Part shown: piece by piece, positions 1 to 64,000 of the stretch
Numbering within the stretch: position 1 is the stretch's first letter
Layout of the letters: every line of letters begins with the position of its first letter
Assembly: GCA_021821305.1 (NCBI GenBank)
Contig: JAKACP010000001.1
Location: forward strand, 196,934 to 260,933
Length of the DNA stretch: 64,000 nt
Source of the DNA: a bacterium
GTDB lineage: Bacteria; Patescibacteriota; Minisyncoccia; Moranbacterales; UBA1568
Reading direction: 5' to 3'
Notes under the pieces: generated by a model
What the model was told of the DNA's origin: nothing
Database searches by the model: none
The model's input: only the letters and a program-made list of their open reading frames with translations
Program-made: the position numbers and the translations under genes

Positions 1-199
1 GACGGATGTCGCCCGGGTGATCCGGGCCTCCGCACAGACGATCCCGCAGCGATTGAAGCGGTCTCCTCATGACGCGAGACGTCTGGCATGCCAGGCATAC
101 GGGAAAACCTCGGACAAGGCACGGACGAGAACCGCATGCCATAACTACCCGTATCTGGCGCTTGGAAGGCACATCCTTCCGATCGCATAAGATGCTTTA

Positions 200-232
200 G
201 ACGGCTGAGAATTCAGCCGTCTTTCTTTTTTC
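200..232 (+). terminator. Rho-independent terminator of the upstream (truncated) gene
   Basis: Stem acggctga/tcagccgt with gaat loop, followed by tttctttttt. Confidence 0.6.
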
Positions 233-235
233 ATA

Positions 236-264
236 TTGACAAATTATATTTTTTGGTGTATAAT
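236..264 (+). promoter_or_regulatory. Consensus sigma-70 promoter (TTGACA-17 bp-TATAAT)
   Basis: ttgaca at 236-241, a 17-nt spacer, tataat at 259-264. It lies upstream of the lipoprotein/pyk genes. Confidence 0.65.
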
Positions 265-304
265 ATACTGTTCATACGTTTGAACGTTGAAAAGGAGCAG
301 GATC

Positions 305-517
305 ATGAAAGCAGTTCTTTCGTTGTGTATGGCCGTCGTGCTCTCCGGTTGCGGTGTCCTCGGCGGCGGGGTCGTCGAGCGGGAAGTGACGAAGTGCGTC
401 GCCACGCGGACGCTCGATGCGAACGGCAAGATGGTGGTGCTCGAGACCTGTACCGGCACCTCGGTACGGCGCGGGTATCCGACATTCGAAGGATCCGGTG
501 TCGATCAGAAGTGGTGA
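305..517 (+). CDS. Small lipoprotein (signal peptide with lipobox LSGC)
   Basis: ORF with the N-terminus MKAVLSLCMAVVLSGCG. An AAGGAG RBS sits 8 nt upstream. Confidence 0.4.
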   Translation: MKAVLSLCMAVVLSGCGVLGGGVVEREVTKCVATRTLDANGKMVVLETCTGTSVRRGYPTFEGSGVDQKW

Positions 518-624
518 TCAGAGCGATCGACAGCCTCGAAATATCGGGGCTGTTTTCTTTTCCCAAAAATGGCCGAGGAGTGCTATACTTCAGGAGACGA
601 AATCAACATACAAGCCGCTCTCCT

Positions 625-2055
625 ATGAAACACACCAAGATCGTCGCGACCGTCGGCCCCGCGTCGGAATCGAAGGACATGCTCCGCTCGCTCGCCGAGG
701 CGGGCGTCAACGTCTTCCGTCTCAATTTCTCGCACAACGAGCATGCGTGGCATCGCGAGGTCATCAACCGGATCCGCGAGGTGAGCGCCGAGCTCGACTC
801 GGCCATCGGCATCCTCGCCGATCTGCAGGGACCGCGTATCCGTGTCGCCGTGGACGCCGAGATCCCGGTATCCGAAAAACAGCGCCTCCGGGTCAGCGAT
901 ATCTCGCGCAAGGACACCCTCCCCGAATCCTCCGTGGCGACCGTGTTCCTCGATGCCGCGGGCATCTCGGACGCGCTCGAGACCGGGCACACCATCCTCA
1001 TCGAGGACGGCACCGTGCGGCTCCGCGTGACGGAGAAGGGCGACGGATGGGTCATGGCGGACGTGGAGGACCCGGGTATCATCAAGCCGCGAAAGGGCGT
1101 CAACCTGCCCGATTCCCGGATCGATCTCCCGATTCTCTCCGCCAAGGACAAGAAGGATCTCAAGTTCGTTCTCGAAGAAGGCGTCGATTTCGTCGGGCTT
1201 TCGTTCGTCGGATCGGCGGAGGATATCGACAGCGCACGGCAGGTGATGAAGCATCTCCTCCCCGAAGGGGCGCCGCTTCCGGATATCGTATCCAAGATCG
1301 AGCGCAAGGAGGCGATCAGGAATCTCGACGCGATACTCGGGGCGACGGACGCGGTCATGGTGGCGCGCGGTGACCTCGGCATCGAGATGCCGGAATCCGA
1401 GGTGGTCATCCTCCAGAAGGACATCATACGGCGGAGCCTCTCCGCATTGAAACCGGTCATCGTCGCGACGCAGATGATGAAGACCATGACGGAGAATCCG
1501 ACCCCGACGCGCGCGGAGGTGAGCGACGTGACGAACGCGGTCGTCGATCACGCCGACGCGGTCATGCTCTCCGAGGAGACCGCGATGGGAAAGTATCCGG
1601 TCGAAGTCATAACGACCATGCGCGAGATCATCGAGAAGACGGAGGAGTCGCCGTTCGACGATATCTTCAAGGCGCTCGACCTCAATGTCCGCTCCGAGTA
1701 CGCCACGATCATCCGGAGCGCCTACGAACTCGCTCGGAGCTTCGAGGCTCGGGCGATACTCCTCCTCTCCATGAGCGGGTTCACCGCCCGGCTCGCCTCG
1801 CACTTCCGCCCGGACACGGAACTCCTCGTCGCGACCGACAACAGACGCACCTGGAACAAGCTCGCGCTCCTCTGGGGCGTCACGGCGTACCTGTTCGAAG
1901 GAGACAGGAGTGCCGATTCGTTCATCGAGCGTATGATCGACGTCGCCAAGACGCAGGGCAAGCTCGAAGCCGGCGATCGGACCGTCGTATTCCTCGGGCG
2001 CATCCCCGGTGAACAGAGCGTCCAGCGCCTTGTCGGAATCCGGGAAATACGATAG
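625..2055 (+). CDS. pyk: Pyruvate kinase
   Basis: Translation MKHTKIVATVGPAS...FRLNFSHN...MVARGDLGIE matches pyruvate kinase family motifs. Start chosen at the internal MKHTKIVAT. Confidence 0.9.
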   Translation: MKHTKIVATVGPASESKDMLRSLAEAGVNVFRLNFSHNEHAWHREVINRIREVSAELDSAIGILADLQGPRIRVAVDAEIPVSEKQRLRVSDISRKDTLPESSVATVFLDAAGISDALETGHTILIEDGTVRLRVTEKGDGWVMADVEDPGIIKPRKGVNLPDSRIDLPILSAKDKKDLKFVLEEGVDFVGLSFVGSAEDIDSARQVMKHLLPEGAPLPDIVSKIERKEAIRNLDAILGATDAVMVARGDLGIEMPESEVVILQKDIIRRSLSALKPVIVATQMMKTMTENPTPTRAEVSDVTNAVVDHADAVMLSEETAMGKYPVEVITTMREIIEKTEESPFDDIFKALDLNVRSEYATIIRSAYELARSFEARAILLLSMSGFTARLASHFRPDTELLVATDNRRTWNKLALLWGVTAYLFEGDRSADSFIERMIDVAKTQGKLEAGDRTVVFLGRIPGEQSVQRLVGIREIR

Positions 2056-2119
2056 AATCCATCGTCTGCCATTCTGAGTGAAACGAAAAGTTCAGGGTCT
2101 TTGTTCCGGATGGCGATAT

Positions 2120-2204
2120 GGAAGGGTGGCCGAGAGGCTGAAGGCACGCGCTTGGAAAGCGCGCATACCGCAAGGTATCGCGGGTTCGAATCCCGCCTCT
2201 TCCG
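2120..2204 (+). tRNA. tRNA-Ser (anticodon GGA), class II with a long variable arm
   Basis: Cloverleaf read directly. Acceptor ggaaggg/cctcttcc; anticodon stem cgcgc/gcgcg with loop ttGGAaa; variable arm atacc/ggtat; T-arm gcggg-ttcgaat-cccgc. CCA is not encoded. Confidence 0.8.
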
Positions 2205-2323
2205 CAGGAATGAAAGGGATGAGAAGTTTATGCCCCGGAGGGGTAAATCCCGCCTCTTCCGCAGGAATGAAAGGGATGAGAAGTTTATGCCCCGGAGGGG
2301 TAAATCCCGCCTCTTCCGCGGTC
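2189..2323 (+). repeat. Tandem duplication (59-bp period, ~2.3 copies) of the tRNA-Ser 3' end
   Basis: aatcccgcctcttccgc occurs at 2189, 2247 and 2306. Each copy is preceded by the small palindrome ccccggagggg. Confidence 0.8.
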
Positions 2324-2348
2324 ATGTTCTTTTTTATGGAGGTGAACG

Positions 2349-2951
2349 ATGAAAATCGGAATCGATTTCGATGACGTGTTGTTTCATTTCGTACCGGCGT
2401 TCCTGCTGTATCACAATCGCATGCACGGGACGGACTTTTCGAAGGACGACGTATGGTCGTACCGTTTTTGGGAGGTGTTCGGTATCGCGAGAGACGAGGC
2501 GCTCAACCGCGTGTTCGCGTTCCTCGGTTCTCCGGAAGCCGAAGCACTGATACCGGTCGAGGGATCCCACAAGGGAATCGCTTCGCTCGCGAGAGATCAC
2601 GAGCTTCACATCATCACCGCACGGCAGGAATGGCTCGCCGAGGTGACGCATGGATTGCTGGAGCGGCACTTTCCGCCGGTCTTCTCCGGAGTGTACTTCG
2701 CCAATCATTTCTCCGACGATCGATCGGGATTGAGCAAGGGCGTGATCTGTGACCGGCTCGGTATCGATGTCTTCATCGACGATGCGCCTGCCAACGTGCT
2801 CGAGAGCGTACGCGCCGGAAGGAAGATCCTCCTCCTCGACGCCCCATGGAACACGTTCATGGATCCGATCGAGCATATCTCGCGTGTCCGCTCCTGGGAC
2901 GAGATCGTCGGAGCGATCGCGACCTTCGATTCCGAACGATCGGAACGATGA
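2349..2951 (+). CDS. HAD-superfamily 5'(3')-deoxyribonucleotidase-like protein
   Basis: N-terminal MKIGIDFDDVL contains the DxDxV HAD motif, with an NT5C-like layout. Confidence 0.65.
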   Translation: MKIGIDFDDVLFHFVPAFLLYHNRMHGTDFSKDDVWSYRFWEVFGIARDEALNRVFAFLGSPEAEALIPVEGSHKGIASLARDHELHIITARQEWLAEVTHGLLERHFPPVFSGVYFANHFSDDRSGLSKGVICDRLGIDVFIDDAPANVLESVRAGRKILLLDAPWNTFMDPIEHISRVRSWDEIVGAIATFDSERSER

Positions 2952-2952
2952 T

Positions 2953-2989
2953 TCCCGCCGCCTGTCATTCCAGGCGGCTTTTTTTTGCA
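2953..2989 (+). terminator. Rho-independent terminator
   Basis: Stem gccgcctg/caggcggc with tcattc loop, then tttttttt. Confidence 0.7.
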
Positions 2990-2990
2990 A

Positions 2991-3180
2991 GAGCCTGCCC
3001 ACTCCCTCACCGCAAAGATGAAAAAGGAAAAATCTCTTCTGCTTGTCGGCTAAAATTCCATCATTTCGGCTGCAAATCTCGAAAAGCTTGTCGAAATATC
3101 TCGATATTCCTCCTCACTTTTCAAAATTTTCGCTCAAAATTATGAAATTTTATACTCGACATGAGAGAGTGGTCAGGCTC
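2991..3180. repeat. Family-1 structured intergenic element, copy A (~190 bp)
   Basis: Ends gagcctgcccactccctca / tgagagagtggtcaggctc are complementary at 17 of 19 positions. Internal boxes tcaccgc, gcttgtcgg, tttcggctgcaaatc and ctcgacatgaga are shared with copies at 13439 and 55111. Confidence 0.6.
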
Positions 3181-3181
3181 T

Positions 3182-3213
3182 AAACAAAAACCTCTCCGAA
3201 CAGGAGAGGTTTC
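3182..3213 (-). terminator. Rho-independent terminator of the RRM gene
   Basis: On the minus strand: stem aacctctcc/ggagaggtt followed by tttttgttt. Confidence 0.6.
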
Positions 3214-3235
3214 GTTTCGCTGATGACCGGGGCGC

Positions 3236-3520
3236 CTAGTAGCGCGGTTGGTCATTGCGGGGCGGGCGATCCTCGAGCGGGCGAGCCTCATTGACCGTGA
3301 GGCGGCGTCCGTCGAGCTCTTTCCCGTTCCACATGGCGATCGCCTTCTCGGCATCCTCGGGGGATGCCATCTCGACGAAGCCGAAACCGCGGGAGCGGCC
3401 GGTCATCTTGTCCATGATGATGACGGCTGATTCGACGGTTCCTGCTTGCTCGAAGGCGGCACGGAGCCCTTCCTCAGTCGAACTGTAGGAAATGCCTCCG
3501 ATGTAGAGTTTGGTTGCCAT
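3236..3520 (-). CDS. RRM-domain RNA-binding protein
   Basis: KLYIGGISY (RNP2) and RGFGFVEM (RNP1) motifs. Confidence 0.8.
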   Translation of the reverse strand: MATKLYIGGISYSSTEEGLRAAFEQAGTVESAVIIMDKMTGRSRGFGFVEMASPEDAEKAIAMWNGKELDGRRLTVNEARPLEDRPPRNDQPRY

Positions 3521-3775
3521 ACTTGCTAACAAGAGAGCCTATTACACGCGTAAGACGACCTTCTTCTGGCGCGGCTCGGGTCGGACACGTCCTCTCCTGC
3601 GCTTGCTTCCGCTCCGAAAAGGAAGGGAAGTATGGACCAAAAAGAAAACTTACACGTGCATTGTAGTACAGAGAAGAGGTAAAAGCAACGGTCGCGGCCG
3701 GCGGAACTCGGTACGGAGGTGTTTCCCGAATCGCAAGAGAAGGGTATAATAAGGTAAATCGTTAATCATACGCAT

Positions 3776-4153
3776 ATGAAAGGATATATCGGCAATATCG
3801 AGGAAAAGACCCTCGAAAACGAGAATTATCGCGAAGTGCTCTTCACGGGCCCGAATCTTCAGCTCGTCGTCATGGCGCTCGAGCCCGGAGAAGAGATCGG
3901 TGAAGAGGCTCATGCGGGCCATGACCAATTCATCCGCTTCGAGGCGGGGGAGGGTGAGGTCATTTTCGACGGTGAGCCGACCAAAGTCGGTGACGGCGAT
4001 GCCATCGTCATACCGGCCGGAACAAGGCACAATGTCATCAATACCTCGCTTGAGGCCAAGCTCAAGCTCTACACGCTCTACGCGCCGCCGGAGCATGAGC
4101 CCGGGACGCTCCACCCGCGGAAGCAGGATTCGGTCGAGGACGAGGGTCACTAG
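3776..4153 (+). CDS. Cupin-domain protein
   Basis: Small beta-barrel pattern with His residues (HAGHDQFIRFEAGEGEV...IPAGTRHNV). Confidence 0.6.
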   Translation: MKGYIGNIEEKTLENENYREVLFTGPNLQLVVMALEPGEEIGEEAHAGHDQFIRFEAGEGEVIFDGEPTKVGDGDAIVIPAGTRHNVINTSLEAKLKLYTLYAPPEHEPGTLHPRKQDSVEDEGH

Positions 4154-4158
4154 AAGCC

Positions 4159-4581
4159 ATGGAACCCTGGATATTCTATGCGCTCCTGTCGGCGATATTC
4201 GCCGCCGCGGTCGCCATACTCGGAAAAATCGGCATACAGGGGATCGATTCGACCCTCGCGACTTCGGTGCGCGCGGTCGTGATGGCGGTGTTCCTCGCCG
4301 GCGCGGCGGTGTCCCTCGGCAAGCTGAAACTGCTCTCGACCATAGACAGCCGCGCGTTCTGGTTCATATTCTTTTCCGGCATCGCCGGCGCGCTTTCCTG
4401 GTTCTTCTATTTCCTCGCGCTCAAGACGGGCCCGGCGACCGGCGTGTCGGCGCTTGACCGGCTGTCGGTGGTCTTCGTGCTCGTGCTCGCGGTGCTCTTT
4501 CTCGGCGAGCCGCTCGGCTGGAAAAACGCGATCGGAGCGGCGCTTCTCGTGTCCGGGGCGGTGCTCATGGTCTGGAAATGA
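4159..4581 (+). CDS. EamA-like small membrane transporter (DMT superfamily)
   Basis: Four predicted TM helices; single EamA-domain-like sequence. Confidence 0.5.
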   Translation: MEPWIFYALLSAIFAAAVAILGKIGIQGIDSTLATSVRAVVMAVFLAGAAVSLGKLKLLSTIDSRAFWFIFFSGIAGALSWFFYFLALKTGPATGVSALDRLSVVFVLVLAVLFLGEPLGWKNAIGAALLVSGAVLMVWK

Positions 4582-4667
4582 CTTCCGCTATCATCACCGG
4601 AGCCGCGTCGGGAAATGACGCGGCTTTTCTTTTTTTGTGATATACTTTTTTCAGAAGGTGAAGACGT

Positions 4668-5273
4668 TTGAAAAATGCAAAACCTATGAAAACGGAACAA
4701 ACAAGCGGCGATATGCCGGAAGTCGCAGTGGCTCCGAGGGCGACGGTAAAATCCAATGACGAACTGTGGGGCAAGATGGTCATCGTCGTTTTCGGGCTCG
4801 GCCTCATCTCCATGATCGGATTCTTCGGCTTCCTCGGCTATCAGTTCTACAACCAGCGATCCGAGGAGGGGCCGTCGATCGCGGAGATGCCCAAGAACGA
4901 GGAACCGAGCGCCCAGCCTGCCGCGGAAGCGGCTCCGGTGACCGAGACCCAGCCTGCCGCGGAAGCGGCTCCGGCAGCGGATGCGAAACAGGTCGCGATA
5001 TCGGTCCTGAACGGCGGCGGCGCCAAGGGGTCGGCCGGCGTGCTCGCGGATGCCCTCAAGCAGGCAGGGTATACCAAGGTGACCCCCGGCAACGCCACGG
5101 GCGACTATGCCGCTACCACCGTATTTTATGGCGAAGGACAGGAAGCCGCCGCGAAAACCATCCTCACGGAGGTCGTGAAAAAGTATCCCAAAGCGACGGT
5201 CGCACCCGCCGATCCGAAGAAAGCCGATACCACGGGGTCGGCCGTGGTCATCGTCATCGGCGCCGCCGGCTAG
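4668..5273 (+). CDS. Membrane-anchored LytR_C-domain protein
   Basis: N-terminal TM helix, an AQPAAEAAP repeat linker, and a C-terminal VAISVLNGGGAKGSAG...VVIVIG LytR C-terminal-like pattern. Confidence 0.55.
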   Translation: MKNAKPMKTEQTSGDMPEVAVAPRATVKSNDELWGKMVIVVFGLGLISMIGFFGFLGYQFYNQRSEEGPSIAEMPKNEEPSAQPAAEAAPVTETQPAAEAAPAADAKQVAISVLNGGGAKGSAGVLADALKQAGYTKVTPGNATGDYAATTVFYGEGQEAAAKTILTEVVKKYPKATVAPADPKKADTTGSAVVIVIGAAG

Positions 5274-5430
5274 GCCCGCCGATCTCGGATATCTTCCCCA
5301 ATACCGCCCTCGGGCGGTATTTCCGTTTCTGCGGTATAATGGGGAAAAGGAGAGGCTCTTTTGCCTCCGGGCGCTTTTTCGGGTATCGTGTCTTGTCCGG
5401 ACTTCGTGCCCGGAAAACGTTTTCAACCCT

Positions 5431-7224
5431 ATGGATTCAACCGCGGTACAGGATATCAAGGCGAGGCTCAATATCGTCGACGTGGTCGGCGGGTACGTGA
5501 GGCTGACCAAATCGGGTACGCACTGGAAGGCGTGCTGTCCGTTTCACAACGAGAAGTCGCCGTCGTTCATGGTGAACGAGGAACGGCAGATCTTCCATTG
5601 TTTCGGCTGTGGCAAGGGCGGGGACATGTTCTCGTTCGTCGAGGAGATCGAAGGCGTGGACTTCCGCGAGGCGCTCCGGCTCCTCGCCGAGAAGGCGGGC
5701 GTGGAATTGCCGAAATACCGCAAGGCGTCGGTGTTCGCGCAAGGCGGCGTCGAGGAACCCGACCGGACCAAGGAAATCCTCGAGCTCTCGACCAAGTTCT
5801 TCGAGACCCAGCTTTGGAGCGGGGAAGGCACGAAGAGCGCGCTTCCCTATCTCCGCGACCGCGGACTCTCGGACGAGAGCATACGGACCTTCCGTCTCGG
5901 ATACGCGCCGGAAGGATGGCGGCACCTCCTCGATTTCCTCGTCGGCCGCGGCTATCGCGAGGAAGAGCTCGAGCGGGCCGGTCTCGTCATCAAGAAGGAT
6001 GGCGGCGGGCACTACGACCGCTTCCGCGACCGCATCATGTTCCCTATCGGCGATGTTGTCGGGCGGATCATCGGCTATTCCGCGCGCGTCGCGCCCGGAG
6101 GGGATGAAAGCCAGGCCAAATACATAAATACGCCCGAGACGCCCGTCTATCACAAGAGCCGCGCGCTCTATGGCATCTATCAGGCCAAGCAGGCGATGAA
6201 GGAGAAAGGATTCTCGGTCCTCGTCGAGGGGAACATGGATGTCATCGCCTGCCATCAGGCGGATATCCGTAATACGGTCGCCGTATCGGGGACGGCGCTC
6301 ACCGTCGAACAGCTCGATATGCTCAAGCGCTACGGAAACGGGATACGGCTGTTTTTCGACATGGATGGCGCGGGACAGGCCGCTTCGTGGAAGAGCTCGC
6401 TCCTCGCACTCGAAAAGGAGATGGAAGTGTCGATCATCGCGCTTCCGCATGGCAAGGATGCGGCCGACGCGGCCAAGGAGGACCCGGAGTCGCTCCGAGA
6501 GGCGGCGACACACGCGGTCCCGGTCGCGCAGTACTTCCTCGACAAGCTCCGAGCCGCCAATGACGCCAAAACACCCGCCGGAAAGCGCCGTATCGCCGAA
6601 GGATTCGCCCCCCTTCTGGCCTCCATGCGGAACCGGATCGAGCACGCCCATTGGCGCAAGGAACTGGCGCAGACGCTGGGTGTGGAAGAAAAAGTGCTTT
6701 CGGATGTACTACAGAGCGAAATCCTTGAAAAGCGGGAAATCGTCCCAAAAGGAGAGAAACAGGCACCCGAACCCAGCCGTCCAACATTCGTGACGCGCTC
6801 CGGCGTACTCCGGGATCGGATTGTGGGGCTGCTTCTCCTCGACGGGTCGCTCATGGACAAGGAATCCGTGGACGAACCGATAGGGGGATTCCTGTCAGGT
6901 GACGCGTTTTTCGGGATCGTATCAGAAAAAGGGGAGGGCGAGGCGTTTTCGCGAATTGATGGCGAAGCGCAGAAGCGTCGTGCGGCAGAATTGATGTTCG
7001 AGGCGGAAAAGCTCTTTGAGGGGAACGAGGCCGACGGTGAATTCGACCGAAACGAGCGCAAAACGAAGGTATTCCGGGAACTTCTCCGTGACCTTGCCAT
7101 CGAACTGCGCCGGGACGAACGGACAAAGATCGCTCAGGCGCTCGAGGAGGCAAGGAAGTCCGGTGACAAATCACTCGAACGCGAGCTCATGGAGCAGTTT
7201 CGGGAGATCTCGCGGGAAAATTGA
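5431..7224 (+). CDS. dnaG: DNA primase
   Basis: Zinc-finger CCPFHNEKSPSF...CFGCG, a TOPRIM region (EGNMDV), and the conserved dnaG-rpoD gene order. Confidence 0.9.
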   Translation: MDSTAVQDIKARLNIVDVVGGYVRLTKSGTHWKACCPFHNEKSPSFMVNEERQIFHCFGCGKGGDMFSFVEEIEGVDFREALRLLAEKAGVELPKYRKASVFAQGGVEEPDRTKEILELSTKFFETQLWSGEGTKSALPYLRDRGLSDESIRTFRLGYAPEGWRHLLDFLVGRGYREEELERAGLVIKKDGGGHYDRFRDRIMFPIGDVVGRIIGYSARVAPGGDESQAKYINTPETPVYHKSRALYGIYQAKQAMKEKGFSVLVEGNMDVIACHQADIRNTVAVSGTALTVEQLDMLKRYGNGIRLFFDMDGAGQAASWKSSLLALEKEMEVSIIALPHGKDAADAAKEDPESLREAATHAVPVAQYFLDKLRAANDAKTPAGKRRIAEGFAPLLASMRNRIEHAHWRKELAQTLGVEEKVLSDVLQSEILEKREIVPKGEKQAPEPSRPTFVTRSGVLRDRIVGLLLLDGSLMDKESVDEPIGGFLSGDAFFGIVSEKGEGEAFSRIDGEAQKRRAAELMFEAEKLFEGNEADGEFDRNERKTKVFRELLRDLAIELRRDERTKIAQALEEARKSGDKSLERELMEQFREISREN

Positions 7225-7291
7225 CCTTCCGGCCTGCTGGGGTTGATTTCGAGATACAGGAATGACGGAGGAAAGACACGGTATGTCTTTT

Positions 7292-7317
7292 CAAGCGGCA
7301 CCCGCTTGATTTTTTTG
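7292..7317 (+). terminator. Rho-independent terminator after dnaG
   Basis: Stem aagcgg/ccgctt followed by attttttt. Confidence 0.5.
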
Positions 7318-7364
7318 TTGCTAGGAACATATATAATTTCCAGGAAGTATTTTTAAGGGAACCT

Positions 7365-8774
7365 ATGAAGAAAAAGCCGATCCAGAAGAAGACCAAGAAG
7401 GATATCCGCAGGAAACCGGCCGCCAAGAAACCGGCCGCGAAGAAATCCGCGCCGAAAAAGAAGCCGGTGGTCAGGAAACCTGCTCCGAAGAAGTCCGTGA
7501 AGAAGGCCGTGGCCGGAAAAAAGAAGGTCGCACCGAAGGCGTCGAAAAAGAAAGGCTCCAAGCCCGCGGCCAAGAAACCGGCCGCGAAGAAACCGACCCA
7601 GAAAAAATCACAGCCGAAAAAGACCGCCCGGAAACCGGAATCCGCCGCGAAGAAGGCCAAGGCGGCAATCATGGAGGGAAAGCAGGAGAGCGCGTTCGCC
7701 GAGCTCATCACCCGCGGCAAACAGCGCGGATTCGTGACGGAAGATGAGATCATCCACATCCTCCCGGACGTCGAGACCGATCTCGACGCGCTCGAGCGGC
7801 TCTACGGCGAGCTTGAGGAGGCCGGCGTGCGCGTGGCCGGATCCGACGAGATACTCAAGGTCGAGACCGACCGTATCGCCGATGATTTCGGGAAAAAGGA
7901 AGCCGCCGCCAAGAAGCCGTCGCGTCGTGCGGAGTCGGATGAGGACACCTCGGACCTCGTCCAGATGTACCTTCGCGAGATCGGCCGCGTCGCGCTCCTC
8001 ACCGGCGAGGAGGAAGTGAAGTACGCCAAGCTCATCGAGAAGGGCGATATGGTCGCCAAACAGCGGCTCACCGAGGCCAACCTCCGGCTCGTCGTCTCCA
8101 TCGCCAAGAAGTACGTCGGCCGCTCGCACAACCTCTCCCTCCTCGACCTCATCCAGGAGGGCAATCTCGGACTCTTCCGCGCGGTGGAGAAGTTCGACTA
8201 CCGCAAGGGATACAAGTTCTCGACCTACGCGACGTGGTGGATCCGTCAGGCGATCACCCGCGCGCTCGCCGATCAGTCCCGCACCATCCGTATCCCGGTG
8301 CACATGGTTGAGACCATCAACAAGTATTCCCAGGTGACGCGTCGCCTCGTCCAGGAGCTCGGCCGCGAGCCGCTTCCCGAGGAGATCGCCGCGGAAATGG
8401 GGATGGAGGTCGACAAGGTCCGCCACATCCAGAAGATCTCGCAGGAGACCGTCTCGCTCGAGACCTCCGTCGGCGACTCGGACGACGATTCGGTGCTCGG
8501 CGACTTCATCGAGGACACCGAGACTGTCATGCCGCACCAGTCGGCCGCCCGCAAGCTCCTCAAGGAGCATATCGGGGCTATCCTCGACGAGCTGACCCCG
8601 CGCGAGCAGAAGATCCTCAAGATCCGCTTCGGACTCGAGGACGGTATCACGCATACCCTCGAGGAGGTCGGACAGGAATTCGGCGTGACCCGCGAGCGTA
8701 TCCGCCAGATCGAGGCCAAGGCCCTCGAGAAGATCCGCGAGCACGACCACGTCAAGAAGCTCCGACACTACTAA
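7365..8774 (+). CDS. rpoD: RNA polymerase sigma factor RpoD with an N-terminal lysine-rich (KKPAAKK) extension
   Basis: Regions 1.2 through 4 are present: [20 protein letters not shown] and a 4.2 HTH ([20 protein letters not shown]). The N-terminal ~100 aa is a KKPAAKK-repeat tail. Confidence 0.9.
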
Positions 8775-8782
8775 GGAAGTCG

Positions 8783-8808
8783 AAAAGCCCCGAAAGGGGC
8801 TTTTTCTT
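8783..8808 (+). terminator. Rho-independent terminator after rpoD
   Basis: Stem aagcccc/ggggctt with gaaa loop, followed by tttttctt. Confidence 0.7.
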
Positions 8809-8863
8809 GCCAAAAGCGGATTATTTGTTATACTAATCCTGTTTTCAAATTGAAAATACGCAT

Positions 8864-8936
<73 letters not shown>

Positions 8937-9074
8937 AAATATGAAAAGAACGTCCGCTTGGGCGTTCTTTTCATATCCATTCTCTAGGTGGCAGGAGTCG
9001 AAGCCCATGTCCTTCAGGAGCGTTTTTTGTTTGATCGACGAAAAGCCCCTCATTGGGGCGTCGTTTTCGTGCTC

Positions 9075-9103
9075 TTGACTATATACCGTATGGGGTATAT
9101 GAT
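9075..9103 (+). promoter_or_regulatory. Promoter (TTGACT-17-TATGAT) with an embedded CsoR/CstR-type operator
   Basis: The spacer contains the pseudo-palindrome ATACCgtatGGGGTAT, which resembles CsoR-family operators. Confidence 0.5.
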
Positions 9104-9144
9104 GGGTACGCGAATAACTCATTCAAACGGGGTAAGACAACATC

Positions 9145-9405
9145 ATGAAAGCGACTACCGAAAAACTCATCCATCGTCTCAACCGCATCGAGGGCCAGAT
9201 CGATGCCGTCCGCCGGGCGATCGAGCACGGCGATGCCGACTGCCTCGAACAGATCCATCAGATCAAGGCGGCCCGCTCGGCGCTCAAGAGTTTTGCCGAA
9301 GCGTACGTGGAGGAATACGCGCTCGCCTGCGCCAAGGAGAGCCATGCCTCTCCGCGCCTCGCCCCGAAGCTTCGCGAGGTCGTCTCCGCCGCGTTCGCGC
9401 TCTAA
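9145..9405 (+). CDS. CsoR/RcnR/CstR-family metal- or persulfide-sensing transcriptional repressor
   Basis: 86-aa all-helical protein with the family's conserved Cys/His positions (C42...H...C). It leads the MBL-rhodanese module. Confidence 0.7.
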   Translation: MKATTEKLIHRLNRIEGQIDAVRRAIEHGDADCLEQIHQIKAARSALKSFAEAYVEEYALACAKESHASPRLAPKLREVVSAAFAL

Positions 9406-9434
9406 ATATCAATATTAATAAGTCATTATTTCTT

Positions 9435-10106
9435 ATGTACGACATAACACCCATCCATACCTCGCGCGGCTGTCTTTCCTATATCGTCGCCGATCCGGTG
9501 ACGCGGGAGGCGGCCATCATCGATCCGTCGCAGGAAGCGGGACCCGACGCATACGGGGACATCCTCAAGGAAAAGGGCCTCGAGCTCCGATATATCCTCG
9601 AGACGCACACGCATGCGGATCATGTCTCTTCCGCGCGCGAGCTCCGGGGACTGTTCGGGGGAAAGATCGCCATGCACGAATCGTCCCCATTGCCGTCCAA
9701 GGACATCGCGCTTGCGGACGGATCGACACTGTCCCTCGGCAGAGGAACGATCGAGGTCCTCGCGACACCGGGGCATACCGATGAGAGCGTCACCTACCGT
9801 ATCCCGGGCGCGGTTTTCACGGGTGACGCGCTCCTCATCGGCGGGACCGGGCGGACCGATTTCCAGCGCGGAAACAGCACGGACCTCTACGAGAGCCTGT
9901 GGCAGAAACTCATGCGGTTGCCTGAGGAGACGATCGTCCATCCCGCGCATAATTATGAGGGCAGAACCGCGAGCACGATAGGCGAGGAGAAGCGCGAGAA
10001 CCCGCGCCTCCAGATGGAAAAAGAAACGTTCATCGCCGCGCTCGACGCCCACCATCCTCCGCTACCGGAACTGTTCGACACGGCGGTTCCGAAAAACAGC
10101 AATTGA
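9435..10106 (+). CDS. MBL-fold metallo-hydrolase, ETHE1/persulfide-dioxygenase-like
   Basis: ETHTHADHVS motif. Start set at MYDITPIH; the upstream in-frame stretch overlaps the regulator and has no RBS. Confidence 0.7.
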   Translation: MYDITPIHTSRGCLSYIVADPVTREAAIIDPSQEAGPDAYGDILKEKGLELRYILETHTHADHVSSARELRGLFGGKIAMHESSPLPSKDIALADGSTLSLGRGTIEVLATPGHTDESVTYRIPGAVFTGDALLIGGTGRTDFQRGNSTDLYESLWQKLMRLPEETIVHPAHNYEGRTASTIGEEKRENPRLQMEKETFIAALDAHHPPLPELFDTAVPKNSN

Positions 10107-10128
10107 ACCCATCATTAATCGATATCAT

Positions 10129-10887
10129 ATGAACACCATCACCCCGAAAGAAGCGTTCGAAGAGATGCGCAGGGATCCGAGCGCGATCCTGATCGATGTC
10201 CGCGAGACATTCGAATTCGCCGATGAACATGCTGAGGGGGCGCAGAATATTCCGCTGGCCCTTTTCCCGCTGCGCGTCGACGAGTTTCCCGCCGACTCCC
10301 GGATCTTCTTCATCTGCCAATCGGGCGGCCGGAGCGCGCAGGCGACCGCCTTCGCCCAAGACAGGGGGCTTCGCGGAGCGATGAATGTCTCGGGAGGGAC
10401 CATGGATTGGATCCGGTCCGGATTGCCGACGGTGGCGCCGGGCGGCTCCTTGCTCGAGGGATCGATACGGAACACGACGATGATCGCGGGCGCCATCGTG
10501 CTCGCGGGCGCGCTCCTTGCGTGGGGCATCATGTCTTCCGGGAACGGAGAGTCCGCGACGCGCGTTGAGCGTGTCGCGGCGCAGGAATTCTCGCAGGCCG
10601 TCGGGAAGGAGGAAGCGACCATACTGGACGTGCGCACCCCGGCGGAATTCTCGCAGGGGCATATCGCGGGTGCGTCGCTCGTCGATTGGAACGACCCGTC
10701 GTTTTCGTCCAAGGTCGCCGAGTTGGACAAGTCGAAGCGGTACCTCGTCTATTGCCGTTCGGGAAGCAGGAGCGCACAGGCGGTCGCGGCGATGCGCGAG
10801 ATGGGATTCACGGATATCACCGAACTGTCCGGCGGAATCATCGCATGGGAGAAAGCAGGACTTCCTCTCGAGCGTTCCGACGAGTAG
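10129..10887 (+). CDS. Double-rhodanese (sulfurtransferase) protein with a central TM helix
   Basis: Two rhodanese domains with active-site Cys loops (CQSGGRS, CRSGSRS). Confidence 0.8.
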   Translation: MNTITPKEAFEEMRRDPSAILIDVRETFEFADEHAEGAQNIPLALFPLRVDEFPADSRIFFICQSGGRSAQATAFAQDRGLRGAMNVSGGTMDWIRSGLPTVAPGGSLLEGSIRNTTMIAGAIVLAGALLAWGIMSSGNGESATRVERVAAQEFSQAVGKEEATILDVRTPAEFSQGHIAGASLVDWNDPSFSSKVAELDKSKRYLVYCRSGSRSAQAVAAMREMGFTDITELSGGIIAWEKAGLPLERSDE

Positions 10888-10933
10888 CGATGCTGGACAC
10901 GCGGGTCCGAATCTGCTATAATGGATGCGTACT

Positions 10934-10968
10934 GAAGACGGGTGAACCCCGTCTTTTTTATTTTTTTT
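10934..10968 (+). terminator. Rho-independent terminator
   Basis: Stem aagacggg/ccgtctt followed by ttttatttttttt. Confidence 0.7.
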
Positions 10969-10986
10969 AAGCAGTAAGACAAAAAA

Positions 10987-11718
10987 ATGGATAACAAGAG
11001 AACAGCCATAGTCACCGGTGCGGGAGTCGGCATCGGAAAAGGGATCGCTTCGGCGCTGGCCGATGAAGGATACAACGTGGTCGTCGCCGATATCGACGAG
11101 GAGAACGGCCGGAAGGTCGCCGAGGAACTCTCCGGGCGCGGCGTCCAGTCGCTCGCCGTGAAGTGCGACGTCTCCAGTGCTGCCGATGTCGAACGGCTTT
11201 TCAGCCAGACCGCCGAAACATTCGGCAAGGTCGACGTGCTCGTCAACAACGCCGGTATCTATCCCTTCGTCCCCTTTGAAAAAATGCAGGAGTCGGATTG
11301 GGACAAGGTGATGGACGTAAACCTCAAGAGCGTCTTCCTGTGCTCCAAGGAGGCCTTGAAGACGATGTCGGAAGGGGGGCGGATCATCAATATCTCCTCC
11401 ATCGCTTCGCTGGTGGGATTTTCAGGTCTGACCCACTACTGCGCCACGAAAGGCGGCGTCAACGGGATGGTGCGGGCGCTGGCGCTGGAAATGGCTCCCA
11501 AGAATATCACCGTCAATGCCGTCGCCCCCGGCGTGATCCGAACGCCGGGAACACGAGTGGTTGAGGACCTCGAAAAGCAGATGATGCCCATGATCCCCCT
11601 GGCGCGGGTGGGTCAGCCCGAGGATATCGCCAATGCCGTGGTCTTCCTCGCTTCGGAAAAATCGAGCTATATCACCGGGCAGGTGATCGTGGTCGATGGC
11701 GGTTGGACGGCAAGATAG
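10987..11718 (+). CDS. SDR-family oxidoreductase (FabG-like)
   Basis: [10 protein letters not shown] Rossmann motif and a YxxxK catalytic pair (YCATK). Confidence 0.85.
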
Positions 11719-11754
11719 ATCTATCGATCTTCCTTTCGGATCACGCATAAAAAT

Positions 11755-11781
11755 AGCACCCTGACGGGTGCTATTTTTTTG
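11755..11781 (+). terminator. Rho-independent terminator
   Basis: Stem agcaccc/gggtgct followed by atttttttg. Confidence 0.65.
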
Positions 11782-11972
11782 CCGCGATCCTTACCATGTC
11801 CATCGCGTCGCGCCTACTGTCTCGCACTCCGGCGGGCCATCTGGTCGATGATGAAATGGAGATTCTTTCTTTACAATCAGGTATGCTGCTACAATGATGT
11901 ATGTCAACGGAAAAAACGGCGTCGAGGTCGATATGCCGGATGGGACGGAATATATTCGTAACGATCAAACAT

Positions 11973-12419
11973 ATGAGCCAGAAGCTGATCATCGGTATCG
12001 TCGTCGCCCTCGCCATCGTCGTGGCCGCGCTCGCGCTCAAGGGGGAGCGGTCGCCGGCCGAGGATACGACAGGAAGCGCGATGAAGGCGGAGGAAGCGGC
12101 CATGAAGGTCGCTCCGGTCAAGGAGTTTTCCATCAATTCGTTCGTCGAGATGGTCGACGGCAAGCCCAAGCCGCAGTTCGACCTGAAGGAATTCACCGTG
12201 AACGAAGGGGACATGGTCCGGATCAAGGTGAAGGTCACCGCGGGAACGCATGATTTCAATATCGACGAGTTCGGTATCCACAAGGCGACACCGCTCAACG
12301 AGGAAGTCGTGATCGAATTCAAGGCCGACAAGGCCGGCGAGTTCGTCTACTACTGCAATATGCCCGGACACCGCGCCGCGGGCCACTGGGGGACGCTCAA
12401 GGTGCTGAAGGCGGAGTAA
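11973..12419 (+). CDS. Membrane-anchored cupredoxin (type-1 blue copper) protein
   Basis: C-terminal YYCNMPGHRAAGHWGTL gives the Cys-His-Met copper ligands, preceded by an H in GTHDF. Confidence 0.65.
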   Translation: MSQKLIIGIVVALAIVVAALALKGERSPAEDTTGSAMKAEEAAMKVAPVKEFSINSFVEMVDGKPKPQFDLKEFTVNEGDMVRIKVKVTAGTHDFNIDEFGIHKATPLNEEVVIEFKADKAGEFVYYCNMPGHRAAGHWGTLKVLKAE

Positions 12420-12509
12420 TCCGTCCGGAGGGGAGGCGCGGCCCGGGCAGGGCCGCTTTTCTTTTCCGCCGTTTTGGCACACCATCGACAATCAGGTACA
12501 CTGTGGAGT

Positions 12510-13442
12510 ATGAACGAAGGGAAACATCCGGCGCTCGTCGTCGAACATGTGAAGAAAACCTACGCATCCGGGAAGGAGGCCCTGAAGGAGGTCTCGCTCG
12601 TCATCCCGGAGGGGGATTTTTTCGCGTTTCTCGGCCCCAACGGCGCCGGCAAGACGACCATCATCGGTATCGTCACGGGCATCGTCGACAAGTCGGCCGG
12701 GACCGTCCGGGTGTTCGGGTACGACATCGACCGCGAGCCGGAAAAGGCCAAGGCCTGTATCGGCGTCGTCCCACAGGAAATCAATTTCAATATCTTCGAA
12801 ACCCCGCTCGATATCATCGTGAATCAGGCCGGGTACTATGGGATCTCACGGAAAGAAGCCATACCGCGGGCCGAATCGCTTCTGCGGAGCCTCGGTATCT
12901 TCGACAAGAAGGACCAGGAATCCCGCGCGCTTTCGGGCGGGATGAAACGCCGGCTCATGATCGCCCGCGCGCTCATCCACAAGCCCCGATTGCTCATCCT
13001 CGACGAGCCGACGGCGGGCGTGGATGTGGACCTGCGCCGGAGCATGTGGGATTTCCTCCGATCGCTGACCGAGAAGGAGGGGATCACCATACTCCTCACG
13101 ACGCACTACCTCGAGGAAGCCGAACAGCTCTGCAAGCACGTCGCCATCATCCACCAAGGATCGATCATCGAGTCCGGATCGATGAAGGATATTCTCGGGA
13201 AGATCAACACCGACTCCTTCCTCATCACGCTCCGGTCCCAGGTGACGCCGGAAATCGTCGAAGCGCTCGCCGCGTATCGCGCGAAGAAGATCGACGAGAA
13301 GACGATCGAGATCGAAACGGACGACGGCCGCGGACTCAACGACGCGATCCTCCTCCTCAACGGACGGGGATTCCCCATCGGGGACATCCGGAACAAATCC
13401 GGCCGGCTCGAGGAAGTCTTCGTGAGGCTGACCGGTAAGTAA
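12510..13442 (+). CDS. ABC transporter ATP-binding protein
   Basis: Walker A GPNGAGKTT, signature LSGGMKRR, Walker B LLILDEPT. Confidence 0.85.
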   Translation: MNEGKHPALVVEHVKKTYASGKEALKEVSLVIPEGDFFAFLGPNGAGKTTIIGIVTGIVDKSAGTVRVFGYDIDREPEKAKACIGVVPQEINFNIFETPLDIIVNQAGYYGISRKEAIPRAESLLRSLGIFDKKDQESRALSGGMKRRLMIARALIHKPRLLILDEPTAGVDVDLRRSMWDFLRSLTEKEGITILLTTHYLEEAEQLCKHVAIIHQGSIIESGSMKDILGKINTDSFLITLRSQVTPEIVEALAAYRAKKIDEKTIEIETDDGRGLNDAILLLNGRGFPIGDIRNKSGRLEEVFVRLTGK

Positions 13443-13622
13443 CTGTCCGATATCTCACCGCCCTGAATAAAAGAAAAAACCATGCTTGTCTCATAAAACG
13501 TCCGGATCTCGGCTGAAAACCTCTCAAAGCTCGTCGGATTATCATGATAGTCCTTCTCCCTTTTCAAGGTTTTCATCTCGACATCCGAACATTTTCTCGA
13601 GACATGAGATATCGGACAGTTA
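13439..13622. repeat. Family-1 structured intergenic element, copy B (184 bp) between ABC ATPase and permease genes
   Basis: Perfect 19-bp terminal complementarity: gtaactgtccgatatctca / tgagatatcggacagttac. Conserved boxes tcaccgc, gcttgtctc, tcggctgaaaacc and ctcgagacatgaga. The left stem overlaps the upstream stop codon. Confidence 0.65.
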
Positions 13623-13635
13623 CTAAGGAAAACCT

Positions 13636-14412
13636 ATGAACGCGAAAAAACTCTGGATATCGTTCATGACCATCGTGCGCAAGGACGTGCTCCGTATCTT
13701 CAAGATATGGCCGCAGACGTTCCTGCCGTCCGTCGTGACGTCGGTCCTCTATTTCCTCGTGTTCGGCACCGTGCTCGGCGAGCAGATCGGCGACGTGGAC
13801 GGGTTTTCCTACCTGCAGTTCGTGGTGCCGGGGCTCGTCATGCTCGCGGTCGTGACGAATTCGTTCTCCGACGTCGCGACCGTCTTTTTCGTCTCGAAGT
13901 TCTTTTCGCGCAATATCGACGAGATCCTCGTCTCACCGACGCCACCCTCGGTCATCATCGCCGGGTTCGTCGGGGGAGGTATCGTCCGCGGCGTCCTGGT
14001 GGGAGCGCTCGTGCTCCTCGTCTCGGCGTTCTTCGTCCCGATCTCGTTCGCATACCCTTCGGTGGTACTGCTTTTCCTCGTCCTCTCGAGCCTCGTCTTC
14101 TCGCTCGCCGGACTCGTGAACGGCATCTACGCGAAGAGCTTCGACGGCATCTCCATCGTCCCGACCTTCGTGTTGACGCCGCTCGTGTATCTCGGCGGCG
14201 TGTTCTTCTCGATCGAGGCGCTGCCGGGATTCTGGCGTGATCTCGCGGCGGCCAATCCGATCTTCTATCTCATAAACGGGTTCCGATACGGACTGCTCGG
14301 CCTTTCGGACGTGCCGATCGCGACCTCTATCGCCGTCTTGGTCGGGCTCGCGGCGGCGCTCATCGCAGCCAACTGGTACTTCATCCGCACCGGGCTCGGG
14401 TTGCGGCAATAG
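13636..14412 (+). CDS. ABC-2 family transporter permease
   Basis: Six-TM ABC-2 permease topology immediately after the ATPase. Confidence 0.8.
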   Translation: MNAKKLWISFMTIVRKDVLRIFKIWPQTFLPSVVTSVLYFLVFGTVLGEQIGDVDGFSYLQFVVPGLVMLAVVTNSFSDVATVFFVSKFFSRNIDEILVSPTPPSVIIAGFVGGGIVRGVLVGALVLLVSAFFVPISFAYPSVVLLFLVLSSLVFSLAGLVNGIYAKSFDGISIVPTFVLTPLVYLGGVFFSIEALPGFWRDLAAANPIFYLINGFRYGLLGLSDVPIATSIAVLVGLAAALIAANWYFIRTGLGLRQ

Positions 14413-14493
14413 CACGGTGCCGATTCCGGCTTGCCAGGAAGCTTTTTTCGTGGCACAATGCGTATTCGTGTGGCCGCTAAAAATCCGGAAAAT

Positions 14494-15942
14494 ATGGCAG
14501 ACAACATCGTTTTACGCTTCGACCGCGTGTCGTTCGAATACGGACACAAAAAACCGATCCTCGAGGAGGTGAGTTTTTCCGTGCGTACCGGTTCGAAAGT
14601 GACGCTCATGGGACAGAACGGGGCCGGGAAAAGCTCCCTGTTCAAGCTCATCACGGGCGAAATGAACCCGGACCAAGGCCGCGTGTCGATCGACCGGGGC
14701 GCGACGGTCGCCATCGGCCGCCAGACCATACCCCGCGATCACCTCGATTTCACCGTCGAGGAATTTTTCGCGGAAGCGTTTCCGGAGAAGCGCTGGGACC
14801 TGCCGGCACGGATCAAGGACACTCTCGAGATCGTCAATCTCGTGGCACCGCTCGACAGGAAGATCCGGGAGTTCTCCGGCGGCCAGCAGGCGCGGCTCCT
14901 CCTCGGATTCGCGCTCATCCAGAATCCCGATATCCTCCTCCTCGACGAACCGACCAACAATCTCGACGCGGCCGGCATCGCGCATCTGACGCAGTTCCTC
15001 ATCGACTATGACAAGACCTGCATCGTGATCTCCCACGATGCGGACTTCCTCAACTCGTTCACGCACGGCGTGCTCTACCTCGACGTGTTCACACATAAGA
15101 TCGAGCAGTACACCGGCGACTACTACGACGTGGTCGAGGAGATCAAGTCCCGCATCGAGAAAGCCGAGCGCGAGAATGTCCGGCTCGAGCGGACGATCCA
15201 GGAGAAGAAGGATCAGGCGAACGTCTTCGCGAACAAGGGCGGCAAGCTCCGCGCCGTCGCCAAGCGGATGCGCACGCTCGCCGAAGATCTCGAGGAGAAC
15301 AAGATGGACGTGCGACGCGAGGACAAGACCCTCCCCGATTTCGAGATTCCCTGCGCGGATAAGGTCGGTCCGATCGTGACCATCAAGACCGCGTCCGTCC
15401 TCAAAGAGGGTATCGCGGAAACGAAACCGGTCAACCTCACGCTCAAGCGCAATACCCATCTCTTCGTCTCCGGGCCGAACGGCATCGGCAAGAGCACGTT
15501 CCTCGAGGCGCTCGCGCGCGGCGACGCGGAGCGGGTGGAGATCACGCCCGGCGTGAAAATCGGCTACTATCGGCAGGATTTCTCGTCGCTCGACTTCGAC
15601 GCGACGGTGTTCGACACGCTGCTCTCCGCCATGAAGGAGAAGAACAAGGAGCTCGTCTACAAGCTCGCGGCGAAATTCCTCATCCCGGCCGAGCTCATCC
15701 AGAACAAGGTCGAGAGCCTCTCGGAAGGGCAGAAGGGATTGCTCATGTTCGCGAAGCTCTACGCGGAGGAGCCGGAACTGCTCATCCTCGACGAGCCGAC
15801 GAACCATATCAACTTCCGCCACCTGCCGGTCATCGCGGCGGCGCTCGACGCGTATCGCGGCACGATGATATTCGTGTCCCACGTCCCGGATTTCGTAGCG
15901 CAGATCCGCATCGACGAGGTCCTCGATCTGGAAAGTCTGTAG
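14494..15942 (+). CDS. ABC-F family ATPase (tandem ABC domains, no TMD)
   Basis: Two Walker A sites (GQNGAGKSS, GPNGIGKST) and two signatures (FSGGQQ, LSEGQKG) separated by a charged linker. Confidence 0.85.
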   Translation: MADNIVLRFDRVSFEYGHKKPILEEVSFSVRTGSKVTLMGQNGAGKSSLFKLITGEMNPDQGRVSIDRGATVAIGRQTIPRDHLDFTVEEFFAEAFPEKRWDLPARIKDTLEIVNLVAPLDRKIREFSGGQQARLLLGFALIQNPDILLLDEPTNNLDAAGIAHLTQFLIDYDKTCIVISHDADFLNSFTHGVLYLDVFTHKIEQYTGDYYDVVEEIKSRIEKAERENVRLERTIQEKKDQANVFANKGGKLRAVAKRMRTLAEDLEENKMDVRREDKTLPDFEIPCADKVGPIVTIKTASVLKEGIAETKPVNLTLKRNTHLFVSGPNGIGKSTFLEALARGDAERVEITPGVKIGYYRQDFSSLDFDATVFDTLLSAMKEKNKELVYKLAAKFLIPAELIQNKVESLSEGQKGLLMFAKLYAEEPELLILDEPTNHINFRHLPVIAAALDAYRGTMIFVSHVPDFVAQIRIDEVLDLESL

Positions 15943-15989
15943 GACTTGCGGATGACAGTTGCTTGGGAATATTTCCTCATAATAATGCC

Positions 15990-16709
15990 ATGGAACAAGA
16001 GCCTATCCCGTTTCCGGTCCGTATCAACCGGTACCTCGCGCTTCGCGGGTATGCGACGCGGCGCGGCGCGGAAGAGCTCATCCTCCGCGGCGCGGTGACG
16101 ATCAACGGCCGCAAGGCGGAGCTCGCCGACCGTGTCGGCGCGGAGGATCGTGTCGAGATCACCGGGGCCGCGATGCCGTCCTCCGATGATTTTTTCTATT
16201 TCGCATACTACAAGCCGCGCGGGATCATCACGCACTCGCCGCAGGCGCGCGAGAAATCCATCGGGGACGTCGCGAACGTTCCCGACGGCGTATTCCCGGT
16301 CGGGCGGCTCGACAAGGAATCCGAGGGGCTCATCATCCTCACGGACGACGGCCGGGTGACCGACCGGTTGCTCAACCCGCGCCTCGGGCACGAGAAGGAA
16401 TACGAGGTGACGATACAGGAGCGGATCGTCCCCGGTGTCGCCGCCCGGATGCGCGAGGGGATAACCGACCGCGGGGAGCTGTTACGCGCGAAGGACGTCA
16501 AGGTGCACGGCCCACACGTCATGAACATCATCCTCACCGAGGGGAAGAAGCATCAGATCCGCCGCATGTTGGGCGGGGCCCGGCTCACGGTCCAGGCGCT
16601 CAAGCGCGTCCGCATCATGGACGTCCATCTCGGCAATCTCAAGCCGGGACAGACCCGTGCGCTCCGCGGCGCGGCCAGGGAAAACTTCCTCCGCGATATC
16701 GGACTTTAG
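15990..16709 (+). CDS. Pseudouridine synthase, RsuA/RluB family
   Basis: An S4-like N-terminus (RINRYLALRGYATRRGAEELI) and the catalytic GRLDKESEGL motif. Confidence 0.8.
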   Translation: MEQEPIPFPVRINRYLALRGYATRRGAEELILRGAVTINGRKAELADRVGAEDRVEITGAAMPSSDDFFYFAYYKPRGIITHSPQAREKSIGDVANVPDGVFPVGRLDKESEGLIILTDDGRVTDRLLNPRLGHEKEYEVTIQERIVPGVAARMREGITDRGELLRAKDVKVHGPHVMNIILTEGKKHQIRRMLGGARLTVQALKRVRIMDVHLGNLKPGQTRALRGAARENFLRDIGL

Positions 16710-16732
16710 GCTTCCTTACCGAATATGTTTTC

Positions 16733-16762
16733 TGCCGTCGCCTCCGCGACGGCTTTTTCGTG
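16733..16762 (+). terminator. Rho-independent terminator
   Basis: Stem gccgtcgc/gcgacggc followed by tttttcg. Confidence 0.65.
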
Positions 16763-16817
16763 GTAGAATGGGGTCATACTCCTAATTGGAGATGGTAAGA
16801 ATCCATGACAGAAAACG

Positions 16818-17006
16818 AAGGTCCGCATCATCGATGACGATGAGGCACTCTGTGGGATTCCGGTCATCATCCTAACCGATATGGACAACGAGGACACGTT
16901 CAGGAAAGCCGGCGAATTCGTGATCCATTTCTATCTCATCAAGTCTCTCGTCACGCCGCAGAAGGTCGTCGATACGGTGCACGGGGTATTCCGCCCGCCT
17001 CTCTGA
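16818..17006 (+). pseudogene. Degenerate response-regulator receiver-domain remnant
   Basis: KVRIIDDDEAL is joined directly to IPVIILTDMDNEDTFRKAGEFVIHFYLIKSL, so the middle of the receiver domain, including the phospho-acceptor region, is missing. The upstream ATG (16805) sits in another frame and hits a stop after 10 codons. Confidence 0.35.
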
Positions 17007-17019
17007 TACGAGTACCACC

Positions 17020-17532
17020 ATGGATATCGTCTCACACGGCCTCTGGGGATCACTCGCGTTCGGAAGGAAGAACCGAAGGAATTTCTGGACGGCATTTTTC
17101 TTCGGTATCGCGCCTGATCTCTTTTCGTTCGGCTTTTATATCGCTGGGACCTGGGTCGGCGTGTTTGATCATCCGGACTGGAGTTCCGGCAATCATCCTG
17201 CCCCGAGTACTATCCCGTTCTTCGTTCATGCGTTTTACAATGTGACGCACAGCCTCCTCGCGTTCGGCGGCGTGTTCGGCCTCGTCTGGCTGTTCCGTCG
17301 GAAGCCGTTCTGGCCGATGGCAACGTGGGGACTTCATATTATCGTCGATATCCCGACGCATGCCTCATGGTTTTTTCCGACGCCGTTCCTTTGGCCGATA
17401 TCGGATGTGACGGTGAACGGCGTCCCGTGGTCGCATCCGATCATATTCTTCCCGAACGTCATCCTGCTCCTCGCTTTCTACGTCTGGTTTTTCGCCGCCC
17501 GGAGAAAGCGCTCACGGAATATCAGCGGCTGA
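17020..17532 (+). CDS. Membrane protein, possible DUF457/YdjM-like membrane-bound metal-dependent hydrolase
   Basis: MDIVSHGLWGSL start and multiple TM helices with conserved His residues. Confidence 0.4.
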   Translation: MDIVSHGLWGSLAFGRKNRRNFWTAFFFGIAPDLFSFGFYIAGTWVGVFDHPDWSSGNHPAPSTIPFFVHAFYNVTHSLLAFGGVFGLVWLFRRKPFWPMATWGLHIIVDIPTHASWFFPTPFLWPISDVTVNGVPWSHPIIFFPNVILLLAFYVWFFAARRKRSRNISG

Positions 17533-17685
17533 ACCGTACTTTTCCTTCCGATGTCGCCTCGGAGCCGGTTTTTCCACTGGTCTTCCCGCGGAATTGATGT
17601 CGCGTCGATCGCCGTCGGGCTTTGATTTTTTTCCTGAATCCGGTCTATAGTTGAGTCATGTTCTTTCCAATGGAAGGGGATCATC

Positions 17686-18483
17686 ATGGAAAATGTCCTC
17701 AATTACCGGTCCCGGCCGATTCCGGATCTCGAAGAAGCGTGTCTGCGCCGCAAGGTGTCGCGCGAGCATCCGCTCGTCTTTTCCGACGAACGGTCGTTCG
17801 AACGATGCGTCCGTATCGATGAATACGGTATCGCGGGAGATTCCTATTATTACCGGGAGGAGGGCAATCCTCCGTACGATCACCGCGCCGAGGGATCGAT
17901 ACCGCACGTGCTCGTCCGAAAGTCGGTCGCTGAAATGCTCGCCTCCGTCAATGAGCGACTGTGCCGGGTCGGCGTCGAGCTCTACGTCTTCGACGCGTAT
18001 CGTCCGGTCCGGGTCCAGGATTATTTCTTCCTTGACTGGATGCCTTCCGTGCTCCGGAAACGGTATCCGGACTGGTCCGATGACGAGATCGATGCCGAGA
18101 CCAGGAATTACTGGGGCCGCGGATCCCGCGAGGACGGGAAAGTCGATCTGTTCTCGCCGCCTTTCCATTCGACCGGCGGTGCGGTGGATCTTCTCCTGCG
18201 GGAGATCCGCACGGGAGGCTTCATCCACACGGGTTCGTTCTTCGATGATTTTTCACCGGCCTCGGCGACGGATTTCTATGAGCGGCTCGCGCTCGTGAAG
18301 AATCTGGACGCATGGGAAACCGAGGCGCTCCTCAATCGACGATTGCTCTACTGGGTGCTCCTCGAGGCGGGATTCGCCAACAACCCCAAGGAGCTCTGGC
18401 ACTTCTCCTACGGAGACCAGCTCTGGGCCGTGCTGACCGGAGAGAGGGAGGCGTTCTACTCCTTCTCGCTCATCGACGTATGA
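17686..18483 (+). CDS. D-Ala-D-Ala dipeptidase (VanX-like, peptidase M15D)
   Basis: SxHSTGGAVDL and WHFSYGD motifs. Confidence 0.75.
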   Translation: MENVLNYRSRPIPDLEEACLRRKVSREHPLVFSDERSFERCVRIDEYGIAGDSYYYREEGNPPYDHRAEGSIPHVLVRKSVAEMLASVNERLCRVGVELYVFDAYRPVRVQDYFFLDWMPSVLRKRYPDWSDDEIDAETRNYWGRGSREDGKVDLFSPPFHSTGGAVDLLLREIRTGGFIHTGSFFDDFSPASATDFYERLALVKNLDAWETEALLNRRLLYWVLLEAGFANNPKELWHFSYGDQLWAVLTGEREAFYSFSLIDV

Positions 18484-18503
18484 GTGCCGCCCCGGCGACC
18501 ATG

Positions 18504-18540
18504 TGAAAAACCTGACGGTATCCCGTCAGGTTCTTTTTTT
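18504..18540. terminator. Bidirectional rho-independent terminator
   Basis: Stem cctgacgg/ccgtcagg with T/A runs on both sides; it sits between convergent genes. Confidence 0.6.
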
Positions 18541-18564
18541 GTGTTCGATCCGAGTAAGGGTGGG

Positions 18565-19620
18565 TCAGCGAAGGAGAATCCCGAGGAATTCCATCAGGTC
18601 CATGTCCTTGCGCGCGGTCAGCACGAGGTATCGCGCGATCGCCTCGCGTTTCGACGGAGTCTTATCCGGGCAGACCGCCTCATACGCGGCTACGTCCTCT
18701 TCCGTGAGGCTCGGAGCAGCTATGTCCTGGCCGCCCATGAGGTAATACATGAGCGAGCGGTCGTTGCCGACGTGTTCCTCGATGCCGAGCGCGTGGCCGA
18801 ACTCATGCGCGATCACGAGCCGGAGATCGTCTTTCCCTTCGAATTGGAATATCTCGATGGACGCGAGCGGCGGGACATAGAGCCCCTGTACGAAGGGACG
18901 GGGGTCGCCGTAGCGCTCCTTGAATTTGGCTATGTTCTCGTTCACGGCACCCGCCTTCGTGTTCATGGCCTTGGCCAGGGCGTTGACGCGTCCGGCGAGC
19001 GCCTGCAGTTCCTCGCTCGCCTCGGTGAGCCGCCGACCCTCTTCTTCCAGTTCTTTCTTGGTATCTTCCAGTTTCTCGTATATGTCCGCCGGCGCGCCGC
19101 CCGCTTCGTTCCATTTCGCCACCTCGGCGTTGTACTCCGCGAGAGCTTCCTCGTATTTTTCGGCATCCGCCTCGAAGCGTTTCTTGTCCCGTTCGTATCG
19201 GGCAAGGAGGTCGGCCCGCTTCTTCTCGATCTCCGCGCTTTCCGCCTCATAGGAAGCGACCGTCTCCTCGAGCATTCGCGCCTCGGTCGTCATCTTCTGG
19301 CGTTCGTCGAAGATGGCGGTGATCCGGAACGGGGACTGCGGGTCATAGAGGAATACGTCTTTCCCGAGACCGCGCTCCCAGACGGATTCGGCTTCGAGCG
19401 AGGCGGCGAGTACTCCCTTCCGATCGAGCGGAAACCGTTGATCGATCTCGCCCACGCCGTAGCGGATCGGCATATCGCATCCCGGAATACCCGCAGGGAG
19501 CCGGAAAAGCGCCGGCGCGGCCACGGATACGGCCATGGCGGCGATGAGGCCGGCGGTCATCAGGGATACTATCGGTTTTCGTGAATATGAGGTCGGGAGC
19601 ATGTCCGCGGATGAAATCAT
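18565..19620 (-). CDS. Membrane-anchored zinc metalloprotease (matrixin/M10-like) with a coiled-coil insert
   Basis: HEFGHALGIEEH zinc-binding motif, an N-terminal TM helix and a long EK-rich helical segment. Confidence 0.65.
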   Translation of the reverse strand: MISSADMLPTSYSRKPIVSLMTAGLIAAMAVSVAAPALFRLPAGIPGCDMPIRYGVGEIDQRFPLDRKGVLAASLEAESVWERGLGKDVFLYDPQSPFRITAIFDERQKMTTEARMLEETVASYEAESAEIEKKRADLLARYERDKKRFEADAEKYEEALAEYNAEVAKWNEAGGAPADIYEKLEDTKKELEEEGRRLTEASEELQALAGRVNALAKAMNTKAGAVNENIAKFKERYGDPRPFVQGLYVPPLASIEIFQFEGKDDLRLVIAHEFGHALGIEEHVGNDRSLMYYLMGGQDIAAPSLTEEDVAAYEAVCPDKTPSKREAIARYLVLTARKDMDLMEFLGILLR

Positions 19621-19732
19621 GTACGCGAAGTATACAATGCGGGAAATATGTTGACAAAAGTGCGGTTTTTCCCTATCATCACGCGGATTCGACTTTGTCG
19701 GACAATGTGTTCTTTATCAGACCGGAGGGATC

Positions 19733-20176
19733 ATGAATGATATCATTTCGTATGAGAATGCGGTTTCGGAATGTCATTCCGCAGAGTTGCGAAAATCCGT
19801 TTCCAAATTGGCAGCGATACATTTTGTTCCTCGCTGCGTGAACCGTCAAGGAGGGAGAAAGCTGATCGTATACGATCGAAGGTTCGAATCGGCCTATCAA
19901 TCACCGAAATTGCCGGCTTATCTGAAGGAAAAGATACTTTCCACGCTGCTTACGCTCTTCATCGAGCCGTATTCGTCGGAGAAGAAACAAAAGTCATCCC
20001 GGACGCATTCGTTCGATTCGACGAACCTCCGTCGCGAGGGATGGATACGGGACCTCCGTGACAACGCGCGGGTGAGCCGCGTCAATGACGAATGGCGCAT
20101 CGTGTGGAGCGAAGATCCGAGCAAGGTGACCGTCCATGCGGTCTGTCGCCATCAGGATATCTATTCGCAGGAGTGA
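19733..20176 (+). CDS. RelE/ParE-fold toxin-like domain protein (orphan)
   Basis: The C-terminus RVSRVNDEWRIVWSEDPSKVTVHAVCRHQDIY fits the RelE/ParE core pattern. No adjacent antitoxin ORF is visible. The local region is low-GC. Confidence 0.4.
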   Translation: MNDIISYENAVSECHSAELRKSVSKLAAIHFVPRCVNRQGGRKLIVYDRRFESAYQSPKLPAYLKEKILSTLLTLFIEPYSSEKKQKSSRTHSFDSTNLRREGWIRDLRDNARVSRVNDEWRIVWSEDPSKVTVHAVCRHQDIYSQE

Positions 20177-20383
20177 CGACATCGTTCGCCATGAGCGTTC
20201 GCGGGCCGGAAAAATTTCCGGTCCGTTTTCTTTGTCTGATCCGGTCCGGGGTTGATTTTTCCTTTGATCCATGCTATAATTGATTTGTGGGAAAATTTGT
20301 GCGAACGACCGGGTGACCGGTCTTTTTTGTTGAAAAAGAAAAAATAAGGCTTCACTGAGGGAAAATAAAAACATCGTACGCAT

Positions 20384-21007
20384 ATGCCGCTGGTTCGAAA
20401 CGACAAAAAAATCGAAGATACGAGCCATCGTAGTCCCGATACGGACTCGGCTCTCTATCTGGTCGTCCTGCTCTTGTCATCGGTCTTTTTCGGACTTCTG
20501 TTCTCGGCGTCCTCGCGGATACTGACGTACGAGATCGAAAGTGCCGATTTCGTCGGCTCGACTCCGAAATTCAAGACGACATTCGAACGCTCACTCGATA
20601 AGATGGTCAAAGGACATCCGATATCGGACATGACCCCGTATCTGGCACAGCAGAACGCGGTGACCGCGTCCTATCTCGTCGCCATCGCCAAGCATGAGAG
20701 CAACTGGGGAAAATATTCGCCGAAAATGGATGGGAAAGAATGCTACAACTACTGGGGATACCGGGGACAGACCGAAAAGGTCACCCGAAGCGGGTACTCG
20801 TGCTTCGACAGTCCGAGACAGGCGGTCTCGGTGGTCGGGAGGCGGCTCAACTATCTCATCTGGGATCTGCGTCTCGATACGCCTGAGGAACTCCTCGTAT
20901 GGAAATGCGGCTCGACCTGCGCCGGGCATGATCAGGGCGACGTGAATCGCTGGGCGCGCAATGTGGGCGTATACTCGAAAAAGGTCGAGAATGAAGCCCG
21001 ATTCTGA
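20384..21007 (+). CDS. Membrane-anchored protein with a conserved Cys-containing domain of unknown function (paralog of 62819..63901)
   Basis: Shares AIAKxESNWG...CxNYWGYRG...CF(D/N)S...VG(R/K)RL...WKCGSxCAGH with the ORF at the end of the window. Confidence 0.5.
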   Translation: MPLVRNDKKIEDTSHRSPDTDSALYLVVLLLSSVFFGLLFSASSRILTYEIESADFVGSTPKFKTTFERSLDKMVKGHPISDMTPYLAQQNAVTASYLVAIAKHESNWGKYSPKMDGKECYNYWGYRGQTEKVTRSGYSCFDSPRQAVSVVGRRLNYLIWDLRLDTPEELLVWKCGSTCAGHDQGDVNRWARNVGVYSKKVENEARF

Positions 21008-21058
21008 TACGGAGGGATCAAAAAAGAAAGCCGTGCCGGTAAATCCGGCGCGGCTTTT

Positions 21059-21511
21059 TCATCGTTCTCCATATATCTCGACGGCACAGGCCATGCGGAC
21101 ATATATCTGGTTTCCTTGTCTGAGCTCGAGGGAGTACGGATTGCTGAGGAGCTGGGGGTGTTCGCCTTGACGCCGTGAAGTGCCGAGGAGGTTCCCGTCG
21201 CCGCGTATTTCTCCTACCGTGTATACGCGTACCGGACCCGGTCCGTCATGGAACATGCGCCAGTAGTCGCCGACATTCCGGTCGTCCCACGCGGATCGCC
21301 CGGTTTCGTTGCCGCAGATGCGGAGCGCATCGAAGATCCGATGGAAGCACGTTTCGAGCAGTTCTCGCGGCGGGCACAGGTGCGGGTTGTCCCGGAACAC
21401 CTTGAGTCTCCGGTAGTCCCTCTCGCTCAACTTCCTTTCCATGAACAGTTTGTCCGCGGCGGGCCAGGCATAGCGGAAAAACAGTTGCTCCGGGGTGAGG
21501 ATTCCCATCAT
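21059..21511 (-). CDS. Hypothetical protein
   Basis: ORF with a GGAAGGAG RBS before MMGILTPEQ. Divergent from nrdD. No family recognised. Confidence 0.4.
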   Translation of the reverse strand: MMGILTPEQLFFRYAWPAADKLFMERKLSERDYRRLKVFRDNPHLCPPRELLETCFHRIFDALRICGNETGRSAWDDRNVGDYWRMFHDGPGPVRVYTVGEIRGDGNLLGTSRRQGEHPQLLSNPYSLELRQGNQIYVRMACAVEIYGER

Positions 21512-21716
21512 GTTCTCCTTCCTTTTCAATGAACGAAGTGGCATGCTAGCACGGACAACGGCGGGAATCAATGCCATGGACGGATTCCGGAGGGACGGAG
21601 GGGTGAAAAGAGAAAGATCTCCTCGGATAAGCGATACTTGCCAGATTCTGTTCTTGTGGTATACTTATCACGGAAACCACAACATGTAGTGTAATAAATA
21701 GTTTTAAATAAAAAAT

Positions 21717-23843
21717 ATGTCGAATCCGAAGAAACAGGGGAAGAGGAGTCGCATCCCCGAGAAAGTCCCGGGTTCGACCCGCACGAAGGAAGCGAAGAAG
21801 CCTCCGGTGTCGCCGTTCCGATACATCGTGAAGCGCGGCGGGCGAAAGGTACGGTTCGACGGGAAGAAGATCGCCGTCGCGGTCGGGAAGGCGTTCGCCG
21901 CGACCGGCGAGGGGGGCGAGGCGGAGGCGAAGCGCGTGGCCGCGAAGGTGGTGAGCCTCCTCCGGAAGGACATCGGCAGGGACGGCATACCGACGGTGGA
22001 GGGCGTACAGGACATGGTGGAACGGGTGCTCATGATCCTCGACTTCGAGGAGACGGCCAAGTCTTACATACTTTACCGTGAGGAGCACGCCCGGCTCCGC
22101 GAGATGGAGAAGGCGCTCGAGCTCTCCTCGGATCTCGTCGACCGGTACCTCCGCGAGCTCGATTGGCGGGTCCGGGAGAACGCGAACATGTCCTATTCCC
22201 TCCAGGGGCTCAACAATTACATCTCCTCGATCGTCAGCTCGAAGTACTGGATGAACAAGGTGTATCCGCGCGAGATACGCGACGCGCACGAGGGCGGCGA
22301 CCTACATCTCCACGATCTCCAGCTCGTCTCCGCGTACTGCTGCGGCTGGGATCTCCAGGACCTCATACGGCGCGGCTTTACCGGTGTTCCCGGGAAAGTG
22401 TCGTCGAGGCCGGCCAAGCACCTCTCGGTCATTCTGGGGCAGATGGTCAATTTCATCTATACGCTCCAAGGCGAGGTCGCCGGCGCGCAGGCGTTCTCGA
22501 ATTTCGATACGCTGCTCGCCCCCTTCGTCCGACGCGACCGACTCTCGTACGCACAGGTCAAACAGGAGATCCAGTCCTTCGTCTTCAACATGAACATCTC
22601 GACGCGGGTCGGATTCCAGACCCCGTTCTCGAACATCACGCTCGATATCACGTGTCCCAAGGCGCTCGCCAAGGAAGCGGTCGTCATGGGTGGCGAGCCG
22701 CAGAACGAGACCTACGGCGAATTCCAGGAAGAGATGGACATGATCAACCGCGCATTCGCCGAGGTGATGATGGAGGGGGATTCCGAGGGGCGCGTCTTCA
22801 CGTTCCCCATCCCGACCTACAACATCGGCAAGGACTTCGACTGGGACGACCCGCGGTACCTTCCCATCTGGGAGATGACCGCCAAATACGGCATCCCGTA
22901 TTTCGCGAACTTCGTGAATTCCGACATGGATCCGGAGGACGCGCGGAGCATGTGCTGTCGGCTCCGGCTCGACAACCGCGAGCTCCACAAGCGCGGTGGC
23001 GGACTCTTCGGCGCGGCTCCGCTCACCGGTTCGATCGGGGTCGTGACGATCAATCTCCCGCGTCTCGGCCGTACGGCGGAAAGCGAGAAGGAGTTCTTCG
23101 CCAAGCTCGATACGCTCATGGATATCGCCCAAGAAAGCCTCGAAATCAAGCGGAAACTGGTCGAGAAGCTCACCGATCAGGGATTGTATCCCTATACCAG
23201 GTTCTATCTCGCGCCGATCAAGGCCCGCCGGGGGGAATACTGGTCGAACCATTTCTCGACCATCGGCTTGGTCGGCATGAACGAGGCGGCGCAGAACCTT
23301 CTCGGGACCGACATCACGACCGCGAAGGGACAGCGGTTCGCCGGCAAGGTGCTGACCCACATGCGCAAGCGCATCATCGGGTATCAGAAGGCGACGGGCA
23401 ATCTCTACAATCTCGAAGCGACACCGGCGGAGGGGACATCATATCGGCTGGCACAGCTCGACCAGGCGAGGTACAAGGATATCGTCTTCGCGAACGCCGA
23501 GGCGGTGCGGGAGACGGGAGCGGCTCCCTACTACACCAATTCCTCGCACATCCCGGTCGGCCACACGGATGACATCTTCGAGGCGCTCCGCCTCCAAGAC
23601 GACCTCCAGACCAAATATACCGGCGGGACGGTGCTGCACGGCTTTCTCGGGGAGAGAATGTGGGATGCGGAGGCGACCCGGAACCTGGTCCGGAAGATCG
23701 CGGAGAACTATCGGCTCCCGTATTTCACCCTGACGCCGACTTTTTCCGTCTGCCCCGCGCACGGCTATGTCGCCGGCGAACACCATACCTGCCCCCGCTG
23801 TGTCGCGGAGCCGACACAACAAAAATATTCGACCATCGGATGA
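21717..23843 (+). CDS. nrdD: Anaerobic ribonucleoside-triphosphate reductase, main body (ATP-cone + barrel; glycyl-radical domain missing)
   Basis: N-terminal ATP-cone (KVRFDGKKIAVAV) and a class III RNR core. The ORF ends in a partial Zn ribbon (CPAHG...CPRC) with no RVxGY glycyl-radical motif. Confidence 0.85.
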   Translation: MSNPKKQGKRSRIPEKVPGSTRTKEAKKPPVSPFRYIVKRGGRKVRFDGKKIAVAVGKAFAATGEGGEAEAKRVAAKVVSLLRKDIGRDGIPTVEGVQDMVERVLMILDFEETAKSYILYREEHARLREMEKALELSSDLVDRYLRELDWRVRENANMSYSLQGLNNYISSIVSSKYWMNKVYPREIRDAHEGGDLHLHDLQLVSAYCCGWDLQDLIRRGFTGVPGKVSSRPAKHLSVILGQMVNFIYTLQGEVAGAQAFSNFDTLLAPFVRRDRLSYAQVKQEIQSFVFNMNISTRVGFQTPFSNITLDITCPKALAKEAVVMGGEPQNETYGEFQEEMDMINRAFAEVMMEGDSEGRVFTFPIPTYNIGKDFDWDDPRYLPIWEMTAKYGIPYFANFVNSDMDPEDARSMCCRLRLDNRELHKRGGGLFGAAPLTGSIGVVTINLPRLGRTAESEKEFFAKLDTLMDIAQESLEIKRKLVEKLTDQGLYPYTRFYLAPIKARRGEYWSNHFSTIGLVGMNEAAQNLLGTDITTAKGQRFAGKVLTHMRKRIIGYQKATGNLYNLEATPAEGTSYRLAQLDQARYKDIVFANAEAVRETGAAPYYTNSSHIPVGHTDDIFEALRLQDDLQTKYTGGTVLHGFLGERMWDAEATRNLVRKIAENYRLPYFTLTPTFSVCPAHGYVAGEHHTCPRCVAEPTQQKYSTIG

Positions 23844-23854
23844 GGAATATTTTT

Positions 23855-23992
23855 GAAAGCACAGGTCACAGAACACAAAACGCCAAACAAGACACAAAAT
23901 ATGAAATACAAACATGAAACCAAACATCCGCTTGTGCTTTGAGAATTGTGTTTTGTTTGGATTTTTGTGCTTTCGAACTTTGTGTTTTTAGC
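23855..23992. repeat. Family-2 AT-rich A/C-rich palindromic element, copy D, between the nrdD body and the glycyl-radical ORF
   Basis: Arms cacaaaacgccaaacaagacacaaaat / attgtgttttgtttggatttttgtg. Similar to copies at 45301 and 48456. Confidence 0.6.
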
Positions 23993-24021
23993 AAAAATAA
24001 GTAATACGTAACAATAAAAGT

Positions 24022-24270
24022 ATGCGGTGCCATGATTGCGGAAAGGAGCTCGTGAAGGGGGCGGAGTACATGCCGTATCGGGTCGGAGATAGCGGGTTCG
24101 CCAAGTGTCGGGCGTGCCACGAGGCGGATCCGGTGCTCCGCGGCTTCCAGGAGGCCGAGGTCTACTCGCGCGTCGTCGGCTATATCCGCCCGGTCAGACA
24201 GTGGAACAAGGGCAAGCAGGCGGAGTTCGGCGACCGGAAGGAATATGTGGCGGAAGGTCGCGCGTGCTAG
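24022..24270 (+). CDS. Stand-alone NrdD C-terminal glycyl-radical domain (Zn ribbon + RVVGY...WNKGKQAEFGDR)
   Basis: 82-aa ORF with CxxC...CxxC followed by the class III RNR glycyl-radical motif SRVVGYIRPVRQWNKGKQAEF. Confidence 0.6.
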   Translation: MRCHDCGKELVKGAEYMPYRVGDSGFAKCRACHEADPVLRGFQEAEVYSRVVGYIRPVRQWNKGKQAEFGDRKEYVAEGRAC

Positions 24271-24274
24271 ATAC

Positions 24275-24445
24275 GCCCGCTCAACCCGGATTCCTTTCGT
24301 TCCCGACCGCATCCTCGCCGCCCGGTTTCTTCTTTTCAAAAATTTCCCTCAATCGACGGCATCTCGAGGAAATTTTTGAAGAAGAAACGGGCTTACTCGA
24401 GCAATATGCGGTTCCCGGCAAACGAAAGGAATCCGGGTTGAGCGG
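24275..24445. repeat. ~170-bp near-perfect palindrome (nested inverted repeats) upstream of nrdG
   Basis: acgcccgctcaacccggattcctttcgtt ... aacgaaaggaatccgggttgagcgggct. An inner pair ttcttttcaaaaatttcc / ggaaatttttgaagaagaa is nested inside. Confidence 0.7.
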
Positions 24446-24474
24446 GCTCAATTCCTTCTCCGTGACTCATCCGT

Positions 24475-25176
24475 ATGCTCGTCGGCGGTTTCCAAAAATT
24501 GACGCTCATCGATTATCCGGGAAAGGTCGCGACCACCGTCTTTACGGTCGGGTGCAATTTCCGGTGTCCGTTCTGCCATAATCCGGAGCTCATCGACTTC
24601 CCGAAAGGCGAACTGCCGACGTATCGGAAGAACGAGGAAGCATTCTTCGATTTCCTCGAAAAGAGGAGGGGTCTCCTCGACGGGGTATGCGTGACGGGCG
24701 GCGAACCGACGGTCCAGCCGGACCTCCTGGAATTCCTGGAAAAGGTGAAGAATATGGGGTTTCTCGTGAAACTCGATACGAACGGGAGCCGTCCGGAGAT
24801 CGTCGCGGAAGTGATCGGGCGAGGCCTCGCCGATTTCTTCGCGATGGACATCAAGAACCGGATGGGGCGCTACGGCGAGACATCGGGCTCGGACGTGTCG
24901 GAGGAACGGATCCGGGAAAGCATCCGGCGGATCCGGGAAAGCGGAACGCCGTACGAGTTCCGGACGACGGTCGTGCCGGGTCTCCACGACGAGAGCGATT
25001 TCGACGGCATCGCGGAGCTGATCGACGGGGCGCCGACGTATTATCTGCAGGAGTTCCGCGATTTCCGTATCCTCTCGCCGGGGCTCCGTGACCGCGCGAA
25101 GGGAAAGACGATCGATCTCGACGCGATAGCGGTGAGGCTCGCTCCGCGTTTCGGGAAGGTGGGCGTCCGCCGGTGA
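24475..25176 (+). CDS. nrdG: Anaerobic ribonucleotide reductase activating protein (radical SAM)
   Basis: CNFRCPFCHN radical-SAM cysteine motif, adjacent to nrdD. Confidence 0.85.
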   Translation: MLVGGFQKLTLIDYPGKVATTVFTVGCNFRCPFCHNPELIDFPKGELPTYRKNEEAFFDFLEKRRGLLDGVCVTGGEPTVQPDLLEFLEKVKNMGFLVKLDTNGSRPEIVAEVIGRGLADFFAMDIKNRMGRYGETSGSDVSEERIRESIRRIRESGTPYEFRTTVVPGLHDESDFDGIAELIDGAPTYYLQEFRDFRILSPGLRDRAKGKTIDLDAIAVRLAPRFGKVGVRR

Positions 25177-25679
25177 GGTCTTTGTCAGGGGGAAAACGAA
25201 AATATCCGGAAAGCGAAATCCCGTCTTCCTGACCGAGGACGCTCGCGGTCGCCGGAATTTCCTTCCCGGATATTTTCGTGCGATACGTCGCAAAGTAAAA
25301 CCGCCCCCGTTCAGTGTGGGCGGTTCGTGTTTTCGGTCTGCGGGGTCTCTTATTATAAGAGACCCATGTTTCCGAAGAGCGTCAACGTGACGACCGGCAT
25401 GAGGGCGAGAAGAAAGGCGAATGCCATCTCATCGTTCTCCGCCGCTTTCTTGCAATCGGTGCAAGAATGCTCCTGCGCTTCCGACGTCCGTCCTGAGACT
25501 TCGTCGGCGCTGACCATGGGCCTTTCAGCTTCCATAGTTTTTTCTTACTGTTTATGTCGTCGAAAAGAAAAAACGGGAATCCTCGCTTTGAGGGCACCCG
25601 TTTCTCACTTCAACATATCCATTATACATCAAAAAAACGGGAAAGTCAAGGCGGAGCGGCATCGATATGTAAAGTATGA

Positions 25680-25708
25680 TTGACATACGCCGATTTTCGG
25701 GGTAGGGT
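25680..25708 (+). promoter_or_regulatory. Promoter (TTGACA-17-TAGGGT), preceded by the conserved box gatgtaaagta
   Basis: Same upstream box and -35 context as the promoter at 26314. Confidence 0.45.
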
Positions 25709-25714
25709 ATCCGT

Positions 25715-25924
25715 ATGAAAGAGATCTTGTCCAATGCCGTCAGGAAACGTCGCGAAGAGGAAGGCGTGACGCAAGAGGAGCTCGCCGAGGAGGTCGGCGT
25801 GACGCGGCAGACCATCATCGCCATCGAGAAGGGGAACTATGCTCCCTCGGTTCTGCTCGCGCTCAAGATCGCGGAGTTTTTTCATAAACCGTTGGAAAAA
25901 ATATTTTGGTATGAGAAAAGATAA
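25715..25924 (+). CDS. XRE-family HTH transcriptional regulator
   Basis: 69 aa with an HTH_3 pattern (VTQEELAEEVGVTRQTIIAIEKG). Confidence 0.75.
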   Translation: MKEILSNAVRKRREEEGVTQEELAEEVGVTRQTIIAIEKGNYAPSVLLALKIAEFFHKPLEKIFWYEKR

Positions 25925-26288
25925 CTTTTTCGCCGCCCTCGATATCGTGCTCGCCGCGTTGCCGGTCCTTATGCTTCTCCTCATCTGGGATCCATTCGGC
26001 TGGTTCGGACTCTCTGATTTCTGGATGATGGCCTCGACCGGTGTGTTCGTCGCGAGCATCGTCCCGTTCCTCGCGTTCGTATGGCGGGAAAAGGCGGAGG
26101 ACGAGCGGGAAGAGGTTCACCTCGCCATCGCCGGCCGCGTGGCGTTTCTCGCCGGCGCGAGCGTGCTCGCCTTCGCCATCGTCCTCTCCGTCCTCGCGCA
26201 CAAGCTCGGGCCCTGGCTCCCGCTCGCGCTCGCGACCATGATCGTGGCGAAGATCGGTACGCTCGCGTATCTCCGCGCAAAAAAATAG
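25911..26288 (+). CDS. Small membrane protein partnered with the XRE regulator
   Basis: Overlaps the XRE stop by 14 nt; three to four TM helices. Confidence 0.45.
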   Translation: MRKDNFFAALDIVLAALPVLMLLLIWDPFGWFGLSDFWMMASTGVFVASIVPFLAFVWREKAEDEREEVHLAIAGRVAFLAGASVLAFAIVLSVLAHKLGPWLPLALATMIVAKIGTLAYLRAKK

Positions 26289-26313
26289 CGAAAAGAGCTG
26301 ATGTAAAGTAAAC

Positions 26314-26342
26314 TTGACATACGTTTGCCTGGTAGGTATACT
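26314..26342 (+). promoter_or_regulatory. Promoter (TTGACA-17-TATACT), preceded by the conserved box gatgtaaagta
   Basis: Near-consensus hexamers. It lies inside the longest ORF prediction, which argues for the 26370 start. Confidence 0.5.
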
Positions 26343-26369
26343 GAAACGGTAATCTTTGTTTTTTGCACT

Positions 26370-27293
26370 ATGCAAAACGATATGATGCAGGGGTCCGGTG
26401 CGCCGATGCCGGGGAAGTCATCGCTTCCGCTGGTGATCGGTACGCTCGTCGCGGTCGTCGTCGTTGGGGCGTTCTACTTCGTGACGCGAAGCGATGAGAA
26501 GATGGAGGGCGATGCGATGATGGAGGCATCGAAGGACGATGCGATGATGACGGAGGAGAAAGACGAGAAGATGGAGGGCGAGGCAATGATGGAGAAGCGG
26601 GAAGTCACCGTGACGCTCGGCGCGCAGAACGCGTCCGGCCAGGAGGGAAAGGCGACGCTCGTCGAAACGGACGGGAAGACCAAGGTGACGATCGCTATCG
26701 GATCGGGTACGGCGGGAATCGCTCAGCCGGCCCATATCCATGTCGGTTCGTGCCCCGCTCCCGGAGCGGTGAAGTATCCGCTCACGAACGTCGTCGACGG
26801 CCGGTCGGAGACCGTGCTCGACGTGTCCTTGGAGACGCTCACCAAGGAACTGCCGCTTGCGATCAACGTGCACAAGTCGAAGGATGACGCGAAGACCTAC
26901 GTCTCATGCGGCGATATCACGGCCGCCGCGATGAGCGGAGAGGCGATGATGGAGAAAAAAACGGATGGGGCCATGATGACAAGCGCGGGATCATACGAGA
27001 CGTATGAGGCATCCAAGCTCGCGATGGCCAAGGAGGGGAAGGTCGTGTTGTTCTTCCGCGCCTCATGGTGCCCGACCTGTCGCGCGCTCGACGCGTCGAT
27101 ACGGAAGGAAGCCTCGGCGATCCCCGGGAACCTGACCATCCTTGACGTGGATTATGATACCTACAAGGATCTCAAGGCGAAGTACGGCGTGACCACGCAG
27201 CACACGCTGGTGCAGGTGGACGCCGACGGGAGGGAGATCACGAAATGGGTCGGCAGCGAGAATCTCGCGGAACTCGTGGCGAAACTGAAGTAG
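26370..27293 (+). CDS. Membrane-anchored Met/His-rich putative copper-binding domain fused to a thioredoxin
   Basis: Met-rich repeats (EGDAMMEASKDDAMMTEEKDEKMEGEAMMEK), AHIHVGSC, and a C-terminal WCPTC thioredoxin motif. Confidence 0.55.
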   Translation: MQNDMMQGSGAPMPGKSSLPLVIGTLVAVVVVGAFYFVTRSDEKMEGDAMMEASKDDAMMTEEKDEKMEGEAMMEKREVTVTLGAQNASGQEGKATLVETDGKTKVTIAIGSGTAGIAQPAHIHVGSCPAPGAVKYPLTNVVDGRSETVLDVSLETLTKELPLAINVHKSKDDAKTYVSCGDITAAAMSGEAMMEKKTDGAMMTSAGSYETYEASKLAMAKEGKVVLFFRASWCPTCRALDASIRKEASAIPGNLTILDVDYDTYKDLKAKYGVTTQHTLVQVDADGREITKWVGSENLAELVAKLK

Positions 27294-27357
27294 ATCGCGT
27301 ATCCGCACTCCTCTCCGGCGACATTCCGGAGAGGTCGCGAATCCGTGATATCACCAT

Positions 27358-29109
27358 ATGCTCACCTTGTTGCTCTTCGCCTTTCTTTCGGGGCTCGTGA
27401 CGATAGCGGCTCCGTGCATCTGGCCGATCCTGCCGATCATCCTCTCTTCGGCGGCGACCGGCGGGAAACGGCGTCCGCTCGGGATCGTGACCGGGTTGGT
27501 CGCGAGTTTCACGGTGGCCACGCTCGCGCTCTCGTCCCTCGTCCGCGCGCTCGGCTTTTCTCCGGACGGCCTCCGACTGTTTTCCGTCGTCGTGATCGCG
27601 CTCCTCGGCGTGTCGCTCCTCGTCCCGGCAGTCGGCACGAGACTCGAGGGTTTCGTCAGCCGCCTCCTGGGGCGTTTCGGGAAGTCCCGGGCCGAGGGAG
27701 CCGGATTCGGCTCCGGATTCCTGACGGGCGCCGCGCTCGGCATCGTCTGGGCTCCCTGTGCCGGGCCGATACTCGCCGCCGTGGCCACGCTCGCCGCGAC
27801 CCGGTCGGTTTCGATCGAAGCGGTGCTGGTGACGCTCGCGTTCGGCGTCGGCATCGGCATACCGCTCTTCCTGTTCGCGATATTCGGACAGAGGCTGTTC
27901 TCGGCCAACCGGTTCCTCCGGGCGTATACGGGACGCATCCAGCAGGTATTCGGCGTCATCATGATACTCGCGGCGTTCGCGATCTATACCGGATATGACA
28001 AGACGCTCCAGTCGAAGCTTCTCGATCTCTTTCCGAACTATGGAAGCTTCCTCAACCGGTTCGAGGACCGGCCGGAAGTCGAGAAAGCGCTCGATGACTT
28101 GCGGAAAGATTCGAGCGGTGGCCTGTCGGGCGATAGGACGGAATCGAAAGCGTCCGAATCGGGACTACCCGTGCTCGGAACGGCACCTGAATTCCGCGGA
28201 ATCTCGAATTGGCTCAATACCGACGGAAAGCCGCTCGCAATGGCGGACCTGCGGGGGAAGGTGGTGCTCGTCGATTTCTGGACGTACAGCTGTATCAACT
28301 GCATCCGGACGCTTCCGTATGTGACTGGATGGTATAAGAAATATAAAGATGACGGATTGGTTGTCGTCGGTGTGCATACGCCGGAATTCGCTTTCGAACA
28401 CAAGACGAAGAACGTGGCGGATGCGATGCGTCGGTATGGTATCGAGTACCCGGTAGCCCAGGACAATGACTATGGGACGTGGCAGGCCTATTCGAACCGC
28501 TACTGGCCGGCGCACTATCTCATCGACGCGGAAGGCCGGGTGCGCTATACGCACTTCGGCGAAGGGAAATACGACGAAACGGAAAAGAATATCCAGAAGC
28601 TCCTCGAGGAAGCCGGGATGATGGCGGAGAAACAAGAAGTGCTTTCGATAACAGGGGAAGGGACGACGCGTGGTCAGACGCCCGAAACCTATCTCGGGCT
28701 CGCCCGCATGGATCGGTTCGCCTCTCCCGAGAGAGCGGAACCGCTGTCCCGGACGTATTCGATCCCGGAGACGATACGGCTCCATTCGTTCGCCTACGGC
28801 GGGGAATGGAATCTCGATGCCGAACGGGCGATGACGGGAACCGGCTCGTCGCTCGCGCTCCGTTTCCGGGGGAACAAGGTGTTCCTCGTGCTCGCGCCGC
28901 CTCCCGGTTCGATCGGGACGGTACGGGTGCTCCTCGATGGAGCGACGGTCACGGGCGATGCGGGCGCGGATGTCGTCGACGGCACGGTGACGGTCGATTC
29001 CGATCGGCTCTACGAGCTCATCGATCTTCATGGAAGGGACGGCGAGCATACGCTCCGCCTCGAGTTCGACACCCCGGGGACCGCCGCATACGCCTTCACG
29101 TTCGGATAG
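27358..29109 (+). CDS. CcdA/DsbD-family thiol:disulfide membrane transporter fused to a TlpA-like thioredoxin and a C-terminal domain
   Basis: TM Cys motifs (APCIWP, WAPCAGP) and a WTYSCINCIRT thioredoxin-like motif. Confidence 0.7.
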   Translation: MLTLLLFAFLSGLVTIAAPCIWPILPIILSSAATGGKRRPLGIVTGLVASFTVATLALSSLVRALGFSPDGLRLFSVVVIALLGVSLLVPAVGTRLEGFVSRLLGRFGKSRAEGAGFGSGFLTGAALGIVWAPCAGPILAAVATLAATRSVSIEAVLVTLAFGVGIGIPLFLFAIFGQRLFSANRFLRAYTGRIQQVFGVIMILAAFAIYTGYDKTLQSKLLDLFPNYGSFLNRFEDRPEVEKALDDLRKDSSGGLSGDRTESKASESGLPVLGTAPEFRGISNWLNTDGKPLAMADLRGKVVLVDFWTYSCINCIRTLPYVTGWYKKYKDDGLVVVGVHTPEFAFEHKTKNVADAMRRYGIEYPVAQDNDYGTWQAYSNRYWPAHYLIDAEGRVRYTHFGEGKYDETEKNIQKLLEEAGMMAEKQEVLSITGEGTTRGQTPETYLGLARMDRFASPERAEPLSRTYSIPETIRLHSFAYGGEWNLDAERAMTGTGSSLALRFRGNKVFLVLAPPPGSIGTVRVLLDGATVTGDAGADVVDGTVTVDSDRLYELIDLHGRDGEHTLRLEFDTPGTAAYAFTFG

Positions 29110-29167
29110 GATGGTGGACTGTCAAAGGGCGCCCGGAAGGGCGTTTTTTGTTTTTTCCGTTCCATGC

Positions 29168-29208
29168 TATACTCCATGTACCCATACCCTGGGTACGGGT
29201 ACGGAGTA
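29168..29208. promoter_or_regulatory. Candidate CsoR operator (GC-rich inverted repeat) overlapping the csoR promoter
   Basis: atactccatgtacccataccctgggtacgggtacggagtat forms a TACCC...GGGTA palindrome. A tatact -10 is at 29167-29172. Confidence 0.5.
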
Positions 29209-29229
29209 TTCATAAGGATAAAGAAGAGT

Positions 29230-29508
29230 ATGGATCATCACAAGAACCGCGAGAAGGTGCTCGTGAATTACCGGAAGGCGAGAGGGCTCCTTGAGAAGCT
29301 GATCGACATGACCGAGAACGGGAAGTATTGCGTCGACATCATGACGCAGAACCTCGCGGTCGCCGGGCTGCTCCGGTCGGTGCAGGAGATGCTTCTCGAG
29401 GATCACTTGAACTCCTGTTTCCGCGGCGCGATGGAGAGCGGAAGCGAAAAAAAGAAACGGGCGATGATCGATGAGATCCTCACGGTGACGAAACTCAACA
29501 ACAAATGA
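29230..29508 (+). CDS. csoR: Copper-sensing transcriptional repressor CsoR
   Basis: DUF156 family with a Cys...His...Cys layout (YCVDIM...EDHLNSCF). It leads the copper island. Confidence 0.7.
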   Translation: MDHHKNREKVLVNYRKARGLLEKLIDMTENGKYCVDIMTQNLAVAGLLRSVQEMLLEDHLNSCFRGAMESGSEKKKRAMIDEILTVTKLNNK

Positions 29509-30866
29509 TTATGAACAAGAAAGTTTTCCCCGTGAAGGGCATGCACTGCAAATCATGCGAGATACTGGCCGAGGAGGAGCTCGCGAAGGTCGCGGGAGTG
29601 AAGAAGGCGGCCACGGATTTCCGGAGCGGGACCGTGACTATTTTCTATGAAGGGGAGGCACCGTCGGATGCCGCGCTCGCGGACGCGATCCGGCGCGCCG
29701 GATACGAGGTCGGAGAGAACGATCGCGCGTGGTTCTCGCGGGATTTCTCCTCCTATCTGGAGACGCTCGCCGCCGCCGTTCTCGTCGGCGTCTTCTATCT
29801 CGTCGGGAAGAGCCAGGGATGGTTCTCACTTTCACTCGGGACGAGCGAGGGACTTGAGAGTCTCCCATTCGTCTTCGTGGTCGGGCTGACGGCCGGGGTT
29901 TCCACTTGCATGGCGATCGTCGGCGGTCTGGTGCTCGCGATTTCCGCACGCTTCGGCGAGCGGCACCCGGAGGCGAGCACGAAGCGCAAATTCGTCCCGC
30001 ACCTTTTCTTCAATCTCGGGCGGGTGGGCGGATTCACGCTCCTGGGCGGATTCCTCGGCTTTCTCGGGTCGACGATACAGCCCTCCGCGTTTTCGGTCGG
30101 TATCATCACTGCCCTCGTCGCGATCGTCATGGTGCTGCTCGGTCTCCAGCTCCTTGAGCTTTTTCCGCGGATTTCCGCATGGAAAGTGATGCTTCCGAAA
30201 GGAATCGCGAGAGTTCTTGGCATTCAAACGCATTCGCAGAAGGAATACAGTCATGGAAGGGCGGCGTTGCTCGGCGCGCTCACGTTCTTTCTCCCGTGCG
30301 GCTTCACGCAGGCGGTCCAGCTCTTCGTCGTGACCCAAGGAGACATACTTCTCGGCGCACTCACGATGGGAACGTTCGCGTTCGGGACGGCACCGGGGCT
30401 GCTTGGAATCGGTGGGCTTTCCTCGGTCGTCAGGGGCGTGTTCGGACGGTACTTCTTCCGGACGGCCGGTGTCGCGGTCATCGCGCTCGGCGCGTTCAAT
30501 TTTCAGAACGGGCTGAACCTGCTCAATCTCGGAAAAGTGCAGGTGGTCGCTCCGGAGGCGCAGGAGGCGGTGAAAGGATCGTCTCCGCAGGAAAAGAAAG
30601 AGCCGCAGGTCATCCATATGACGCAGGAGGCGGACGGATACTATCCGAATGAGTTTACGGTGAAGAAGGGCCAGCCGGTGCAATGGGTGATCGATTCGAA
30701 AGATTCGTATACCTGCGCTGTATCACTTATTGCCCCGAAGATCGGCGTGAAAAGGATTCTTCAGTCCGGCGAGAATGTCGTCACCTTCACGCCCAAAGCG
30801 GTCGGGACGATTCCGTTCTCCTGCTCGATGGGGATGTATCGCGGTGTTATCAAAGTCATCGAATAA
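29505..30866 (+). CDS. Fusion protein: HMA (MxCxxC) domain + multi-TM domain + C-terminal cupredoxin-like domain
   Basis: N-terminal GMHCKSCE; ~8 TM helices; the C-terminal ~90 aa have the Cys/Met pattern of a cupredoxin fold. Confidence 0.6.
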   Translation: MIMNKKVFPVKGMHCKSCEILAEEELAKVAGVKKAATDFRSGTVTIFYEGEAPSDAALADAIRRAGYEVGENDRAWFSRDFSSYLETLAAAVLVGVFYLVGKSQGWFSLSLGTSEGLESLPFVFVVGLTAGVSTCMAIVGGLVLAISARFGERHPEASTKRKFVPHLFFNLGRVGGFTLLGGFLGFLGSTIQPSAFSVGIITALVAIVMVLLGLQLLELFPRISAWKVMLPKGIARVLGIQTHSQKEYSHGRAALLGALTFFLPCGFTQAVQLFVVTQGDILLGALTMGTFAFGTAPGLLGIGGLSSVVRGVFGRYFFRTAGVAVIALGAFNFQNGLNLLNLGKVQVVAPEAQEAVKGSSPQEKKEPQVIHMTQEADGYYPNEFTVKKGQPVQWVIDSKDSYTCAVSLIAPKIGVKRILQSGENVVTFTPKAVGTIPFSCSMGMYRGVIKVIE

Positions 30867-30912
30867 TTCCACGGTAGGTATGGCGTAATATTAAGTCGAT
30901 AGGAACAGTCAT

Positions 30913-31239
30913 ATGAAACTCGGCATCATCCTGCAGTCCAACATCCCGGAGCATGTGTGGAATACATTCCGTCTCGGGATCACCGCGCTCAATGCCGGTC
31001 ATGAAGTGGATGTTTTCCTCCTGAACGAAGGATCGGAGCTCGAAACCGTTCCCGATAGCGAAACGTTCGATGTCTCCGTAAAAGTGAAGGAATTCAAGGA
31101 GTTGCAAGGGAATATCCGTGCCTGCGGGACCTGCCTTCAGGTGCGTGGCAGGGAAGGCTCTGGAACGTGTCCGGTTTCCACGATGTCCGATCTGCTCGGA
31201 ATGATCGAGCGTTCGGACAAGGTGCTGGTATTCGGTTGA
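30913..31239 (+). CDS. DsrE/DsrF-like family protein
   Basis: 108 aa with the DsrE-like Rossmann-like pattern and a conserved Cys (ACGTCL). Confidence 0.5.
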   Translation: MKLGIILQSNIPEHVWNTFRLGITALNAGHEVDVFLLNEGSELETVPDSETFDVSVKVKEFKELQGNIRACGTCLQVRGREGSGTCPVSTMSDLLGMIERSDKVLVFG

Positions 31240-31267
31240 TCGATGATAAATCAGTAAGAATACGCGT

Positions 31268-31528
31268 ATGATGTGGGGTTTCGACGGTGGACCGGCATGG
31301 TCCGGATTCGGATGGTTCGGCGGGGTATTCATGATCCTATGGTGGGTCGTGATCATTGCCGGTATCATCGCGCTTGTGAAGTGGATCGCGGCTTCCTCGG
31401 GCGGGTCGCATGAGTCGTGCGGTCATGAGAAGCGCGGCGACAGCGCGATGGATATCCTCAAGGAGCGCTATGCGAGCGGAGAGATCGACAAGAAGGAATT
31501 CGAGGAAAAAAAGAAGGATATAAGCTGA
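31268..31528 (+). CDS. SHOCT-domain membrane protein
   Basis: N-terminal TM helix and a C-terminal [27 protein letters not shown] pattern. Confidence 0.55.
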
Positions 31529-31535
31529 AACGGAT

Positions 31536-33809
31536 ATGAACGAACCGAAAACATTCGCCATCAAAGGGATGCACTGCGCGTCGTGCGCGGGTATCATCGA
31601 GAAGACCTTCCGGAAAACGGAGGGCGTGATTTCGGCTGAGGTGAATTACGGTACCGAGACCGCCAAAGTCGCGTTCGACGCCGCGAAAACCGATCCGGGC
31701 CGTCTATCGGAGAGCATCAAACCGTTTGGGTATTCACTGGAGGTCCCGCTGGCGGAGGATCATTCGATGCATACTGGCGCGGGACAATCGAAACACGAGA
31801 AATTGATGGAGCTCGATGAGATGAGGAAGAAAGTCGTCTCGGTGCTTTTCTTGGCCGCTTTTGCCGCGCTCATCATGGGCTGGGATATCCTCGCGGAATT
31901 CGGCATCATTCCCGCGATGTCCTATACGGTGGAAGAATTCCTGCATCACCTGCTTCCGCTCTTCGCGACCTACACCCTCTTCGTTGTTGGGCAGCCGTAT
32001 CTCGCGGGCGTCTATCGGTTCCTCCGGTACGGCAAGGCGAATATGGATACGCTCATCGGTATCGGGACCTCCGCGGCGTTTCTCTACAGCTTCGCCGTCT
32101 CCGCGCTCGAGGACGTGCTCCGACCGTTTATCGATGTCGAAAATACCTACTACGACGTGACGATCGTCGTCATCGCGTTCATCACGCTCGGGAAATATCT
32201 CGAGGCGCGGTCGAAGCTCAGGACCGGAGATGCGATCGAGAAGCTCCTGAACCTGCAAGCGAAGACCGCTCTCGTCATCCGTGACGGCAAGGAGATCGAA
32301 ATCCCGGTGGGCGAGGTCGTGGTCGGCGACACGGTCATCGTGAAACCGGCATCGAAGATCCCGGTCGACGGCGTCGTCCTTGAGGGCCTTTCGTACGTCG
32401 ATGAGTCGATGCTCTCCGGTGAGCCGATGCCGCTTGAAAAAGAGGCGGGTGATACGGTAGCCGCCGGGACGATGAATACGAGCGGCACGTTCACGTTCGA
32501 GGCGACGAAAATCGGACAAGAGACGATGCTCGCGCATATCGTGAAGATGGTGTCGGAAGCGCAGGGGAGCAAGGCTCCGATCCAGGCCATGGCCGACCGC
32601 ATCTCGGCGGTGTTCGTCCCCATCGTGCTCGTGATCGCGGTCGTGGCGCTCGCCGCGTGGCTCTTTTTCGGGACGCAGTCCTTCGGATTTTCGCAGGCGC
32701 TTTCGTACGGGTTGGTCTCCTTCGTCTCCGTGCTCATCATCGCGTGTCCGTGCGCTTTGGGGCTCGCGACGCCGACGGCGATCATCGTCGGGGTCGGCAA
32801 GGGCGCACGGGAAGGCATCCTCGTCAAGGATGCGGCGACGCTCGAAAAGCTTCATGAGGCGACGGTCGTGGTCGTCGATAAGACCGGGACGATCACGAAA
32901 GGGAAACCGGAGATCGCGGCCATACGGCCGTCCGAGGGACACACGGAGAAGGAGATCGTCTCGATACTCGCCTCCCTCGAGTCCCGGTCCGAGCATCCGA
33001 TAGCCGACGCAATCGTTTCCTATGCGAAGGAAAACAGTATCGATACGGTCCCGGTCGGGCAGTTCGAAATGCTGAGAGGCAGGGGAGTGCGCGGGATCAT
33101 CGATGGCACGGAGTACTCCGCGGGCAACGCGAAGTTCATGAAAGATCTCAAGCTACCGTTCGACGCGGCGTCCGTAGGACAGGAAACGCGGGAAGGGAAG
33201 ACCCCGGTCATCCTAGCTACCCGTGAAGCGGTGCTCGGTGTCGTCTTCGTCGCCGATGCGGTCAAACCGGAGGCACGGAAGGCGGTGGAAGATCTCCACG
33301 CGCTCGGGATACGGGTCGTGATGTTGACCGGGGACGACCGGAATACCGCCCGATTCATCGCGGACAGCGTCGGTATCAAGGATGTGGAGGCTGAGGTGCT
33401 CCCGGAGGGAAAGATGGCCGTAGTGAGGGCGCTCCAGGCGAAAGGCGAGATCGTGGCGATGGTCGGCGACGGTGTCAACGACGCGCCGGCGCTCGCGGCC
33501 GCCGATATCGGTATCGCGATGAGCACGGGGACGGATGCCGCGATAGAATCGGCCGGCGTGACGCTCCTTCATGGCGATATCTCGAAGCTCGTGAAAGCGG
33601 TCCGGCTCTCGAAGATCACGATGCGCGGCATCAGGCAGAATCTCTTCTGGGCGTTCGCGTACAACATCGTCGGGATTCCGCTCGCGGCCGGCCTCTTCTA
33701 CCCGGTCTTCGGATGGCTGCTCAATCCGGTGTTCGCCGGACTCGCCATGGCGCTTTCTTCCGTGTCGGTCGTGTCTAACTCGCTTCGCCTGAAGGCGAAA
33801 AAATTGTAA
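31536..33809 (+). CDS. copA: Copper-translocating P-type ATPase
   Basis: HMA GMHCASCA, TGE, CPC (ACPCALGLA), DKTGT, and GDGVNDAPAL. Confidence 0.9.
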   Translation: MNEPKTFAIKGMHCASCAGIIEKTFRKTEGVISAEVNYGTETAKVAFDAAKTDPGRLSESIKPFGYSLEVPLAEDHSMHTGAGQSKHEKLMELDEMRKKVVSVLFLAAFAALIMGWDILAEFGIIPAMSYTVEEFLHHLLPLFATYTLFVVGQPYLAGVYRFLRYGKANMDTLIGIGTSAAFLYSFAVSALEDVLRPFIDVENTYYDVTIVVIAFITLGKYLEARSKLRTGDAIEKLLNLQAKTALVIRDGKEIEIPVGEVVVGDTVIVKPASKIPVDGVVLEGLSYVDESMLSGEPMPLEKEAGDTVAAGTMNTSGTFTFEATKIGQETMLAHIVKMVSEAQGSKAPIQAMADRISAVFVPIVLVIAVVALAAWLFFGTQSFGFSQALSYGLVSFVSVLIIACPCALGLATPTAIIVGVGKGAREGILVKDAATLEKLHEATVVVVDKTGTITKGKPEIAAIRPSEGHTEKEIVSILASLESRSEHPIADAIVSYAKENSIDTVPVGQFEMLRGRGVRGIIDGTEYSAGNAKFMKDLKLPFDAASVGQETREGKTPVILATREAVLGVVFVADAVKPEARKAVEDLHALGIRVVMLTGDDRNTARFIADSVGIKDVEAEVLPEGKMAVVRALQAKGEIVAMVGDGVNDAPALAAADIGIAMSTGTDAAIESAGVTLLHGDISKLVKAVRLSKITMRGIRQNLFWAFAYNIVGIPLAAGLFYPVFGWLLNPVFAGLAMALSSVSVVSNSLRLKAKKL

Positions 33810-33948
33810 TTCAGAACTTATGCGTTTGGTACATTTCTTTGTTGCCGCTCCGGTACTCGACGCGGTACATGTATCAGTACAGCTTACTCCGTTCCTCGCG
33901 GCGCCTCGAACTGTACTCAAACGCATAAGTCCTGTAATCACTTAATGC

Positions 33949-35577
33949 ATGCGTATGATGAAAATAATTTTTGCGATCATCGTCTTCGCGGCGATCGCGG
34001 GAGGAATATATGTTTTGACGGGCGGCCCGGGTGTCCGCAACGGAAGCCCGGCATCATCCGCGGTTCCGGCAACCGGAGTGTTTCCGCAGGATGTTTCCGA
34101 CCTTCCGGAGGCGAAACCGACTCCCGAGATCACGCTTGGGGACGGGGAGACATACGATGTCGGGATTTTCCCGGTGAAGAAGAAGATCGGCGACACGTGG
34201 GTGCGGATGCTCTCGTACAACGGATCCGTCCCGGGACCGGTTTTCCGCGTGAAGGAAGGCGCGGAAGCGACGATCCGTCTCAAGAACGACGGCGACCTCG
34301 AAACGACGCTCCACTCGCACGGATTGCGTCTCGAGAACCTCTTCGACGGCGTACCAGGCGTGACGCAGGAGCCGATCAAAGTCGGCGATACCTTCGAATA
34401 CCGTCTGAAATTTTCCGATCCTGGTATGTACTGGTATCACCCGCACGTGCGGACGGATTACGGGCTCGAGGCGGGGCTCTACGGGACATATATCGTCGAT
34501 CCGACGGATGCGGGGTACTGGCCGAAGGCGAATCGCGAACTCTCGCTCACGCTCGACGATATCGCGCTCGGAAAAGATGGTCGTCCGCTTTCCTTCGACC
34601 GCGGTGAGACGGACCACACGCTCATGGGGCGGTTCGGCGACACGATGTTCGTGAACGGCGAGACGGACTACCGGTTCGCCGCGGCACCGGGGGAGGTTGT
34701 CCGGCTCTACCTCGTCAATACGGCGAATGTCCGCCCGTTCGATTTCACGATTCCCGGCGCGAAGATGAAACTCGTCGGTGCGGACCTCGGGCGGTATGCG
34801 CGCGAGACGTTCGTCGAAAGCGTCATGCTTTCGCCCGGTGAACGGAGAGTGGTCGATGTCCTCTTCGGAATGCCCGGAGAATTCCCGATCGAGCACCGGA
34901 CCCCGGAGAAACGGTATGCGCTCGGATCGGTCTCCGTCTCCGGAAGCCCGATCGCGGTATCGTACGCCGAGGAATTCGCCGCTCTTCGGGAGAATAGGGC
35001 GGTCGCGGAAGAGATGAATCCGCTCTTCGGTGAGTACCTCTCAAAGGCGCCGGACAAGAAGCTCGATCTCACGCTCGCGATGGGCGGGATGATGGGGGCG
35101 CCCTCGGGGATGCACCGGATGTCCGGTGGCGGGATGATGGAGGACGCGATGATGGGCATGGGGGACGACGGCGAAACCATCGAGTGGGAAGACGAGATGG
35201 CGGCGATGAATACGGGTTCGACAACCAAGACCCTCACGTGGAAACTCCGCGATGCCGCGACGGGCAAGGAGAACATGAGGATCGATGATTGGAAATTCAA
35301 AGTCGGTGACAAAGTGAAAATCCGGATATTCAATGATTCCTCCTCGATGCATCCGATGCAGCACCCGATACATTTCCACGGCCAGCGCTTCGTCGTGCTC
35401 TCGACGAACGGCGTCAGGAACGCCGATCCCGTCTGGCAGGACACGACGCTCCTCCCGAAGGGCGAGACCGTCGACATCCTCCTCGAGCTTACGAACCCGG
35501 GAGAGTGGATGGCGCACTGCCATATCGTCGAACATGCCGAAGCGGGAATGATGATGACCTTTTCAGTCGAAAAGTAA
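33949..35577 (+). CDS. Multicopper oxidase (CueO/CopA-like) with a Met-rich insert
   Basis: Copper-ligand motifs HSHG, WYHPH, HPIHFHG, HCHIVEHAEAGMM. Met-rich loop MGGMMGAPSGMHRMSGGGMMEDAMMGMG. Confidence 0.85.
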   Translation: MRMMKIIFAIIVFAAIAGGIYVLTGGPGVRNGSPASSAVPATGVFPQDVSDLPEAKPTPEITLGDGETYDVGIFPVKKKIGDTWVRMLSYNGSVPGPVFRVKEGAEATIRLKNDGDLETTLHSHGLRLENLFDGVPGVTQEPIKVGDTFEYRLKFSDPGMYWYHPHVRTDYGLEAGLYGTYIVDPTDAGYWPKANRELSLTLDDIALGKDGRPLSFDRGETDHTLMGRFGDTMFVNGETDYRFAAAPGEVVRLYLVNTANVRPFDFTIPGAKMKLVGADLGRYARETFVESVMLSPGERRVVDVLFGMPGEFPIEHRTPEKRYALGSVSVSGSPIAVSYAEEFAALRENRAVAEEMNPLFGEYLSKAPDKKLDLTLAMGGMMGAPSGMHRMSGGGMMEDAMMGMGDDGETIEWEDEMAAMNTGSTTKTLTWKLRDAATGKENMRIDDWKFKVGDKVKIRIFNDSSSMHPMQHPIHFHGQRFVVLSTNGVRNADPVWQDTTLLPKGETVDILLELTNPGEWMAHCHIVEHAEAGMMMTFSVEK

Positions 35578-35605
35578 GTGGATGTAACAAGTAAGGACCA
35601 AACAT

Positions 35606-36013
35606 ATGCAGGAATCGATCATGACGACGCCGTACGGATACTCCGTGCGTGTCAAGGCCTCCTTCAGGGAGGCGGTGGAGCGGGTGAAGGAGGCGTTCGC
35701 GGCCGAAAAGTTCGGCGTCCTTTCGGAAATCGACGTGAAGGCGAAAATGAAGGAGAAGCTCGGGGAAGATATGGAGGACTATGTCATCCTCGGGATGTGC
35801 AATCCGAAACTCGCGTACGGGGCGCTCCGGATGGAAACCGAGATCGGCCTTCTCCTCCCATGCAACGTGATCGTCTACCGCACGGACGGCGTGACGCATG
35901 TCGCTGCCCAACGGCCGCAGGTGATGCTCGCCGTCACCGGGAACGAATCGATCGTCGCCGCCGCGGAGGAAGCGGACGAGAAAATCCTCCGCGCGATCCG
36001 ATCACTCGTATAG
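35606..36013 (+). CDS. DUF302-domain protein
   Basis: 135-aa family pattern that commonly sits in metal/sulfur operons. Confidence 0.5.
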   Translation: MQESIMTTPYGYSVRVKASFREAVERVKEAFAAEKFGVLSEIDVKAKMKEKLGEDMEDYVILGMCNPKLAYGALRMETEIGLLLPCNVIVYRTDGVTHVAAQRPQVMLAVTGNESIVAAAEEADEKILRAIRSLV

Positions 36014-36028
36014 TGAGAGTTCCGTCAT

Positions 36029-36595
36029 ATGAAAGGAATCCTCATCGTCCTTCTCGTCGTTTTTTCCGTGATGGAAATCATGGCGTGGAAGGTGTATACG
36101 GCTTCGAAAGAGGAGCGGCAAGCGGATAGTTCCGTACAGGGCGTACCGATCTCGGCCCAAACAGGCATCGCGTCGGCTCCTCCCGAGGAGACGGATGCGA
36201 ATATCGCGGAGGATGCGGAACCGTCGGCCGAAAAAAACGTCGCCGACCTGCCCGCCGGCGATACCGGGAGCGAGGAGAACGCGACGTATCCGCGCATCAG
36301 TGTGGAAGAAAAAAACGGAGTGACGGAGCGGACGATCCACATGGGGGTGCGACAATGGGCGTGGGATCCGGCGGAGATACGCGCGAAACAGGGCGAACTC
36401 GTGCGGCTCGTGATCCACAACGCCGACGTGCGGCACGCGATCGTCATACCCGATCTCGGCGTCGAGGCGGATATTCCCGAAGAGGGAGCTATCGTCGAAT
36501 TCACCGCGTCCCGGCGAGGGACATTCGATTTCCTGTGTGCCACCTATTGCGGGACGGGCCATGCCATGATGCAGGGGAGAATAGTCATCGAATGA
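36029..36595 (+). CDS. Membrane-anchored cupredoxin with a CuA-like Cys-x3-Cys-x3-His-x2-Met site
   Basis: C-terminal FLCATYCGTGHAMMQG. Confidence 0.6.
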   Translation: MKGILIVLLVVFSVMEIMAWKVYTASKEERQADSSVQGVPISAQTGIASAPPEETDANIAEDAEPSAEKNVADLPAGDTGSEENATYPRISVEEKNGVTERTIHMGVRQWAWDPAEIRAKQGELVRLVIHNADVRHAIVIPDLGVEADIPEEGAIVEFTASRRGTFDFLCATYCGTGHAMMQGRIVIE

Positions 36596-36797
36596 TTCGC
36601 CGCAAGCAAATCTCCGCATCTCTTGTAGTAAGGGAGAGAGACTGCTCTTGTGTGCCCACCTCCATTTTTAAACGATCCGCGCGAGCACTCATATGAACCC
36701 TCCGGTTGCCCTTACGGCTGGCCGTGCGACCGATGCGGCCTTGGTGAAAATGGCTGGGCTGCATTAAGTATTTTGATAGAGGAAAGAGGTGAAACAT

Positions 36798-36941
36798 ATG
36801 ATGGGATATTATTACGGCGACATGATGGGTGGCTCCGGGTGGGGCGCGTGGCCTTTGTTCGGGTCGGTGCTTTACGTGCTCGTGCTCGTGCTCATGGTGC
36901 TCGGTATCGTCGCGCTGTGGAAGTACATCGCGAAGAAGTGA
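36798..36941 (+). CDS. 47-aa single-TM peptide resembling the N-terminus of the SHOCT protein at 31268
   Basis: MMGYYYGDMMGGSGWGAWPLF...VLVL...LWKYIAKK parallels [19 protein letters not shown]...ALVKWIA. Confidence 0.3.
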   Translation: MMGYYYGDMMGGSGWGAWPLFGSVLYVLVLVLMVLGIVALWKYIAKK

Positions 36942-37063
36942 CCGCTGATATCGGATCGGGTGGCGGCTCCCCGGTTTGACAGGGTGGCTTTTTTCGGGCA
37001 TAATGAACGGTGATCAGGGAAAGGCGGCGACGCCTTTTTCTTGTCGTTTTTTAGAAAGGATCT

Positions 37064-38851
37064 ATGAATATACGCAACATCGCCATCATCGCGCACGTCG
37101 ACCACGGGAAGACGACCCTGACGGACGGGCTTCTGAAACAGACCGGGTATGCCCAGGAAGGCTTCTCGATGGATACGAATGCGCTCGAGAAGGAGCGCGG
37201 GATCACCATTTACGCCAAGAACGCCTCGCTTCTCTGGAAGGATACGAAGATCAACATCGTGGACACGCCCGGACATGCGGATTTCGGCTCGGAAGTGGAG
37301 CGTGTGCTCCGCTCGATCGATGACGTGGTGCTCGTCGTCGACGCGCAGGAAGGTCCGATGCCGCAGACGCGGTTCGTACTCAAGAAGTCGCTCGAACTGG
37401 GCCTGAAACCGATCGTCGTCATCAACAAGATCGACAAGCCGGCCGCACGACCCGAAGAGGTCAAGGAGATGGTATTCGAGCTCTTTCTCGATCTCGGCGC
37501 CAACGACGCTCAGCTTGATTTTCCTGTGATCTACGCGATCGCACGGGACGGAATCGCGAAGAGGACGCTCGAAGAGGAGGGAAAGGACCTCTCTCCGCTC
37601 CTCGACACGGTGCTCGAGCGCGTCGAGGAAGCTCCGCATGATATGGATTCGCCGTTTCGGGCACAGCCGTTCAATCTCGGCTATGACAACTTCCTCGGCC
37701 GTCTCGCCGTCGCCCGCGTCTACGAGGGCCGAGTGAAGACGAACGAGCAGGTATGGATCAAGAGCCCGGCCGGCAAGGCCGAGACGGGGCGTATCGTCAA
37801 GATTTTCACGTTCAAGGGACTTGACCGCGAGGAAGCCACCGAGGCGACGGCGGGAGATATCGTCATGATCGCCGGGCTCCCGAACGTGGAAATCGGGGAC
37901 ACCCTGTGTGCCTCGGCGGATGCGGAGACGCTTCCCGCGATTTCGATCGACGAGCCGACCATCTCGCTTTTCTTCCTCGTCAACGACAGTCCGTTCGCCG
38001 GCCGCGAGGGCAAGTTCGTCACGAACAAACAGCTCCGTGAGCGCCTCATGAAGGAACTCGAGATCAACGTCGGTCTCCGAATCGATTTCTCGGAGACGGA
38101 CCGCTACAAGGTGTTCGGCCGCGGCGAGCTCCATATCGCGATCCTGCTCGAAAACATGCGTCGCGAGGGATATGAAGTGCAGGTGTCCCAGCCGCAGGTC
38201 ATCATAAAGGAAGAGGACGGCGTGAAAGTCGAACCGTTCGAGGAGGTGATCGTCGAATGCCCCATGGAGGTCACCGGCACGGTCATCGAGAAGATCGGGA
38301 AGCGTAAGGGAATCATGATGGAAATGAAGGAAGGCTCCGGCGGCTTCCAGCGACTCGTGTTCGAGGTCCCGACGCGCGGACTCCTCGGATACCGCAACGA
38401 ATTCATCATCGATACCAAGGGCGAGGGGACCATCTCGAGCCGCTTCGTCGGGTTCAAGCCGTACGTCGGCGAGATCTCGCATCGCGACGTCGGCTCGATG
38501 ATCTCGATGGTCCAGGGCAAAGTCGCGGCGTTCGCACTCGACAATCTCCAGACCCGCGGCACGCTCTATATCGGTCCTGCAGTGGAGGTGTACGAGGGCA
38601 TGGTCATCGGCAACGCCGTGAAGGGCGCCGATATGGCTGTCAATCCGATCAAGGGAAAGAACCTGACCAACATGCGTTCCTCCGGCGCGGATGAGGCGAT
38701 CAAGCTCACGCCGCCGTGGGAACTCTCCATCGAACGCGGACTCGAGATCATCTCGGAGGACGAGTACCTCGAGGTCACGCCGAACGCCGTACGTCTCCGC
38801 AAGAAGCTTCTCACCGAAACCGACAGGACGAAGGCGGGAAGAAAGAAGTAG
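37064..38851 (+). CDS. typA: Translational GTPase TypA/BipA
   Basis: NIAIIAHVDHGKTTL G1 motif, DTPGHADF, NKID; EF-G-like domains. Confidence 0.9.
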   Translation: MNIRNIAIIAHVDHGKTTLTDGLLKQTGYAQEGFSMDTNALEKERGITIYAKNASLLWKDTKINIVDTPGHADFGSEVERVLRSIDDVVLVVDAQEGPMPQTRFVLKKSLELGLKPIVVINKIDKPAARPEEVKEMVFELFLDLGANDAQLDFPVIYAIARDGIAKRTLEEEGKDLSPLLDTVLERVEEAPHDMDSPFRAQPFNLGYDNFLGRLAVARVYEGRVKTNEQVWIKSPAGKAETGRIVKIFTFKGLDREEATEATAGDIVMIAGLPNVEIGDTLCASADAETLPAISIDEPTISLFFLVNDSPFAGREGKFVTNKQLRERLMKELEINVGLRIDFSETDRYKVFGRGELHIAILLENMRREGYEVQVSQPQVIIKEEDGVKVEPFEEVIVECPMEVTGTVIEKIGKRKGIMMEMKEGSGGFQRLVFEVPTRGLLGYRNEFIIDTKGEGTISSRFVGFKPYVGEISHRDVGSMISMVQGKVAAFALDNLQTRGTLYIGPAVEVYEGMVIGNAVKGADMAVNPIKGKNLTNMRSSGADEAIKLTPPWELSIERGLEIISEDEYLEVTPNAVRLRKKLLTETDRTKAGRKK

Positions 38852-38888
38852 CGGACGAATATCGAATGCGGAATGGCGAATGAAGAAT

Positions 38889-38917
38889 GAAAAACCGGCC
38901 ACAGCCGGTTTTTGCTT
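38889..38917. terminator. Bidirectional terminator
   Basis: aaaaaccggcc-acag-ccggttttt between convergent genes. Confidence 0.65.
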
Positions 38918-38947
38918 GCTACATTCTACCCACTACCTACTACAAAC

Positions 38948-40144
38948 TTATTTATACCGGAGCGCTTCCAGTGCGTCCGTCTTCGCCGCTTTCCGGGCCG
39001 GGAAAAGTCCGGTGAGGAAACCGACGAACGCACCGAACACGGTGACGGAGAGCACGAACCACAGCGGGCTATGGAACAGGTCGACTTCCTGTCCGCCGAA
39101 ATTCGTCGCGACGAGGTTGAAGAGGATGTTGATGAGCTCTCCTCCGAAAAATCCGATGCCGATGCCCACGATACTGCCGAGCAGTCCCATGAGCGTCGAC
39201 TCGACCATGAACATGAGTGATATGGAGATCGGGGCGGCGCCGATGGATTTCATGATGCCGATCTCCTCGGTGCGTTCGAGGAGGGTGATCGTCATCGTGT
39301 TGAACATGCCGATCGCGGAGACGACGAGCGCGATGACGCCGAAGAGCATGAGGACGATCTGCACGGCACTGAAGACCTTGTTCGCCTGGTCGATCGTCTC
39401 CGATATGGATGAGGCCGAGAGCGAAAGTTGTCCGACCGCATCGCGGAGCTCGGGGAGGGAGTCGGTCGACCTCCCTTTGACCTTGAGCTTGGTGGCGGCA
39501 GGCATCGGAATGCCGTCGAACGCGTCGGTGGATACGTACAGGATGTTCTCGTCACCTTCGACGACGCCGGAGATGACGAACGGTTGTTGGATCGGTATCC
39601 TGGTCTCTTCCCTGCGTCCGCTATGTCCCGTGTCCTTGGGGAGGAATATGGCGAGCGTCGCGGGCTTCCCTATGAGCTCCGCGGGTTCTTTCTGGAAGGC
39701 TTTGGCCATCCCGAGCGTTATGACGACCTCCCTCCCGTCGGAGGAAAAGTTCCGTCCGTCGGTGAACTTCAATCCCTCGAGCTTCAGGAATTCCGGCTGG
39801 GAGACGACGGTACCGGCATCGAGCGTGATACCCTCGATCTTCGTCTGCCCGCGGAGCTCGATGACCGGAATGACGGCTTCGACGAAGGGGAGCGGCGTGA
39901 GGTGATCGATGACGGTGCGGTCGAGTCGGGGCGAGGTGTCGTCGGTCCGGGTGATATCGATCGTGGAGAGCGCGTCGGAGGTGGTGATCTTCTCGAGGAG
40001 CGCGCGCTGGAGCCCGTATCCGAACGAGACGAGCAGCATGATCGCGGCGATGCCGACGCCCATGCCGAGAATGGTCAGGATCGTCCGCATGGTGCGGGCC
40101 TTGAACATGCGCAGCGAGAGTTTGAGAAGGTCTGAGAAGAGCAT
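38948..40144 (-). CDS. ABC transporter permease, FtsX/MacB-like
   Basis: N-terminal TM helix, a large periplasmic domain, and three C-terminal TM helices. Confidence 0.8.
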   Translation of the reverse strand: MLFSDLLKLSLRMFKARTMRTILTILGMGVGIAAIMLLVSFGYGLQRALLEKITTSDALSTIDITRTDDTSPRLDRTVIDHLTPLPFVEAVIPVIELRGQTKIEGITLDAGTVVSQPEFLKLEGLKFTDGRNFSSDGREVVITLGMAKAFQKEPAELIGKPATLAIFLPKDTGHSGRREETRIPIQQPFVISGVVEGDENILYVSTDAFDGIPMPAATKLKVKGRSTDSLPELRDAVGQLSLSASSISETIDQANKVFSAVQIVLMLFGVIALVVSAIGMFNTMTITLLERTEEIGIMKSIGAAPISISLMFMVESTLMGLLGSIVGIGIGFFGGELINILFNLVATNFGGQEVDLFHSPLWFVLSVTVFGAFVGFLTGLFPARKAAKTDALEALRYK

Positions 40145-40147
40145 AGG

Positions 40148-41488
40148 TTAGCGGTATTTGAGAAGCATGATGATCTCCATTTCGCGCGAGACCTTCTCGG
40201 CGGTCTGTCGATGGAGGCCGACGCCGCCCTGTCTGACCGGTCTGTCGAGCCGTTTCATGAGTTCCAGCTGGCCGATCTTGCTTTCGACGCGCAGGAGCAG
40301 TATCGCCTGGAAGCGGAGCTCCTGGGGACTGTCGAGCTTGAGGTGGAATCTTTCCGTGAGGTATCCGGCGAGTTTGGGTATGGCCGATCCGGGGTCCGTG
40401 CTGAGCGCGTCGACTTGGGAGAGGATGCTTGCGGTGCGCTCGGCTATGGCACGCGCCCGTATCTTGTTCCAGCCGCCGCCGCCCTGCTCGTACGGCATGT
40501 CGAGGCGGTGCTCCATCTCCTCGGTGGCGATGTTCTTGAAGAGGACTTCGCGGACGAGCGCCTCGGCGATGCTCACCTGTTCCTCGTTGAGCTCGGAGAG
40601 GAGGTGGTTGAGGAGCTGTTTGGCCTTGAACGGAACGAGGAGCACGTCCACCTGCTGCGGGAGCAGGTTCTTGAACGAGGACATGAGCATCTTGAGTTCC
40701 AACGATTCCTCCGGAGGCGGGATTTCCACGATCTCGGTTTTTTTGGCCTCTACCGGTCGCTTGTCCCGCTGGATCTCTTCCTTGACGATGCGGCCGTCGC
40801 GCATGTGGATGATGCGGTCGGCGTAGGCGAGGTGTTCCGGGTTGTGTGTGACCATGACGATGGTCTGCTTGTCGACCTCGTTCAGCTCCTTGAGGATCTG
40901 GAGCACGTTCTGCGCCGATTCGCTGTCGAGGTTGCCGACCGGCTCGTCCGCGAGGATGATACCCGGCTTGTTGATGAGGGCGCGTGCGATGGCGACGCGC
41001 TGTTTCTGTCCTCCGGAGAGCTGGCTCGGGTATTTGTCCGCATGTTCGACGATGCCGAACCGGTGGAGGAGCTGAATGCCCTCGCGCCGTCGGTCGGCCA
41101 GTCTTTCTCCGCGGAAGGCCTTGGGCAGGCAGACGTTGTCGAGAACGGTGAGGGAGGGGATGAGGTAGAACGCCTGGAATATGAGTCCGATGCCGGTCTG
41201 GTGCAGCTCGAGCATGTCCGCGGGTGTCATCTTGGAGAATGCCTTGCCGTCTATGGTGACGTCGCCGTAGGTCGGCTTCTGGAGACCGGCGATCGAATAG
41301 AGCAGCGTCGATTTCCCGCAGCCGGATGGGCCGTAGATGATCACGTATTCCTTGGGGAAGATCCCGAGGTTCGTTTCCTCGAGGGCGCGCGATTCGTTGG
41401 ATTTCCCCTGATTGTAGATGACGCGGAGTTTGTCGACGGAGATGAAGGGTTCCATGGTTTTTTCTTCGGGAAGCTTTTCGTATATCAT
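40148..41488 (-). CDS. ABC transporter ATP-binding protein (MacB/LolD-like) with a ~290-aa C-terminal extension of unknown function
   Basis: [28 protein letters not shown]; followed by a long uncharacterised helical tail. Start at MIYEKLP (alternative MEPF at 41455). Confidence 0.75.
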
Positions 41489-41561
41489 ACCACATATTTC
41501 TGTTGTTTTTCTTCCTTTTTCCCGATAGAATGGGAAAACGTGATAAATCACCACGATCCGT

Positions 41562-42296
41562 ATGGTCGAAAAACTCCTGCTTCTCGGATTCCGGCTCCAC
41601 TCCGTCCTCTTCACGTGGCTTTCGAGGCATATCCGGACGGTGAAAACGGTCATCCTGATCGTCGCGCATGCCAGCCTGATCGGCCTTTTCTTTCCCGAGA
41701 TGAGAACGGAGTTCGGCGAGATGTCCCTGAATATCCTCATCGTCATCCTCTTCCTGAGTCCGGCCGCGGCGATCACGCGTATGCCGCTCCTCCTCGTCAC
41801 TATGGGGTTCCGCCGGGAACTCGGTATCCTCGTGGGGTATCTTGCGATGGTGCACGGCCTCGGATACTTCATCGACCCCGTTTCGTTCGCTCTCTCGATC
41901 GCGCCCTACCTGCCCGGGGATATCCTGTCCATCGACCCGATTCTCCTTCTGGGAATCGCCGCGCTCGTTCTCCTGTTTCCGCTCCTTCTCACCTCGAATG
42001 CGTTCGCGCTCCGGACGCTCGGCGGGGTACGGTGGAAACGGCTTCATACCCTCGTCTACCCGATGTTCGTCCTCGTCGTACTGCACCGGTTCATGGCGTC
42101 GGGAGGTCTCTCGGGAGGGATGGCCGAGGTCGGCGAAGTCATACTGCTTCTCGGCGGTTATTCGCTCCTGAAGTTCCTCGCCTGGAAACCGGAGTCGTTC
42201 CTGTTCCTTCGTAGGATCCTCTCATCCATCGGCGAGCGCTATCGGCGATATCAGTTTTCAGGAGGAACGGTAAGTTCCTCACCATCATCCCTATGA
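41562..42296 (+). CDS. Ferric-reductase-like transmembrane protein (MsrQ/YedZ-like)
   Basis: Six TM helices with conserved His residues (WKRLHTLVY...VLHRF). Confidence 0.5.
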   Translation: MVEKLLLLGFRLHSVLFTWLSRHIRTVKTVILIVAHASLIGLFFPEMRTEFGEMSLNILIVILFLSPAAAITRMPLLLVTMGFRRELGILVGYLAMVHGLGYFIDPVSFALSIAPYLPGDILSIDPILLLGIAALVLLFPLLLTSNAFALRTLGGVRWKRLHTLVYPMFVLVVLHRFMASGGLSGGMAEVGEVILLLGGYSLLKFLAWKPESFLFLRRILSSIGERYRRYQFSGGTVSSSPSSL

Positions 42297-43504
42297 ATCA
42301 TCTGAAATACGTTTTCTTCGCGGTTGTCCTCCTTTTCGGCGCGCTCCCCGTGTCGGCTGAGGATAGGGTCCAAGTGGAAGTGCTCGGCCGCGACGATTGC
42401 ACACACTGCGCGGATGAGAAGGCGTTCCTCGAGGAACTTTCACGGGAGCGGGACGACTTCTCGGTCCGGTGGTACGATATCGATCTTCCGGCCGATCGTG
42501 ATCTGTTCGATCGTGTGACGGAGAGCGAGGGGCTCTCGAAATCCACCCCGATCACGCTCGTGGGAACGACGATCATACAGGGTTTCGACAAGCCGGAAAC
42601 GACCGGTGTCCGTATCGAGGCGCTTCTCGACGAGGTCGCGGCAAGTGGAAACAACTATGGTTTCGAAGGGCTTCTGGCCGCGGGCGGAAGCGAGGGCGTC
42701 GAAAAGACGATCGGCGGAACCTGCGACGACGGAGGCGTGTGCAAGACTCCCGGCGGCGAGCCGCTCCTCGTCACGGTGCCGTTCTTCGGGACGATCGATG
42801 CCGCGGAATATTCCCTCCCGGTGCTCTCCTCGGTGCTCGGTTTCGTCGACGGTTTCAATCCGTGCGCGATGTGGGTGCTCGTCACGTTTCTTCTCGTGCT
42901 CATCCAGCTCGGGGATCGATCACGCATATGGATGGTCGCCGGACTCTTCATCCTCGCCGAGTCGATCATGTACTATCTCATCCTGAACGTCTGGTTCAGC
43001 GCCTGGGATTTCATCGGGCTCGATCGTTTCGTGACGCCGATCGTGGGCGTCGTCGCGATCGGCGGAGGACTTTTCTTCCTCTATGAGTGGCTCTACGCCG
43101 GCGGCACCTGCCAGGTGACGGATTCGCGGAAACGCGCCAAGATTTCCGGCCAGATACGCAAACTCGCGACGGAGCCGCTCACCTGGGTCACGGCCGGCGG
43201 CATCGTCGCGCTCGCGCTCTCGGTCAATGTCATCGAGTTCGCCTGTTCGATCGGCATACCGCAGGCCTTCACCAAGATCATCGAGCTCAACTCGGCCGGC
43301 TTCCTCGAGACCCAAGGATACATGCTCCTCTATATCCTCTTCTATATGATCGATGACCTCCTTGTTTTCGGTCTCGCGCTCTGGGGAGCGGGGAAACTGC
43401 AGATGACGACGACCTACGCGAAGTGGTGCAACCTCTTCGGCGGCATCCTTATGATCATACTCGGCGTTATCCTTGTCTTCGCTCCGGAGTGGCTCCGGTT
43501 CTGA
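42293..43504 (+). CDS. Secreted glutaredoxin/thioredoxin-fold domain fused to a CcdA/DsbD_2-like membrane domain
   Basis: Signal peptide; an N-terminal domain with CTHC; a membrane domain with a GFNPCA Cys motif. Confidence 0.5.
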   Translation: MNHLKYVFFAVVLLFGALPVSAEDRVQVEVLGRDDCTHCADEKAFLEELSRERDDFSVRWYDIDLPADRDLFDRVTESEGLSKSTPITLVGTTIIQGFDKPETTGVRIEALLDEVAASGNNYGFEGLLAAGGSEGVEKTIGGTCDDGGVCKTPGGEPLLVTVPFFGTIDAAEYSLPVLSSVLGFVDGFNPCAMWVLVTFLLVLIQLGDRSRIWMVAGLFILAESIMYYLILNVWFSAWDFIGLDRFVTPIVGVVAIGGGLFFLYEWLYAGGTCQVTDSRKRAKISGQIRKLATEPLTWVTAGGIVALALSVNVIEFACSIGIPQAFTKIIELNSAGFLETQGYMLLYILFYMIDDLLVFGLALWGAGKLQMTTTYAKWCNLFGGILMIILGVILVFAPEWLRF

Positions 43505-43532
43505 AAGAAGCATTCGTTCTGTGGAAAATCGT

Positions 43533-45074
43533 ATGAGCCTCATTTCCGAATTGAAACGATGGCGGGAAACGGCGGCGGCCCGGGAGGGCGTCGAGCTGTA
43601 TCGCGTGCTGCCGAACGCGGCCCTCGAGGAGATCGCGGAAATCATGCCCAAGACGCGCGAAGAACTCCTGTCCGTAAAGGGCATCAAGGAAGCGAAATAC
43701 CGAAAATATGGCAAAGACATCCTCTCGATCGTCGCCCGGCATGGAGCGGCCGACGCAATCGGGGCCGTGATCTCCGATGACGAGGTGTCGGATGCCGCGG
43801 TACGATCAGCGGTCGAAGCCGTTGAGACCGTCCCTGATACGCTCTCCGTCTCCCAGTTTCTTGATGCGCTCAATCTCGAACTGTCGGGGATGGCGGCACG
43901 GATACGGGGCGAAGTCTCGAGCGTGGACGAGCGTGACCGCGTCGTCTATTTTTCCTTGAAGGATGCGAGCGACGAGGCGACGATCAACTGCCTCATCTTC
44001 CGTTCCGCCTATGTGCTTTCCGGTGTGCGGATCGCGGTCGGCGATGAGATCATCGTGGAGGGGTCACCCGATATCTACAAACCGAACGGGAGGCTCTCCC
44101 TCAAGGTCGGCCTCATCGAATTCGCCGGTGAAGGCGCTCTCAAGAAGGCCTACGAGGAGCTCAGGAAGAAATTGGAAACGGAAGGGTTGTTCGCGCCGGA
44201 GCGGAAGCGCGCGATCCCGGAATTCCCGGAGCACATCGCACTCCTCACCTCGCGTGACGGCGCGGCGATAGGGGATTTCATGACGAACGTCGGGCGGCAT
44301 GGCTACCGGATATCGCTCTATCCGTCGAGCGTCGAGGGAAAGCGGGCCGTGTTCGAGCTTCTCGCCGGAGTGCGCTATTTCAACGCGCATCCCGAGCGTT
44401 ACGACGCGCTCGTCATCATCCGCGGCGGCGGATCGCTCGAGAGCCTGCAGGGGTTCAACAACGAGGCGCTCGTGCGAGCGGTCGCTGATTCGAAGATCCC
44501 GGTCATCGCCGGCGTCGGGCACGAGAAGGATATCACGCTCGCGGCGCTCGTCGCCGACGCCATGGTCTCGACGCCGACCGCCGCATCCCGGCTCGTGAGG
44601 CAGTCGTGGGAGGAAGGCATGGAGCGGGTCGGAAGCGCGGAGCACGTCCTGCGATCGCGGGTGTCCGATCTCGTCATCCGTCTCCGCGAGGCGCTCGGCC
44701 GTGCGGACACCGCACTCCTCGACCGTTTCCAGGCGATGAAGGAACGGATCCGGACGATCGTCGAACGATTTCTCGCGAAGCGCGAAGCGCTCGCCTATGG
44801 GATACGCGGTGAAGCCGAGTCCGTTTCCGCCTTCGCCGGCGGGCTGAAAAAAGGAAGAGCGGCCCTCTTCGCGACGGCGAGCGACGCGCTTTTGCGGATC
44901 GAGAAACTGCTTCTCCAGTTCGACCCGACGCGCGCCCTCAATCTCGGCTACAGCCTTGTCCGGCTCGGCAACGGCAGGATCCTCCGCAAATCGACGGACG
45001 CGCGGGTCGGTGATAGACTGGACATACGGCTTTCCGAAGGAGCGATAGGCGCCGAGGTGAAAGAGGTTCTCTAA
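43533..45074 (+). CDS. xseA: Exodeoxyribonuclease VII large subunit with an N-terminal HRDC domain
   Basis: HRDC-like LYRVLPNAALEEIAEIMPKTREELLSVKGI, then the XseA OB-fold and catalytic region (GGGSLESL, AGVGHEKD). Confidence 0.8.
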   Translation: MSLISELKRWRETAAAREGVELYRVLPNAALEEIAEIMPKTREELLSVKGIKEAKYRKYGKDILSIVARHGAADAIGAVISDDEVSDAAVRSAVEAVETVPDTLSVSQFLDALNLELSGMAARIRGEVSSVDERDRVVYFSLKDASDEATINCLIFRSAYVLSGVRIAVGDEIIVEGSPDIYKPNGRLSLKVGLIEFAGEGALKKAYEELRKKLETEGLFAPERKRAIPEFPEHIALLTSRDGAAIGDFMTNVGRHGYRISLYPSSVEGKRAVFELLAGVRYFNAHPERYDALVIIRGGGSLESLQGFNNEALVRAVADSKIPVIAGVGHEKDITLAALVADAMVSTPTAASRLVRQSWEEGMERVGSAEHVLRSRVSDLVIRLREALGRADTALLDRFQAMKERIRTIVERFLAKREALAYGIRGEAESVSAFAGGLKKGRAALFATASDALLRIEKLLLQFDPTRALNLGYSLVRLGNGRILRKSTDARVGDRLDIRLSEGAIGAEVKEVL

Positions 45075-45093
45075 CGAATTAAGCATCCGTTTT

Positions 45094-45300
45094 ATGGTAG
45101 AAAAAAAGCAATCATTGTCGGAATCGATACGGAAACTCGAAGGCATCGTGGAATGGTTCGAGGGTCAGGAGGAAATCGACGTCGAAAAGGGTCTCGAGAA
45201 ATTCAAGGAGGGCGCATCGCTCGTGAAGTCCTCGCGTGCGCGCCTCAAGGAAATCGAGAACGAGTTCCGGGAAGTGGAGAAGACGCTCGACGAAGCATAG
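45094..45300 (+). CDS. xseB: Exodeoxyribonuclease VII small subunit
   Basis: 68-aa helical protein (SLSESIRKLEGIVEWFE) immediately after xseA. Confidence 0.8.
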   Translation: MVEKKQSLSESIRKLEGIVEWFEGQEEIDVEKGLEKFKEGASLVKSSRARLKEIENEFREVEKTLDEA

Positions 45301-45446
45301 CTTCGAAAACACGGTTTTCAAAACACAAAAAGCCAAACAAAACACGAAGCAAATACTGAAAGCACAAACCTCGCAATCTCGAAGTTTGTGCTTTGTATTT
45401 TGTGATTTGTTTGGACTTTGTGCTCTGTGCTTTGTGTTTTTTTGAT
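45301..45446. repeat. Family-2 AT-rich A/C-rich palindromic element, copy E
   Basis: Arms caaaacacaaaaagccaaacaaaacacgaagc / gtttgtgctttgtattttgtgatttgtttggactttgtgct. It starts at the xseB stop codon. Confidence 0.6.
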
Positions 45447-45484
45447 GGTATACTGGAAGAGAAAATACACACAAACGATACCGT

Positions 45485-47191
45485 ATGCGGCATTTCTATA
45501 ATGATCTTTCCATCGTGCTCGGCGGAGCGGCGGGGCAGGGCGTACAGACCGTCGAAGCGATACTCATGGCCGTGCTCAAGCGCGAGGGCTATCAGGTCTT
45601 CGCGTGCAAGGAATACATGTCCCGTGTCCGCGGCGGATCGAACTCGACCGAAGTCCGTCTCTCGTCGAAGAAACACCGTTCCTACGTCCGACGGATCGAC
45701 TTCCTCTTCGCGATGGACGGCAATGTCGTGGCGCATCTCTCCGATCGGATGAGCGACAAGACGATCGTGTTCGGGGAACGGGAGCGGATCAAGGAGTCTC
45801 CCGACCTTCCGCACTTCGTCGACACGCCGATGACCAAATTTGCCAACGAAGTCGGCAATCCGATCTTCGCGAACACCGTCGCGGTCGGAGTCATCCTCGG
45901 TATCCTCGGGGCGGAGGAAACCGTTTTTCACGCGTATCTCCGGGAATTCTTCGCGAGAAAAGGCGAAGAGGTGGTCGAGAAGAACATCGAGGCCGCGAAA
46001 AAAGGCTTCCGTTTCGGGAAGAACATCGCCTACCAGGAGGACATCGAGATAGGCCTTCCTCGCGATGAGAAATACACGAAGGAACTGCTCATCGACGGGC
46101 ATACGGCGCTCGGTCTCGGCGCGATCGCCGGCGGCTGTGATTTCATCTCATCGTACCCGATGTCGCCGGGGACGGGCGTGCTGACGTTCCTCGCGGAGAA
46201 AGGCGGCGAGTTCGGCGTCGTCGTCGATCAGGCGGAAGACGAGATCTCGGCGATCAACATGGCGCTCGGCGCGTCCTATGCCGGTGCGCGCGCGATGGTC
46301 TCGACATCCGGCGGCGGATTCGACCTCATGCAGGAAGGCATGTCGCTCGCCGGTATCATCGAGACGCCGATCGTGGTGCATATCGGTATGCGCCCGGGAC
46401 CGGCGACCGGACTGCCCACCAAGACCGAACAGGCGGACCTCAATCTCGCTCTCTATGCCGGGCACGGGGAATTCCCGCGTGCGATATACGCGCCGGGGAC
46501 GCCGGAAGAGGGTATAGCGATGATGAGCCGGGCCTTCGATACGGCCGACCGGTATCAGATTCCGGTGTTCATGCTCTCCGACCAGTATTTCCTCGACTCG
46601 CTCTCGGGCATTTCCGAATCATCGATAGCGCTGTCGCGGCCGAAGAAGCATATCGTCGAGACGGGTGCCGACTACGCCCGCTACCGGCTGACGAAGGACG
46701 GGATATCGCCCCGTGGTATCCCCGGATGGGGGCAGGGCATCGTGAAGGTGGATTCGGACGAACATGACGAGACGGGACACATCACCGAGAGCTACGAGAT
46801 CCGCGAGAAGATGATGGAAAAACGGATGAAGCGGCTCTCCGCGATGGCGAAGGATGCCGTCATGCCGACCGAGATGGACAATTATGCCGACGCGGAAATC
46901 GCGGTGGTATCATGGGGGTCGAATCGATCCGTGCTCGATGAATCCCTCGGTGCGGTACGCAGCAAGAAGCTCGGCGGGCTTCACTTCGCCCAGGTCTACC
47001 CGATCAATCCCAAGGTCAAGGACCTGCTCAAGGGGAAGAAGATCATCGTCGTCGAGAACAACCATCGCGGGCAGTTCGCCGATCTCCTCGTCCGCGAGCT
47101 CGGGGTCAAGATTTCCAAGCGGATCCTGAAATCGACCGGGGAGCCGTTCGCCGTCGAGGAACTCGTGGACACATTCAAACAATATGCCTGA
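45485..47191 (+). CDS. korA: 2-oxoacid:ferredoxin oxidoreductase, fused gamma-alpha subunit
   Basis: Gamma-domain N-terminus followed by an alpha domain ([12 protein letters not shown]). Confidence 0.85.
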
Positions 47192-48047
47192 AACCGGAAA
47201 AAAGAATTTCGATATGCCGCATGGCACCGACATCGCGTGGTGCCCGGCGTGCGGGAACTTCCCGCTCTTGAACGTGGTCAAACAGACGCTCTCGGAGCTC
47301 GGACTCGATCCCAAGGACCTCGTCCTCGTGTCCGGTATCGGACAGGCCGCCAAGACGCCGCAGTACGTCAACGCGAACATGTTCAACGGGCTTCATGGCC
47401 GCGCGTTGCCGGCGGCGGTCGGAATCAAACTCGCGAACCGCAATCTGACCGTCGTGGCGGAATCGGGCGACGGTGACATGTATGGCGAAGGAGGCAATCA
47501 CCTCACCCATACGATCCGCCGCAACCCCGACATCACGAACATCGTCCACAACAACATGATCTACGGCCTGACCAAGGGGCAGGCGTCGCCGACATCCTCC
47601 CTCGGCCTGCGAAATCCGATCCAGCCGAACGGAGTCGTCGTCGATCCGTTCAATCCGATGGCGGTGGCCGTCGCGCTCGACGCGTCGTTCGTGGCACGTG
47701 CGAATATCGGGGATATTCTCCAGACAAAAGCGATCCTCAAGCAGGCGCTCGAGTGGAAGGGGTATGCGCTCGTCGACGTCTTCCAGCCCTGCGTCGTCTT
47801 CAACAAGGTGAACACCTACGAGTGGTTCAAGGAGCATACCTACTATCTCCCCGACGATTACGATCCGACCGATAGGCAGGCGGCTTTCGCCAAGGCTTGC
47901 GAGACGGAGAAGATGCCGCTCGGTATCCTCTATAAGCACGAGCGCCCGATCTATGAGGACGAACTCGGCATCAAGGCCGACACCCCGCTCTATCGCCAGG
48001 AGCTCGACACGGAAAAATTGGAGGCACTGATGAAATCGTTCGTATAA
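47184..48047 (+). CDS. korB: 2-oxoacid:ferredoxin oxidoreductase beta subunit (TPP-binding)
   Basis: CPGCG-like WCPACGN and a [15 protein letters not shown] motif. Confidence 0.85.
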
Positions 48048-48075
48048 AGGCGCTGTGCCCGTACCTGGAAGAAGC

Positions 48076-48108
48076 ATAGAGAAAAATCCCCGCGCGGGGA
48101 TTTTTCGT
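48076..48108. terminator. Bidirectional terminator
   Basis: aaaaatccccgcgcggggattttt between convergent genes. Confidence 0.7.
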
Positions 48109-48143
48109 TTCCGACTTCTCGAAAATCTTTTTACGGGACGGTC

Positions 48144-48455
48144 CTACTCGAATCCCAACTGCGCCTTGGCGGCCTCGGTCATCTTGGATGGGTCCCACGG
48201 GGGATCGAAGGTGATCTCGGTCTTCACGTCCTCGATCTCGGGGATGGCCATGAGCGCCTCTTCGATCTGGGCTTCGATCACCCCGAAGAGCGGACAGCCC
48301 ATGGTGGTGAGCGTCATCGTGACCTTGGCGCGGCCGGACTTGGTCACGGAGACGCCGTAGACGAGGCCGAGATCCACGATCGAGATGCCGAGCTCGGGAT
48401 CGAGCACGGTTTTCAGTGCCGTTTCTATTTTCGTTTGGAGCTTTTGATCCTTCAT
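48144..48455 (-). CDS. DUF59/MIP18-family Fe-S assembly protein (SufT-like)
   Basis: ALKTVLDPELGISIVDLGLVY...TTMGCPL pattern. Confidence 0.7.
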   Translation of the reverse strand: MKDQKLQTKIETALKTVLDPELGISIVDLGLVYGVSVTKSGRAKVTMTLTTMGCPLFGVIEAQIEEALMAIPEIEDVKTEITFDPPWDPSKMTEAAKAQLGFE

Positions 48456-48575
48456 AAAAGAAAAACACAAATTTCAAAAAACAAAAACCAAACAAAGCAC
48501 AAATCCTAAAACACAAGCGGTTTGTAGACTGTGTTTTGTTTGGCTTTTTGTGTACCGTGTTTTGTGCTTTTGAAA
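48456..48575. repeat. Family-2 AT-rich A/C-rich palindromic element, copy F
   Basis: Arms aaacacaaatttcaaaaaacaaaaaccaaacaaagcac / gtgttttgtttggctttttgtgtaccgtgttttgtgc. It fits exactly between the ferredoxin stop and the DUF59 start. Confidence 0.6.
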
Positions 48576-48845
48576 TTACTCGGGGAATACCTGCTTTCCG
48601 TCCTTGTCCTTGATGATGATCGCGGCGACGGGGCAGGATCGGGCGGCATTGAGGATGGTGTCGGTCGAATCCTCGTCGGCCGTCGCGAGGACGGTCGCCT
48701 TGCCCTCGTCGTCGAGCCCGAACGTCTTGGGAGCCATCGCGGTGCAGGGCGCCGCGCCGATGCAGACATTGCGGTCGACTTCCACCGTCCAGCCGTTGGC
48801 GAGAGTGACCGGTCCGCTCGGTTTCGATTCGTCTTTGAGAGCCAT
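48576..48845 (-). CDS. Single-cluster 4Fe-4S ferredoxin
   Basis: CIGAAPC...C pattern; 89 aa. Confidence 0.7.
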   Translation of the reverse strand: MALKDESKPSGPVTLANGWTVEVDRNVCIGAAPCTAMAPKTFGLDDEGKATVLATADEDSTDTILNAARSCPVAAIIIKDKDGKQVFPE

Positions 48846-48942
48846 AATGCTTCCGTTCGTTGATTACTTCCATAGTATAGCGGGAAAAAGGCAAAAAGAA
48901 AACCGGCTCCGATTATCGGAAAGCCGGTCTGAATACGAACCG

Positions 48943-50181
48943 TCAGAACCTGAACCCGCTTGGAATTATCACGATGCCGCTTGCGCTCACGTGGAAGCCT
49001 CTCGCTTCGTCGGCCTTACGATCGACGCCGATATGCGTACCAGGCGGAACAGCCGTTTCTTGGTCGACGATGGCGTTTTCGATCCGACTTCCGGCACCGA
49101 TCACTACCCCGTCAAACAGGATGGAGCGAGATACTTCCGCCCTGTCATAGATCTCGACCCGTCGACCGAGTATCGAATCTTCGACCATGCATCGCTGGAG
49201 GATGGATTTTCCACCAACGAGACAGGCCCGATCATGAGGGACGTTGATTCCGATCAGTTTGGCTCCCGGGAGATTGTCGGAGCCCGTCCGAATCGGCCAC
49301 GCTTCGGTGTTGTGGATATTGAATGGCGGATTGATGGAAATGATGTCCTGGTGGGATTGCCAATAGGCGTCGACCGTCCCGACATCGCGCCAGTAGTGTC
49401 CTCCCGCGCCCGAGACGACGTTGTCATTGAAGTTGTAGGCGAAGAGGTCCATCCCTTTTTCGATGAGATAGGGGATCACATCCTTCCCGAAGTCGAGCGC
49501 ATGTTCGATTTTTCCGGACATTTCCTGAAAAACCTCCCCGAGGAATTCCCGTTCAGCGATGTAGTTCCCCATGGATACGAGGCAATAGCCCGGTTTTCCG
49601 GGGATTTCTTTCGGATCCTTTTTCGGCTTTTCCTGAAAGCCGATGATCCGCATATTCGCATCGACTTCCAGTACGCCGAGCCCGCTTACCGAATCGGACG
49701 GCATTTCGAGTACGGAAACCGTGAACTTGGATCCGACATCGTAGTGGTAGGAGAGCATCTGTGAGAAGTCCATGGAATACACGTGGTCTCCGGAGAGTAT
49801 CGCAAGAGTCCGGAAATTCCCGATTTTTCCGATGATGCTCATATTCTGCTCGACGGCATCGGCGGTATCCTGATATTCCGTGTGTCGAATATGCTGTGGG
49901 AACAGCGGATATACGAAAAAATCATGCGCCGGATCCGAGTTCCACACATGTTGCAGATGGATCATGAGCTCGAAACTTCCGTACTGCGGCAGGACCACGA
50001 TATTCCGGAATCCGGAGTTTTCCAGGTTGGACATGGGGAAATCGATGATCCGGTATTTCCCTCCGAACGGAACGGCCGGTTTTGCCCGGCTTTCGGTGAG
50101 AGTCTTGAGCCGACTTCCGCGCCCCCCCGCAAGAACCATTGCGAGGACTTTTCTGGAAAGGTTGCTGGGATTGCGCATCAT
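48943..50181 (-). CDS. glgC: Glucose-1-phosphate adenylyltransferase
   Basis: LAGGRGSRL...PAVPFGGKYRIIDF motif. Confidence 0.85.
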   Translation of the reverse strand: MMRNPSNLSRKVLAMVLAGGRGSRLKTLTESRAKPAVPFGGKYRIIDFPMSNLENSGFRNIVVLPQYGSFELMIHLQHVWNSDPAHDFFVYPLFPQHIRHTEYQDTADAVEQNMSIIGKIGNFRTLAILSGDHVYSMDFSQMLSYHYDVGSKFTVSVLEMPSDSVSGLGVLEVDANMRIIGFQEKPKKDPKEIPGKPGYCLVSMGNYIAEREFLGEVFQEMSGKIEHALDFGKDVIPYLIEKGMDLFAYNFNDNVVSGAGGHYWRDVGTVDAYWQSHQDIISINPPFNIHNTEAWPIRTGSDNLPGAKLIGINVPHDRACLVGGKSILQRCMVEDSILGRRVEIYDRAEVSRSILFDGVVIGAGSRIENAIVDQETAVPPGTHIGVDRKADEARGFHVSASGIVIIPSGFRF

Positions 50182-50274
50182 GTGCCTCCTTCTGGCGTCG
50201 TTGAGAAAAAGTTGTGAAGAAACAGGTAAAAATCGTACCAGGAATTAGTACACTTGTCAAGGAAATACCTTCTT

Positions 50275-50637
50275 TTATCGCTTTTTTATCGCTTTTTTCA
50301 GCGTTTCAAGCGAGAGGAGCGCGCATTTCATGCGGGTCGGGGAGAGGGTGACGCCGAGGAGGCCGAGTACGTCCTTGGGCCCGAGCGCGAGCGCCCACGT
50401 GACGGATTTCCCTTTGACGTGTTCCGTGAGCAAAGACGCCGCCGCCTGGGATATGGCACAGCCGACACCTTGAAAACCGATGTCGTCGATGACGCCGTCC
50501 TTCACCGAAACGTCGATCGCGAGGCGGTCTCCGCACGTCGGGTTCTTGGCTTCGCCGTGACAGGGGCACGACGGGATCGCCTTGAAGTTGCGCGGGTTCC
50601 GATAGTGATCGAGGATGATGTCCTGGTAAATTTCCAT
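50275..50637 (-). CDS. sufU: SufU/IscU-type Fe-S scaffold protein
   Basis: Three conserved Cys (NPTCGD, GCAIS, KCALL). Confidence 0.8.
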   Translation of the reverse strand: MEIYQDIILDHYRNPRNFKAIPSCPCHGEAKNPTCGDRLAIDVSVKDGVIDDIGFQGVGCAISQAAASLLTEHVKGKSVTWALALGPKDVLGLLGVTLSPTRMKCALLSLETLKKAIKKR

Positions 50638-50639
50638 AA

Positions 50640-51887
50640 TCAGATATTGAAAATCTTTCTCGCGTCACGCATGCCGTCTATCAGCCGGTCGACGTCGCCC
50701 TCTTCGGTATAGACCGAAAAACTCACGCGCGCGGTGGCGGGGATATCGAGCGCGCGGTGGAGCGGCGCGGCGCAGTGCTCGCCGGCACGGATGGCGATAT
50801 TCTTTTCGCCGAGTACCTGGGCGAGGTCGTGCGGGTGTACGCCGGAAAGCGTGAAGGAAACGAGCCCGCCGCGATCTTCCGCCTTTTCGGGGCCGTAGAT
50901 CGTTATGTCGGCTCCGAAGGAGGATCGCAGTCTGTCGAGAGCGTAGCGGGTGATTCCGATCTCGTGTTCCCGTATGGCGCTTCCGCCTATCCCCCCGATG
51001 AAGTCGATCGCCGCACCGAAACCGATGATGGCGGCGATATCCGGCGTTCCCGCCTCGAAGCGATGAGGGATGTCTTTGTAAATGGAAGCGCAAGCCCGCC
51101 CCGCCGCAGGCGGGTTCGGGTAAACATCCAGCACCATGCCGCCGCCCACCTGATAGGGCGGGAGCGTTTCGAGGATTCCGCGCTTCCCATAGAGGATTCC
51201 GACGCCGGTCGGGCCGAACATCTTGTGTCCCGAGAAGGCGAGGAAATCGCAATCCCACTCGCGCACATCGATCGCGACATGTCCCGCGGCCTGGGCGGCG
51301 TCGACGATCGTCAGGATCCCGGGATTGAGGCGCTTCGCCTCCCGGACGAACGCGGCGACCGGGTTGATCGTCCCGAGAACGTTCGAGACGGCCGGGAACG
51401 CGAAGATGCTTGTCTCGGACCCCACATGGTTCCGAAGTATCTCCATGTCGATGGATCCATCTGCGGAGAGGGGAATGACGCGGAGTTCGGCGCCGCGTTC
51501 CCGCGCGAGCCGCTCCCAGGGGAGGAAGTTCGAATGATGCTCCATCGCGGTCACGACGATGTTGTCGTCCCGTTTCACGCGATCGGCGAGGACGGAGGCG
51601 AGGAGGTTCATCGACTCGGTGGTGCCATGGGTGAAGATGACCTCTTCCGTGTCCGCTCCGATGAAGCGGGCGGTCTTTTCGCGCGTTCCTTCCATCCGCG
51701 CCGTCGTCTCTTCGGCGAGCGGATAGAGCCCGCGCCCGACATTGGTCGAGAGCGTCTCGTAGTATCCGGAGACGGCGTCGATCACGGTCTCGGGCTTGAG
51801 CGCCGTCGCGGCCGAATCAAGATACGTCAGGTCGGGATGATGACGGAAGATGGGGAAATCGTTCTTCATGCCCTGGATGTTTTTCAT
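50640..51887 (-). CDS. sufS: Cysteine desulfurase (group II)
   Basis: PLP-Lys motif SGHKMFGPTGVG and a C-terminal Cys loop (RAGEHCA). Confidence 0.85.
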   Translation of the reverse strand: MKNIQGMKNDFPIFRHHPDLTYLDSAATALKPETVIDAVSGYYETLSTNVGRGLYPLAEETTARMEGTREKTARFIGADTEEVIFTHGTTESMNLLASVLADRVKRDDNIVVTAMEHHSNFLPWERLARERGAELRVIPLSADGSIDMEILRNHVGSETSIFAFPAVSNVLGTINPVAAFVREAKRLNPGILTIVDAAQAAGHVAIDVREWDCDFLAFSGHKMFGPTGVGILYGKRGILETLPPYQVGGGMVLDVYPNPPAAGRACASIYKDIPHRFEAGTPDIAAIIGFGAAIDFIGGIGGSAIREHEIGITRYALDRLRSSFGADITIYGPEKAEDRGGLVSFTLSGVHPHDLAQVLGEKNIAIRAGEHCAAPLHRALDIPATARVSFSVYTEEGDVDRLIDGMRDARKIFNI

Positions 51888-52477
51888 ATGGTGATGAGAG
51901 GATCCCTCTCGTATTTCGCGAGCTCCGGAAACGTCCCGTACCGTCCGATTTCCTCGAACAGGGATTTCCTGAATCCGTCGGCCAACAGGCGCTCGGCCTG
52001 CTTGCCGTCGAGTCCCCTCGTCTTCATGTAGAGGATCGCCTCCTCGGAGAGGGTCCCGGTCGTCGAGGCGTGCTCGCAGGCGACATCGTTCGTCAGTATC
52101 TCGAGCGAGGGGATCGAGACGGCCGACGCCGATTCGGAGAGGAGGAGGTTCCGGTTCTCCTGTTTCGCGTCGGATCCGTCCGCGCCCTTGTCGATGCGGA
52201 TGAGCCCTCCGTAGGAGAGCGAGGACGCGTCCGAAAGCAGACTCTTCACCAGCGCGGAGGATGTCGTGTCCGGAGCCTTGTGGTGCTGGAGGATGTCGAG
52301 CGAGAACTGTCCGTTTCCGGCCCCTTCGAAGAGCGCGAATATGCGCGCTTCCGCGCCTCTCCCGGCGAGCACGAATTCCAGTGTGCCGGAGCGGTTCTTC
52401 ATGAAGAAAACGGCCTTCTCGTTTTCCCCGAGGACATAGCGGTTTTTCTTCGAGTCGGTGATGTCGATGAATCGCAT
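51884..52477 (-). CDS. sufD: SufD-like Fe-S assembly protein (short form)
   Basis: C-terminal SufBD beta-helix region; lies between sufB and sufS. Confidence 0.6.
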   Translation of the reverse strand: MRFIDITDSKKNRYVLGENEKAVFFMKNRSGTLEFVLAGRGAEARIFALFEGAGNGQFSLDILQHHKAPDTTSSALVKSLLSDASSLSYGGLIRIDKGADGSDAKQENRNLLLSESASAVSIPSLEILTNDVACEHASTTGTLSEEAILYMKTRGLDGKQAERLLADGFRKSLFEEIGRYGTFPELAKYERDPLITI

Positions 52478-52480
52478 AGG

Positions 52481-53890
52481 TCAGCCGATAGAGCCTTTCA
52501 TCTCGAGGTCCATGAGCCGGTTGAGCTCGATGGAATATTCGAGCGGGATTTCGCGCGCGACCGGTTCGATGAAGCCGTTGACGAGGAGCCCCTCGGCGTC
52601 ATCTTCCGATATCCCGCGGGAGGCGAGGTAGAAGAGCTTGTCGAGCGAGAGCTTCTCGACGCGCGCCTCGTGCTCGATACGGGCGTCCTTGGATCGGATC
52701 CGCATCGTCGGGTACGTGTCGGAACGGGATTGCGGGTCGAGGAGGAGCGCATCGCAGACCACCGAGGAAGAGGCCCGCTTGGCTCCGGGGGCGACATGGA
52801 CGAGTCCGCGATAGGATGTCCGACCGCCGTCCTTGGAGATGGATTTCGACACGATGCGCGACGAAGTGTCGCTCGCGAGGTGGACCATCTTCGCGCCGGC
52901 GTCCTGATGCTGGTCCTTACCGGCGAACGCGATCGAGAGCACCTCGCCGCGGGCGCCCCGGCCCGCGAGGTAGACGGCCGGGTATTTCATGGTCACGCCG
53001 GAGCCGATGTTGCAGTCGATCCATTCCATGATCGCACCTTCTTCGGCGCGGGCGCGCTTGGTGACGAGGTTGTAGATGTTCTTGCTCCAGTTCTGGACGG
53101 TCGTGTATCGGACGCGCGCGTTCTTGTGGACGAAGATCTCGACGACCGCGGCGTGGAGCGACGCGGAAGTGTAGATGGGAGCGGTGCATCCTTCGATATA
53201 GTGGACCGAAGAGCCCTCCTCGGCGATGATGATGGTGCGCTCGAACTGTCCGAAACGTTCCGCATTGATCCGGAAATAGGCCTGGAGCGGGAGGGTCACC
53301 TTCACGTTTTTCGGGACATACACGAATGATCCTCCCGACCAGACGGCGGAATTGAGGGCCGCGAACTTGTTGTCGCCCTGGGGGATGAGGGTGCCGAAAT
53401 ATTTCCGGACCAATGCCGGATACTTCCTGACCGCGGTGTCCATGTCGCAGAAGATCACGCCCTTCTTCGAGAGTTCCTTCTGGATGCTCTCGTAGACGAC
53501 TTCCGATTCGTACTGCGCGGAGACGCCGGCGAGGAACTTCTTCTCCGCCTCGGGGACGCCGATCTTGTCGTAGGTGTCCTTGATTTCCTGAGGGAGGTCG
53601 GCCCATGCGTCGGCGTTGCCCTCGGACGCCTTGAGGTAGTAGGTGATGTCCTGGAAGTCTATCTTCGAGAGATCGGCTCCGAAGCTCGGCACCTTTTTCT
53701 TCTTGAACACCTCGAAGCTTTCCAGCCGGTACTTCCGCATCCACGCGGGTTCACCTTTCATGTCGGATATTTCCGCCACGATGCGCGCCGAAAGTCCGGG
53801 ACGGGTCTTTTTGACCGATCGTTCCGGCATCGAAAATCCGTAGCGGTAATCGAAATCGATGGATTCCTGTTTCATGTCAGATATTTTCAA
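52481..53890 (-). CDS. sufB: Fe-S cluster assembly protein SufB
   Basis: Conserved SufB core (~470 aa). Confidence 0.85.
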   Translation of the reverse strand: MKISDMKQESIDFDYRYGFSMPERSVKKTRPGLSARIVAEISDMKGEPAWMRKYRLESFEVFKKKKVPSFGADLSKIDFQDITYYLKASEGNADAWADLPQEIKDTYDKIGVPEAEKKFLAGVSAQYESEVVYESIQKELSKKGVIFCDMDTAVRKYPALVRKYFGTLIPQGDNKFAALNSAVWSGGSFVYVPKNVKVTLPLQAYFRINAERFGQFERTIIIAEEGSSVHYIEGCTAPIYTSASLHAAVVEIFVHKNARVRYTTVQNWSKNIYNLVTKRARAEEGAIMEWIDCNIGSGVTMKYPAVYLAGRGARGEVLSIAFAGKDQHQDAGAKMVHLASDTSSRIVSKSISKDGGRTSYRGLVHVAPGAKRASSSVVCDALLLDPQSRSDTYPTMRIRSKDARIEHEARVEKLSLDKLFYLASRGISEDDAEGLLVNGFIEPVAREIPLEYSIELNRLMDLEMKGSIG

Positions 53891-54590
53891 ATCCCTTCTT
53901 CTCTATCTCGGTCGCGAGCACGGAAGTGCCGCTCCGCGCGATCGCTCCCTCGCGCATCACGAAGACGCGGTCCGGCTTGAGGTACCGGAGTATCCTCGTC
54001 GAGTGCGTGATGATGAGGATCGAGCTCTCCTTCGTACGGTGCTTTCCGAGGAACCGGGCGATCTTCCGGAGCGCGTCGACGTCGGCACCCGAGTCGATCT
54101 CGTCGAGGATGAGGAGCTTGGGGGCGAGTATGCCGGCCTGGAGCGCCTCGACCTTCTTCTTCTCGCCGCCGGAAAATCCGTCGTGGATCGAACGGAAGAG
54201 GAGGCTCTCGTCGATGCCGAGCTCCTTGGCGTACGCTTTCGCGCGGGTGCGGAGCGTGAGCGGGTCCTCTTTTCCTTCGCGGGCGAGGCGGAGGAGATCG
54301 AGGACGGAGACGCCGGGCAGGGGAAGCGGATTCTGGAACGAGAGGAATATCCCGAGCTTAGCCCGCTTTTCCGGGGGAAGATTCTTTATGGATTTTCCCT
54401 CGAAGAGGATGTTCCCGTTCCGGCCGACCGTGAAGTTCGGATTGCCGGCTATCGCGTGGGCGAGCGTCGACTTTCCGGATCCGTTCGGTCCCATGAGCAC
54501 CGCGATCTCGCCTTTCCGGATGTGGAGGGAGAGGCGTTTCAGTATCGGTTTCGATCCGACTTTCACGCTGAGGTTGCTGAGTTCGAGCAT
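53877..54590 (-). CDS. sufC: Fe-S cluster assembly ATPase SufC
   Basis: GPNGSGKST, FSGGEKKK and LLILDEIDSG motifs. Confidence 0.85.
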   Translation of the reverse strand: MLELSNLSVKVGSKPILKRLSLHIRKGEIAVLMGPNGSGKSTLAHAIAGNPNFTVGRNGNILFEGKSIKNLPPEKRAKLGIFLSFQNPLPLPGVSVLDLLRLAREGKEDPLTLRTRAKAYAKELGIDESLLFRSIHDGFSGGEKKKVEALQAGILAPKLLILDEIDSGADVDALRKIARFLGKHRTKESSILIITHSTRILRYLKPDRVFVMREGAIARSGTSVLATEIEKKGFENI

Positions 54591-54594
54591 ATGG

Positions 54595-54996
54595 TTATCG
54601 TATCAATGAGTCGAGGGTGATATCCGAGAGGGTTTTTTCTATCTTCTGTTCGAGCACGCGCCAGAGTTCGTTCGTCTGGCAGTGCGAGGGGATGGAGCAT
54701 GGGAGGACGCCTTTCGGAGTCGGCGGCGGGCTGATGCGGGGGAAGGGACTGTCGAGCGCGGAAAGCACGTTCCAGGCGCTTATCTCATCGGCGCCTCGGG
54801 CGAGGGAGTAGCCTCCCTCGACGCCTTTTTTCGCGACGACCACCCCGGATTTCTTCAGTTTCTGAAGGATTTTCTCGAGAAAGTCCGCCGGCAGATGTTC
54901 GGATATCGCCAGATCATGCGCGGATACGGGATTTTTCGACGCGGAGAGGCGTATCGCCGCCCGCATGCCGTAGTAGGCTTTTTTCGATATCTTCAT
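54595..54996 (-). CDS. Rrf2-family transcriptional regulator (IscR/SufR-like)
   Basis: N-terminal wHTH (ISKKAYYGMRAAIRL). It leads the suf operon. Confidence 0.8.
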   Translation of the reverse strand: MKISKKAYYGMRAAIRLSASKNPVSAHDLAISEHLPADFLEKILQKLKKSGVVVAKKGVEGGYSLARGADEISAWNVLSALDSPFPRISPPPTPKGVLPCSIPSHCQTNELWRVLEQKIEKTLSDITLDSLIR

Positions 54997-55110
54997 AGTA
55001 TGAAAGTGGACCTATTTAGTCCGAATTTATGGTACCAAACAGGCACAAACGTGTCAATGAGCGCTTCAAACCCTTGAGTTTTTGCGGAAACTTCTGTACC
55101 TTCCTTCTAA

Positions 55111-55296
55111 GAGTCTGTTCAACATCTCACCGCTTTACATATAAAGGAAACCCTCTCGCTTGTCGTCCAATACTTCAGAATTTCGGCTGCAAATCATTTA
55201 TCACTCGTCGGCTTATCGCGATAGGCCTTCTTGCGATGCATGATGTTCGCTCGAAATTCTGAAGTACTGGCTCGACATGAGATATTGAACAGACTC
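55111..55296. repeat. Family-1 structured intergenic element, copy C (186 bp) between rrf2 and dus
   Basis: Ends gagtctgttcaacatctca / tgagatattgaacagactc are complementary at 18 of 19 positions. Boxes tcaccgc, gcttgtcg, tttcggctgcaaatc, ctcgtcgg and ctcgacatgaga. Confidence 0.65.
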
Positions 55297-55298
55297 TT

Positions 55299-56276
55299 AT
55301 GGATATACACATGGGTTTTTGGAAAAAACTGCGAAAACCGTTCCTAGTGCTCGCACCGCTGGACGATGTCACGGACGCGGCGTTCCGCCGTATCATCGTG
55401 AAATACGGCAGGCCCGATGTCGTCTGGACGGAATTCGTCTCGGCGGACGGGCTCATGCACCCGGAGGGCAGGAAGGCGATACTTCCCAAACTCTGGTTCG
55501 ATGAGAGCGAGCGGCCGATCGTCGCGCAGCTTTTTTCGGCGTTTCCGGAAAAGATGCGCGGGGCGGCGAAGCTGGTGGCCGAGCTCGGGTTCGACGGGAT
55601 CGACATCAATATGGGCTGTCCGGACAAGGCGATCAACAAGCAGGGAGCGGGTGCGGCCTGCATACGTGATTTCGGGTTGGCGCAGGATCTCATCCGGAGC
55701 GCGAAGGCGGGCATCCATGACGCAGGGAAGGATATTCCCGTTTCCGTGAAGACACGCCTCGGGTTCGATACCGATATACTCGAGGAGTGGCTGCCGGCGC
55801 TTCTCGAAGCCGGACCGGCCGTCATCACGCTCCATGCCCGGACGAGGAAGGAGATGTCCGATGTGCCGGCCCACTGGGACCGCGTCGCCCGCGCGGTCGA
55901 GATCGCGGCCGGGTCCGGGACGCTCATCATAGGGAACGGCGATGTCCGCGACCTCGCGCATGCGCGCGTACTCGCCGCCGAAACCGGAGCCGACGGCGTC
56001 ATGCTGGGGCGCGCCATATTCGGAAATCCGTGGCTTTTCGCCGAGGATGGGGAGGATGTTCCCATGACGGAGCGGCTCCGCGTCATGGTCGAACACACGA
56101 GGCTCTACGAGGAACTCTTCACCGGAGTGAAAAGCTTCGATCTCATGAGGAAACACTATCATGCCTACGCGCACGGGTTCCCGGGTGCGAAGGAACTGCG
56201 GATCCGGCTCATGGATTGTCGTGATGCCCGCTCCGTGGAGGAAACGGTGGCCGAGTTTCTTGGCAGGCATGCCTGA
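55299..56276 (+). CDS. dus: tRNA-dihydrouridine synthase
   Basis: Dus family pattern (LAPLDDVTD...DINMGCP...). Confidence 0.8.
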   Translation: MDIHMGFWKKLRKPFLVLAPLDDVTDAAFRRIIVKYGRPDVVWTEFVSADGLMHPEGRKAILPKLWFDESERPIVAQLFSAFPEKMRGAAKLVAELGFDGIDINMGCPDKAINKQGAGAACIRDFGLAQDLIRSAKAGIHDAGKDIPVSVKTRLGFDTDILEEWLPALLEAGPAVITLHARTRKEMSDVPAHWDRVARAVEIAAGSGTLIIGNGDVRDLAHARVLAAETGADGVMLGRAIFGNPWLFAEDGEDVPMTERLRVMVEHTRLYEELFTGVKSFDLMRKHYHAYAHGFPGAKELRIRLMDCRDARSVEETVAEFLGRHA

Positions 56277-56359
56277 GTGAGGAGTTTCGTCCCGCGTTGA
56301 CAGTTCCGGAGAAATGAGACAAGATAGGATTCACGTTTTTCATGAGAGGAGGACTGAAG

Positions 56360-56773
56360 ATGGCAGTGAAAAGTGACGATGAAGTGTTGGCCGGTCTCGC
56401 GAGGCAGGCGCTCAAGACCGCCGAACAGCTCCGGGATCCCAACGATGGTCCGGAAAAAAAGGAGGCCCTGCGTCTCTCCTGCATAAACCTCAGATCGTTT
56501 CTGACGGTGTGGGGGAAATCCAAGTCTCGGCCCCTGGAAGGGAGCCTGCATGATACGGTGTTCCATATCATCACCGACGCACAGAGACAGTCCGGCATGC
56601 CGAACGCGAGCCGGGAGAAAATGGCCGGGTTCGCGAAGAGGGCCATGCGATTGTGTATCGCTCCCGGGAGCTGGAACCGCGACATCGCGGTGAAATTCTT
56701 TCAGCGGATAGGAGAGATGGCCGGCGCGGAACGCGAAAAATCGCTTCCGTCCCGCGAAGACGCGATCCACTGA
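56360..56773 (+). CDS. Hypothetical protein
   Basis: ORF with a GAGGAGG RBS before MAVKSDD. No family recognised. Confidence 0.4.
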   Translation: MAVKSDDEVLAGLARQALKTAEQLRDPNDGPEKKEALRLSCINLRSFLTVWGKSKSRPLEGSLHDTVFHIITDAQRQSGMPNASREKMAGFAKRAMRLCIAPGSWNRDIAVKFFQRIGEMAGAEREKSLPSREDAIH

Positions 56774-56856
56774 GACGATGCGGGAGGATGATATTCCTCC
56801 CGCTCTTTTTTTACCGTATCATTCCCATTTCCGTGATTTCCTGTTTGAATGGTCGT

Positions 56857-57909
56857 ATGAAGATAGCGATGCTCATATCCGGCGGAGTGGACAGTTCCGT
56901 ATCCTTGCGGCTCCTTAAGGATGCGGGACACGATATCACCGCTTTTTATCTCAAGATCTGGCTCGAGGACGAACTGTCGTTCCTCGGGGAGTGCCCGTGG
57001 GAGGAGGATATCGAATACGTGAGCCGGGTGTGCCGTGAAGCCGGCGTCCCCTTCGAGGTCGTGCCGTTCCAGAAGGAATACTGGGAACGCGTCGTCTCGT
57101 ACGTGATCGAGGAGGCACGGCTCGGCCGGACCCCGAATCCCGACGTGTTCTGCAATGCGTGGATCAAGTTCGGAATCTTCTACGATCGCTTCGGCAAGGA
57201 TTTCGACAAGGTCGCGACGGGACACTACGCGCAGACGGAGGAACGGGACGGTCTGTCGGTTCTCAAGAAGTCGCCGGACCCGGTGAAGGATCAGACGTAT
57301 TTTCTTTCCCGGCTCACGCAGGCACAGCTGTCGAAGGCGCTCTTTCCGATCGGGAAATATCGGAAGGAGGAAGTCCGCGAGCTCGCGCGGACATACGACC
57401 TCCCGAACGCGGAGCGCAAGGACAGCCAGGGGATATGTTTTCTCGGGGCCGTGGCGTTCGATAAGTTTCTCGAACACTATCTCGGGACGAAGGAGGGCGA
57501 CATCATGGATATGAAGACCGGAAAAAAAATCGGCAGGCACCGGGGATACTGGTTCCACACGATCGGGCAGCGCCGCGGGCTGGGCCTCTCCGGCGGACCC
57601 TGGTATGTCGCGGGCAAAGACATGGCGTCGAATACCGTGCTCGTCTCCAATGCGTGGCGGAGCGAGGAGATGGAGCGGAGCGAGTTCGCCGTCTGCGAGC
57701 TCAGCTGGATCGCCGGCGTTCCTCCCGAAAAAACGCGCCTCTCCGTGAAGATCCGACACGGAGCGAAGGAATATCCCTGCGATATCGTCTTCGGGGAAAA
57801 CGGAGACCTCACGGTGAAGCTCGACGGCTCGGACCGCGGTATCGCGTCGGGGCAGATCGCCGCGTTCTATGACGGGGATTATTGTCTCGGGAGCGGCATC
57901 ATCGCGTGA
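56857..57909 (+). CDS. mnmA: tRNA 2-thiouridylase
   Basis: PP-loop SGGVDSS and catalytic Cys residues. Confidence 0.85.
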   Translation: MKIAMLISGGVDSSVSLRLLKDAGHDITAFYLKIWLEDELSFLGECPWEEDIEYVSRVCREAGVPFEVVPFQKEYWERVVSYVIEEARLGRTPNPDVFCNAWIKFGIFYDRFGKDFDKVATGHYAQTEERDGLSVLKKSPDPVKDQTYFLSRLTQAQLSKALFPIGKYRKEEVRELARTYDLPNAERKDSQGICFLGAVAFDKFLEHYLGTKEGDIMDMKTGKKIGRHRGYWFHTIGQRRGLGLSGGPWYVAGKDMASNTVLVSNAWRSEEMERSEFAVCELSWIAGVPPEKTRLSVKIRHGAKEYPCDIVFGENGDLTVKLDGSDRGIASGQIAAFYDGDYCLGSGIIA

Positions 57910-57975
57910 TCCGATATCGACGATCCCGTGATACAATGAAAAACCGTCGGAAATGTTTCCGACGGCCGATATGCT

Positions 57976-58239
57976 TCAGGGCTGGAGATGGGCATGTTCG
58001 AGGAGCTGGAGCTCGGTGGCGCCATCGGTATCCGTGCCGAGGATCCGTACTTTGGCGACGACCTCCGATCGTGAGCTGATGGCCTTGCGCAGTTTGTTCG
58101 AAAAGACTTCCATGAGATGTTCTCTCGAGAGCTGGTTTCCGGACATCGAGAGCACGTTCCATGACGTCGCGAGCTCGGAGCCTTTTATGGAAAACAGCCC
58201 CGCGGGGGAATAGCTGAGTAATGCGATTCTCTTCGGCAT
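57976..58239 (-). CDS. Hypothetical small protein
   Basis: 87-aa ORF. No confident family. Confidence 0.35.
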   Translation of the reverse strand: MPKRIALLSYSPAGLFSIKGSELATSWNVLSMSGNQLSREHLMEVFSNKLRKAISSRSEVVAKVRILGTDTDGATELQLLEHAHLQP

Positions 58240-58287
58240 GATCCGTTCCTCCTCTTGTGAAAAAACGATATACCATTTTCTTATACC

Positions 58288-59289
58288 ATGCGCACCGCGT
58301 TGTCAACAGGGAAAATCGGGTTTCTCGAACGTGTACTCCGTGATTTTTTTCGCCGGGCCGGACGGGAACACCTGCCGTGGCGCGCACGGACCGTCGGCGC
58401 GTACGAGATCTGGGTGAGCGAGATCATGCTTCAGCAGACCCAGGTATCCCGCGTGATCGGGTATTATGAAAAATTTCTCGTACGATTTCCGACGGTCGGA
58501 TCGCTCGCGAAAGCTACGTGGGAGGAGTTCCTCCCGTACTACCGGGGACTCGGGTACTATGCGCGCGGGCGGAACATGCTCGCGACCGCGAAGATGATCG
58601 TCGAAACGTATGACGGAAAATTCCCGAAGGACGTGAACGAGCTCGGGAAGCTCCCGGGCGTCGGGCCGTACACCGCGGCGGCGATCGCGAGTTTCGCCTA
58701 TGGAAGGAATACGATCGCGTGGGACACCAACCTTCACCGGGTCGTCGGGCGGTTCTTCTTCGGGTCGAGGCGAGCGGATCTTCCGAAGGAGAAATTGGAG
58801 GATATCCTTTCCATGAAGGCGAAGGTGTTCAATGCGGCGATGATGGATTTCGGCTCGGCGATCTGCACCGCGCGGCCGAAATGCGGCGCGTGCCCCCTCT
58901 CGTCGCGATGCGTATATTTTTCCGAAGACGGTCAGAGAGAAAAACAAGAGACAAGACACAAGAAACAAGATACAAAAATATCCAAAACCTCAAATAAAAA
59001 ATCCAAAATCAATTGGAGGGACGCACGAGCGTTCGTGTTCCTGCACGAGAACCACAGGAAATATTATTCGTCGCGCAAGACGAAGTTCGTGCCGTTCGCC
59101 ATCCCGCCGTCACACAACACGCGCGCCGGGGTCAAGGACTGGTTCCGTGATCGCCACGGACTCGAGCTCGCCGTCCGTCCGCCGCACAGGAAGGAAATGG
59201 TCGACGGCAAGCCGACGATCTTCATCAACGCGCAGATCCTTTCCGGAACGCCGGAATTCGCCGTCTTTCCCAAAGGTGTGTTGCCATAA
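58288..59289 (+). CDS. mutY: A/G-specific adenine glycosylase (MutY-like, HhH-GPD + 4Fe-4S) with a Lys-rich insertion and C-terminal extension
   Basis: HhH-GPD motif (LPGVGPYTAAAI) and an Fe-S loop (CTARPKCGACPLSSRC). The insertion QREKQETRHKKQDTKISKTSNKKSKIN is encoded by an A/C-rich stretch. Confidence 0.7.
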   Translation: MRTALSTGKIGFLERVLRDFFRRAGREHLPWRARTVGAYEIWVSEIMLQQTQVSRVIGYYEKFLVRFPTVGSLAKATWEEFLPYYRGLGYYARGRNMLATAKMIVETYDGKFPKDVNELGKLPGVGPYTAAAIASFAYGRNTIAWDTNLHRVVGRFFFGSRRADLPKEKLEDILSMKAKVFNAAMMDFGSAICTARPKCGACPLSSRCVYFSEDGQREKQETRHKKQDTKISKTSNKKSKINWRDARAFVFLHENHRKYYSSRKTKFVPFAIPPSHNTRAGVKDWFRDRHGLELAVRPPHRKEMVDGKPTIFINAQILSGTPEFAVFPKGVLP

Positions 59290-59379
59290 TGCGATCACCG
59301 AGGCAGTCGGTGGAAGAAAAAAAACGCTCGGGTGTATTAAGTCGTAGAGCCGGATCTTTGACATCGATGCGCAGAAGAT

Positions 59380-59757
59380 ATGCTAACCATTAATGTAAAG
59401 CGTATGGACTCGTATGTTTCTTCGCGGACGAAGCCGTTGTATCGGGGCACGCAGATCGTTTGGTACGTGCTGGGTTTTTTGGAGGCGCTACTCGCATTCC
59501 GGTTCCTTCTCAAACTTCTCGGTGCCAATCCCGGTGCGGGTTTCACGGATTTCATCTATTCAGTCACATATCCGCTTGTCGCGCCGTTCCTCAACGTGTT
59601 CGGGACGGTGAGGGTCGAGGGAAGCGTGTGGGAGTGGGCGACGCTGCTTTCCATGCTCGTGTACTGGCTCATCGCCTCGGGAATCGTGAAACTGCTCGTC
59701 ATGAGCAAGCCGGTCTCGACGCCGGAAGCGGCCGTGAAATTGGACCGACAGGACTAA
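59380..59757 (+). CDS. YggT-family membrane protein
   Basis: YggT/Ycf19-like pattern with two TM helices. Confidence 0.65.
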   Translation: MLTINVKRMDSYVSSRTKPLYRGTQIVWYVLGFLEALLAFRFLLKLLGANPGAGFTDFIYSVTYPLVAPFLNVFGTVRVEGSVWEWATLLSMLVYWLIASGIVKLLVMSKPVSTPEAAVKLDRQD

Positions 59758-59789
59758 CTGCCTGTCCCTAACAAGTAAGCGAAAACGCT

Positions 59790-60011
59790 ATGGCAACGAT
59801 TATCAACAATCCGGATAGCGGTGGTGGCGGCGGCGTCGGCGTCGGCATAGTGGTCGGAGCGCTTGTTCTCCTGGTGATATTCCTCCTGTTTTTCTTCTAC
59901 GGTTTTCCCTCACAGCGCGGTAGTGATACCGATTCCGGCGGCGACGGCGGGACGACCGTAAACGTTCCGGACAAAATCGAGGTGGACGTGAACGATACCT
60001 CGACACGATAG
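59790..60011 (+). CDS. Small Gly-rich single-TM protein
   Basis: 73-aa ORF with a G-rich N-terminus and one TM helix. Confidence 0.3.
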   Translation: MATIINNPDSGGGGGVGVGIVVGALVLLVIFLLFFFYGFPSQRGSDTDSGGDGGTTVNVPDKIEVDVNDTSTR

Positions 60012-60052
60012 GCTCAAGGATTTTCGATCGTATAAATCACTAAGTTACGTGT

Positions 60053-60298
60053 ATGGGTATAATTCTTTGGATCGTCTTCGGTGCGTTGGCCGGGTGGATC
60101 GCTTCCCTGATCATGAAGACCGACGCCCAGCAGGGGGCGTTGCTCAACATCGTCGTGGGAATCGTCGGTGCCTTGATCGGCGGGTTCCTGATGAACTTCT
60201 TCGGGCAGACCGGAGTTACGGGGTTCAATCTCTACAGCCTGCTCGTGGCGATCATCGGAGCGATCGTGCTTCTGGCGGTTGTCAGGGCGCTCCGCTGA
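60053..60298 (+). CDS. GlsB/YeaQ/YmgE-family (transglycosylase-associated) membrane protein
   Basis: MGIILWIVFGALAGWIASLIM...IVGALIGGFL family signature. Confidence 0.7.
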   Translation: MGIILWIVFGALAGWIASLIMKTDAQQGALLNIVVGIVGALIGGFLMNFFGQTGVTGFNLYSLLVAIIGAIVLLAVVRALR

Positions 60299-60496
60299 TA
60301 CGGGCTCTCCCGGAGTTCATCGAAAGGGTCCTTCCCGGGCCCTTTCGTGTTTTCACGCCATTCAGGACGCTTCGTCTCCGGTATGAATTCCGCTTTGCTT
60401 TTTCAGCTCTTTTTCGGTAGAGTATCTAATAGATGTGCCTCATATCTTTCGGTCGGTAGCGGCACGGAAGCGGTTATCGATCATCACGCCATCAGT

Positions 60497-61549
60497 ATGA
60501 GCCTCCCGAATATCAATATCTATTTTTTCCTCGCGCTCCTCTTCCTCGCGGGTGTTGGCGTGTTCCTTATTTTCCAGCCCTTCCTGACCGCCATCCTCGT
60601 CGCGGCCATTCTCGCGGTCTTCTTTGCCCGGCCTTACGAATTCCTCAAAAAGACGTTCGGCGGCAACGAGGGATGGGCGGCGATTTTCACCTGTCTCCTT
60701 GCGATAATCATCGTCATCGTGCCGCTGTCGATAGTGCTCAGTCTCGCGATCAATGAAGCCAATACGTTCTACCATTCGGAGCAGAGCTCGGGTCTGCTCG
60801 AAAAGAGCGTGGGTCTGCTCGATAAGATCCCACTGCTCAATTTCGGCGGTGGTGAGGGAGCCGCGCAGAGACTTTCCGGCTCATTCCAGGAGCTGAGCAA
60901 GACCATGATCGGATTTTTGGGTGCTGCATACCAGAGCGTAGCCGGATTCGTGCTTTGGCTGTTCGTCCTGTTTTTCTCCCTGTTCTATTTCCTCATCGAC
61001 GGCAAGCGGGCCGTCGGATACCTCATGCAGCTTTCCCCCCTTCGCGACGAACATGAGAAGCTGCTGTTCCAGAAATTCATATCCATCAGCCGGGCGACGC
61101 TCAAGGGAACCCTGATCGTCGGGCTCATCCAGGGCTTTCTCGGCGGGGTAGCCTTCTGGATAGCCGGCGTGCCTTCGCCGATCATCTGGGGAATTTTCAT
61201 GGCCATCCTCTCCCTCATCCCGATGGTCGGGGCGGGCATCATCTGGTTTCCGGCGAGCATCGTCCTTCTCCTCACGGGGAACATCTGGGAAGGGACATTC
61301 CTCCTCCTGTTCGGTGTCGGCATCGTCTCGACCATAGACAACATCCTCCGGCCCAAGCTCGTCGGTCGGGACACCCAGATGCACCCGCTCCTCGTCTTCT
61401 TCGCGACGCTCGGCGGCCTCTCGCTCTTCGGCATCTCGGGGTTCCTCATCGGCCCGATCATCCTGTCGCTCTTCATGGCGCTTGCGGACATCTATTCTTC
61501 CGAATATGCCTCGGAATTGCGTGAGTGCAACCATAACGGCAAGGTATGA
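60497..61549 (+). CDS. AI-2E family transporter (PerM-like)
   Basis: Eight TM helices and the conserved C-terminal GF(L/I)(L/I)GP motif. Confidence 0.75.
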   Translation: MSLPNINIYFFLALLFLAGVGVFLIFQPFLTAILVAAILAVFFARPYEFLKKTFGGNEGWAAIFTCLLAIIIVIVPLSIVLSLAINEANTFYHSEQSSGLLEKSVGLLDKIPLLNFGGGEGAAQRLSGSFQELSKTMIGFLGAAYQSVAGFVLWLFVLFFSLFYFLIDGKRAVGYLMQLSPLRDEHEKLLFQKFISISRATLKGTLIVGLIQGFLGGVAFWIAGVPSPIIWGIFMAILSLIPMVGAGIIWFPASIVLLLTGNIWEGTFLLLFGVGIVSTIDNILRPKLVGRDTQMHPLLVFFATLGGLSLFGISGFLIGPIILSLFMALADIYSSEYASELRECNHNGKV

Positions 61550-62382
61550 GTGACGGGTGGTGGCGGCACATCCCGGAAATCATAGACCCGATCGTCTTTT
61601 CGCTCGGGTCTTTTTCACTCCGATGGTATGCCGTTCTCTTCATCTTCGGCTGGATGGCGGCCGTCACCTTCCTGGCATGGAGGATCCGGAGGAGGGAGTT
61701 CCTGCTCGGTCGTGAGGCGCTGTGGGATATCGCCATCATCGTGCTTGCCGGCGCAATGGTCGGCGGACGGCTCGGGTACGCGATTTTTTATGATCCGTCG
61801 CTGCTCAGGGAGCCGCTTTCGCTCATCTCGCCGTATGATCCGTCCGGGATGTGGACCGGTATCCGTGGCATGAGTTTCCATGGGGCGCTTGTCGGTGCCG
61901 TTTCCGGCCTGTTCCTCGTCGCGAAAGTACGGAAGATCGATTTCTGGATCCTGGCTGATTTCCTCGTACCAGCCGTACCGATAGCCATATTTTTCGGCAG
62001 GATGGGGAATTTTTTCAACCTCGAGCTGATCGGACGGGAAACCGGGAAACCATGGGGGATGTATTTCCCGAATTATCCGTCTCCCCGGCATCCTTCACAG
62101 CTCTATGAAGCCTTTTTCGAGGGAATTCTCCTCTTTCTGCTTTTCTCGCGTCTTCGAAACAAAAAGCTTCCGAAAGGGATGCTGTCGGCGATATTCCTGG
62201 CGTCATACGGAGCACTCAGGTTTCTCCTCGAATTCTGGCGTGAGCCGGATGTCGGAGCCGAGCTCGTTTTCGGCTGGATGACGCCTGGGCAAGCGCTTTC
62301 AGTCGGGATGTTCGCCATATCTTCGGTGGTATTCTTCTGGATATTCCGGAGGAAAAATGCTATGATGAGAAAAGACAGATAA
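61546..62382 (+). CDS. lgt: Prolipoprotein diacylglyceryl transferase
   Basis: Lgt signature (FSLGSFSLRWYA...HGA). Confidence 0.85.
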   Translation: MSDGWWRHIPEIIDPIVFSLGSFSLRWYAVLFIFGWMAAVTFLAWRIRRREFLLGREALWDIAIIVLAGAMVGGRLGYAIFYDPSLLREPLSLISPYDPSGMWTGIRGMSFHGALVGAVSGLFLVAKVRKIDFWILADFLVPAVPIAIFFGRMGNFFNLELIGRETGKPWGMYFPNYPSPRHPSQLYEAFFEGILLFLLFSRLRNKKLPKGMLSAIFLASYGALRFLLEFWREPDVGAELVFGWMTPGQALSVGMFAISSVVFFWIFRRKNAMMRKDR

Positions 62383-62398
62383 GACTTTTTCGTTTCTT

Positions 62399-62797
62399 AT
62401 GGGAAAAATTATCGGAATAGCCGCAGTGATCGGACTCGTCTTGGGCGGAGCTTATTTCTGGAACATGCAGGACCGCGGAAGCGATTCGAATCCCTCTTCG
62501 TCGTCTGATCAGGGGATAGTCTACTACTACGGGGAAGAGTGTCCGCATTGCAAGGATGTCGCGGCTTTCCTTGAGGAGAACAAGATCGCCGAAAAGGTCC
62601 GATTCGAGAAGAAGGAAGTCTGGCACAACAGATCGAACGCCGCGGAAATGGACGGAAAGGCCAAGATTTGCGGGTTGGACAAGGAGAGTGTGGGGGTTCC
62701 GTTTCTGTTTGCCGAGGGGAAATGTTATATCGGCACACCGGAAGTCGAGGGGTATTTCAAGGCGGCGGCCGGATTGCCGGGCGGAAAGAAGAAGTAG
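62399..62797 (+). CDS. Membrane-anchored thioredoxin-fold protein (CPHC)
   Basis: N-terminal TM helix and a YGEECPHCKD motif. Confidence 0.5.
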   Translation: MGKIIGIAAVIGLVLGGAYFWNMQDRGSDSNPSSSSDQGIVYYYGEECPHCKDVAAFLEENKIAEKVRFEKKEVWHNRSNAAEMDGKAKICGLDKESVGVPFLFAEGKCYIGTPEVEGYFKAAAGLPGGKKK

Positions 62798-62818
62798 CCT
62801 AAAACAAAAGGACTCCCT

Positions 62819-63901
62819 ATGCATTCACGGGTGTTCCCCTTGAGGGAACAGCGGACCAATACCATAGACGGCATCGCGCCACCGACACGGACAAATCGAT
62901 CGGTGGCGAAACGCGCTTCCGACCGATCGCCCGATTCCTTCGCGGCGACGGTGTTTTCACGCGGAAAGCGATCGTCGGTGGTCGTCTTCGCGAAGGACGG
63001 CTATGTGTATCCGGCACGGGCCATCGATATCCTCGGCGAGCGCCCGCTTTTCCTTTCATCGACGGGCATGGTCGACGGACTGCACAAGAAGGGCATCGTG
63101 ATCCCGGCCGCACATATCCGGAAACCGGCGTTGTTCGTGGAACCCAGCCGCGAGGCGTTCGCGGCCGTGGAACGGAGCTTCCGGAATCTCGGTGAAAACG
63201 TGGCCGCCGGAGTTTCCGGATTCCGTCTCGGATTGTCGCCGTCGCGTGCGGCATACGCGCCGCTTGTCGGTGCCATGGCGCTCGGCATGGTTTCCGCGCT
63301 CCTGCTCGAACATTCCTTCGGCGGGGGAGTCAAAGCGGAGGAGGCCCGCATCGTCTATGTGGAACGACCGGCGGAGGGAGAACGTGTTCTCGGGGCCGGA
63401 TCCGATGCGTCGGATCTCCTCGATACGGAAGCGATCCTTTCCGATCTCGCGATCGAGGATCCGAGCAAGAAGGAATTCGAGGAGCGCGTCCGGAACATGG
63501 TGAAGGGATACCCGATCGAGGACATGATCCCCTATATCGTCGAACAGGACCGGACGGTCGCGATGTTCCTCGTCGCCATCGCCAAAAAGGAAAGCAACTG
63601 GGGTCGCCGGATCCCGGTCCTCGATGGACAGGATTGTTTCAACTATTGGGGATATCGCGGGATACGGAAAATGATGGGCACGGGCGGACATACCTGCTTC
63701 AATAGCCGCGAGGATGCCGTCGATACCGTCGGAAAACGTCTCGACACGCTTATCAACAAGCACGATCTCGACACGCCGGCGGACCTCATCCTCTGGAAGT
63801 GCGGTTCCTCGTGCGCCGGGCACAGTCCGTACAGCGTGAAGAAGTGGATTTCCGATGTCGATCTCTACTATCAGAAGCTCAACAAGGAAGGCGACGCATA
63901 G
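62819..63901 (+). CDS. Protein with a conserved Cys-containing domain of unknown function (paralog of 20384..21007)
   Basis: The C-terminal ~150 aa align with 20384..21007 (AIAKKESNWG, CFNYWGYRG, WKCGSSCAGH). The true start is uncertain. Confidence 0.45.
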   Translation: MHSRVFPLREQRTNTIDGIAPPTRTNRSVAKRASDRSPDSFAATVFSRGKRSSVVVFAKDGYVYPARAIDILGERPLFLSSTGMVDGLHKKGIVIPAAHIRKPALFVEPSREAFAAVERSFRNLGENVAAGVSGFRLGLSPSRAAYAPLVGAMALGMVSALLLEHSFGGGVKAEEARIVYVERPAEGERVLGAGSDASDLLDTEAILSDLAIEDPSKKEFEERVRNMVKGYPIEDMIPYIVEQDRTVAMFLVAIAKKESNWGRRIPVLDGQDCFNYWGYRGIRKMMGTGGHTCFNSREDAVDTVGKRLDTLINKHDLDTPADLILWKCGSSCAGHSPYSVKKWISDVDLYYQKLNKEGDA

Positions 63902-64000
63902 TCCGATCGGATCCGCGTCAAGGTCGATTTCGGGCGAGAGAATATCTCGTTTTTGTTTTGAATAAGGTAAAAAAATGAAAATCCCTTTGACGGATTCCCG

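Follow-up and report, generated by a model that had tools for sequence, protein, structure and literature searches.

A Probable Tourist-Like MITE Family of Candidatus Moranbacteria, Viewed from a Copy Lodged Between Two Convergent Terminators

A palindromic element and its copies in the window

Positions 2991–3180 of the window, the 64-kb stretch of DNA analyzed here, very probably belong to a family of non-autonomous DNA transposons, as one copy of a MITE of ~185–195 bp that is specific to Candidatus Moranbacteria (CPR/Patescibacteria). Several of the features by which a MITE is recognized are in evidence: The element is small and non-coding, carries TIRs, is bordered by a duplication of fixed length, occupies many non-homologous sites, and displays presence/absence polymorphism. 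The family is previously undescribed and of the ordinary selfish-DNA kind, with a hairpin shape that is unusually well preserved; the literature searched contained no paper linking MITEs to CPR or Patescibacteria.

The copy at 2991–3180, hereafter copy A, is 190 bp long and ~41% GC in a window of ~59% GC. On the plus strand it opens with the left TIR gagcctgcccactccctca (2991–3009), a GAGCC-type end, and closes with the right TIR tgagagagtggtcaggctc (3162–3180), the latter further supported by covariation. The two are complementary at 17 of 19 positions, precisely as the original prediction had read them, and direct reading places the two mismatches at positions 8 and 15. At the inner edge of the left TIR, a junction box, CTCACCGC (3006–3013, plus strand), is unchanged in all three copies of the window. 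It is followed by a variable A-rich segment (3014–3041, plus strand), which is present in the left arm only and forms an asymmetric bulge of 20–31 nt that is U-rich on the minus strand. The inner stems of the left arm (3042–3095, plus strand) bear the boxes GCTTGTC, TCGGCTG, and CTTGTCG, and helices 2–5 covary there. An apical palindrome, aTATC-tc-GATAt (3096–3107), makes up the hairpin tip. The inner stems of the right arm (3108–3161, plus strand), delineated by box comparison and covariation, lead to a terminal GACATGAGA box (3158–3166).

This unit was predicted to lie between two convergent terminators, and both terminators prove to be real and conserved in three relatives (L038–L040). The first, belonging to an NT5C-family 5′-nucleotidase gene (2957–2986, plus strand), is composed of a stem at 2957–2978 followed by T8. 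The second, belonging to the gene of an RRM protein (3182–3210, minus strand), has its stem at 3190–3210 and its U-run at 3182–3189, folds with −18.8 kcal/mol (z −3.9), and is conserved with loop variation among the same relatives. Directly flanking the element are the two target-site duplications of copy A: on the left a degenerate CAA (2988–2990, by direct reading), and on the right TAA (3181–3183), which overlaps the U-run of the RRM terminator.

Two further copies, expected at 13439 and 55111, are indeed found there in the same orientation as copy A. Copy B (13439–13623) is located between an ABC ATPase gene and a permease gene; together with its perfect TAA/TAA duplications it spans 13436–13626, and its TIRs, with a GTAAC-type end, match at 20 of 20 positions. 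Copy C (55111–55296; 55108–55299 with flanks) is bordered by TAA and TTA, the right flank overlapping the ATG of a Dus gene, and its TIRs are complementary at 21 of 22 positions. The claim that the internal boxes are kept likewise holds, in that all three copies bear CTCACCGC, GCTTGTC, TCGGCTG, CTYGTCG, TATC-NN-GATA, and GACATGAGA. A composite pattern, CTCACCGC..CTTGTC..TCGGCTG, matches these three copies and nothing else in the 64 kb, where shuffled sequences give an expectation of 0.00.

Copy A looks like an older, decaying insertion when compared with copy B, given its two TIR mismatches, its degenerate duplication (CAA/TAA), and its many wobble pairs, of which the minus-strand fold contains 11 of the G·U type. 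It is fixed in a single orientation across the window and five same-species contigs, among which one polymorphism was seen, a T to C change that turns a G·U pair into G-C. Copy A probably has no host function. As for its surroundings, it is placed where harm is least, with no hint of function.

A family dispersed across Moranbacteria

An exact core pattern retrieved 28 loci from the species-representative GTDB genome collection, seven of them in one genome (CAZIBB01), and 26 more from metagenomes, amounting to 54 beyond the window; the same pattern had no match in viral contigs. Where the titles of the genome matches are informative, they name Candidatus Moranbacteria/Moraniibacteriota or the “Parcubacteria group,” plus some MAGs labelled Bdellovibrionales, which for MAGs that bear the element is probably a mislabel. 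A profile search of the collected sequences contributed only a few extra or truncated copies. Proteins encoded in the window have their matches among Patescibacteria/Moranbacteria-like proteins. In total, the family comprises 47 unique sequences with copy lengths of 181–211 bp. Subfamilies differ in their tips over the terminal 10 nt, which begin with GAGCC, GTAAC, GTATC, or GAACC.

Among the 31 copies from genomes and the window, the set to which this comparison was confined, flanking sequences share no DNA or protein similarity. These copies therefore occupy independent insertion sites. Searching plasmid and phage collections with the element by blastn returned no match. In viral contigs, patterns built from two TIR 19-mers gave four matches, all attributable to chance, inside coding sequence and lacking both a partner end and the core.

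Known RNAs and conserved peptides were sought with equally negative outcomes. Rfam yields nothing for the element either at gathering score or at E ≤ 5; the best hit anywhere in 2940–3230 has E = 0.75, far below gathering, and across the window two tRNAs are the only matches at gathering score. No conserved ORF runs across the copies. A central ATG exists solely where the tip reads TATC-AT-GATA; the conserved CATGTC box also contains an ATG, but the short frame that starts from it has a peptide sequence that is not conserved. A conserved small ORF behind the GGAGG box was accordingly rejected, as its ATG falls in the freely varying NN of TATC-NN-GATA.

Two aspects of sampling define how the numbers below are to be read. 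All copies were retrieved with an exact core pattern and thus carry an ascertainment bias; for this reason the apparently stronger conservation of the core over the ends (0.80 vs. 0.67 identity) is unusable and was discarded. In addition, the statistics on 42 to 45 copies (stop frames, orientation, G·U and A·C counts, bulge z, target logo, and identities) refer to loci other than that of copy A; the 24-sequence alignment used for pairing and covariation includes it.

Target-site duplication and empty sites

With the element defined as running from G to C, the flanking 3-mers follow T-W-A; left and right are identical at 20 of 46 distinct loci (47 sequences), while a control with shifted positions gives 0 of 47. 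Where TTA or TAA stands on both flanks, the two triplets agree in 19 pairs and disagree in three. Such sameness on both flanks signifies a direct duplication and not an extension of the inverted repeat, since an extension would set TTA on one flank against TAA on the opposite one. The wider target reads C-TWA-G, with C at −4 in 16 of 36 and G at +4 in 16 of 36.

Empty sites are found for copies A and B. At the copy B site, relatives with an ATPase 94, 88, 84, and 82% identical to that of the window have no element, and there the ATPase gene shares a 4-nt overlap with the permease gene. The alignment reads ...CAG TAA GGAAAACCTATG... in the relatives and ...TAA(GTAACTG...CAGTTAC)TAA GGAAAACCTATG in the window, where parentheses enclose the element. 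The insertion cost the ABC ATPase its last four codons and ended the overlap with the permease gene; the in-frame stop of the ATPase is now provided by the end of copy B itself (G-TAA-C).

At the copy A locus, the spacer between the NT5C and RRM genes measures 284 nt in the window and the five same-species contigs. In L038–L040, whose NT5C proteins are 87, 66, and 61% identical, respectively, it is 89–102 nt long, both terminators are kept, and copy A is missing. An element-free spacer in relatives, together with a lack of transcription, is what the original prediction had said would mark a selfish insertion; the first of these is how its proposed comparison of syntenic loci turned out, and the evidence supports that reading. 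In the closest of the three, L038 (NT5C 87%), TTTTTTTTGCAAAAAAACC stands where the window has TTTTTTTTG-CAA-element-TAA-ACAAAAACC. The most distant, L040 (NT5C 61%), reads GAACAGTTAC-TAA-ACAAAAACC and thereby retains a 10-nt solo right TIR of GTAAC type exactly at the junction of copy A (L040:7824). Judging from this solo right end, the sole free TWA between the two terminators was either used more than once, or anciently occupied and subsequently lost.

Hairpin, covariation, and strand asymmetry

Nearly the whole element is an imperfect palindrome, and it folds as a single long rod with TATC-NN-GATA at its tip. Folded as RNA, the plus strand of copy A reaches −54.9 kcal/mol (z −5.3 against shuffles) and its minus strand −84.2 kcal/mol (z −9.7). 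All 24 aligned copies retain TATC and GATA unchanged, a count affected by the fact that these bases belong to the search pattern. The rod is interrupted by conserved, purine-rich internal loops, in which GUGAGGAGG is situated opposite CCGACGAGC on the minus strand. The side bulge at 3014–3041 has a mean pairwise identity of 0.44, and the idea that it folds into a conserved third hairpin was rejected (mean z −0.5).

Pairing across the 24 aligned copies is upheld in 97.0% of cells, compared with 84.4% in shuffles and 30–47% in slid controls. Both sides have changed in 36 of 65 pairs, against 18.6 in shuffles, and this includes the inner helices. Helix 1, which joins alignment columns 1–23 with 204–224, is 96.9% paired in the same 24 copies and exhibits compensatory changes in 14 of 20 pairs. 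Several processes may contribute to such a pattern. Matching changes in the two TIRs could have arisen as both ends adapted together to different transposases; the inner helices are unlikely to be transposase sites. Some of the covariation is the legacy of a few subfamily founders, with GAGCC-, GTAAC-, GTATC-, and GAACC-type arms. The pattern in the inner stems suggests either selection on the hairpin or arm-to-arm correction through template switching, as in quasi-palindromes.

The two strands are not equivalent. The minus orientation folds better in 24 of 25 copies, with means of −81.9 and −69.1 kcal/mol for minus and plus. On the minus strand, 234 G·U pairs are found vs. 41 A·C 1×1 mismatches, and an approximate tree-aware count gives 91 origins of G·U vs. 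34 of A·C, a ~2.7-fold excess. Changes private to a single copy are symmetric, at 13 G·U and 19 A·C. Neutral decay of resident copies, combined with a filter under which lineages that propagate are screened as one strand of a given polarity, would be expected to produce this combination. The G·U excess could also have resulted from a strand-biased mutation process or from sampling. Be that as it may, DDE transposition alone leaves both the compensatory pairing of the inner stems and the one-strand preference for G·U over A·C unexplained.

We entertain, as a tentative and improbable proposal, that spreading lineages are filtered for a hairpin made of the single-stranded minus strand, be it a folded ssDNA or RNA intermediate, or a rod RNA of ~190 nt that bears the conserved internal loops (GUGAGGAGG / CCGACGAGC) and would act in trans in these minimal CPR cells. 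It draws on the compensatory changes of the inner stems, the excess of G·U origins, and the symmetry of the private changes. This signal may still be a product of subfamily structure, mutation bias, or the core-anchored collection. A closely related reading, which we likewise regard as unlikely, accepts that the element is mobile and holds that what is selected is one specific strand in single-stranded form, either a ~190-nt minus-strand rod RNA with a regulatory, decoy, or processed role, or a hairpin intermediate of ssDNA. The pairing and both-sided changes in excess of their controls, the better minus-strand fold of nearly every copy, and the G·U preference in both raw counts and origins all speak for it. 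The symmetry of the private changes also agrees with a filter that acts on propagating lineages and not on resident copies. As noted, however, covariation may largely reflect the few subfamily founders, and strand-biased mutation could mimic the G·U excess.

The RNA version of this reading encounters additional obstacles. A consensus scan of the minus strand located two promoter-like sites, CTGACC-18-TAAAAT and TTGAAA-18-GATATT. The latter, the sole recurrent one, is built from the conserved TTGAAA and the tip palindrome and thus resides inside the hairpin; most subfamilies have GATAAC at its downstream half, such that a proper −10 is present in some subfamilies only. No conserved promoter would serve the full hairpin, and the random orientation of the copies lends the recurrent site no support. 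Nor does the box once put forward as a possible promoter of the element itself fill this gap: TATACT (3151–3156) is peculiar to copy A, and other copies have TTCTCG or GGCTCG in its place. An RNA of this kind has no Rfam match, would be antisense inside an operon in the case of copy B, and would stem from insertions that are polymorphic and hence dispensable. The orientation of copies relative to host genes, moreover, is random (see below). Taken with the want of a family-wide promoter-like site and of an Rfam match, this randomness leaves the expressed element implied by the original prediction unsupported.

Insertion at gene ends

In 20 of 45 copies, the junction contains the end of a reading frame of 80 codons or more. 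As a rough control, frames of this length are closed by 6.7% of all TAA triplets in these loci. The stops at the junctions have three sources: the duplicated TAA, a TA completed by the first G of the element (TAG), and, for ends of GTAAC type, the TAA that they contain. Copies face the abutting gene at random, 10 in one direction and 13 in the other, and the same is true when both neighbors are considered (13 vs. 17 and 13 vs. 14). An orientation bias, sought as a sign of a delivered promoter or of co-transcription, was therefore not seen, and the random orientation argues against a role as either a delivered promoter or a co-transcribed RNA.

Such affinity for gene ends could be taken to indicate that the host has recruited the element in cis, as a bidirectional terminator, a stabilizer of mRNA 3′ ends, or an insulator. 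We hold this to be improbable. It would account for the copies that adjoin the stop of a long frame and for the several that lie between convergent genes (e.g., L010 and L018), and it is congruent with a hairpin that is strong on both strands. Yet no U-tract follows the hairpin, copy A is flanked by two canonical terminators that function without it in relatives, and copy B separates a translationally coupled ATPase–permease pair, a place in which termination would do harm. Proximity to stop codons is, moreover, what a TWA target combined with purifying selection would produce in a GC-rich, gene-dense genome.

On the MITE reading, TWA targets in a compact genome of ~59% GC would mostly be stop codons and terminator spacers, and only insertions into such places would survive. 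That tolerated targets are concentrated there would presumably explain why copy A is found exactly between convergent terminators and why other copies abut or supply stop codons.

Kinship and the mobilizing system

The 3-bp TTA/TAA duplication within a palindromic C-TWA-G target, a hallmark of PIF/Harbinger and of the IS5-family DDE transposases of bacteria, leads us to infer that the family is mobilized in trans by a DDE transposase of IS5 or PIF-Harbinger type, which would make a staggered cut of 3 nt at TWA. [quoted passage not shown] A search for the autonomous partner, as a matching pair of TIRs ~1 kb apart or around a gene, found none in the 506 kb of collected loci; the scan for extra TIR-like sequences yielded one further truncated copy (L004:2877) and the solo TIR at L040:7824. 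Similarly, no transposase is encoded by 10 atypical ORFs of the window that were compared with Pfam or by the genes called in L029–L040. The different terminal 10 nt of each subfamily would be odd if a single transposase recognizes the tips. On the level of the individual copy, the imperfect duplication of copy A (CAA/TAA) counts against a DDE-MITE reading.

Among the closest parallels are the Tourist-like MITEs of eukaryotes (mPing and mPIF; PIF/Harbinger). They too are small, non-coding, AT-rich, and bounded by TIRs; they share the 3-bp TTA/TAA duplication with occasional TCA/TGA, a palindromic extended target of C-TWA-G, insertion near genes, and clean empty sites consistent with precise excision. 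The Moranbacteria family differs in its bacterial (CPR) host, in terminal 10 nt that vary by subfamily, in a whole-length hairpin kept by compensatory change, and in having no transposase or Myb-like partner among the sequences searched. We take the family end GAGCCTGTT... to resemble the GG/GAGCC...GTT ends of Tourist type.

Among bacterial elements, the ISfinder tables list the IS1031 group with TNA duplications of 3 bp and with GAG ends, and such ends would presumably match GAGCC-type copies such as copy A. More broadly, the IS5 family (IS1031, ISL2, and IS427 groups) and its derived MITEs are comparable as bacterial DDE elements, kin of PIF/Harbinger, that duplicate 3 bp of target (PMC4122938). 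A GAG start, in contrast, is lacking in the GTAAC and GTATC subfamilies, and the collected loci contain no IS with these ends. The family is also no obvious internal-deletion derivative, as its halves are complementary over ~75 nt and not at the tips only.

Correia elements of Neisseria, the enterobacterial ERIC/IRU, and the RPEs of Rickettsia are likewise multi-copy palindromes of 100–200 bp in or near genes and form long RNA hairpins when co-transcribed. Correia elements, however, duplicate TA and can carry promoters, whereas the Moranbacteria family duplicates a 3-bp TWA and has no conserved outward promoter. It further differs from all three in having no sequence relation to them, a CPR host, and no evidence of RPE-like in-frame insertion. 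In its length of ~190 nt, its rod hairpin with internal loops, and its covarying stems, the element also recalls 6S RNA and other rod-like ncRNAs. It departs from them in being multi-copy (three divergent copies in 64 kb), in its duplications and insertion polymorphism, and in having neither an Rfam match nor a conserved promoter or terminator.

A structure that is kept while sequence varies, together with a strand-specific asymmetry, might also bring to mind a derivative of a single-strand transposon (a PATE of IS200/IS605 type) or an attC-like site, mobile through recognition of folded DNA by an HUH or tyrosine recombinase. We consider this very improbable. Those systems make no target duplication, while here the duplication extends even to the middle base of TWA, which varies; the ends are true TIRs and not subterminal hairpins; neither end has a fixed tetranucleotide cleavage motif; and direct reading discloses no R′/R″ (GTTRRRY) boxes. 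Least credible of all is an invertible promoter switch, or inverton, in which a site-specific invertase would flip ~150 bp between inverted repeats: 19–22-bp inverted repeats do surround a short segment with promoter-like hexamers, but the palindrome spans the whole element and not the ends alone, duplications and empty sites are present, no invertase gene is nearby, and copy A has the same orientation in the window and the five same-species contigs, admittedly a small sample.

Implications for Moranbacteria

CPR/Patescibacteria genomes are tiny, and mobile DNA is usually said to be scarce in them. Repeated insertion of a Tourist-like MITE across Moranbacteria would mean that DDE-type transposition has been active in this lineage. 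The family shows how an element that targets TWA survives in a gene-dense, GC-rich genome: Its ends re-create stop codons (TA joined to G, or G-TAA-C), such that a gene can lose a few codons without being killed, as exemplified by copy B. On the practical side, its copies are best masked as repeats in annotation rather than entered as sRNA genes or terminators, and the family constitutes a ready marker for strain-level presence/absence typing. Should the strand-specific constraint on the hairpin be real, it would point to an unrecognized step in the life of bacterial MITEs, either a single-stranded intermediate or a functional RNA.

Insertion and loss of MITE copies

The effect of a MITE insertion on neighboring genes is seen at copy B (13439-13623), which lies between genes for an ABC ATPase and its permease. 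Through this insertion, the ATPase lost its last four codons, and the 4-nt overlap between the ATPase and permease genes was abolished (region 13436-13640). The original ribosome-binding site of the permease, AAGGAAAA, is nonetheless retained immediately 3′ of the element.

Copies are also lost. Two relics are found in L040, a relative whose NT5C protein is 61% identical and whose NT5C-RRM spacer corresponds to the site of copy A (2991-3180). The first is a solo right TIR of 10 nt, GAACAGTTAC|TAA (within L040:5604-5705), at the precise position where copy A is inserted. The second, TAA|GAGCCTGTCCAAAAGCTCAT (L040:7821-7845), is a left end standing alone immediately 3′ of the stop codon of a LytR_C gene. 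Both are remnants of lost MITE copies.

Variants, nested hairpins, and host labels

Among loci from other genomes and metagenomes, L055:1416-1619 (also L047) and L063:8445-8678 represent variant MITE subfamilies in which the central core is unchanged and the outer arms, TAGAACCCATCTCAAAAAT... and CTAGAACCAGTTTCAGCGAAAA..., are markedly different. Some copies additionally harbor nested GC-rich micro-hairpins of ~20-40 nt (L014:2899-3147, L017:1635-1838, L055:1416-1619, and L061:6392-6633), such as CCCTGCC...GGCAGGG and GACGGGGCGTCC...GGAACGCCTCGCGTC, which resemble a very small palindromic element in its own right, one that inserts into the AT-rich MITE.

The Moranbacteria-type MITE is present in many MAGs whose record title reads "uncultured Bdellovibrionales" (loci L003, L004, L007-L011, L014, L015, L017, L020, L021, L023, L024, L026, and L028). 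The Bdellovibrionales labels of these MITE-bearing MAGs are probably wrong.

Other repeats in the window

The window contains a second repeat family, composed of long intergenic hairpins (45300-45445, 48455-48575, and 23938-23969) unrelated in sequence to the MITE, in which A/C-rich arms (..CACAAAAAGCCAAACAAAACAC..) lie opposite T/G-rich arms (..GTGATTTGTTTGGACTTTGTG..). A pair of 110-nt direct repeats, 71% identical, occupies 20600-20709 and 63494-63603, with ~43 kb in between. Adjoining tRNA-Ser (2120-2205) is a perfect 57-nt tandem duplication (2189-2302), its units spanning 2189-2245 and 2246-2302. Because the first unit begins within the 3′ end of tRNA-Ser, the 3′ portion of the tRNA is repeated; the duplication may have arisen recently by slippage, or it may be an att-site scar that an integrated element left behind. 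The sigma-70 gene (7365-8774) contains a series of 15-nt repeats at 7394-7638 (AAGAAACCGGCCGCG and variants of it), which encode an N-terminal extension, rich in lysine, proline and alanine, on the primary sigma factor.

Follow-up and report, generated by a model that had tools for sequence, protein, structure and literature searches.

A 185-bp hairpin repeat in the genome of a patescibacterium, probably a non-autonomous MITE of the IS5 type

The repeat of about 185 bp that occurs three times in the window (the whole 64-kb stretch of DNA considered here) is most probably a non-autonomous MITE, moved in trans by a transposase like those of the IS1031 group of the IS5 family. I would put the probability of this reading at about 0.85. 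That the repeat is a transposon follows from its 3-bp target-site duplications, from empty sites in related genomes, and from insertions both ways round. All of the MITE characteristics that could be tested are present: terminal inverted repeats, a target-site duplication of fixed length, small size, multiple copies, empty sites, and no transposase reading frame. The repeat represents a new MITE family of an already known kind and is not a stand-alone RNA gene. What sets the family apart from other MITEs is its occurrence in CPR hosts, a target that is neutral with respect to stop codons, the existence of several classes of tip, and arms that are complementary over their whole length.

Patescibacteria (CPR), with genomes of about 1 Mb, are commonly portrayed as having little mobile DNA. 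Here, in contrast, is a MITE family that is abundant and recently active in the group, as judged by three copies within 64 kb, insertions that are polymorphic amongst genomes about 95% identical, and a single site that has been struck more than once.

Copies of the element and their relatives

All three copies described in the initial annotation (A, B, and C) are present on the + strand and are detected by nhmmer, using a profile built from relatives, with E-values of 1e-40 to 1e-49 (2.4e-49 for copy B). Their alignment has a mean column identity of 77%. They are spaced 10 and 42 kb apart amid housekeeping genes, copy A lying between the terminators of the convergent NT5C-like (+) and RRM (-) genes, and copy C in the divergent promoter region between Rrf2-suf (-) and dus (+), where the TTA that flanks it on the right shares bases with the first ATG of dus (55299). 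The start of copy B was placed correctly at 13439, but its end was put one base short of the true end at 13623. Likewise, the boxes said to be shared by the copies are indeed there, but not always in the spelling given: copy B has ctcggctgaaaa and cgagacatgaga, and copy A has cttgtcga. The parts of the element, as they appear mostly in copy B, are:

2991-3180, + strand: copy A, 190 bp, flanked by CAA and TAA
13436-13438, no strand: left target-site duplication of copy B, TAA, spanning the ATPase codons ggT-AAg
13439-13623, + strand: copy B, the full element, 185 bp, first base G and last base C
13439-13457, + strand: left terminal inverted repeat of copy B, GTAACTGTCCGATATCTCA
13440-13442, + strand: TAA at which the ABC ATPase gene now stops, nucleotides 2-4 of copy B
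13458-13486, + strand: asymmetric A-rich bulge of copy B, in the left arm only (CCGC...A-rich...GCT)
13487-13603, + strand: inner hairpin of copy B (TGTCTC...GAGACA), with its apex, TATC-AT-GATA, at 13540-13549
13538-13567, - strand: sigma-70-like site of copy B, TTGAAA-18-GATAAT, a match to consensus only (10/12), found also in copy A
13604-13639, + strand: 11-codon ORF of copy B (MRYRTVTKENL, then stop), starting at an ATG invariant in the family; any function is putative
13605-13623, + strand: right terminal inverted repeat of copy B, TGAGATATCGGACAGTTAC, complementary to the left arm at 19/19 positions
13624-13626, no strand: right target-site duplication of copy B, TAA, a direct repeat of the left one
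55111-55296, + strand: copy C, 186 bp, flanked by TAA and TTA

The bulge, about 29 nt just inside the terminal stem, varies across the family in both sequence and length. The inner hairpin of copy B holds the conserved boxes TTCGGCTG(C/A)AAA and TTTTC(G/A)...CTCGAAAT. No terminator-like site is present in copy B or copy C.

The element does not appear to encode a protein, for there is no ORF on either strand that is conserved across copies of the family. The sequence CATG is invariant in the aligned copies, and its ATG was considered as a coding start on the + strand and rejected for want of a Shine-Dalgarno sequence. This is true also of the 11-codon ORF that begins there in copy B, whose terminal TGA overlaps the ATG of the permease (13636). 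On the - strand, some copies show a Shine-Dalgarno-like GGAGG followed by an ATG at the apex, which was dismissed as a coding signal since it is not conserved and the loop dinucleotide varies.

Relatives were collected in two ways. A pattern taken from the interior of the element turned up 24 genuine copies amongst genome records, all MAGs, labeled in those records as Ca. Moranbacteria/Moraniibacteriota, "uncultured Bdellovibrionales", or unclassified. A pattern taken from the right arm found at least 120 matches in metagenome contigs, with at least 110 strong copies, of which 84 unique copies were used. Altogether more than 130 copies of the family were retrieved, a number that should be read with the understanding that each collection is biased by the means of its ascertainment (interior boxes in the one case, the right arm in the other) and that copies are related by ancestry, so that counts are not equivalent to independent events. 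Copy B has no Blast match amongst PLSDB plasmids or INPHARED phages, and nhmmer found no family member amongst viral contigs.

Elements of the family range in size from 87 to 304 bp and have the same ends, of the form GTA(A/T)CT.TCTCAAATCTCA or GAGCCTGTT.AA, with terminal 5-nt sequences that differ by class (GTAAC, GTATC, or GAGCC). The smallest, derivatives of 87-106 bp, have kept the ends and lost the central hairpin. Two of the three that were examined are flanked by 3-bp direct repeats (TTC/TTC in L164 and TTA/TTA in L251, none in L262), which hints that the central hairpin is dispensable for mobility.

Target-site duplications and insertion at gene ends

It had been claimed that the copies lack target-site duplications and that the bases flanking them extend the stem. 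The first claim is wrong. Copy B reads TAA[G...C]TAA, and perfect 3-bp TNA direct repeats flank 12 of the 27 copies from genomes (permutation p = 1e-4). Amongst the metagenome matches listed, 68 of the 84 unique copies have perfect 3-bp repeats (TAA 37, TTA 24, TCA 5, TGA 2), every one of them of the form T-N-A. When the register was shifted, only 0-3 copies had such repeats (0-1 in the genome set), and repeats of 4 or 5 bp were never seen. The logo of the flanks is C(59%)-T(97%)-N-A(98%) on the left and T-N-A-G(67%) on the right, in other words a palindromic C-TNA-G. Because the target is palindromic, the flanks appear to lengthen the stem, and the supposed extension is nothing but the near-palindrome TNA. 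The initial annotation would have recognized a plain MITE by identical terminal repeats accompanied by target-site duplications. The duplications have been found; the terminal repeats differ from copy to copy.

The relationship of the elements to stop codons was assessed with 51 flanking ORFs, each 100 codons or longer, whose ends fall between -30 and +9 nt from an element boundary. Of these, 32 end exactly at the junction, while no other distance claims more than 2. The stop codon of the junctional ORFs is the duplicated TAA or TGA in 17 instances, TA completed by the G of the element to give TAG in 14, and nucleotides 2-4 of the element in one (copy B). About a third of the copies lie exactly on a stop codon. 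Read along one strand, the sequence CTWAG presents TAA, and along the other TAG; given termini of G...C, an insertion that strikes a stop codon therefore rebuilds it. A target of C-TNA-G together with these termini thus allows stop codons to survive the landing, which would explain how the element spread through a genome that has hardly any room between genes. I infer that gene ends serve as neutral landing sites in genomes whose spacers are very short.

The junction between the ABC ATPase and permease genes offers the clearest view of insertion. The ATPase frame (Pfam ABC_tran) extends from 12474 to 13442, and copy B had been thought to lie between its stop codon and the start codon of the permease, whereas the present stop codon is within the element. 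The ATPase ends in ...RLTGK in the presence of copy B, as compared to ...KLTASKENL in its absence (in another rendering, LTASKENL becomes LTGK). Where the junction is empty, ATGA is shared by the two genes and TAA occurs only once, as in L032 (...ccagTAAggaaaacctATGA). Empty junctions are found in L032-34 and L147 (permeases 93% identical to that of the window), L148/149 (89%), and L035-37 (87%). The junction is occupied in the window and in L001 (same permease), in L030/31 (permease 95% identical), by a copy 81.5% identical to copy B, and in L146 (permease also 95%), by a copy in reverse orientation that is only 58-64% identical to the others. Four lineages thus have an empty junction and three an occupied one, with differing copies in both orientations, so that independent insertions have taken place at this one site. 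Since L146 and the empty L147 are so close (96% DNA identity across the permease gene), the junction must be a hot spot that has been hit repeatedly and recently. The nearest named homologues of the permease are from Ca. Kaiserbacteria (69-72% identity), and the host belongs to the Patescibacteria (CPR).

The insertion may be pictured as follows. A DDE transposase of the IS5 family (nearest the IS1031 group), acting in trans, would bind the terminal inverted repeats of about 19 bp and cut the palindromic C-TNA-G with a stagger of 3 nt, leading to duplication of TNA. Copy B entered near the end of the ATPase gene, at a TAA that was out of frame in its last codons. The insertion cost the protein three residues, supplied a new TAA, and did away with the overlap at ATGA between ATPase and permease genes. 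Copy B is presumably now cotranscribed as a hairpin of 185 nt between ATPase and permease. Translational coupling through ATGA may have been lost at the same time, with the 11-codon ORF now ending on the permease ATG. Those who annotate such genomes should be aware that copies of the element alter the ends of genes, as with the C-terminus of the ATPase, and may break translational coupling in an operon.

Complementarity of the arms

Each of the three copies can be folded into one long imperfect hairpin, with RNA minimum free energies of -70.0, -54.9, and -79.9 kcal/mol and z-scores, relative to dinucleotide shuffles, of -9.9, -5.1, and -11.6. A hairpin of the whole length is also obtained with DNA parameters (-37.3 kcal/mol, z = -8.6). 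Terminal inverted repeats are present in all 25 aligned copies. The observation that terminal arms differ between copies yet remain complementary within each is borne out: the arms are 19-20 nt in length, and 19/19 positions are paired in copy B, 18/19 in C, and 17/19 in A. The second, internal pairing (tgtcG/Cgaca versus tgtcTC/GAgaca) covaries as well (columns 77/214: UA 15, GC 10).

RNAalifold, applied to the 25 copies, predicts 54 pairs, 29 of which show changes on both sides. The fraction of paired cells is 94.7%, as compared to 83.1% in column shuffles, and the number of cells with double changes is 164, as compared to 52. None of 500 column shuffles reached the observed pairing, and pairing drops to 29-49% if the structure is displaced by 1-3 columns. 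Because the first set of copies had been chosen on the basis of interior boxes, the count was repeated with 19 non-redundant copies chosen by the right arm alone. The middle of the stem and the apex still showed 3-5 types of pairs per column, and the covariation is therefore genuine and reaches well past the terminal inverted repeats. It spans the entire hairpin, including the center, for which a transposase-binding terminal repeat cannot account.

The initial annotation took compensatory change as an argument for a folded RNA or single-stranded DNA and against terminal repeats recognized by a transposase. The covariation is real, and over the full length, but a signal specific to RNA is not to be seen, and the element has target-site duplications. 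Selection on an RNA would ordinarily leave G·U much better tolerated than A·C. Amongst the 1140 pair cells in the set selected by right arm, 1078 are Watson-Crick; the rest comprise 20 of G·U, 21 of A·C, and 21 of other kinds. Within the first set, the terminal helix has 3 G·U cells versus about 30 other mismatches, with one-sided changes nearly absent (0-2 per pair in helix 1). With respect to flanking genes, copies lie both ways round: 6 are same-same, 8 are opposite-opposite, and the others are mixed. The - strand RNA is the more stable in 27/27 copies, but this was discarded as evidence regarding strand, since the shuffles shift equally, an effect of G+U composition, leaving z-scores of -9.99 and -9.94. 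With no preference for G·U, equal z-scores for the two strands, and mixed orientation, the constraint is symmetric between strands and the complementarity looks to be at the level of DNA rather than specific to RNA. Possible causes are a structured single-stranded form of the DNA or homogenization of the arms at the DNA level.

It is for these reasons improbable that the repeat is at heart a structured RNA, either a cis-regulatory hairpin or a small RNA, whose fold is selected and whose mobility is incidental. One might be drawn to such a view by the strength of the covariation over the whole hairpin, by T·G wobbles of the + strand that are kept at columns 100/165 and 125/138 (also 107/119) despite covarying neighbors, by the conservation of internal loops and of the boxes TTCGGCTGCAAA / TTTTCGCTCGAAAT, by the position of copy B inside an operon, where it is presumably cotranscribed, and by the precedent of bcr1, a transcribed repeat in which compensatory changes are seen (PMC3184786). 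The mismatches, the equal z-scores, and the orientations, opposite even at the single ABC site, speak against it, as do the derivatives of 87-106 bp, which persist without the central hairpin, two of three with 3-bp repeats. Nor is the element a known RNA family, as the initial annotation had suggested checking: within the window only two tRNAs reach the gathering score of Rfam 15, and a permissive scan of copy B gave only chance matches to snoRNA and lncRNA families (E at least 0.56).

A hairpin of DNA might instead be the form that moves, the element then being a single-strand transposon, such as a PATE of the IS200/IS605 type or another driven by an HUH enzyme. The stability of the predicted DNA hairpin and the strand-symmetric complementarity fit this idea, as does the failure to find a DDE partner in the window, the flanks of copies, or viral contigs. 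However, IS200/IS605 elements and PATEs (the latter with subterminal hairpins) have neither terminal inverted repeats nor target-site duplications, and their point of insertion lies 3' of a short motif of fixed sequence, a tetra- or pentanucleotide, quite unlike an element with perfect inverted repeats, a 3-bp duplication, and a palindromic target. The window, moreover, contains no Y1 or HUH gene. I consider this explanation extremely improbable.

If the repeat is a MITE, as I believe, then its arms would be held complementary over their full length at the level of DNA, perhaps through selection on a hairpin or cruciform, perhaps through correction of a quasi-palindrome by template switching. 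The latter, an established mechanism, would make the covariation functionless, the product of template switching or hairpin-templated repair during replication, and is fully compatible with a MITE. I regard it as a real contender, though the odds are somewhat against it. It would account for changes that are nearly all two-sided, with few one-sided or wobble intermediates, for the strand-symmetric spectrum of mismatches, and for the finding that copies with degenerate target-site duplications (L018, L024, L026, and A) have no more mismatches in their arms than those with perfect duplications. The same process should, however, have erased the one-sided bulge that is kept across divergent subfamilies, and the conservation of a 3x3 internal loop in TTCGGCTGC/GCGAGCGAA, within the boxes TTCGGCTGCAAA / TTTTCGCTCGAAAT, and of T·G in the apex stem is no easier to reconcile with it. 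The comparison of copy B with the copy in L030 also looks like constraint, differences being found at 11% of paired positions and 32% of unpaired positions, if the two copies are orthologous, which is unproven. These two copies, although they occupy the same site, do not serve as proof of compensatory evolution in situ, since L146 shows that the site receives independent hits. No further pair of diverged orthologous copies was found.

Another way to obtain matching arms is by origin, if each subfamily arose when one end of a different but related IS folded back on itself. This would explain arms that are nearly perfect within each subfamily, and the GGAGG and apical ATG on the - strand of some copies would fit it too. 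But every subfamily has the same bulge in the left arm, the same CCGC versus CATG beside the terminal repeat, and the same internal loops, and these common asymmetries imply a single asymmetric ancestor. The apical ATG, as noted, is not conserved. An origin of this kind is very improbable.

Finally, the shape of the hairpin rather than the sequence of its terminal repeats could be the unit that is selected and recognized, the element being a mobile module of structured nucleic acid, either because it is needed for mobilization or because CPR hosts use it as a portable hairpin for mRNA processing or insulation at gene ends. I think this unlikely, but were it true, structure-specific recognition would explain how tips can differ while arms are still paired. 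The family provides in any event a clean set of data with which to distinguish selection from templated correction as the source of complementarity between arms, and a warning that covariation by itself does not identify an RNA gene.

The transposase and comparison with known elements

The ends and TWA duplications of IS903 and of the eukaryotic PIF/Harbinger-Tourist elements resemble those of the family. Tourist/PIF-Harbinger MITEs have in common with it a 3-bp TWA (TAA/TTA) duplication, GC-rich tips of the type GGCC/GAGCCTGTT, small size, and a strong tendency to fold back. They are, however, eukaryotic, and the resemblance speaks to a shared IS5/Harbinger superfamily of transposases and not to membership.

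Closer are elements of the IS1031 group, which prefer TNA and generate exclusively a 3-bp direct repeat, one member, ISLrh, having the inverted repeat GAACCTGTCTAGTATCT (PMC12016507; PMC1676026). The arm of the GAGCC class, GAGCCTGTTCAATATCT, is identical to that repeat at 13/17 positions in the terminal register, a comparison made with a single published repeat. The TNA duplication of 3 bp and the likeness of this arm to ISLrh point to an IS5-family transposase of the IS1031 group as the probable mobilizer. The family is similar to MITEs of this group (ISLrh, IS1031) in its TNA target, exclusive 3-bp repeat, multiple copies, and lack of coding capacity, and also in terminal repeats of about 17-20 bp that begin GA(A/G)CCTGT.... 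It is dissimilar in having several classes of terminal repeat, a covarying hairpin that takes in the whole element, CPR hosts, and no cognate IS that could be found.

The search for that IS was as follows. The 64-kb window has no IS5-type transposase or autonomous IS, and a full Pfam scan, applied to ORFs chosen greedily with the longest first, brought up nothing but genes for housekeeping and copper resistance and the suf genes. Neither an IS bounded by the terminal repeats nor an IS5-like motif occurs in the about 1.2 Mb that surround some 140 copies, and when every locus was translated in six frames and scanned for DxG[YF], nothing like a transposase came to light. Tips that face each other at a distance of 400-3500 bp, considered as a possible autonomous element, proved to be separate copies with host genes between them (L193, L233). 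Three patterns based on the terminal repeats found only chance matches in viral contigs, and a candidate of 805 bp on one of them (L139) has no transposase-like ORF. The absence of a partner from window, flanks, and viral contigs is the main gap in the MITE/IS5 model. It also counts against the model that the terminal 5 nt differ between classes, which is unusual for ends served by one DDE enzyme, that transposase binding does not explain the central covariation of the arms, and that the likeness of the terminal repeats depends on one published repeat from the IS1031 group.

Several other kinds of elements share with the family the primacy of hairpin structure over sequence, notably PATEs, REP/BIME sequences, and the attC sites of integrons. 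None has terminal inverted repeats and a 3-bp target-site duplication, and REPs are just 20-40 nt in length. Perfect terminal repeats and the 3-bp duplication led to the rejection of PATE membership. attC sites occur in cassette arrays beside the integrase gene intI; they were rejected because the copies are 10 and 42 kb apart in the midst of housekeeping genes and there is no integrase in the window.

The Correia elements of Neisseria (CREE/NEMIS) are MITEs of 100-155 bp found at gene ends and inside operons and provide the best functional analogy for copy B. They duplicate TA, have fixed terminal repeats of 26 bp and an IHF site, and do not form a covarying hairpin over their whole length. 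The family, with a 3-bp TNA duplication and a different terminal repeat, is not amongst them. Correia elements are cotranscribed with their neighbors, the RNA hairpin formed by their terminal repeats is cleaved by RNase III, and they may carry promoters (PMC3184786).

The bcr1 elements of the Bacillus cereus group retain a long double-stranded fold by means of compensatory base-pair changes (PMC3184786). Like the family, they are mobile repeats of about 155-185 bp with flanking direct repeats and a distribution that is not conserved. Unlike it, they have a 5-bp direct repeat, an unrelated sequence, Firmicutes hosts, and transcription that has been demonstrated by experiment.

The ERIC/IRU sequences of enterobacteria are also imperfect palindromes over their whole length (about 127 bp or more) in transcribed intergenic regions, but they are unrelated in sequence, and ERIC shows no sign of recent mobility. 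ERIC elements have TA as their target. By analogy, copy B, when cotranscribed, may work as Correia or ERIC elements do.

Size variants and flanks of the hairpin family

Copies of the ~185-bp hairpin MITE found in other genome and metagenome records vary in length. The size classes of 205-304 bp arise because some copies (L015, at 2900-3146, and L165, L173, L221 and L028) have small GC-rich hairpins (e.g., CCCGCCCGAATCGCTACGCAATCGTTGCGGACGGGC and CACCCAGAGGGTGACCAACCTCTGGTTGGCG) nested in the internal loops, where they occupy fixed positions. Three short derivatives (L164, L251 and L262), 87-106 bp in length, retain the ends and lack the central hairpin; direct repeats of 3 bp surround the first two, and none surround L262.

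Among several metagenome copies (L176, L210, L211, L226 and L232), right flanks are nearly identical (91-98%) over 43-124 nt, while the elements themselves differ. Such common flanks suggest that another repeat family often adjoins this one.

Promoter-like sites and a small open reading frame

Two copies in the window, A and B, contain sigma-70-like sites (TTGAAA-18-GATAAT/GATATT), identified by consensus match only, that point towards the left end of the element:
13538-13567, minus strand, site within copy B
3095-3124, minus strand, site within copy A

Copy B, which lies between the ATPase and permease genes of an ABC operon, also supplies the start of an 11-codon ORF (MRYRTVTKENL*; 13604-13639) that begins at an ATG invariant in the family, rejoins the former ATPase frame, and ends at a TGA overlapping the permease ATG. 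The geometry of ORF and permease ATG is the same in L030, a relative occupied at the same junction.

Other repeats in the window

A distinct hairpin of ~173 bp, folding over its whole length (24275-24447), has perfect terminal inverted repeats of 27 nt (GCCCGCTCAACCCGGATTCCTTTCGTT) and is situated between nrdD and the gene for its radical-SAM activase. It may be a member of a second MITE-like family. Another set of intergenic repeats is rich in G and T (TTGTGCTTTGTATTTTGTG...) and includes copies in either orientation:
23877-23973, G/T-rich repeat
45320-45451, G/T-rich repeat
48461-48548, G/T-rich repeat
58941-58979, G/T-rich repeat
One inverted pair of these flanks the pyruvate:ferredoxin oxidoreductase genes (45485-48047) on both sides.

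A tRNA at 2120-2204 has its 3' end repeated by a perfect 57-bp tandem duplication (2189-2302), so that AATCCCGCCTCTTCCGC is present three times; the arrangement resembles the leftover att sites of an integrative element. The sigma-70 gene (7365-8774) encodes a long, repetitive N-terminus rich in Lys, Ala and Pro, visible in the DNA as 15-nt periodic repeats (7394-7638).

Follow-up and report, generated by a model that had tools for sequence, protein, structure and literature searches.

Organization of the nrdD locus

The window, that is, the whole 64-kb stretch of DNA that was analysed, contained on its forward strand a class III RNR large-subunit gene (nrdD, ORF1), a small gene encoding a predicted radical subunit (ORF2) and the gene of an NrdG activase. 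The features of the locus were as follows.

21638-21665, + strand: sigma-70-like promoter match upstream of nrdD (TTGCCA-16-TATACT with TG; consensus match only)
21717-23843, + strand: nrdD large subunit, ORF1, 708 aa (ATP-cone, catalytic barrel, zinc ribbon; glycyl-radical loop absent)
23751-23801, + strand: ORF1's own zinc ribbon (C679-P-A-H682 ... C692-P-R-C695)
23802-23840, + strand: vestigial ORF1 tail VAEPTQQKYSTIG, a degenerate remnant of ...EQKTEVYSRVVG
23844-24021, no strand: AT-rich spacer of 178 bp, holding a palindromic repeat element at ~23848-23999
24022-24270, + strand: predicted small radical subunit, ORF2, 82 aa, own ATG (zinc ribbon, glycyl-radical hairpin, C-terminal Cys)
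24275-24447, no strand: palindrome of 173 bp in the ORF2-nrdG spacer, with perfect 27-nt arms
24475-25176, + strand: nrdG activase, 233 aa, radical SAM (TIGR02495 NrdG2, Pfam Radical_SAM and Fer4_12)

The promoter-like site was the sole one within 21400-25400, and a consensus match of this kind is no proof of function. The 173-bp palindrome between ORF2 and nrdG had no further copy within the window. The activase was assigned by its match to TIGR02495 NrdG2 (205 bits, cut-off 131), and the gene order nrdD-small gene-nrdG was kept in relatives.

ORF1 belonged to the class III RNR barrel family by two profile models. It matched positions 1-530 of the 562 of Pfam NRDD (PF13597) with 611 bits (cut-off 26), the ATP-cone being matched as well, and positions 4-650 of the 684 of NCBIfam NF006126 with 1030 bits (cut-off 548). 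The alignment with solved NrdD structures extended as far as the second CxxC of the zinc ribbon, reaching residue 704 of 743 in 8p23 and covering residues 96-610 of 651 in 4coi. The MCCR at residues 412-415 aligned with the MGCR of P. copri NrdD and contained the finger-loop cysteine, whose role as the thiyl radical was taken from the literature. The zinc-ribbon motif TPTFSxCPxHGY...CPxC was kept in all relatives, in truncated and full-length NrdD alike. The glycyl-radical motif (RVxGY) was missing from this polypeptide, as the first-pass annotation had stated: the C-terminus reads ...CPAHGYVAGEHHTCPRCVAEPTQQKYSTIG, and the stop falls just ahead of the position of the motif. The first strand of the radical motif was degenerate (KYSTIG in place of EVYSRVVG), and the vestigial tail stopped at about the expected position of the radical glycine. 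The complete zinc ribbon of ORF1 and the degenerate remnant of this strand had both been overlooked in the first-pass annotation.

The second reading frame, 178 bp further on, which had been described as an independent 82-aa ORF with its own start, a zinc ribbon and the radical motif, was found to be just that. The zinc ribbon ligands were C3, C6, C29, and C32 (CHDC...CRAC), the radical motif was EVYSRVVGYIRPVRQWNKGKQAEFGDR, and the predicted radical glycine was Gly53 (codon 24178-24180) within V51-V52-G53-Y54. ORF2 matched positions 510-562 of the 562 of Pfam NRDD (E = 9e-13) and positions 644-682 of the 684 of NCBIfam NF006126; its Pfam and NCBIfam matches were to NrdD models only, and homology to the PFL domain (Pfam Gly_radical) was not found. 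Across 28 homologues, C3, H4, C6, C29, C32, E46, Y48-P57, and Q60-N62 were invariant. The AF2 model of ORF2 alone was only moderately confident (pLDDT 68, and below 50 over the last 19 residues); in it, strands 42-49 and 54-60 form a β-hairpin that has G53 at its tip. Fold searches with this model returned generic zinc fingers only, and a PDB sequence search with ORF2 alone as the query did not match NrdD, while the profile of the ORF2 family had a sole weak match in the PDB, to residues 612-643 of T. maritima NrdD (E = 0.22). The radical region of ORF2 was 50% identical to the canonical NrdD C-terminus (E = 7e-21). The zinc ribbon differed from the canonical NrdD ribbon in its longer spacer and in 7 additional residues ahead of the motif, and the C-terminus carried a distinctive Cys tail, with Cys82 in this protein and a Cys pair in homologues. 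An origin of ORF2 by plain tandem duplication of the canonical C-terminus was considered and rejected, as the spacing of the zinc ribbon differs and the two cannot be aligned in register.

Jointly, ORF1 and ORF2 spanned the whole NrdD model with an overlap of 20 positions at the zinc ribbon (Pfam NRDD 510-530), and in tblastn searches residue 707 of ORF1 and residue 51 of ORF2 fell on one codon of the contiguous relatives. The two reading frames thus overlap in homology instead of abutting, and are therefore not two halves of one cut gene.

Free-standing radical-domain genes in relatives and phages

Homologues of the small protein numbered 537, the best 120 of which were all 80-113 aa long. 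Among 1.84 billion cluster representatives, 3781 matched at E<=1e-3 and 420 at E<=1e-10, and the best 150 representatives were all 42-160 aa in length. Judged from these sequence matches, the small protein represents a real and ancient gene family. PHROGs and NCBIfam contained no dedicated family for the small proteins, and our literature search for a split or stand-alone NrdD radical domain found none described.

Small radical-domain genes were common in Patescibacteria, and their arrangement was surveyed at 79 GTDB species-representative loci, most of the relatives being MAGs. Three arrangements were observed. A full-length nrdD with an intact EVYSRVVGYIRP..QWN.GK motif was followed by the small gene at 22 of the 79 loci, including that in the complete genome of Minisyncoccus archaeiphilus (named strain PMX.108); the small protein thus coexists with a full-length partner enzyme at these 22 loci, which was not the case within the 64 kb of the window. 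A truncated nrdD that had lost the radical motif preceded the small gene at 14 loci and in the window. At 13 loci, the small gene had no nrdD within 4 kb. These remote small genes lay immediately downstream of a Fur-family gene in 11 of the 13 cases, with PerR models scoring best for the four such neighbours that were tested, and immediately upstream of an Fe/Mn superoxide dismutase gene in 6 of the 13. In the MAG RA.bin113, a remote small gene (L048) occurred together with a full-length nrdD-nrdG (L080).

Orphan mini-versions of 43-150 aa, with neither nrdD nor nrdG in their vicinity, were also present in many phages (viral contigs). The search for the phage mini-proteins in GenBank phages and E. 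coli genomes gave two weak matches at the protein level and nothing at the DNA level. Free-standing NrdD-type glycyl-radical proteins might constitute a widespread, undescribed class of radical carriers, acting as spare parts or sole domains in Patescibacteria and as plug-ins in phages, a proposal to which we give an even chance.

Loss of the radical domain from the large subunit

The comparison with the nrdD loci of relatives showed that the truncated state is not peculiar to this genome. The nearest relatives (L005 and L006, 87% ORF1 identity) and L018 and L019 of the same clade, which had 96% bootstrap support, all carried a truncated nrdD and a small gene, set against the 22 loci with full-length nrdD and a small gene. 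The truncated ORF1 tails of the closest relatives were of the same type as that of the window (…CVAEPKQEKYAKIE and …CVAEPSQEKYAKAG, each followed by the stop), and the tails of the 14 other truncated nrdD genes ended at the radical-glycine position or close to it. This is the position at which oxygen cleaves NrdD and PFL. Truncation involved at least 5 state changes in 100 of 100 neighbour-joining bootstrap trees, and the truncated L020 nested with 100% support among loci with full-length nrdD and a small gene. By these trees, nrdD truncation is polyphyletic and occurred at least 5 independent times, a count that comes from neighbour-joining of one protein and that horizontal nrdD transfer could inflate. 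The small gene stood beside a complete nrdD first, and the radical domain of the large gene was lost afterwards, repeatedly.

All parts of the system were under strong purifying selection. The dN/dS of the ORF1 core was 0.07-0.10 against relatives, at a dS of about 1-2, a constraint equal to that of full-length homologues, and the dN/dS of ORF2 was 0.04-0.19. Over the whole set, truncated NrdD cores had values of 0.009-0.10, full-length NrdD fell in the same range, and the small genes had values of 0.03-0.19. That the radical domain was lost while the large subunit stayed under strong selection argues that the small protein works in trans, and we infer from these sequence data that it acts together with the truncated NrdD.

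The same values bear on the view that ORF1 is a decaying pseudogene and ORF2 a spare part for a complete NrdD encoded elsewhere in the genome. Small genes that resemble spare parts do coexist with full-length nrdD in relatives, and our inspection of this genome covered only the 64-kb window, in which neither a second nrdD nor another RNR was found. However, constraint on the ORF1 core matches that of full-length homologues, the 708-aa ORF is intact and has every motif as far as the zinc ribbon, nrdG is still part of the operon, and stable inheritance of the truncated state is seen in the clade with 96% support as well as in at least 4 others. We consider decay of ORF1 improbable.

The radical motif of the small protein

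We consider it similarly improbable that the small protein, instead of carrying the catalytic radical, acts as a regulator or a decoy, titrating NrdG for instance, or serves another partner enzyme. Its noncanonical zinc ribbon and Cys tail would suit such a role, as would the orphan copies in viral contigs without nrdD or nrdG nearby. Yet this role would deprive a truncated and strongly conserved NrdD of any radical source, and the invariant radical motif matches NrdD specifically and no other glycyl radical enzymes. Moreover, the radical regions of large and small proteins were closer within a genome than between genomes (amino acid identity 0.88 versus 0.80), as would follow if one barrel and one activase had to accommodate both.

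The spacer between ORF1 and ORF2

The spacer had a GC content of 31-36%, compared with about 60% in the flanking DNA. The palindromic element that had been noted in it was recovered as an imperfect palindrome with arms at 23874-23897 and 23946-23969, forming a predicted hairpin at ~23848-23999 (folding z-score -3.9), and two related intergenic copies were located at about 45296-45447 and 48455-48590. The 178-bp gap was identical base for base in three independent SRA assemblies, one of which was from a strain only 97.9% identical overall. The split is therefore not an assembly error, the other source that the first-pass annotation had entertained for the stop or the gap.

The strong hairpin would suit a mechanism that joins the two ORFs into one polypeptide, by RNA splicing, ribosomal bypass or frameshift, or protein splicing. 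The GGA-TGA at the end of ORF1 and the GGA at codon 7 of ORF2 also bear a superficial likeness to T4 gene 60 bypassing, and three related loci (L007, L021, and L036) have both ORFs in one frame with a single intervening stop codon. Against this, the gap matched no intron family, and the spacers of relatives ranged from 4 to 259 bp with unrelated sequences; the frame of ORF2 in the window is +1, and a stop codon precedes its ATG by 7 codons; the small gene encodes a conserved N-terminus of its own and is also found far from any nrdD; and a fusion would contain two zinc ribbons and a duplicated strand. Intein motifs were absent, with no N-intein at the end of ORF1 and no HN-Cys junction in ORF2. 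Joining is very unlikely in our judgement.

Specific candidates for joining were rejected individually. A group I or group II intron or a structured RNA was not supported by the Rfam search of the gap, which found no intron or other RNA family, its best hits being unrelated miRNA families at chance level (E ~0.4), in agreement with the earlier exclusion of a group I intron; the gap also contained no ORF that could encode a homing endonuclease. An intein or split intein was discarded on the missing junction motifs. Translational bypass or frameshift was discarded as the GGA-TGA...GGA pattern was not conserved in relatives, in which frames and spacers vary.

Insertion of the palindromic element into an intact nrdD, cutting it into pieces that still work, was the cause of fission offered in the first-pass annotation and fits the position of the element exactly between the ORFs and the related copies elsewhere in the window, but we give it almost no credence and regard it as already refuted for practical purposes, since the closest relatives are split likewise with short, element-free, and unrelated spacers (71, 55, 53, and 136 bp in L005, L006, L018, and L019), the ORFs overlap, both with a zinc ribbon, and the small gene is found alone and beside intact nrdD in many genomes. 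The element in the spacer is a species-specific passenger and did not bring about the split.

A probable two-polypeptide class III RNR

Taken together, the locus probably encodes a two-polypeptide class III RNR with its activase, derived from a spare-part ancestral state. The small protein is best read, from its sequence, as a GrcA-like free-standing radical domain that is specific to class III RNR and that in this lineage has turned into the obligatory radical subunit. The idea of the first-pass annotation that a two-piece NrdD is natural to the lineage, with GrcA/YfiD as the apt analogy, therefore stands, while its history of simple fission does not, as the small gene came first.

In the proposed mechanism, the 708-aa NrdD would supply the ATP-cone, the catalytic barrel with the Cys finger loop, and one zinc ribbon, and the 82-aa protein would supply a second zinc ribbon and the glycyl-radical hairpin with Gly53. 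NrdG would install the radical on the small protein, whose hairpin would then dock in the barrel of the large subunit and generate the thiyl radical, so that the docked protein would be the counterpart of the covalently attached C-terminal domain of ordinary NrdD.

The ancestral state would have been a complete nrdD accompanied by a small, separate gene encoding a paralogue of its C-terminal radical domain, an arrangement that many Patescibacteria still have. There the paralogue would most simply be a GrcA/YfiD-like spare part for oxygen-cleaved NrdD; for the genomes with full-length nrdD and a small gene, this role is suggested by the analogy and by the gene neighbourhood. A spare part of this kind could complement NrdD broken at the radical glycine, and genetic loss of the domain near that position would therefore be tolerated. 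Such losses from the large subunit would have occurred several times, the lineage of the window being one case, and the palindromic element would have arrived later, in an intergenic spacer that was already present.

If this is true, the small proteins of Patescibacteria may be spare parts for oxygen-damaged class III RNR, with relevance to oxygen tolerance and nucleotide supply in this group, and in several lineages, including this one, the small protein would be the only radical domain. The enzyme would then be the first natural glycyl radical enzyme with its radical site on a separate subunit. The phage mini-proteins would presumably use the NrdD and NrdG of the host, sustaining dNTP synthesis during infection. 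The truncated nrdD genes would serve as natural knock-outs, a 9-kDa radical carrier could be a tractable model for activase recognition and the docking of radical domains, and the series from full-length nrdD, through full-length nrdD with a spare, to truncated nrdD with an obligatory subunit would represent a clean gene fission by duplication and loss. In annotation, truncated nrdD genes and 'NrdD' ORFs of ~85 aa are readily dismissed as fragments.

Comparison with known systems

A 2026 review of the glycyl radical enzymes notes that formate lyases are the only ones with known spare-part proteins and that the existence of such proteins for other family members is undetermined. The locus of the window and its relatives provide concrete class III RNR candidates. 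The known examples, GrcA/YfiD of E. coli and Y06I of phage T4, are autonomous glycyl-radical spare parts of pyruvate formate-lyase. Like them, the small protein is free-standing, ORF2 having a start codon of its own, and is homologous to the C-terminal domain of a large enzyme of the glycyl radical family; it coexists with the full-length enzyme in many relatives, and its remote copies occur in an oxidative-stress gene context. Unlike GrcA/YfiD, it is homologous to NrdD (Pfam NRDD) and not to PFL, carries a zinc ribbon, and is usually encoded inside the nrdD-nrdG operon. A further difference is that the partner's own domain was lost in the window and in at least 4 other clades; the small protein would therefore be obligatory and no longer a spare.

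The single-chain class III RNRs (structures from T4, E. coli, T. maritima, and P. copri) have the same domains in the same order as here, namely the ATP-cone, the barrel, the finger-loop Cys, the zinc ribbon, and the glycyl-radical loop, and canonical systems share the adjacent NrdG activase with the window locus. In contrast to canonical NrdD, the radical loop here is placed on a separate polypeptide that bears a second zinc ribbon of its own, and at its end the large chain keeps a degenerate remnant of the loop's first strand.

The split class II RNR NrdJa/NrdJb is similar in that a C-terminal zinc-finger-containing module is carried on a second polypeptide (PMC9669993). It differs in its class and in its radical source, AdoCbl, and NrdJb bears a redox Cys pair and not the radical site. 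Nothing indicates that NrdJa/NrdJb originated via a spare-part intermediate.

RNR genes in pieces also occur in phages. In Aeromonas phage Aeh1, nrdA is split by the homing endonuclease gene mobE, and T4 nrdD contains a group I intron. These genes resemble the present locus as two consecutive ORFs of an RNR gene with DNA between them, but the gap here holds neither an endonuclease gene nor intron RNA, the pieces overlap in homology, and the split, which is old and widespread, does not depend on what the spacer contains.

Structure of the split nrdD locus

The anaerobic ribonucleotide reductase of the window was encoded on two separate chains, ORF1 and ORF2, followed by the activase gene nrdG:

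21717-23843, + strand: ORF1, anaerobic ribonucleotide reductase large chain, 708 aa (Pfam ATP-cone and NRDD)
23844-24021: ORF1-ORF2 gap, 178 bp, 31-36% GC against ~60% in the flanks
24022-24270: ORF2, 82 aa, ATG start, +1 frame relative to ORF1 (Pfam NRDD)
24475-25176: nrdG (TIGR02495, 205 bits)

The NRDD match of ORF1 (611 bits) ended at position 530 of 562 of the Pfam profile, and ORF1 covered positions 4-650 of 684 of the NCBIfam model NF006126. Since ORF1 ended in ...TPTFSVCPAHGYVAGEHHTCPRCVAEPTQQKYSTIG*, the canonical C-x2-H...C-x2-C zinc ribbon (residues 679-695) was retained and the RVxGY glycyl-radical loop was absent; solved NrdD structures could be aligned with ORF1 as far as the second CxxC of the ribbon. 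ORF2 covered the final 53 positions of Pfam NRDD (E = 9e-13) and positions 644-682 of 684 of NF006126. It contained, in order, C3-H-D-C6 ... C29-R-A-C32 and EVYSRVVG53YIRPVRQWNKGKQAEFGDR, and terminated in Cys82 (codon 24265-24267). No second nrdD or further radical domain was found within the 64-kb window. The truncated nrdD, the 178-bp gap and the separate 82-aa radical ORF reported in the first-pass annotation were all present at the same coordinates.

In the AF2 model of ORF2 (mean pLDDT 68; 70-87 across residues 1-50), the zinc-ribbon hairpins preceded a beta hairpin made of strands 42-49 and 54-60, and the predicted position of Gly53 at its tip was as expected of a glycyl-radical loop. 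Fold searches using this small model returned nothing informative, and the profile of the small-protein family aligned weakly (E = 0.22) with residues 612-643, the radical loop, of T. maritima NrdD.

Origin of the gap

An assembly error was dismissed as the source of the split, which is real because the 178 bp were identical base for base in three independent assemblies, one of them from a strain 97.9% identical overall. A group I intron had already been denied, in agreement with the Rfam search, in which no family matched the gap. The gap formed a long imperfect hairpin on folding (z = -3.9), and its element belonged to a small intergenic palindromic-repeat family represented twice more in the window:

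45296-45447: copy of the gap repeat, between long ORFs
48455-48590: copy of the gap repeat, between long ORFs

The repeat arms were conserved (CACAAAA.GCCAAACAA.ACAC / GTGTTTTGTTTGG.TTTTGTG; mean column identity 73%). Insertion of this element had been offered as the cause of the fission, but this explanation did not hold. The nearest relatives of the window, L005 and L006 (87% ORF1 identity), as well as L018 and L019 of the same clade, were truncated alike, and none of their spacers (71, 55, 53, and 136 bp) was related to the element. The element therefore arrived late, as a passenger in a spacer that was already there.

Other palindromes were present around the operon. Filling the ORF2-nrdG spacer was a 173-bp palindrome (24275-24447), without another copy in the window, whose terminal arms of 27 nt were perfect and whose inner arms measured 13 nt. 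Two imperfect palindromes, GTGGTATACTTATCAC and ACAACATGTAGTGT, lay at 21655-21695 between a promoter-like site and the nrdD start, and we take them to be candidate NrdR boxes from their resemblance. Downstream of nrdG, thioredoxin and DsbD/AhpC-TSA/Redoxin domain genes were located at 26370-29109 (gene calls of L002). In the related strain L001, CsoR-like and copper-ATPase genes occupied this position, so gene content directly after the nrd operon is strain-variable.

Gene arrangements in relatives

One genome per GTDB species, mostly MAGs, was scanned with the family alignment, and 79 loci were classified by script. Type (a), a full-length nrdD with a small gene, accounted for 22/79 loci, including the complete genome of Minisyncoccus archaeiphilus PMX.108 (L038); here a complete nrdD with its own intact ...EVYSRVVGYIRPVxQWNKGKQAEF... 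motif was followed after 4-259 bp by the small gene and then nrdG. In type (b), 14/79 loci plus the window, nrdD stopped a few residues past the zinc ribbon, and the small gene and nrdG came next. The tails of these chains (for example ...EQSSTVYLKVVMAD*, ...EQKTEVFLKVGEEEL...* and ...EPTQQKYSTIG*) look, from their sequences, like a decayed first strand of the radical motif. Type (c), a small gene without nrdD within 4 kb, was found in 13/79 loci, and type (d), a contiguous nrdD only, in 30/79, among them some Moranbacteria ~73% identical to ORF1. Uninterrupted nrdD genes exist in relatives of types (a) and (d). The other reading of the first-pass annotation, that the lineage naturally has a two-piece NrdD, is supported.

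On contiguous relatives, ORF1 and ORF2 gave overlapping tblastn matches, in which ORF1 residue 707 and ORF2 residue 51 shared a codon; ORF1 therefore ends at about the radical-glycine position. In three loci, L007 (3883/3884), L021 (3967/3968), and L036 (3949/3950), the truncated nrdD and the small ORF shared a reading frame that only one stop codon interrupted between them, a coincidence that is probably due to chance.

History of the split and selection

In the neighbour-joining tree of the NrdD core, truncated genes were scattered among full-length genes with a small partner. At least five state changes were required in 100/100 bootstrap trees, a count of independent losses that horizontal nrdD transfer could inflate in such single-protein trees. 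The window clade {WIN, L005, L018, L019} received 96% support, and the truncated L020 was nested inside a full-length-plus-small clade with 100% support. The simplest history would start from a complete nrdD, beside which a small paralogue of the radical domain would have arisen, before the large chain repeatedly lost its own copy of that domain.

The dN/dS of truncated NrdD cores (0.009-0.10, at dS ~1-2) fell in the same range as that of full-length cores (0.016-0.034), and small genes gave 0.03-0.19, with dS often saturated in these estimates. Between large and small proteins, the amino acid identity of the radical region was 0.88 within and 0.80 between genomes, and synonymous third-position identity was 0.66 and 0.44, respectively. 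This within-genome likeness suggests gene conversion or a common fit to the barrel and activase. In L023, L024, L035, and L045, full-length nrdD and the adjacent small gene were ~0.9 identical at synonymous third positions, which suggests recent gene conversion between them.

Stand-alone radical domains in cells and viruses

Among 5.8 billion proteins, 537 homologues of ORF2 were found, the best 120 all being 80-113 aa and those with named sources coming from Moranbacteria, Parcubacteria, Pacebacteria, and other Patescibacteria. Across 28 aligned homologues, neither the radical motif nor any of the four zinc ligands varied. When 1.84 billion cluster representatives were searched exhaustively with a profile, 3781 matched at E<=1e-3 (420 at E<=1e-10), and the best 150 were all 42-160 aa. 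These matches included a second stand-alone subfamily of 110-136 aa (P0147-P0227; L084-L088) with a longer, helix-containing N-terminus and a GGAVY insert in the enlarged ribbon (CHDC...KC..C). Around its member P0171, short ORFs followed one another in the same direction, with glycosyltransferases, in what may be a viral locus. Neither NCBIfam nor PHROGs contained a dedicated family for the small proteins. Their C-termini typically carried a final Cys, single or paired (ACxxC, CC), as seen at L005-L054; this was so for 35/50 small proteins, against 5/45 full-length NrdDs. Such a tail resembles the C-terminal Cys pairs, redox-active, of class I/II ribonucleotide reductases; full-length NrdDs having a small partner ended instead in Lys-rich tails.

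In 61/80 viral loci (L089-L168, IMG/VR), the NrdD-type motif (EVYSRVVGY..QWNKGK) occurred in an orphan frame of 43-153 aa (for example L128, 3980-4117), with no nrdD-like or nrdG-like gene within 4 kb. Many orphans lacked the zinc ribbon, such as the 45-aa MSKCKAPTEVYSRVVGFFRPIQQWNKGKQEEFRQRKEYKVDDKQP, and several were conserved across different contigs; they had no PHROG family of their own. A possible role for these proteins is that of phage-encoded spares for the radical domain of host NrdD.

Oxidative-stress context and proposed role

At type (c) loci, a Fur-family gene lay directly upstream of the small gene in 11/13 cases (L037, L039, L041-L044, L048, L049, L051, L052, L054; Paceibacteria-type genomes), and the four such neighbours tested scored best against PerR models, below equivalog cut-offs. 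In 6/13, the gene directly downstream encoded an Fe/Mn superoxide dismutase, completing this conserved cluster of PerR-like regulator, small gene, and dismutase gene. In one MAG, a remote small gene (L048) was accompanied by a complete nrdD-nrdG (L080).

In glycyl radical enzymes, the radical glycine is the site of cleavage by oxygen, and in PFL the lost domain is substituted by GrcA/YfiD. By analogy, the NrdD-type small protein fits such a replacement role, in which ORF2 would dock into ORF1 and NrdG would install the radical on Gly53. If a small protein can make good an NrdD broken at the glycine, it would do the same for an nrdD that a mutation has truncated at this point, and both the recurrence and the site of truncation would be explained.

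Comparison with known systems

Literature searches for a split or stand-alone form of the NrdD radical domain found no account of one. Among other ribonucleotide reductases, phage Aeh1 nrdA is split. The class II enzyme NrdJa/NrdJb is also split, with the C-terminal zinc-finger module on the second chain (PMC9669993). ORF2 would work similarly to GrcA, but it is NrdD-type and falls outside the GrcA family, carries a zinc ribbon, and, in our reading, would be obligatory in the window lineage rather than a spare.
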